DNA from: an uncultured virus (IMG/VR IMGVR_UViG_3300035520_000621)
Taxonomy: Duplodnaviria; Heunggongvirae; Uroviricota; Caudoviricetes
Strand: one strand, 5' to 3'
Length of the DNA: 20,000 nt
IMG/VR virus record: IMGVR_UViG_3300035520_000621
In this document: one piece after another, positions 1-20,000 of the stretch
Layout of the letters: each line of letters opens with the position of its first letter
Position numbering within the stretch: position 1 is the stretch's first letter
Program-made: the position numbers and the translations under genes
Notes under the pieces: generated by a model
What the model was told of the DNA's origin: nothing
Seen by the model: only the letters and a program-made list of their open reading frames with translations
The model's database searches: none

Positions 1-266
1 TCTATACAACCAACAACAAGGTCAATAAACCTCAACCGCTTCTCGTCCCAACCAACAGGGAAACACAGCTTAAACGAGACTCCACGTCTACGCAATATTT
101 CGGCTAAAGCAATAACCTTCGGGGATATTCCATTCGCATTTACAGCCCTAAACTCTAACAAACGCTCAGGTAAAACATTCTCGTAATCATCAAACAAACA
201 GAACTCATTAGCGAAGTCCTTTCTCCAATCATATTCAGGTTCAACAAATCTTAGCTTCTGTTTCAT
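1..266 (-). CDS. Partial ORF running off the left edge (not in ORF track); possible DUF559/Vsr-like PD-(D/E)XK nuclease
   Basis: Manual translation from ATG at 266 is open to position 1: MKQKLRFVEPEYDWRKDFANEFCLFDDYENVLPERLLEFRAVNANGISPKVIALAEILRRRGVSFKLCFPVGWDEKRLRFIDLVVGCI...; the helix-'GVSF..FPV'-'RFIDLVV' pattern resembles DUF559/Vsr nucleases, but the catalytic E lies outside the window. Confidence 0.5.
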   Translation of the reverse strand, partial: MKQKLRFVEPEYDWRKDFANEFCLFDDYENVLPERLLEFRAVNANGISPKVIALAEILRRRGVSFKLCFPVGWDEKRLRFIDLVVGCI

Positions 267-359
267 ATCCTATACTATACTTTGATGATAATTGTCGGAG
301 GCTACCGCCTCCTCCATTGTTTTTTCTCTCTTCACAACTAATAAAAGGTGTTTTTTATG

Positions 360-373
360 GGAACACGTGTTCC
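360..373. repeat. Perfect 14-bp palindrome GGAACACGTGTTCC
   Basis: Sequence equals its own reverse complement; lies 9 bp downstream of the stop of 383..1282. Confidence 0.9.
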
Positions 374-382
374 ACCCTAATT

Positions 383-1282
383 TCAAAATTCGGGAATTTT
401 AAAATCAAACGCCTTTTCAAGCTCGCCAAAGCTGCCAACGCCAAAGGTATAACCTGACAAATATTGCTTATGACGAGTGCGAGCTTCGTCGCGATTAAAA
501 CGATACTGACAAATATCAGTCACACTATACATTGGGGGTTTTCTTAAATACAAATAATTACCCCATCGGAATAGATAACCGGGTAAGCCGTAATCGTCTT
601 TATTGTACATGATAGTGTCAAATCGCCAACCGTCATCGGTTATCTTCATGATGCGGGCTGAGTCGTCTTTCCTTGTGAGTAATCCGCGCTCAACAACATC
701 TGCAATAAGCTGACGAGCCTTGCTCTTTGACACGTGCATATTCTCTGCTGCTCGTTGTGCTGATAATCCCTGTAATACGCTTTCCTTCGTTTCAGGCACG
801 CGTTTTAGAAGCTTCACACTCCTCCTGTATTGAGAGATAGTGCGAGCATCCTTCACAACTATTTCTGCATCCTGAATACTTCGGTTAAGCCTAACCAAGT
901 TAATCAGCACAATCTGACGGAGACGGTTTTGAACATCTCGCAGAGTATATTGACATTTATGATTTTTAATTTTCCCGACGTTGCGCAACGGCATATTATA
1001 GAGAGCCATGATACCTTTCTTCTCAACCTCTAATGGATTGGCGATGATATTGTTCCCCTCGCGGCGAAGGTAACCATTTTCAACGCCATGCCGTAATATA
1101 CGCGACATCTTAGTAGACCCAATGCCAAACAACGCCTTACAACGTCTGACTGTGGCGTTATGGATACATGATGAGCCATAGGTCAATTTGACCAACACAG
1201 CAAAAGCGAAGCACTCAAATTCATGAGAGCCTGCGCTTATAGCTAATTCGGCTGTTTTTATCGGTATCCGTAGATCTGCCAT
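383..1282 (-). CDS. DNA-binding protein with two winged-HTH-like segments; candidate replication initiator (Rep)
   Basis: 299 aa, basic. HTH-like 'TVRRCKALFGIGSTKMSRILRHGVENGYL' and 'LSAQRAAENMHVSKSKARQLIADVVERGLL'; own consensus promoter; repeat-rich AT-rich upstream region. Rep function is inference. Confidence 0.5.
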   Translation of the reverse strand: MADLRIPIKTAELAISAGSHEFECFAFAVLVKLTYGSSCIHNATVRRCKALFGIGSTKMSRILRHGVENGYLRREGNNIIANPLEVEKKGIMALYNMPLRNVGKIKNHKCQYTLRDVQNRLRQIVLINLVRLNRSIQDAEIVVKDARTISQYRRSVKLLKRVPETKESVLQGLSAQRAAENMHVSKSKARQLIADVVERGLLTRKDDSARIMKITDDGWRFDTIMYNKDDYGLPGYLFRWGNYLYLRKPPMYSVTDICQYRFNRDEARTRHKQYLSGYTFGVGSFGELEKAFDFKIPEF

Positions 1283-1303
1283 AGGGTTACTTTAAATTTG
1301 CGG

Positions 1304-1335
1304 CAAAGATAATTCACGCTTTTCAAAAAAACAAA
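1304..1335 (-). promoter_or_regulatory. Bacteroidetes primary-sigma promoter for 383..1282
   Basis: Minus strand TTTG (1335-1332), 20-nt spacer, TATCTTTG (1311-1304); matches TTTG-N19-21-TAnnTTTG. Confidence 0.75.
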
Positions 1336-1346
1336 TGCCAAAAATC

Positions 1347-1489
1347 GCAAAATTCTTGTATTACAGAAAATTTGCAAATAGCTATATATCAATATTTTAC
1401 AAAATTCTTGTAATACAAAAATAGATATTGTAGTTTGTACAATAAGCCCCTAAATTTTAACAGAATTTGTGAACCCCAAAGATATTGTA
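1347..1489. repeat. AT-rich region with near-perfect direct repeats (operator or iteron-like)
   Basis: CAAAATTCTTGTATTACA (1348-1365) and CAAAATTCTTGTAATACA (1400-1417), 17/18 identical; AGATATTGTA at 1423-1432 and 1480-1489. Confidence 0.75.
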
Positions 1490-1584
1490 TTTTCAACAAA
1501 GTTTAAATTTTTGAATTTCAGTTGATTTATAGAGTACTTATTGTAAATTTAACATATTCATTTTCTCAAATTATATAAATGTTT

Positions 1585-1614
1585 TGGGATATATCGGGAT
1601 ATATCGGGATAAAT
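1585..1614 (+). repeat. Three tandem 10-bp repeats (T/C)GGGATA(T/A)AT
   Basis: tgggatatat cgggatatat cgggataaat; same motif as 2911-2940. Confidence 0.85.
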
Positions 1615-1708
1615 GAAATTTGCACAAAATAGGCAAAAATGGGGCAAACACAAAAAGAGCCTCAAAAACAACGTTTCGAGGCTCGTTATTTATGGTTTTT
1701 TAACAAAT

Positions 1709-2854
1709 TTACTTCTGTTTCAGCAGGTTTTCAAGCCTGTCAAACTCTTTTTCAACAGACTCGTTAAGTACTTTGGCGTAGATTTGTGTTATTTGAATAT
1801 TAGTGTGACCCATCATTTCAGCGAGAGTTTCGATACTACACCCATTATTCAAACACCACACAGCAAACGAGTGCCTTGCCATGTGTGATGATAGTGCTAC
1901 ATTGATTTCAGCAGCTTCAGCAATTACCTTCAGACGCATATTGTATTGTTGATTGCTAATTACAGGCAGTTTGTAATTGTATTTCTTGAGAATTTCCAAC
2001 GCAGGAGACAGCAAGACAATGTAAAAATCCTCGTCTGTCTTCTTGCGCACATCGTGTACAATATATTTGCCGTCACGCTCGATAATTTGGGAAAAATCAA
2101 ATTTCGCCAAATCAGCGTATGCCATGCCGGTATAACATTGAAACAAAAACAAGTCACGCGCTCTGTCAACCGTTGGCATGGTGAGTTTTACAGCCGCCAA
2201 ACGGTTAATTTCAGGTTGCGTCAGGTATTTGCGAATACGAGATTTGCCGCGATCAATCTTCACGCCTTGATATGGGTTCTTGTCAATCAGTTCCTCATTA
2301 AGTGCAAGATAAACATAAGTCTTCATCGTCTTGTGATACGATTGCACAGTAGCCTGAACATAGTTGCGGTCATGCAGCCAATTGTCAAATGCAAGTATGT
2401 TCGAGCGGTTCAAATCTGTCATATACTTGATTTTGCCATACTGTTTCAGTACAGTAATAAGTTTGAGTTGCGTCTTCTTTGTCGATAAACGCAAGTCAGC
2501 CCTGTTTTTGATTTTGTTCTCAGCGTACTCGATGAAGTTGTCAACCTTCCGTTCATCGGCGGTCATGAAGCGAGCGAGTTTATCAAAGTTAAACTCTTCG
2601 CCCTTGATGGAAAGCTCATTTATCCACGTGATAACTCGATTATATTGCACTTGTAAGCTCTCATTGTAATCTAATAAGTGGATATTGCGTATAACTTTAC
2701 CGTCCTTCCATTGGTCGGAGAACAGCCTGATGCCCGTCGAGAAATATCTTCGTTTTCTCTGATAGGTTACTTCAAGTTGGACGAGTGCCAACTTTGTTTT
2801 CGTGGCTTGGTGCTTTCGGTCAAACACAAGCCTCACAGTTGGGTAGTTAGTCAT
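1709..2854 (-). CDS. int: Tyrosine recombinase (phage integrase), Bacteroidetes type with arm-binding, core-binding and catalytic domains
   Basis: 381 aa; 'FLFQCYTGMAYADL' (catalytic R position is A here), 'SSHMARHSFA' (HxxR), 'MGHTNIQITQIYA' (H and catalytic Y); N-terminal 'RRYFSTGIRL..DQW' arm-binding domain. Confidence 0.95.
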   Translation of the reverse strand: MTNYPTVRLVFDRKHQATKTKLALVQLEVTYQRKRRYFSTGIRLFSDQWKDGKVIRNIHLLDYNESLQVQYNRVITWINELSIKGEEFNFDKLARFMTADERKVDNFIEYAENKIKNRADLRLSTKKTQLKLITVLKQYGKIKYMTDLNRSNILAFDNWLHDRNYVQATVQSYHKTMKTYVYLALNEELIDKNPYQGVKIDRGKSRIRKYLTQPEINRLAAVKLTMPTVDRARDLFLFQCYTGMAYADLAKFDFSQIIERDGKYIVHDVRKKTDEDFYIVLLSPALEILKKYNYKLPVISNQQYNMRLKVIAEAAEINVALSSHMARHSFAVWCLNNGCSIETLAEMMGHTNIQITQIYAKVLNESVEKEFDRLENLLKQK

Positions 2855-2875
2855 TTTGATTGGATTATGTAAGGT

Positions 2876-2907
2876 GGTATCACACTCGGTATCACATCGG
2901 TATCACA
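2876..2907 (+). repeat. attP arm-type sites, left cluster (3x GGTATCACA)
   Basis: GGTATCACA at 2876-2884, 2888-2896 and 2899-2907. Confidence 0.8.
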
Positions 2908-2910
2908 TAA

Positions 2911-2940
2911 TCGGGAAATATCGGGATAAATCGGGATAAA
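2911..2940 (+). repeat. Three phased 10-bp repeats TCGGGA(A/T)A(T/A)A; putative Xis/RDF binding sites
   Basis: tcgggaaata tcgggataaa tcgggataaa, between arm sites and core; one-helical-turn spacing. Confidence 0.65.
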
Positions 2941-3023
2941 CCGAAACAGCGTTAAAAGGTGTAAAATGCCAATTTTATAGCCATAACAGCTTATTAACCC
3001 GATACATAGACCCTGAAAATGCC

Positions 3024-3053
3024 AAAAAAGCCACCTCAGTGTAAGGTGGCTTT
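3024..3053 (-). terminator. Rho-independent terminator following the tRNA 3' fragment
   Basis: 10-bp stem AAAGCCACCT/AGGTGGCTTT with 7-nt loop; reads GGTGGCTTTTTT on the minus strand. Confidence 0.85.
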
Positions 3054-3076
3054 GTGACCTCGGAGGGGTTTGAACC
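3054..3076 (-). mobile_element. attP core = 3' end of a tRNA gene (T-loop, 3' T-stem, 3' acceptor strand); possibly tRNA-Arg
   Basis: Minus strand G-GTTCAAAC-CCCTC-CGAGGTC-A-C; no 5' half present; flanked on both sides by arm repeats; next to int. Isoacceptor is a guess from the implied GACCTCG 5' acceptor. Confidence 0.8.
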
Positions 3077-3116
3077 TTACTTTTAATTGGTTGGTTTATA
3101 ATATTTTCAGAATATC

Positions 3117-3147
3117 GGTATCACATTGGTATCACATTGGTATCACA
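3117..3147 (+). repeat. attP arm-type sites, right cluster (3x GGTATCACA, 11-bp period)
   Basis: GGTATCACA at 3117-3125, 3128-3136 and 3139-3147. Confidence 0.8.
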
Positions 3148-3149
3148 GC

Positions 3150-3599
3150 TCATTTTCTATTTAACATTTCAAGTAAAGTAGAGATTTGCGCATCCTTTGT
3201 TTTTAGTAAGTCAAGCAGTTTGTCTACGTAGTCAGGAGTGTTGCGATGATAGCTCATGGCTTGATAATCCTCGACCTCTCCAATTTCAGGAAAATCGTCA
3301 TTCGTCTCAACATTTTCGGTGGGTTCGTTGTTGTCTTGGCAACTATCACCATTTAACTCGTTTGTATGAATAAGCATATCACCGTCACCAAGCAGCACCC
3401 AATATATAGACAATTCAGGAAATTGTTGAATAAGTTGTGCCAACCCTTCTGCACTGATGCTTGGAGTTTTGGCGATATATCCGGGGGCTTTATTTAGAGC
3501 CTTATCAATAGTGGAATTATTATGCCCACATTCGTTGGCGAATTTTCTAACTCTATCGGCAATTGCCAAAGATATGGCTTTGTTTTTCTCATTAACCAT
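3150..3599 (-). CDS. CI-like phage repressor (XRE-type HTH N-terminus, coiled-coil C-terminus, no S24 peptidase)
   Basis: 'IADRVRKF...NSTIDKALNKAPGYI..SISAEGLAQLIQQFPELSIYWVLLGDGDML' is typical of Bacteroidetes phage repressors; divergent from the early operon; C-terminal 'LLKTKDAQISTLLEML'. Confidence 0.8.
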   Translation of the reverse strand: MVNEKNKAISLAIADRVRKFANECGHNNSTIDKALNKAPGYIAKTPSISAEGLAQLIQQFPELSIYWVLLGDGDMLIHTNELNGDSCQDNNEPTENVETNDDFPEIGEVEDYQAMSYHRNTPDYVDKLLDLLKTKDAQISTLLEMLNRK

Positions 3600-3708
3600 A
3601 GCGAATAAACTAATAAAAATTGTTAATACTTTGTCTGTTACCCAAACATATTTGGAAAGTTGGGATATTCGCTATATATTTGCATCGAAAAAAGAAAATT
3701 ATAGCGAA
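3598..3708. promoter_or_regulatory. Putative operator half-sites ATAGCGAA(TA)
   Basis: ATAGCGAATA at 3598-3607, perfect inverted copy TATTCGCTAT at 3666-3675 (inside the rightward promoter), ATAGCGAA at 3701-3708. Confidence 0.55.
3651..3682 (+). promoter_or_regulatory. Rightward early (lytic) promoter
   Basis: TTTG 3651-3654, 20-nt spacer, TATATTTG 3675-3682. Confidence 0.8.
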
Positions 3709-3763
3709 AAAGACATAGGAATAGCCGACAGCTTAAAAGTAGCTATCTTATTAATTCTCAGTG

Positions 3764-3795
3764 CAAAATTAGTTGTCGGCTTTACATTTTGCAAA
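3764..3795 (-). promoter_or_regulatory. Leftward (repressor) promoter facing the rightward promoter
   Basis: Minus strand TTTG (3795-3792), 20-nt spacer, TAATTTTG (3771-3764). Confidence 0.65.
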
Positions 3796-3826
3796 CATAA
3801 AAGTGTTAAAATTTCAGCGAGAGAAA

Positions 3827-4027
3827 ATGTCGACATTAAAATATCATTTGGATGTAATGTCAAAGCGGGATACATTGTTGCTCCCGTGTACGGATGCGAA
3901 GCAAGCAGACAACCTAAAGAGTCGCATCTATTATTACGGAAGAACGTACCCGCGAAAGGACGGTATGCGATATTCAATTGATGTTGACAAGTATTTTAAA
4001 TTCGTTAAAGTAACGCTCAAAAAATAA
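3827..4027 (+). CDS. Small basic DNA-binding protein in the Cro position
   Basis: 66 aa from ATG 3827 (MSTLKYHLDV...); first gene of the early operon, divergent from the repressor. Confidence 0.6.
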   Translation: MSTLKYHLDVMSKRDTLLLPCTDAKQADNLKSRIYYYGRTYPRKDGMRYSIDVDKYFKFVKVTLKK

Positions 4028-4038
4028 AACTTACTACC

Positions 4039-4296
4039 ATGTTGACGAATGAAGACTTGGAAGCGATAACCGAAGCATTCCGTAATGTTATCAAAAACGA
4101 GATGCACGATATGATTGACGATGCACTGCAAGAGAAACGTAATACATTTCTCTCTGCTGCTGAGACCGCCAAGTTAATAGGTTGCTCGGTCAAAACCTTA
4201 TATTCCAAGTCGTGCAAAATTCCCCACACCAAAGTAGGTAAGTACCTTCAATTCTCGCGCGATGATGTGCTGAGATATTTGGGTATTTTGAAATGA
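4039..4296 (+). CDS. Excisionase-like MerR/HTH_17 DNA-binding protein
   Basis: 'FLSAAETAKLIGCSVKTLY....IPHTKVGKYLQFSRDDVLRYL' is a canonical HTH_17 pattern. Confidence 0.85.
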   Translation: MLTNEDLEAITEAFRNVIKNEMHDMIDDALQEKRNTFLSAAETAKLIGCSVKTLYSKSCKIPHTKVGKYLQFSRDDVLRYLGILK

Positions 4297-4339
4297 TTTT
4301 ATCAAAAAGAGAACATTGAAATATTGGATATGAAATAAA

Positions 4340-4567
4340 ATGATGCGAGTACGGACTCGACATCATGCACGTAACATACCAACGTGTGCTACAATGGGTA
4401 TGCGCTGATTATATAGCGACCTATATAATGTAATTCTATGACAATTCAACTTTATCGTTGGATTTTTAAACTGTTCAAAATAATTACAACATATACAACG
4501 CGGTGGCTTCCACAGATATATTTCTGACTGTTTCTTGCAAAGTTAAGTGGGTCACCGCGTTTTTTTT
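4340..4567 (+). ncRNA. Putative structured RNA or leader between xis and the exonuclease, ending in a terminator-like stem
   Basis: Hairpin 4340-4366; possible pseudoknot 4367-4402; perfect hairpin 4408-4429; long-range stem AACGCGGTGG/TCACCGCGTT (4497-4561) running into a T8 tract. Confidence 0.45.
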
Positions 4568-4575
4568 AATTTGGA

Positions 4576-5526
4576 ATGGAAAGCACAATATATAATCTTC
4601 CGAATGAAGAATATCATCGCGGCGAATTGTACAAAGATTATTTATCAAGCACCCAGCTTAAACATTATCTTGTATCGCCCAAATTCGCCAAATGGTGTTT
4701 TGACAATCCTGACGAGAGCAAAATCAATCCCGAAAGCGCTGAAATCGGTTCTCTATTCCACTCGGCAATGGAGAGCATGGCGAATACAGGTGATTTAGCT
4801 CAGTTCCGCAACGAATTATTCGTATTTGACCCGCCAATCAACATGAAGACAGGTCAACCGTATGGCTCAGGGACTAAGGTTTATCAGATTGCACTCGAAT
4901 TTGCCAAATCGCAGCATACAGGGAAATTCCCGACATCTCAGGCAAAAATCGAACTGATTGAAAAAATGGTGAATGAACTTCTCCACAATTGCGGAGAGAC
5001 ATCAAAACAAGTTCGCCAAGTCCTTAAATGGGGGACAGCCGAGATAAGCCACTTTTGCGAATACGAAGGTGCAAAGTTCAAATTTCGCCCCGATTTGGAA
5101 ACAAAATCAAAAATCATAGATTGGAAAACACTTGCGATTGATGACCTTCATGAGGATACAATAGCCAAAGTGATAATCAAGTTTGGCTATGATATTTCTG
5201 CTGCATTTTACCAATTCTTTTGCCACGAGATTACAGGCAAATGGAAATCTTTCTATTGGGTTATGCAACAGAAACAACCACCCTATGATGCAGTAATGGT
5301 TTGCGCTGACAATTGGGGCTTCTCACTTAATGACGAAATTGTTGAGATGGGATGTGGAGCATTAAAATTCTCCAAACTACTCGAACAGCATATTTACTGC
5401 ACTCAGCATGGCAAATTCCCCGGTGCTGAGGTTATGATACAACCGGGTTTCCGTGGTCGCCGAATAATGACCGCTGAAACTCCGTCTTTTGAGAAAAACA
5501 AACTTATCAACTACTACAATGACTAA
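4576..5526 (+). CDS. RecE/exonuclease VIII-like PD-(D/E)XK nuclease (DUF3799-like)
   Basis: 'NEEYH....LSSTQLK', 'GSLFHSAME', 'KFRPDL.....IIDWKT', 'FGYDISAAFYQ'; directly upstream of RecT. Confidence 0.85.
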   Translation: MESTIYNLPNEEYHRGELYKDYLSSTQLKHYLVSPKFAKWCFDNPDESKINPESAEIGSLFHSAMESMANTGDLAQFRNELFVFDPPINMKTGQPYGSGTKVYQIALEFAKSQHTGKFPTSQAKIELIEKMVNELLHNCGETSKQVRQVLKWGTAEISHFCEYEGAKFKFRPDLETKSKIIDWKTLAIDDLHEDTIAKVIIKFGYDISAAFYQFFCHEITGKWKSFYWVMQQKQPPYDAVMVCADNWGFSLNDEIVEMGCGALKFSKLLEQHIYCTQHGKFPGAEVMIQPGFRGRRIMTAETPSFEKNKLINYYND

Positions 5527-6388
5527 CGACGCACAAGCACAGCCGGAACAAGCGGCAGTACAGCAAGCACCGGCTAAACAACAAGAACGATTAACGTCAC
5601 TTCCACCGCAGTTAAAAGACCTTGCGGGATGTTTTTCTGCATCCAAAAAAACTTTTTTATCGGCATTTGCCGACCATGCGGAAGGTGAACGGATTTTTAG
5701 CAAAGAGGTGAACTTTGTGGCACAGGCGATGATGGGCAATCCTTATCTAATCACGTGTGCTAAAAACGACCCCAATGCGCTTATTGACTCGATTAAGAAT
5801 GTGGCATTGACAGGCTTAACGCTCAACCCTGTTTTGAAGTTGGGTTACTTAGTACCGTTTAAGGGCAAAATTACCTTCATGGCATCGTACATGGGGCTAA
5901 TCGATATTCTCGTCAACAATGGCATTGCAAAGAAAGCCGAAGCCCACGCCGTATTTCGCGGCGATGACTTCGATATTGTTCACGGCACTAACGGCTACAT
6001 TAAACATCATCCCGATCCATGGGGCAACCGCACGGTAGATACTTTCTGCGGGTGCTATTATTATATCTTACTCGCTGATGGTACAGAACTTTTTGACACT
6101 CTTAATAAAGAGGAAATCGAGTTGGTCAAGAAGCGCAGTGCATCTGTGTCATCAGGCAAGACAAGCCCGTGGGATAGTGACTATCTTGAAATGGCAAAGA
6201 AGACCGCGCTTCGCCGTGGCTTTAAACTTTGTCCGAAATCAAATATCTCTGAGAGTAAGCTCAAATCCATCGAAGCCATGCTCGACTATGACAGCAAGGT
6301 TGAAAAAGAGTGGTACAAAGAGCAAGACAAACCCAAAGATGATGGTTTTGACGAAGAGATTGAATACGAAGAAATCAAGATTGATTAA
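5519..6388 (+). CDS. recT: RecT/Redbeta-family single-strand annealing protein
   Basis: 'GLTLNP..KLGYLVPF', 'SYMGLIDI', 'AVFRGDDF', 'SPWDSDYLEMAKKTALRR', acidic tail; likely start ATG 5519. Confidence 0.92.
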   Translation: MTNDAQAQPEQAAVQQAPAKQQERLTSLPPQLKDLAGCFSASKKTFLSAFADHAEGERIFSKEVNFVAQAMMGNPYLITCAKNDPNALIDSIKNVALTGLTLNPVLKLGYLVPFKGKITFMASYMGLIDILVNNGIAKKAEAHAVFRGDDFDIVHGTNGYIKHHPDPWGNRTVDTFCGCYYYILLADGTELFDTLNKEEIELVKKRSASVSSGKTSPWDSDYLEMAKKTALRRGFKLCPKSNISESKLKSIEAMLDYDSKVEKEWYKEQDKPKDDGFDEEIEYEEIKID

Positions 6389-6427
6389 TTATAATATTCT
6401 ACAAAGTAAGGTTTTTACAAAGTTCGT

Positions 6428-6459
6428 GGACGTGGTTATATGCGAATATAGCCACGTTT
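6428..6459 (+). terminator. Hairpin with GCGA (GNRA) tetraloop after recT; terminator or processing site
   Basis: GGACGTGGTTATAT-GCGA-ATATAGCCACGTTT, 14-bp stem including G-U pairs; only a weak U tract. Confidence 0.6.
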
Positions 6460-6474
6460 GTTAAAAGCTATCCT

Positions 6475-6930
6475 ATGGCAAAACACATAATTGGAATTGA
6501 CCCCGGAGCTAACGGTGGCATTGCAATCATTACTGACGGTGAATTAACTCACGTCATAAAGATGCCCGACACTCCGTTAGATATATACGAAGCATTGCAC
6601 AGCCACGCAGATGACGCAATCTGCTACCTTGAAAAAGTTGGTGGTATGCCCGGACAAGGTGGTATGGCAATGTTTAACTTTGGTAAGAACTTCGGTTGGC
6701 TTGAAATGGCGTTGCTCGCGGCGGGTATCTCAACAATAACCGTCACGCCGCAGAAGTGGCAAAAGCACTACCAACTCGGCAAGAGTAGCGACAAGACAAA
6801 AACCGAATGGAAGAACATCCTCAAAGCAAAGGCACAATCGCTATTTCCAAAGACAAAAGTCACATTAGCAATTGCCGATGCTATTCTAATAAGCTATTAT
6901 GGAGCGGTACAGGAGCGACTTATTTGCTAA
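6475..6930 (+). CDS. RuvC-like Holliday junction resolvase
   Basis: 'IIGIDPGANGGIA', 'YLEKV', 'FNFGKNFG', 'VTPQKWQK', 'ADAILI'. Confidence 0.88.
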   Translation: MAKHIIGIDPGANGGIAIITDGELTHVIKMPDTPLDIYEALHSHADDAICYLEKVGGMPGQGGMAMFNFGKNFGWLEMALLAAGISTITVTPQKWQKHYQLGKSSDKTKTEWKNILKAKAQSLFPKTKVTLAIADAILISYYGAVQERLIC

Positions 6931-7114
6931 CGGCGAATTATGTAACGGTGGCAAATGCCGATTGAAAACATCCTGCCAACGCTATATGCGAAATGTCAAA
7001 TGGTGGGAAATTCCCATGCCGTACATAATATTCAACAAGACAGAACGCACAACATCCTGCCCATATTTCAAAAAGGTTTGTAAAAATTTCTCACCCTCAA
7101 ATATGCGAAAATGA
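6899..7114 (+). CDS. Small Cys-rich phage protein
   Basis: 'CNGGKCRLKTSCQRY...CPYF'; ATGA-coupled to the next gene. Confidence 0.55.
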   Translation: MERYRSDLFANGELCNGGKCRLKTSCQRYMRNVKWWEIPMPYIIFNKTERTTSCPYFKKVCKNFSPSNMRK

Positions 7115-7536
7115 AGACTCTACAAGACACCGCAGCAGATTACGCTCTGAGCCACACAGACGTTACTCAGGCATACATTGACGGATATAATGCCGCCATT
7201 GCTGCCAAACGCCCAAAGAAACAGTCGCTCGATTTAGATTTTGTTGATAAAAGGTATATTGAGACGGTTTCTATATGGATTAATTACAAGAAGGAGCGGA
7301 AATGCAGCTATACGCAGTCTGGTGTAAAAACCATGTACAAGCGTTTAGTTGAACTATCTCGCGGCGATGCGCAAGTTGCTGCGGCTATTGTGGAGCAATC
7401 AATCGCTAACAACTACCAAGGATTATTCCCATTGAAAAATGAAAGACAACTCACTAACTACACGCACCAACAGCGAGGAATTGCAAAACTTGAAGACCTC
7501 GCCAACGCAGTATTATCAGGACATCCAACCGCGTGA
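7111..7536 (+). CDS. Replisome-organiser/initiator C-terminal-domain-like protein (short, no evident N-terminal DNA-binding domain)
   Basis: 'WINYKKERKCSY..SGVKTMYKRLVELSRGD...A.AIVEQSIANNYQGLFPLK' resembles phage initiator C-termini. Confidence 0.65.
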   Translation: MKTLQDTAADYALSHTDVTQAYIDGYNAAIAAKRPKKQSLDLDFVDKRYIETVSIWINYKKERKCSYTQSGVKTMYKRLVELSRGDAQVAAAIVEQSIANNYQGLFPLKNERQLTNYTHQQRGIAKLEDLANAVLSGHPTA

Positions 7537-8119
7537 TGTCATTGCTACAATTAAACGCCCTTGCGCTACGATTGCAGATATCAAACGAGAGTTGGGAATA
7601 GCCGGAGCGCGAGCAATAATCGTCATTGCACTTATTGATGTTGTGAAATCGCTCAACATTAGCCGCAACATGAACGATGTGCAAGTTGCTAAGACAGCCG
7701 ATTTGATAATTCGCGAGTATTGGTATTACACAATTCCCGAAGTCAAAGATTGCTTGCAAAATGCAATTCTCAACGAGCAATTGTATGAGCGGCTTGACGT
7801 TAACATTGTGATGAAATGGTTTAAGGATTACGACATCAAACGCGATGAGAAAATCATTGGATATCGAGAGCAAGAGAAATCTAAACTCGAAAATGAAACA
7901 AAAGAACCGATAATTGAAAACGGTGGATTTGAGACCTATCGCCAACGTGTAGAAGCCAAAGCTGCCGAAGGTGACCCACAAGCCATTAGGGATTTGGAGA
8001 ATATCCAAACCGTTATGGCATCCTCTTCCTTATCTCCTGAAGCCCAACGCCGCAAAGAAATCGAATACAGAATATTTAAGGCGAATTATGACAAAAGTAA
8101 AAAATATCAAGGCGGATAA
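7439..8119 (+). CDS. Probable helicase-loader-position replication protein (DUF6633-like); start uncertain
   Basis: Follows and overlaps the initiator-like gene; 'TIADIKRELG', 'IIREYWYYTIPEV', 'LYERLDVNIVMKWF..YD..R'. Confidence 0.5.
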   Translation: MKDNSLTTRTNSEELQNLKTSPTQYYQDIQPRDVIATIKRPCATIADIKRELGIAGARAIIVIALIDVVKSLNISRNMNDVQVAKTADLIIREYWYYTIPEVKDCLQNAILNEQLYERLDVNIVMKWFKDYDIKRDEKIIGYREQEKSKLENETKEPIIENGGFETYRQRVEAKAAEGDPQAIRDLENIQTVMASSSLSPEAQRRKEIEYRIFKANYDKSKKYQGG

Positions 8120-8393
8120 TGGTAACAATCAGCAATGCGACAGCAACAATGATACTCTCAATCACGCGCAAAATCAAAATAAGGTTAGCGAGTTCAACAC
8201 GAACAGCCGACCGCGAACTACTAAGGCAATGTTCGGTTTTGAATACACTCGTTACGAAGAAGCTCGTATCCAAGCCGCCTGCCAAACGGCGTTAAATTAC
8301 ATGAGGCAAACCACAACCAAAAAGAGAGTTAATTTTATTGGTATTGACCGCAGCCATTACTTTGACAAGCCAATTCAACACGAAGATGATTGA
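8088..8393 (+). CDS. Hypothetical protein
   Basis: ATG 8088 within ORF 7971..8393; overlaps neighbours in operon fashion. Confidence 0.55.
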   Translation: MTKVKNIKADNGNNQQCDSNNDTLNHAQNQNKVSEFNTNSRPRTTKAMFGFEYTRYEEARIQAACQTALNYMRQTTTKKRVNFIGIDRSHYFDKPIQHEDD

Positions 8394-8719
8394 TTATGAG
8401 GATATGTGAATTTATGACGATTGATATTGGTGGCAATATTTTCAAGTGGATTACAAAGCCACAATACGATGTTGACGGCAAAGTTTGGTTTAGCCCACGT
8501 GGTGAACATCCACAACGGCTTACCGAGCTCGATGTGCGCTATATGTTCTCAGACTTTGATTACAGTGTTGGCGTTGGTATTTACCCACTTAAAGCCAAAC
8601 ACAAAATCCCGTTTTTCGAGGTATGTTGCAATCGTGGCAAGCAAAACGAATATACGCAGCGAGTGCCGATAGCTAACACCAAGATATTGGCAGAAGCTGC
8701 AAGGAAAGATAAACGTTGA
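8390..8719 (+). CDS. Hypothetical protein
   Basis: 109-aa ORF tiling the operon. Confidence 0.6.
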   Translation: MIMRICEFMTIDIGGNIFKWITKPQYDVDGKVWFSPRGEHPQRLTELDVRYMFSDFDYSVGVGIYPLKAKHKIPFFEVCCNRGKQNEYTQRVPIANTKILAEAARKDKR

Positions 8720-8779
8720 CCAAGAGAGGTTGACAATTTTTTATTTTTACTGTGGGGCGTGGTCCACGCGTCCCTACAA

Positions 8780-8857
8780 GGGCGGTAAACTAAATTTAAT
8801 TAAATAGAGTTTTTTTGTTGAAGGTTAGTTGTGGGGGTTCGACACCCCCACCGCCCA
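8780..8857 (+). ncRNA. tRNA-like RNA (perfect acceptor stem and T-arm; no D or anticodon arm)
   Basis: GGGCGGT (8780-86) pairs with ACCGCCC (8850-56), discriminator A; T-arm GGGGG-TTCGACA-CCCCC (8833-49); interior AT-rich with a single AACTAA/TTAGTT stem. Confidence 0.75.
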
Positions 8858-8868
8858 CTACTTATGTT

Positions 8869-9159
8869 ATGGTAAGCAATCACACAAAGCAAGTGCGAAA
8901 ACTCGCAGGGTTTTATCTCAATGTGGCTGACTTAATCCGCAAGGATATTCAGCATCGCACCACGCTCGACAAAATAGCCGATAAGTACGACCGCAATATG
9001 GCGTATTCGTGGATGCAATGGAGCGATGCCAAGCAATGGTTTACAAGTGGTATTGGTGCTGATAATACACTTGAATACTATCTCAAATCACACTTGCTTC
9101 TTGTGTCACTTACTGAATTATACCATATCATTAGAGAATACTATAACTTAAATTATTAA
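8869..9159 (+). CDS. Hypothetical protein
   Basis: ATG 8869, just after the tRNA-like element. Confidence 0.65.
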   Translation: MVSNHTKQVRKLAGFYLNVADLIRKDIQHRTTLDKIADKYDRNMAYSWMQWSDAKQWFTSGIGADNTLEYYLKSHLLLVSLTELYHIIREYYNLNY

Positions 9160-9165
9160 CATACA

Positions 9166-9475
9166 ATGAATTACCCCCCCCCACCGTCATCAAGACCCAC
9201 ATCTTGATGATTTACTCCTCCATTTATACAATACGGAGGCAGAGCTAAAAAAGATTGGAAACCTCCGCAGTGAATTGCGCAGCCAAATTCTCAAAGCGAT
9301 GCAATCTAATAAAATAGAAAAATACCGCACCGATTTCGTTTGCTGTGAAATATGCCCACCAAAAACACGGCATAAGGTAGACACAGATAGACTAAAGAAG
9401 TTCTACTCTGACGTATTTTTAGACTGCACAGAATTGGTTGAGGTTGCTGCATATATAAATTGCAAATGGGATTAA
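9166..9475 (+). pseudogene. Gene out of frame at a C9 tract; restored product ~102 aa, coiled coil resembling the C-terminal domain of YqaJ-type phage nucleases
   Basis: ATG 9166 after an A-rich leader stops at TGA 9205-9207. With C8 it reads MNYPPHRHQDPHLDDLLLHLYNTEAELKKIGNLRSELRSQILKAMQSNKIEKY...VDTDRLKKFYSDVF...WD to TAA 9475. Confidence 0.7.
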
Positions 9476-9489
9476 AATCAATAAAAACC

Positions 9490-9918
9490 ATGCAGCCACA
9501 AAGAATGATATACAGAGGTAAAGACTTACAATCAGGTGAGTGGGTTTACGGCGCACTCGTTGATATTTTTATTGAGTTTATAATTATAAGCAAGACAATT
9601 GCGCACCAGTCAGGAAATAAAATCATCTTTGACAAGTCAGCAGGCGCACAATTCTACCATGTTGACCCCAAAACGATTGGAATGTACTCAGGTTTTGAAG
9701 ATGTCAACGGTACAGACATATACGAAGGTGACATCTTGCAACTTGTATCTGATTGCCACGGCAACGAGCCGAAATACAAAGACAATCGCAAAGTGCTTTT
9801 TACCCGTGGCGCGTTTCGTCTTGAATTTAAGCGATACGACACCAGTACGTTGCTCTGTGACCACGAGGTGAACAGGTTTTGGCGCGTGATAGGAAACATA
9901 TATGACAATGCGGAGTGA
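9490..9918 (+). CDS. YopX family protein
   Basis: 'YRGKDLQSGEWVYGAL', 'TIGMYSGFEDVNGTDIYEGDIL', 'VIGNIYDN'. Confidence 0.92.
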   Translation: MQPQRMIYRGKDLQSGEWVYGALVDIFIEFIIISKTIAHQSGNKIIFDKSAGAQFYHVDPKTIGMYSGFEDVNGTDIYEGDILQLVSDCHGNEPKYKDNRKVLFTRGAFRLEFKRYDTSTLLCDHEVNRFWRVIGNIYDNAE

Positions 9919-9998
9919 ATAATATAAAGACGCACATATAGCGTTTAGCTCTGATGAACGGCGAAGCACAAGAATAATAACCCTTAAAGTATAGATAT

Positions 9999-10187
9999 AT
10001 GTGTTACTTAAATCGCGAAAATACAAGACGCATAGACACGTTAGAGGATATTGAAGATGCGCTCCGTCTGTTGCGTATGATAAAGAACTTCGTCGCTGAT
10101 GCAGAAGAAGCAGGCGTAAGCCGTCGGCAAATTGCTGATATGGTTAACGAAAAAGCTGATAATTACCTAACATTATATGGCGTATGA
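9999..10187 (+). CDS. Hypothetical protein
   Basis: 62 aa; ATGA overlap with next gene. Confidence 0.6.
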   Translation: MCYLNRENTRRIDTLEDIEDALRLLRMIKNFVADAEEAGVSRRQIADMVNEKADNYLTLYGV

Positions 10188-10384
10188 CACAACTTAGACC
10201 AACCGACCAAGCCAAGCGCGAGCGCATTGCGCAGCTTGAACGCGAGATAACCAACGCACCAACCACATGGTACAATATGACATTGTGCGGTTGTTCCACC
10301 GATGAGATGCGCGGCTTCGATGATTATATTCGTGAATGTGAGCAAGAATTAAAAGAATTGCAAGATGACACGCGAACAATTTGA
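10184..10384 (+). CDS. Hypothetical coiled-coil protein
   Basis: 66 aa; translationally coupled. Confidence 0.65.
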   Translation: MTQLRPTDQAKRERIAQLEREITNAPTTWYNMTLCGCSTDEMRGFDDYIRECEQELKELQDDTRTI

Positions 10385-10682
10385 CAAGATTTTAGTCTTA
10401 ACGAGCGAGGTAGACAGCCGACCGAAGAACATTGACTTAGCTGTCGGACGCCCTTACACGTCAAGCATGACGAAACAGCAGTGTATCGACCAATTCGTAG
10501 CCGAAATGGGCAAACGCTTATCGCTGCGCAACCTTGACTACGTGGCGCATCTTGACGGCAGCGTTGAGTCTACATTTTCCCAAGACATATCGCACTGCCT
10601 GACCGCTGATGAGTTCTTTGACTTCATGAGGCGCGTTGACGAGGCACAAATCAAATATAGACAATCAAGGCATAACATATGA
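10365..10682 (+). CDS. Hypothetical protein
   Basis: 105 aa; ATGA overlap with next gene. Confidence 0.65.
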   Translation: MTREQFDKILVLTSEVDSRPKNIDLAVGRPYTSSMTKQQCIDQFVAEMGKRLSLRNLDYVAHLDGSVESTFSQDISHCLTADEFFDFMRRVDEAQIKYRQSRHNI

Positions 10683-11053
10683 GAACGATAAAATTCAGAG
10701 GCAAGGTATTCCCACAAAACAAATGGCTATACGGGGATTTGTTGACCTCAGATGATTTTAAAGTAGCCGTTATACGCGACCATAATAGCTGCGTTGAACA
10801 GCGCGTTGTCACTGATACAATCGGTCAATTCACGGGCTTGTTGGACTGCAACGGCAAGGAAATCTACGAGGGCGATGTGATTGAAAGTATGAATGGCTTT
10901 AGGCGCAAGGTCGCTTTTGTCGAAGATGCCGCGTCACCTATGCTGATATGGCTCAATGATGAAGATATAGACTCCCCTAAGACTATATCTTGTAGCTTTA
11001 TAAGAAAATATGGCTATCGTGTTATCGGCAACATCCACGACAACGTGTTTTAA
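10679..11053 (+). CDS. YopX family protein
   Basis: 'MRTIKFRGK....WLYGDL', 'TIGQFTGLLDCNGKEIYEGDVI', 'VIGNIHDN'. Confidence 0.93.
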   Translation: MRTIKFRGKVFPQNKWLYGDLLTSDDFKVAVIRDHNSCVEQRVVTDTIGQFTGLLDCNGKEIYEGDVIESMNGFRRKVAFVEDAASPMLIWLNDEDIDSPKTISCSFIRKYGYRVIGNIHDNVF

Positions 11054-11074
11054 GCAAATCTAAATAGTTTAGAT

Positions 11075-11350
11075 ATGGATGAAACACAAATAAAGATGTT
11101 CATCAAAGGTATGATGTATGAACGTGTACACGGCAATTGGCGGTCTGTTGAAGATGAGCTACCCGAATTTGGCGAGCGAGTGCTGATAGTATCACTCTTG
11201 CCAAGCGGATACAGAGAAATGCGAGTAGCAAATCTGTTTCGGTGTCGCAACGAGGAAACGGGCGAAGAAACAACGTCATGGACTAACCCGGTTAAGAACG
11301 AAACTGTCACCCATTGGATGCCACTTCCGCAGCCACCCGAAGAAGATTGA
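11075..11350 (+). CDS. DUF551-domain protein
   Basis: 'WRSVEDELPE....VL' and 'VTHWMPLPQPP'. Confidence 0.88.
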   Translation: MDETQIKMFIKGMMYERVHGNWRSVEDELPEFGERVLIVSLLPSGYREMRVANLFRCRNEETGEETTSWTNPVKNETVTHWMPLPQPPEED

Positions 11351-11458
11351 ACTTGTCGAAAATCCCGACAAGTTGACGTATGCAAAAATTGCACACATCG
11401 CAAATTGTGAACATCAAGCAAATTTACTGTTCACAAAACACCTAAAAATGAACACAAA

Positions 11459-11695
11459 ATGAATAAAGAAACATTTAAAAAAGCAATCAAATTGCATAAG
11501 GAACTTATAGACCTCGAAGCGATAAAGAACGGAAGATATGAACTCGAATACACAATGTGCTACGGAACTATGTGTTTGCAAGCAGGTGCGGGAAACGCAA
11601 GGTTTAGAGAAATCCTCAAGCCGCACGAAGAACAAATCAAAAAAGAGGTTGACGATGCAATTGAGGACGTTAAACAACAGACAGCTGAATTGTGA
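11459..11695 (+). CDS. Hypothetical protein
   Basis: 78 aa; overlaps next gene. Confidence 0.65.
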   Translation: MNKETFKKAIKLHKELIDLEAIKNGRYELEYTMCYGTMCLQAGAGNARFREILKPHEEQIKKEVDDAIEDVKQQTAEL

Positions 11696-11913
11696 TTATG
11701 GGGAATAAGCCTAACAAAAAGCGAGATATAGAAGTCACGATATTCGCTTTATTAGCTGTTATATCGTTCCTTGCTTTTTGCCTCCTATTTGTAGATTTCG
11801 TACACGAGCATTGGGGCTACAAGCCGTTATACGCGCTGTTGGCGTTGCTGTTCTCAATAATATTTTTTATGATAAGCGTTAAAACATTTGACGATAATGG
11901 AAGTAAAGATTGA
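11692..11913 (+). CDS. Small two-TM membrane protein
   Basis: Two hydrophobic stretches 'VTIFALLAVISFLAFCLLFV' and 'LYALLALLFSIIFFMISV' after a basic N-terminus. Confidence 0.7.
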   Translation: MIMGNKPNKKRDIEVTIFALLAVISFLAFCLLFVDFVHEHWGYKPLYALLALLFSIIFFMISVKTFDDNGSKD

Positions 11914-12376
11914 CAACAAATGGCGTGAAGTCACAGAAGTAGGCATTAAAGATAATGATGGCTACAATGTCGCACCCGAACGCATAACAGACGTTAAGCT
12001 CAACGGCAAGCAGTTATTCGGTAATTCCGAACAAGTGATAGTACAACTTCAACATTGGTACATGTTCAAACGCTATCTGTTGACGTTGGACGGTGCAAGC
12101 GTACAGCTTGAACTCTACGATAAGCCTCTTGGCGATGATAAAGTTACAGCTTACATTTACGCACTTTGGGCAGATGAGAGCGACCGTAGACAAGGTAAAG
12201 CGACCAAGCTAATGGACGCAGCAGAACGCATTGCCAAGCAGTGCGGCTACAAAGACGTGTTCCTCGAATGGCACAAACAAGAAGCCGAACGCTCAACACT
12301 TGAATGGTACGAGCGCAGAGGCTATGATATGGTATCTTTTGACACGCAATCAACGCTTTTAAAGAAGATGTTATGA
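11897..12376 (+). CDS. GNAT-family acetyltransferase with N-terminal extension
   Basis: Motif A 'IYALWADESDRRQGKATKLMDAA' (RxxGxA) and motif B 'LEWYERRGY'. Confidence 0.85.
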   Translation: MEVKIDNKWREVTEVGIKDNDGYNVAPERITDVKLNGKQLFGNSEQVIVQLQHWYMFKRYLLTLDGASVQLELYDKPLGDDKVTAYIYALWADESDRRQGKATKLMDAAERIAKQCGYKDVFLEWHKQEAERSTLEWYERRGYDMVSFDTQSTLLKKML

Positions 12377-12558
12377 CACAGATAGCAACAAATAAAGAGC
12401 AGAGTGAACGCTTGGTACGGTTAGGCGTTCCCGTGGAAACTGCGGATATGTATCTACATAGTGAGGTTGTGGCATTGTATCGTACACTTGACGAAGGACA
12501 CTCCCACGAGTATATCGAGTGTAAGGCTAAGCCAAAAGACGCAATAAGAAAGTATTAG
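12373..12558 (+). CDS. Hypothetical phage protein, possibly a truncated member of a longer family
   Basis: 'TNKEQSERLVRLGVPVETADMY' N-terminus; only 61 aa. Confidence 0.6.
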   Translation: MTQIATNKEQSERLVRLGVPVETADMYLHSEVVALYRTLDEGHSHEYIECKAKPKDAIRKY

Positions 12559-12562
12559 TAAG

Positions 12563-12934
12563 ATGGAATACAATCTATATAAAGCATGGTTGCAATCATG
12601 CCTTAATGCAGGAATACCCGCGCTTTCGCTTGATACGTGCTGCCGACTACTCGCTATCGTTTATGTAATCGGCGGCTCGATGGAGGCATTCACGCACAAC
12701 GGCAAACTGATGGCAGAATGGCAGTATGCACAAAAACGGCTCAACATCGTTGGTGGAGAGACACCAAACGAAGTTGGAGCGATGTTAATAGAGCAATATG
12801 TAAGTGAGCTTGAGACATACTATGCAAATGCACCATATAAAGGCAATGCAAGCAGCCCGCTTGCAAAAGAACACCCCGAATGGGTAGTAGAGTTTATGGC
12901 TAAAAGATACAACATAGAACATCTTTGGATATGA
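12563..12934 (+). CDS. Hypothetical protein overlapping the serine recombinase start
   Basis: 123-aa ORF. Confidence 0.7.
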   Translation: MEYNLYKAWLQSCLNAGIPALSLDTCCRLLAIVYVIGGSMEAFTHNGKLMAEWQYAQKRLNIVGGETPNEVGAMLIEQYVSELETYYANAPYKGNASSPLAKEHPEWVVEFMAKRYNIEHLWI

Positions 12935-13797
12935 TATACGGATATTTACGTGTGAGTTCCGATGAGCAAGATGTCAACTCACAAAAGCAAGGAGTAGAAA
13001 AATTCGTTCAAGGCCGCAATTGGAAGATAGACCAATATATCACTGATGAGGGCGTTAGTGGCGGTAAAGACCCCTCAAAGCGCAATCTTGGCAAACTGAT
13101 GAAACTTTGGAAGAAAGATGACATCATCATCTGTTCCGAGATAAGCCGCCTCGGTCGTGACCTCTATATGGTGATGGATATACTTCACTTCGCCATGACA
13201 CAAGGCTGTGTTATCTATACCGTCAAAGACAAGTTCGTCCTCGGCAATGACATCCAAAGCAAGGTGTTGGCATTTGCTTTCGGTCTGTCTGCCGAGATAG
13301 AGCGTCAGATGATACAGCAGCGTACAAAGGAAGGATTGCGATTAAGGATGAAACTTGGCGTGCTTGTTGGTAGACCTCTTGGCAGCGTGCGAGAAGGACC
13401 TGTCGCTGATATAGACAAGGAACAGCTAATTGAACAATACAAATGGGGTGTGCCTGAGAGACGATTGGCTGTCAACTTTGGCGTAGACCGCAATACGATT
13501 GTTCGTTGGCTACACCGATGGGGTTTGAAGCCCAATGCAGCAATAGAGAAAGCGGAACAACAGCGCAAGGAGAATAGCAAATACTTGTACAAAGAAGATG
13601 GTTATCAGATTATTGAAGATATTGACCGTGATAAGCTAACGCGATTGATTGGCTTAGACTTGACAATACCACAAATATCAGAGCAATTTCCTGAGTACAC
13701 ATACGAGCAGGTGTATGACACGATACTCTGTGATGATGAGCTTAATCCCTTGTACCACAAACATGGTCAACGCAAGGCTCGCCGCCCTAAAAAATAA
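12925..13797 (+). CDS. Small serine recombinase (resolvase/invertase family) with HTH and extra C-terminal domain
   Basis: 'YGYLRVSSDEQ' (catalytic Ser), 'DEGVSG', 'SEISRLGR', 'AEIERQMIQQRTKEGL', 'GRP', HTH 'ERRLAVNFGVDRNTIVRWL'. Confidence 0.93.
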   Translation: MDMIYGYLRVSSDEQDVNSQKQGVEKFVQGRNWKIDQYITDEGVSGGKDPSKRNLGKLMKLWKKDDIIICSEISRLGRDLYMVMDILHFAMTQGCVIYTVKDKFVLGNDIQSKVLAFAFGLSAEIERQMIQQRTKEGLRLRMKLGVLVGRPLGSVREGPVADIDKEQLIEQYKWGVPERRLAVNFGVDRNTIVRWLHRWGLKPNAAIEKAEQQRKENSKYLYKEDGYQIIEDIDRDKLTRLIGLDLTIPQISEQFPEYTYEQVYDTILCDDELNPLYHKHGQRKARRPKK

Positions 13798-13815
13798 CCC
13801 CAACAAATATATGTC

Positions 13816-14064
13816 ATGAATGAAATAAACACCCAAACACTCGACAGCATTGAACGCATTGCGGCAGCGGCACAACGATTGTCCGACAAACTGCAATTGC
13901 TGATGTTGTGCGATACAGACCAACTTGATGTGGTTGGCAGTATGGTAGCAAGAAAGTTAGACGCGCTTAACGCCGCACTGTATGACGTTAACTTACACGC
14001 AACCCCGATACACCTCGATGTATGGGGATATGTCAAACAACGAAAAAGGGAAATTTCTGAATAA
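13816..14064 (+). CDS. Hypothetical protein
   Basis: 82-aa helical ORF. Confidence 0.6.
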   Translation: MNEINTQTLDSIERIAAAAQRLSDKLQLLMLCDTDQLDVVGSMVARKLDALNAALYDVNLHATPIHLDVWGYVKQRKREISE

Positions 14065-14094
14065 TTCCCGATTTTCCCCTATTATTTCCCTATT

Positions 14095-14514
14095 ATGGAA
14101 GCAAAAGAACCCCGATACAGAATAGAGATGACACAATCGCAGTTGGCACTCATCGCGCGTTGCATCGAAGATGTTAACCGCTTCATGTGCGGTCAGACTG
14201 AATTATTCAACTCGACCGTATTGCTCGAATATAGCCACGAAGTGCAAGAGCTGCTCAAAATGTGCTATCCGTGTGTTGTTCCCGAACTGTACAAGAAATA
14301 TGGCGGATATGGTGCATCTCACGGTTGGAACGGCGGCAGTTGCTCTAATGAAGCGCAACGCAAGTTCATCGCGCAGACGTACTACCTCTACCGCGAAATC
14401 TATCACCAATTAGAAGTGAACCGCGAGCCTAAGACCAATGATTGGAACGTCTATCAAGGCGAAACATTGCGCTGCGAAGATAGTGGCGAGCCAATAAAAA
14501 TCACCAAGTTATGA
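14095..14514 (+). CDS. Hypothetical phage protein
   Basis: 139-aa ORF. Confidence 0.7.
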   Translation: MEAKEPRYRIEMTQSQLALIARCIEDVNRFMCGQTELFNSTVLLEYSHEVQELLKMCYPCVVPELYKKYGGYGASHGWNGGSCSNEAQRKFIAQTYYLYREIYHQLEVNREPKTNDWNVYQGETLRCEDSGEPIKITKL

Positions 14515-14660
14515 GTGGCAGAACAGAGCAAGCCAAGCAAACGACCAATAGCAATGACTTCCGTAGCCGTTTCACCGTCATGACAGACGATGAATACAAC
14601 AAGGCACTCGAAGCGTTGAAACGAGAGTTTGGAATAACGAATAAAACGATTAAACAATGA
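14511..14660 (+). CDS. 49-aa hypothetical protein (below ORF-track cutoff)
   Basis: MSGRTEQAKQTTNSNDFRSRFTVMTDDEYNKALEALKREFGITNKTIKQ; ATGA overlaps at both ends. Confidence 0.7.
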   Translation: MSGRTEQAKQTTNSNDFRSRFTVMTDDEYNKALEALKREFGITNKTIKQ

Positions 14661-15025
14661 GTAACAAACCAAAGAAATTCAAAATTAGCGCGGAGGAACA
14701 ACGCTACAACAAAATGGCGGCAGACATAGAAGCCGCACCACTGTATGACGGGCGTGGCAAAGGCATAGACGTTTACCGCTGTCAGCAATGTGGCGAGGAA
14801 CAATACACCTATTACCGCGACAAGGGTGTGACACCGTTCCTTATCCACTGCAACAAATGCGGACAGATAGCACAACACCGTACAACACTCAAAGACATAG
14901 GCGTAGACCATAGAACACTCAAAGCATGGGTGCGCCCAACCTACGAGCAATTCACACGATTGGAGAGAGGACTGCGCGACCACGTTTTACGCGGTGGCTT
15001 AGTATTAGAGGAGGACATCAAATGA
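14657..15025 (+). CDS. Zinc-ribbon protein
   Basis: CQQC...CNKC; 'DKGVTPF'. Confidence 0.7.
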   Translation: MSNKPKKFKISAEEQRYNKMAADIEAAPLYDGRGKGIDVYRCQQCGEEQYTYYRDKGVTPFLIHCNKCGQIAQHRTTLKDIGVDHRTLKAWVRPTYEQFTRLERGLRDHVLRGGLVLEEDIK

Positions 15026-15339
15026 AAGGAGAACAACCACTGATTGCATATCCTGCCGATATATGGCTTAACTCGCAACTTAGCGTGGCGCGATATTCGG
15101 GTGGCTGCACTATCAACCATCAACGCTATTACGTTATGGAGCAGACCGATGACCTTGTACGCTCCGACTTCGTGTCGATGTACAACCAATTGGGTAGACA
15201 GCGTTTCTTTGGTGTATTGGCAAACGCTGATGCGCCGATTAATACCGTGGCACAGTTCCGCGCTGCCTTGCGCGTATATACCGCATCGAAACAACAGATA
15301 AATCATGATGACACCGAACAATTAGAATTACCGATATGA
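15022..15339 (+). CDS. Hypothetical protein ending in a beta-clamp-binding-like motif
   Basis: ATG 15022 (ATGA overlap); C-terminus QLELPI. Confidence 0.65.
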   Translation: MKGEQPLIAYPADIWLNSQLSVARYSGGCTINHQRYYVMEQTDDLVRSDFVSMYNQLGRQRFFGVLANADAPINTVAQFRAALRVYTASKQQINHDDTEQLELPI

Positions 15340-15743
15340 GAACATTGGCTTTTACCAACGATACCGTCAATAAGGAGCTAAGACAAACGGCGCAAGCCGA
15401 AAAACGCCCCGAACTCGCACGTTTCCTTGAATTTGGCTCGGCAAACGGCTATGTGGCTGTACCGCCCGAACACCCTTACTACGGCAAAGGTTATGAAGAT
15501 GACGACATATACGATTTAAGTGTACACGGTGGCATCACCTTTGCCGCGAAATACGGAATTAGAAAACGGTATGGTTGGGAAATACAAAAACTCAACAATG
15601 ACGTTGAACCGCAAGACGATTGGTGGGTGTTCGGCTTCGATACATTGCACTGTGGCGACAATGCGGTTAATTGGAGTATAGACAAGGTGGAAGCGGAAAC
15701 GCTGCGCCTACAAGAACAATTAGAAGCGATATGGCAACAGTAG
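15336..15743 (+). CDS. Phage protein of unknown function
   Basis: 'NGYVAVPPEHP..G', 'VHGGITF', 'WVFGFDTLHCGD' pattern common in phage early regions. Confidence 0.75.
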   Translation: MRTLAFTNDTVNKELRQTAQAEKRPELARFLEFGSANGYVAVPPEHPYYGKGYEDDDIYDLSVHGGITFAAKYGIRKRYGWEIQKLNNDVEPQDDWWVFGFDTLHCGDNAVNWSIDKVEAETLRLQEQLEAIWQQ

Positions 15744-15997
15744 TTTCTAACCCCAAAGGCTACCGCGTGATAGAGTGTACCAACAGAGAACTCGGCGCGG
15801 TCACGGGTTTGTATGACTGTATCTGCGACAACTGCAACGAACCAAAGTAACACGGCTACCTAATTACAGTGCTTAACGCTTGGTTTTGCGAGGAGTGCTA
15901 CAATGAGTTTATGCAAAATAACAACCCTTACCCCGAAGATGAGCCATACGAACTGATGCACTTCCGATATTGGAAAGACGCTTTATTCATAAGATAA
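15731..15997 (+). pseudogene. Zinc-finger (CxxC...CxxC) gene broken by an in-frame TAA
   Basis: MATVVSNPKGYRVIECTNRELGAVTGLYDCICDNCNEPK*HGYLITVLNAWFCEECYNEFMQNNNPYPEDEPYELMHFRYWKDALFIR; internal TAA at 15848-15850. Confidence 0.75.
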
Positions 15998-16021
15998 ACC
16001 CTTAAAACAAGAGAATAGACC

Positions 16022-16300
16022 ATGTATTATACAGACATACCCGCCACAGTTGGCGAGATACAAGCACAGCACGAAGATACCATAAGACACGGCAGCTTTG
16101 TGCGTGATGAAACACTCTCTAAATACCGCATAAACGACCGCGTAGAGTTCAACGTAGGAACACACAACCTACAAGGCAGGATTACCAACGTGAACAACCG
16201 CGGTGGATTATTCTATTACCATATCGCCACCGATGATGGCGTTTGGTATCGTAATATTGACGAACAATTAATAGTCAACTCACAATGGAACAAGAAGTAG
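16022..16300 (+). CDS. Hypothetical protein with SH3/KOW-like beta domain
   Basis: 'KYRINDRVEF......QGRITNV......YYHI.....WYRNIDEQLI'. Confidence 0.6.
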   Translation: MYYTDIPATVGEIQAQHEDTIRHGSFVRDETLSKYRINDRVEFNVGTHNLQGRITNVNNRGGLFYYHIATDDGVWYRNIDEQLIVNSQWNKK

Positions 16301-16548
16301 ACGACTTCGATGACTATAAAGTCAACGAAGCTGTATTTGCAACACTCGACCTTATCAACGAGCGCAACATGAACGACATGGAAACTATGGCGTACCTTTC
16401 AACCATATACGCTAATTGTGAGAATGCGATAGCGGATTATTACCGCAAAGAGGATTACTGCGAGCAATTGGTCAAAGGATTTATCGCGGAATACCGCGAC
16501 AAGTTCTTTACCGCAGTTGATATGTTGTTAGATGATACCACAGAATAG
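16285..16548 (+). CDS. Acidic hypothetical protein
   Basis: 87 aa, D/E-rich. Confidence 0.65.
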   Translation: MEQEVDDFDDYKVNEAVFATLDLINERNMNDMETMAYLSTIYANCENAIADYYRKEDYCEQLVKGFIAEYRDKFFTAVDMLLDDTTE

Positions 16549-16555
16549 CATAACT

Positions 16556-16813
16556 ATGAACAGATTACCATTATTGATATTCCTCGCCGTGATGACCTTC
16601 GTAGCCGCAACAGCCTACAAGATTGGCTATGACTACGGTTGTGAGGTTGGGCAAGAAAAAGAATTTAACCGATTGCAAGCATATTACGACCATGTTGACT
16701 CGTTGGCTACGGAAGTGTACAACGAATATGCCGCAATGCGAGAACTTCGCCAACAGCTAATAGACACAGTATATGACCCCGACAACACTACCGTTGCGCC
16801 CGCAACGCTCTGA
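16556..16813 (+). CDS. Membrane-anchored hypothetical protein
   Basis: N-terminal TM 'LLIFLAVMTFVAATAY' followed by 'GYDYG' and a coiled coil. Confidence 0.65.
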   Translation: MNRLPLLIFLAVMTFVAATAYKIGYDYGCEVGQEKEFNRLQAYYDHVDSLATEVYNEYAAMRELRQQLIDTVYDPDNTTVAPATL

Positions 16814-17450
16814 CATATTCACCGTTACACCGCAACGCAAGTCACTGCATGACATTGAGGATGATGAGTTGCTGTTTCGTATCGCCTATATTCCGTATGT
16901 GATTGGTGCGGTGGCGTGGGATTGGGTAGACTCAATACTCAACCAAGCGGCACAGATGCGTATATCGGCGACAAAAGGTCTTGCGCGTGGCATACGCGAC
17001 CTAAAAAAGAGCTATGACCGCTTCCGCGAAACGTCTATCTATCAGCAGTTGTGTGCCGAAGCGCAGCATCATTGCGAGTGCTTCCAAGACGGATATGCCG
17101 ATTACTTTGCCGATATGTACAAGGGCATGAAAGAGCAGATACGTTATTACTATCCGCATTTGCTCGCGCAATGGGTGGACTTCAAAGCCACGGTCTACGT
17201 GACGTTGGTTGTCATAAAGGCACTGCATCGCTACGTGGCGTGGTGCGACAAACGCATACGCGAACTGTTGGGCGGTGCTGACAATTCAATCCTGCCGCAG
17301 CATTTCCAACTGTTGTACACGTTGGCCTACGTCTACCTCGGTGACGACAACAAGGCTATCAGCATGGATGATCTAAGCGCGGAAGTCGAAGCACTGACCG
17401 ATGTAATTCATAATATCAAGTTTTCAAAAGATAAAGAAGATGGGCAATAA
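16773..17450 (+). CDS. Hypothetical helical protein
   Basis: 225-aa ORF tiling the operon. Confidence 0.7.
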   Translation: MTPTTLPLRPQRSDIFTVTPQRKSLHDIEDDELLFRIAYIPYVIGAVAWDWVDSILNQAAQMRISATKGLARGIRDLKKSYDRFRETSIYQQLCAEAQHHCECFQDGYADYFADMYKGMKEQIRYYYPHLLAQWVDFKATVYVTLVVIKALHRYVAWCDKRIRELLGGADNSILPQHFQLLYTLAYVYLGDDNKAISMDDLSAEVEALTDVIHNIKFSKDKEDGQ

Positions 17451-17910
17451 AGGTTTCAAGCAGCGGCAATATAAATGGCGTGGGCGCAGCCGCAAAGGCG
17501 TATGGTACTACGGCATTATAATATGCGTCAACAGCATAGATTGGTATATCATTCAAGAGCCAACAGCCTACGTTGATGCACACATCATTGAGTTTAGCCG
17601 GTATAATGGCGCAGTGTTCCAACATGTGCAAGCGCACACAATAGGCATTTACTCTGAATATCACGACCGCAAAGGCAAAGAAATCTACGAAGGTGACATC
17701 TTGAGAGGTCGCCGCAAATCAGAAAAAAGAAACGACATTTGGGTCGTCGAATTTGACAAACACAGTTGCCTGACATTGAGGCGTATTACACCAACCCTGT
17801 CAGGGCGTTGCAATGTTGTCTTTATTGACGAACTTGCGCGATGTGAAGTCATTGGCAACGCAGCTGAGAATAAAGAACTTTTAGAGCCACGAAATGATGA
17901 AGTACGATAA
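17440..17910 (+). CDS. YopX family protein
   Basis: 'YKWRGRSRKGVWYYG', 'TIGIYSEYHDRKGKEIYEGDIL', 'EVIGNAAENKELL'. Confidence 0.88.
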   Translation: MGNKGFKQRQYKWRGRSRKGVWYYGIIICVNSIDWYIIQEPTAYVDAHIIEFSRYNGAVFQHVQAHTIGIYSEYHDRKGKEIYEGDILRGRRKSEKRNDIWVVEFDKHSCLTLRRITPTLSGRCNVVFIDELARCEVIGNAAENKELLEPRNDEVR

Positions 17911-18139
17911 TACAAAAACGCCTGAACCAATCATGGCGAAGGCAGAGCAAGCAGTCAAAGAATTTGTGGCGAGTTTTTCAACTAAAAGAGCTTATTTAAT
18001 TGAATACAAAGACGGACGAGAGGATTTAAATATCATTCAATCAAACAGCGTACCCGATGTGTATTTTGTCAAAATGGAGATAACGGCATTAATCCCGTTT
18101 GACTTGTCAGACAAAGATAAGACGATTTACAAAGATTAG
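17894..18139 (+). CDS. Hypothetical protein
   Basis: 81-aa ORF. Confidence 0.6.
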   Translation: MMKYDNTKTPEPIMAKAEQAVKEFVASFSTKRAYLIEYKDGREDLNIIQSNSVPDVYFVKMEITALIPFDLSDKDKTIYKD

Positions 18140-18158
18140 ACTATTAATAATCAAAACA

Positions 18159-18527
18159 ATGGAATTAAACGAATACCAAAAAGCAGCGATGACAACTTGC
18201 ATGACAAGTTGTGATAACTTTGCCTACATGATGCTTAACCTTGTTGGTGAAGTTGGCGAGTTTGCAAGCAAAGTAGCAAAGGCAATCAGGAGAAAGCAAA
18301 TGATTGTATTCGATGACGACATTAGATTTGTGCTTGGCACTGATGAGCAAAAACAAGACGAGTTGTTTGACGAACTCAAAAAAGAAGCAGGCGATATTGC
18401 ATGGCAACTCGCAGGTCTTTGTCAAGCCATGGGTTGGACTTTAGAAGAAGTTTGCCAACAAAACCTTGATAAGCTTGCATCTCGCAAGCAGCGTAACGTA
18501 ATTGACGGAGACGGAGATAATAGATAA
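18159..18527 (+). CDS. MazG-like nucleoside triphosphate pyrophosphohydrolase
   Basis: 'MELNEYQKAA', 'LVGEVGEFASKVAK' (ExxE), 'KKEAGDIAWQL' (ExxD), 'NLDKLASR..R.VIDGDGDNR'. Confidence 0.92.
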   Translation: MELNEYQKAAMTTCMTSCDNFAYMMLNLVGEVGEFASKVAKAIRRKQMIVFDDDIRFVLGTDEQKQDELFDELKKEAGDIAWQLAGLCQAMGWTLEEVCQQNLDKLASRKQRNVIDGDGDNR

Positions 18528-18531
18528 GGCA

Positions 18532-18735
18532 ATGAGACGCAGAAAAGAACTACCGATAGTCACCCCTGACGTAGCACAGTCCGACCCGCACAAGGATACT
18601 CGACCTGTGCGCATTGACGCGAGAACTGTTATCTACGTACCGAGAAAGCTCAATGAACAGCAGACCGCTGAGTTTGTCGCCCGTTGGAAAGAAAATGTCA
18701 TTAAATTCAGGAGGTGCAATAAGCCGAACTTTTAA
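18532..18735 (+). CDS. Hypothetical protein
   Basis: ATG 18532; 'PVRIDARTVIYVP'. Confidence 0.6.
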   Translation: MRRRKELPIVTPDVAQSDPHKDTRPVRIDARTVIYVPRKLNEQQTAEFVARWKENVIKFRRCNKPNF

Positions 18736-18751
18736 ACGGATATTACCGCTT

Positions 18752-18997
18752 ATGCCGCGTTACCGCGCAAAGGAATTATCGTCAGGTGAATACGTTGAAG
18801 GATATTACGTTGAATACCATATACCAACATTCAATGACATCACCCACTCTTACGATAAATACGAGACGACAGCGGCATTGTTTAATGACGAATTTGGAGA
18901 ACGTGCAGATTATAGCTATTGGCACACAATTGACATTAATACGCTTGAACTAATCGAGCCTGAACGCAATCTATTTTCAAATGAAGATGAAGCCTAA
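18752..18997 (+). CDS. YopX N-terminal-like short protein
   Basis: 'RYRAKELSSGEYVEGYYV ... IDINTL'; lacks the IYEGD and GNI motifs. Confidence 0.6.
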   Translation: MPRYRAKELSSGEYVEGYYVEYHIPTFNDITHSYDKYETTAALFNDEFGERADYSYWHTIDINTLELIEPERNLFSNEDEA

Positions 18998-19723
18998 CCA
19001 CGTACACTGTTTCTTTGAGCAGTCGGGGACTTTCAAAAATGAGTTTATCAAGCTCGGCATTCCCGCTTATGACTACGACATTCAAGACAACTTTAATCAA
19101 ACCGATTACGTCATAGACTTATTTGGTGAGATAGACAAGGCGTATAGGGGGGGGTAAGTTGCTTTGATACAATAACTTGCAATGATTTAATCATCGCGTT
19201 CTTCCCCTGTATATACTTTTGTCAAAGTTCAATGATACTATTCTATTGGACGACTCAAAATTATAAACATTTATCGCAACACGATAAGACCATTGCGATA
19301 CTTGACAGAGCCGAGAAGCGCAATAATTTTTATATGCTATTGATAAAGCTATTCGCGGTGTGTAAGGAGCGAGGTTTGCGGCTAATTGTTGAAAACCCTT
19401 GGACTCAGCCACACTTCCTACGGAATAACTTTTTACAAAATCCATCATACATAGATAAAGACCGCAGCCGCAGAGGTGACTATTTCGTCAAACCTACGGC
19501 GTATTGGTTTGTGAACTGTGAGCCTTGTGACGGATTTACATATCAGAAGGGTAAGCAAATTAAGATAATAAATAATTGCAAAGGTGGAATAAAAGCGGGC
19601 ATTTGCTCAGAGGAGCGTTCAATGATTTCCTCTGATTATGCTCGCAATTTCATCTGCGACCAGATACTCGGAATTAATCAACCACAAAAAGGTAAACAAT
19701 TACATTTATTCGACAATGTATAA
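18981..19723 (+). pseudogene. C5-cytosine DNA methyltransferase-like gene split by a G8 tract (OFF frame as assembled)
   Basis: Frame from ATG 18981: MKMKPNHVHCFFEQSGTFKNEF...DKAYRGG* (TAA 19155). The -1 frame continues VSCFDTITCNDLIIAFFPCIYF...LIVENP...KPTAYW to 19723. FPC resembles motif IV, VENP motif VI, CFFEQSG motif I. Confidence 0.75.
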
Positions 19724-20000
19724 CGACATAATTACAAACACCGAAAAGGTTGACATTGGCGACATTCACTTAATTCATGGTGATTGTCTTGAAGTACTTC
19801 GGCAACTTCCAAGTGGCTCGTTTGACTTGGCGATTGTTGACCCGCCGTATGGCAATGGGCTTGCTGATGGGAACGGGGGGGTACAACCCCACTCAGGTTT
19901 CATGGAGGCGACAGGTGGAACAAATATCTCAGCAAAGTGGAACAGGTTCGGAGGGCTGTTCGACCGATACAAGACGGACAGAACACCGCAACTTGCGAGG
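19716..20000 (+). CDS. Amino (N6-A/N4-C) DNA methyltransferase, beta-class order; partial (not in ORF track)
   Basis: MYNDIITNTEKVDIGDIHLIHGDCLEVLRQLPSGSFDLAIVDPPYG...; 'GDCL' and catalytic DPPY; open to the window edge. Confidence 0.9.
   Translation, partial: MYNDIITNTEKVDIGDIHLIHGDCLEVLRQLPSGSFDLAIVDPPYGNGLADGNGGVQPHSGFMEATGGTNISAKWNRFGGLFDRYKTDRTPQLAR

Follow-up and report, generated by a model that had tools for sequence, protein, structure and literature searches.

An uncultured phage (IMG/VR record IMGVR_UViG_3300035520_000621) carries, in the space separating two of its early genes, a 78-nt tRNA-like element, which occupies positions 8780–8857 (+) of the whole 20,000-nucleotide stretch that we analyzed, hereafter the window. 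We identify it as a modified, no longer decoding derivative of a valine tRNA gene. The best reading of its role, which we hold tentatively, is that of a signal resembling the t-elements of plant mitochondria, at which RNase P and RNase Z would cleave the message.

Anatomy and valine tRNA ancestry

The acceptor stem of the element consists of seven Watson–Crick pairs out of seven, formed by GGGCGGT (8780–8786, +), which was recognized by direct reading, by a descriptor and by covariance-model alignment, and ACCGCCC (8850–8856), which together with the discriminator A8857 (position 73) makes up the 3′ strand read at 8850–8857 (+). The T arm (8833–8849, +), apparent both in the sequence and to the covariance model, has a 5-bp stem (GGGGG, 8833–8837, with CCCCC, 8845–8849) and the loop TTCGACA (8838–8844), closed by G53–C61; T54, T55, C56, R57 and A58 are all there, and the arm directly adjoins the 3′ acceptor strand, as it does in a tRNA. 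The bases that follow A8857 are CTACTT, and CTA is one base off CCA, so CCA is not encoded.

The interior (8787–8832, +), as delineated by reading, by RNAfold and by alignment with tRNA-Val, comprises 46 AT-rich nucleotides: its G+C content is 9/46 (20%), against 25/32 (78%) in the top half and a window average of 42.6%. It begins with what is left of a D stem, namely three pairs out of four (A8789–T8810, C8790–G8809 and T8791–A8808, or A10–U25, C11–G24 and U12–A23 in tRNA numbering), enclosing a D loop that is made exclusively of A and T and, at 14 nt, is 6 nt longer than usual. This enlarged loop corresponds to a perfect 12-bp palindrome, ATTTAATTAAAT (8794–8805), plus its flanks. The remaining 22 nt (8811–8832) contain no usable stem and are exactly as many as a canonical tRNA devotes to position 26, anticodon arm and variable loop; apart from the six additional D-loop bases, the overall length is canonical for a tRNA. 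Upon reading the interior we found neither a D-loop GG (G18–G19) nor an anticodon stem–loop, TTTTT and GTTAG being unable to make a 5-bp stem. The structure returned by RNAfold was a three-way junction at which the acceptor stem and the T arm meet a long, imperfect AU hairpin (−31.1 kcal/mol, z = −4.18), as stable as which none of 200 shuffles folded.

An initial annotation of this DNA had described the 78-nt length, the perfect 7-bp acceptor stem with its A discriminator, the 5-bp T stem with its TTCGACA loop and the unencoded CCA, all of which direct reading bore out. The same holds for the AT-rich interior of 46 nt devoid of a D-loop GG or anticodon arm, and for its AACTAA/TTAGTT stem, which belongs to the minimum-energy structure. 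The phrase "complete loss of the bottom half", instead, was overstated, given that a D-stem remnant and the canonical length persist.

The valine ancestry emerged from a search of viral contigs for GGGCGGT...ACCGCCC combined with a TTCGA T loop: ARAGORN classified as tRNA-Val 72 of the matches listed, which numbered at least 116. The GGGCGGT/ACCGCCC acceptor with A73 is the tRNA-Val signature. A covariance model built from 32 of the tRNA-Val sequences found through the acceptor pattern gave the element 35.2 bits (E = 1e-7), a score inflated by the search pattern having fixed the acceptor; the alignment covered the acceptor and T arm only, while 33 model positions were skipped via a local end. 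By eye, element positions 8–13 and 20–25 (AAACTA...TAGAGT) could be matched to TAACTC...TAGAGT in 4 of the 32 tRNA-Val sequences, a subtype with which the D-stem remnant is identical in three pairs out of four. The 22 nt at the anticodon position, again counted by eye, showed about a third identity to any aligned tRNA-Val. The element shares with canonical phage and host tRNA-Val an identical 7-bp acceptor, A73 and a canonical T arm, but lacks their G18–G19, anticodon stem and loop, and CCA. Taken together, the acceptor/A73 signature, the D-stem remnant and the length indicate a modified tRNA-Val rather than a chance fold. Its bottom half is scrambled rather than cleanly deleted.

Automated classification agreed with this description. 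ARAGORN found no tRNA in the window, and Rfam gave no match there at gathering score; the four matches seen at E ≤ 10 (E from 3.1 to 6) we read as chance. Among the traits on which RF00005 and ARAGORN rely, the element displays the 7-bp acceptor stem with discriminator and the T arm, and is devoid of a D arm with G18–G19, an anticodon stem–loop and a family-threshold score. Like the tRNA-like domain of tmRNA, it combines acceptor and T arm without an anticodon arm. However, we rejected a tmRNA identity (RF00023, RF04321): the third acceptor pair is G3–C70 rather than G3–U70, the Rfam tmRNA match covered the T arm only (8.2 bits, E = 0.21, versus a gathering score of 47 bits), no permuted-tmRNA match was found, and the element, at 78 nt versus ~350, has neither a tag reading frame nor pseudoknots.

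Operon context, relatives and look-alikes

The window corresponds to the left portion of a temperate phage. On its minus strand is the gene of a tyrosine integrase that has Arm-DNA-bind_5 and SAM_5 domains; the plus strand carries genes for an excisionase-like HTH protein, an exonuclease, RecT, a Holliday-junction resolvase, three YopX proteins, a DUF551 protein, a GNAT acetyltransferase, a serine recombinase and a MazG protein. Since the named relatives of the integrase are from Bacteroides (about 50% identity, 50% to a Bacteroides clarus integrase), the host is, by integrase similarity alone, probably a member of the Bacteroidota, and the absence of Shine–Dalgarno sequences fits. A closer integrase, P0002, is 87% identical. 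The integrase gene is flanked by arm-type direct repeats, with GGGATATATC twice on one side, and five copies of GTGATACC(A/G)AT plus about three of TTTATCCCGA on the other; these repeats (1588–1615 and 2900–3150) are probably the phage attachment region.

The element sits on the coding strand in a 149-nt gap between a stop codon at 8719 and an ATG at 8869. The upstream ORF (8414–8719, +; 109 aa), whose longest frame starts from TTG 8390 and whose likelier start is ATG 8414, had no Pfam, PHROG, NCBIfam, PADLOC or Atlas match. Past its stop codon the gap contains, in this order, a weak, terminator-like hairpin followed by a T-rich run (8715–8749, +; GTTGACC/GGTTGAC, 7 pairs including 2 G–U, −7.6 kcal/mol), a GC-rich hairpin (8751–8778, +; 11 bp with one bulge), the element, and an 11-nt spacer, CTACTTATGTT (8858–8868, +), that includes no Shine–Dalgarno sequence. 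The GC-rich hairpin, already pointed out in the initial annotation, is real (−17.2 kcal/mol, with 0/200 shuffles equally stable) and ends 1 nt 5′ of the element. The downstream ORF (8869–9159, +; 96 aa) likewise had no Pfam, PHROGs, NCBIfam, PADLOC or Atlas match; its ATG at 8869 agrees with the N-termini of its relatives in contigs L003 and L004, and neither the ORFs nor those N-termini supported an in-frame start for this gene inside the element.

We scanned the window with the Bacteroidetes-type −7 promoter motif. Plus-strand matches occurred at 3675 and at eight other sites, the nearest being 6675, and there was none in the 149-nt gap, so that the element is probably transcribed from upstream, as part of a long rightward early message. 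A sigma-70 promoter scan did not rise above shuffles.

Other features of the rightward operon were noted along the way. Just upstream of the exonuclease gene, at about 4497–4570 (+), a strong hairpin (GCGGTGGC...GTCACCGC) followed by T8 resembles an intrinsic terminator; one would then have to assume antitermination, or else a separate transcription unit. Homopolymer tracts in two intergenic gaps (C9 at about 9174–9182 and G8 at about 19150–19157) could be slippage-prone. Finally, at 11692–12376 (+), the start of the 162-aa GNAT acetyltransferase gene overlaps a 73-aa ORF without a family match, in a layout that appears reminiscent of small two-gene modules.

A second copy of the element is present in an IMG/VR contig (L001/L209) that is 97.6% identical to the window over 6.5 kb. 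All 78 positions are the same in the two copies, but at that divergence the probability of zero changes is 0.15, and the change-free run (8772–9058, 287 nt) extends for some 200 nt into the next gene; the identity is therefore uninformative on selection. Within the gap, all four differences fall in 8720–8779 and none in 8780–8868 (P = 0.025, weak evidence). The GC-rich hairpin of the relative bears three substitutions and still folds (−15.6 versus −17.2 kcal/mol). From two near-identical copies no evidence of covariation could be drawn.

L003 and L004 hold relatives of the downstream gene that are more distant (58–60% identity); in both, the gene overlaps or abuts a different upstream ORF and has neither the element nor a tRNA beside it. 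The element is thus not needed for expression of this gene family, and the differing upstream genes place it at a mosaic boundary. As far as these two relatives show, the element is not the decayed form of a tRNA still carried here. In the record of a relative (G002), RF00005 had no match at E ≤ 1 and ARAGORN called no tRNA. The weak tRNA-model match encountered elsewhere in the phage (G001 8352–8438, 18.1 bits, G001 covering of the window only 12613–20000) was discarded, as by eye it reads as an open frame and ARAGORN calls nothing.

Searches for further copies returned little else. In viral contigs, an exact 27-mer of the element occurred only in L001; the acceptor and T-loop pattern retrieved the element once (L065) among the matches listed, at least 116 in number. 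A GGGCGGTAAA...GGTTCGA pattern did so in 1 case out of 83. A degenerate purine/pyrimidine pattern gave 22 loci in metagenome contigs, none of them homologous, the returns not including the window's own lineage. Genome contigs yielded four matches, all of which were tRNAs or tRNA 3′ halves of Planctomycetota or Armatimonadota. Neither blastn nor tblastn against 50,697 phage records produced a significant match, and the only loci related to three neighboring proteins were the L001/L209 relative and, without the element, L003 and L004.

The T arm, GGGGGTTCGACACCCCC, was found in seven viral loci, at none of which ARAGORN called a tRNA. We considered whether it could mark a family of non-canonical phage tRNA look-alikes, and rejected the idea because closure by an acceptor-like stem was not above decoys. 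Its 15-nt core had 62 distinct matches, 12 of them ordinary tRNAs; the remaining 50 showed perfect 7-bp closure in 3 cases (versus 6/200 decoys) and closure with G–U allowed in 8 (versus 24/200). One of the seven loci is a permuted (two-piece) tmRNA (L264:979–1254, −; RF04321, 78.3 bits) located in a 298-kb viral contig.

Some other look-alikes deserve mention. An 82-nt one, exemplified by L017:1500–1582 (−), recurs in 16 of the at least 116 viral-contig matches listed (L017, L029, L033, L044, L056, L062, L063, L076, L078, L093, L094, L097, L107, L110, L118 and L125), with size variants of 80 nt (L035, L037, L042) and 79 nt (L055, L074). With G as discriminator, it has normal acceptor, D and T arms, but where the anticodon arm should be there is a CTCCC-GCAA-GGGAG hairpin; ARAGORN passes over 15 of the 16. 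A metagenome contig, L216, holds a 78-nt element (677–754, −) in one slot of an array with nine Rfam-called tRNAs; it has a tRNA-like acceptor with two G–U pairs, a T arm and a non-cloverleaf interior, and neither ARAGORN nor Rfam calls it. Both the GNRA-capped 82-nt family and the L216 element resemble ours in keeping acceptor and T arm while the decoding part is replaced; neither shares its interior sequence, and the 82-nt family differs further in having a full D arm and passing the Rfam tRNA threshold (44.5 bits on L017). One Alienimonas genome, moreover, has two copies of a tRNA-Val(TAC) 3′ half that runs from anticodon arm to discriminator and is not accompanied by a 5′ half (L007:380–425 and L009:380–425); they resemble the attachment-site duplications of integrative elements.

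Candidate roles of the element

If the element is a processing signal, it would still fold as the acceptor/T-arm minihelix recognized by tRNA-processing enzymes. Host RNase P would cut at 8779/8780, whereupon the GC-rich hairpin (8751–8778) would protect the 3′ end of the upstream mRNA, and RNase Z, or another 3′ endonuclease, would cut after A8857, which is possible because CUA, not CCA, follows. The products would be a tRNA-like RNA some 78 nt long and a downstream mRNA whose leader measures 11 nt, the operon being punctuated in the manner of plant mitochondrial t-elements. Transcription through the site, the two cleavages and an effect on expression are what we infer from the layout, in which a stable hairpin immediately precedes the predicted RNase P site and the next start codon comes 11 nt past the predicted 3′ cut. 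For RNase P, RNase Z and the CCA-adding enzyme, the stacked acceptor and T arm are sufficient. On the other hand, a missing D-loop GG, by which the tRNA elbow is formed, and an unencoded CCA both lower recognition by bacterial RNase P, and the fact that the element lacks the two counts against the processing reading. Among the roles suggested in the initial annotation, that of an mRNA processing signal best fits the anatomy (coding strand, within an operon, hairpin on the 5′ side, near a start codon).

The same annotation had argued for selection rather than decay. Half of this argument held: gradual neutral decay is excluded by the pattern of change, as the anticodon region is randomized while 24 of 24 top-half stem bases pair and the T-loop consensus is intact, and as AT-biased drift would have struck the GC-rich stems first. 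The other half, selection, gained no support from the relatives, of which the near-identical one is uninformative and those in L003 and L004 have no element. Besides a selected minihelix, a few recent segmental events in the interior might account for the structure, provided that there were at least two of them and that length was preserved by luck.

This leads to a serious rival, which we regard as somewhat unlikely, namely that the element is a non-functional remnant of a captured or carried tRNA-Val gene. A D-loop insertion and a replacement of the anticodon arm would have inactivated the gene recently, and the top half would be intact merely through lack of time. Several observations are in keeping with this: purifying selection is not evident from only two, near-identical copies; the CCA has already turned into CTA; the distant relatives of the downstream gene in L003 and L004 do without the element; the position is a mosaic boundary, with a different upstream gene in those contigs; and mobile elements commonly have incomplete tRNA copies around them, the tRNA-Val 3′ halves of L007 and L009 being an example. 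What weighs against a remnant, besides the contrast between about one-third identity at the anticodon position and a fully paired top half that excludes gradual decay, is that the D-stem halves persist on either side of the inserted palindrome, so the interior must have undergone no fewer than two separate events; that the replaced anticodon/variable segment kept its canonical 22 nt; and that the GC contrast (20% versus 78%) is sharp.

An unlikely alternative is a trans-acting, tRNA-scaffolded small RNA, whose top half would serve processing and stability while the RNA acts elsewhere, either sequestering, as a decoy or sponge, host factors or defense enzymes with affinity for the acceptor end or T arm, or regulating through its AU-rich arm. 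Such an RNA would have the same anatomy as a processing signal, tRNA size is preserved, and other non-decoding tRNA look-alikes exist in viral contigs; also in its favor, phage tRNAs that counter tRNA-targeting defenses are known, according to a preprint (bioRxiv 10.1101/2023.03.15.532788). However, the strongest duplex between the interior and the window (−25.4 kcal/mol) was equaled or bettered by 2 of 20 shuffled interiors, there was no Rfam match to C4, Y RNA or another family, PADLOC labeled as defense-related none of 22 window proteins (neighbors included), and a promoter of its own is not evident. With no antisense target above the shuffled background, the small regulatory RNA proposed in the initial annotation found no backing. 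In one specific form, judged decidedly unlikely, a converted tRNA-Val top-half RNA would be excised by RNase P and RNase Z, capped with CCA and act in trans, possibly as a decoy for a host defense enzyme or toxin directed against tRNA acceptor ends or T arms, or as a tRNA-scaffolded carrier of the AU-rich arm.

The C4 antisense RNA of phages P1 and P7 is a related case, as its precursor is reportedly cut by RNase P. Like C4, the element would be a phage-encoded, roughly tRNA-sized RNA released from an operon transcript by way of a tRNA-like acceptor helix, although here the release is a prediction. Unlike C4, it has no complementary target downstream; we discarded a C4 identity given that Rfam gave no C4 match at E ≤ 10 and that the duplex scan remained within the shuffled range.

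We attach little probability to a DNA-level function, such as a palindrome bound by a protein, or a site of replication or recombination with nested inverted repeats around an AT-rich core. It is true that ATTTAATTAAAT is part of a longer, imperfect palindrome of 26 bp with GC-rich inverted repeats on its flanks, that two GTTGAC(C/A)A repeats lie just upstream, and that a gene with a partial match to the replication initiator O occurs 1.2 kb upstream. Such a function would nevertheless leave unexplained the exact tRNA-Val acceptor, A73, the T-loop consensus and the tRNA spacing. In addition, the arm-type repeats are beside the integrase (1588–1615 and 2900–3150) rather than at the element, which on this basis was also rejected as the phage attachment site.

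Lastly, a chance resemblance of an AT-rich spacer to the top half of a tRNA is scarcely credible, and already very unlikely on the sequence evidence: even though the scan takes in very many subsequences and decoy 7-mers closed a T-arm-like hairpin with a 7-bp stem in 6 of 200 trials on real viral DNA, the acceptor and discriminator are specifically those of tRNA-Val, the D-stem remnant agrees with a tRNA-Val subtype, the total length is that of a tRNA, and a strict top-half descriptor (7 Watson–Crick pairs, 30–60 nt, a 5-bp T stem, a TTCRANN loop and an adjacent 3′ strand) matched the window once, at the element, and none of 2000 dinucleotide shuffles (13 of 2000 with up to two G–U pairs).

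Likeness to t-elements and implications

The closest functional parallel to the proposed processing signal is offered by the t-elements of plant mitochondria, which have a GGTTCRANYCC T arm and whose ends match those that cleavage by RNase P and RNase Z gives to mRNAs (Forner et al. 2007, PMC1920247). CCA-type additions, too, are recorded there on the released t-element RNA (PMC1920247). Compared with the t-elements so described, the phage element is likewise a tRNA-derived, non-decoding fold, with T arm and acceptor stem intact, a non-canonical remainder and a location inside a predicted mRNA, directly beside coding regions. Its T arm agrees with the published motif at 10 of 11 positions, having A where the plant motif has a pyrimidine. 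The t-elements treated in that source are, however, organellar and their ends have been mapped, whereas the phage element belongs to a virus of bacteria; the two share no sequence homology and the analogy is one of function only.

Were the element only a relic, it would be an unremarkable vestige left in a mosaic phage genome by the turnover of tRNA genes. Were the excised RNA to act in trans, it would represent a new kind of phage counter-defense RNA in Bacteroidota. If instead the element is cut as proposed in the processing reading, a stripped-down tRNA would serve a bacterial virus as punctuation in a polycistronic message. Punctuation of this sort is documented for organelle genomes and for a few eukaryotic long non-coding RNAs; we know of no tRNA-like mRNA punctuation in phages of Bacteroidota, where mRNA processing is poorly known. 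The finding would then add to the hints that phages keep non-decoding tRNA look-alikes, and would provide a compact processing and stability module for gut-bacterial genetics.
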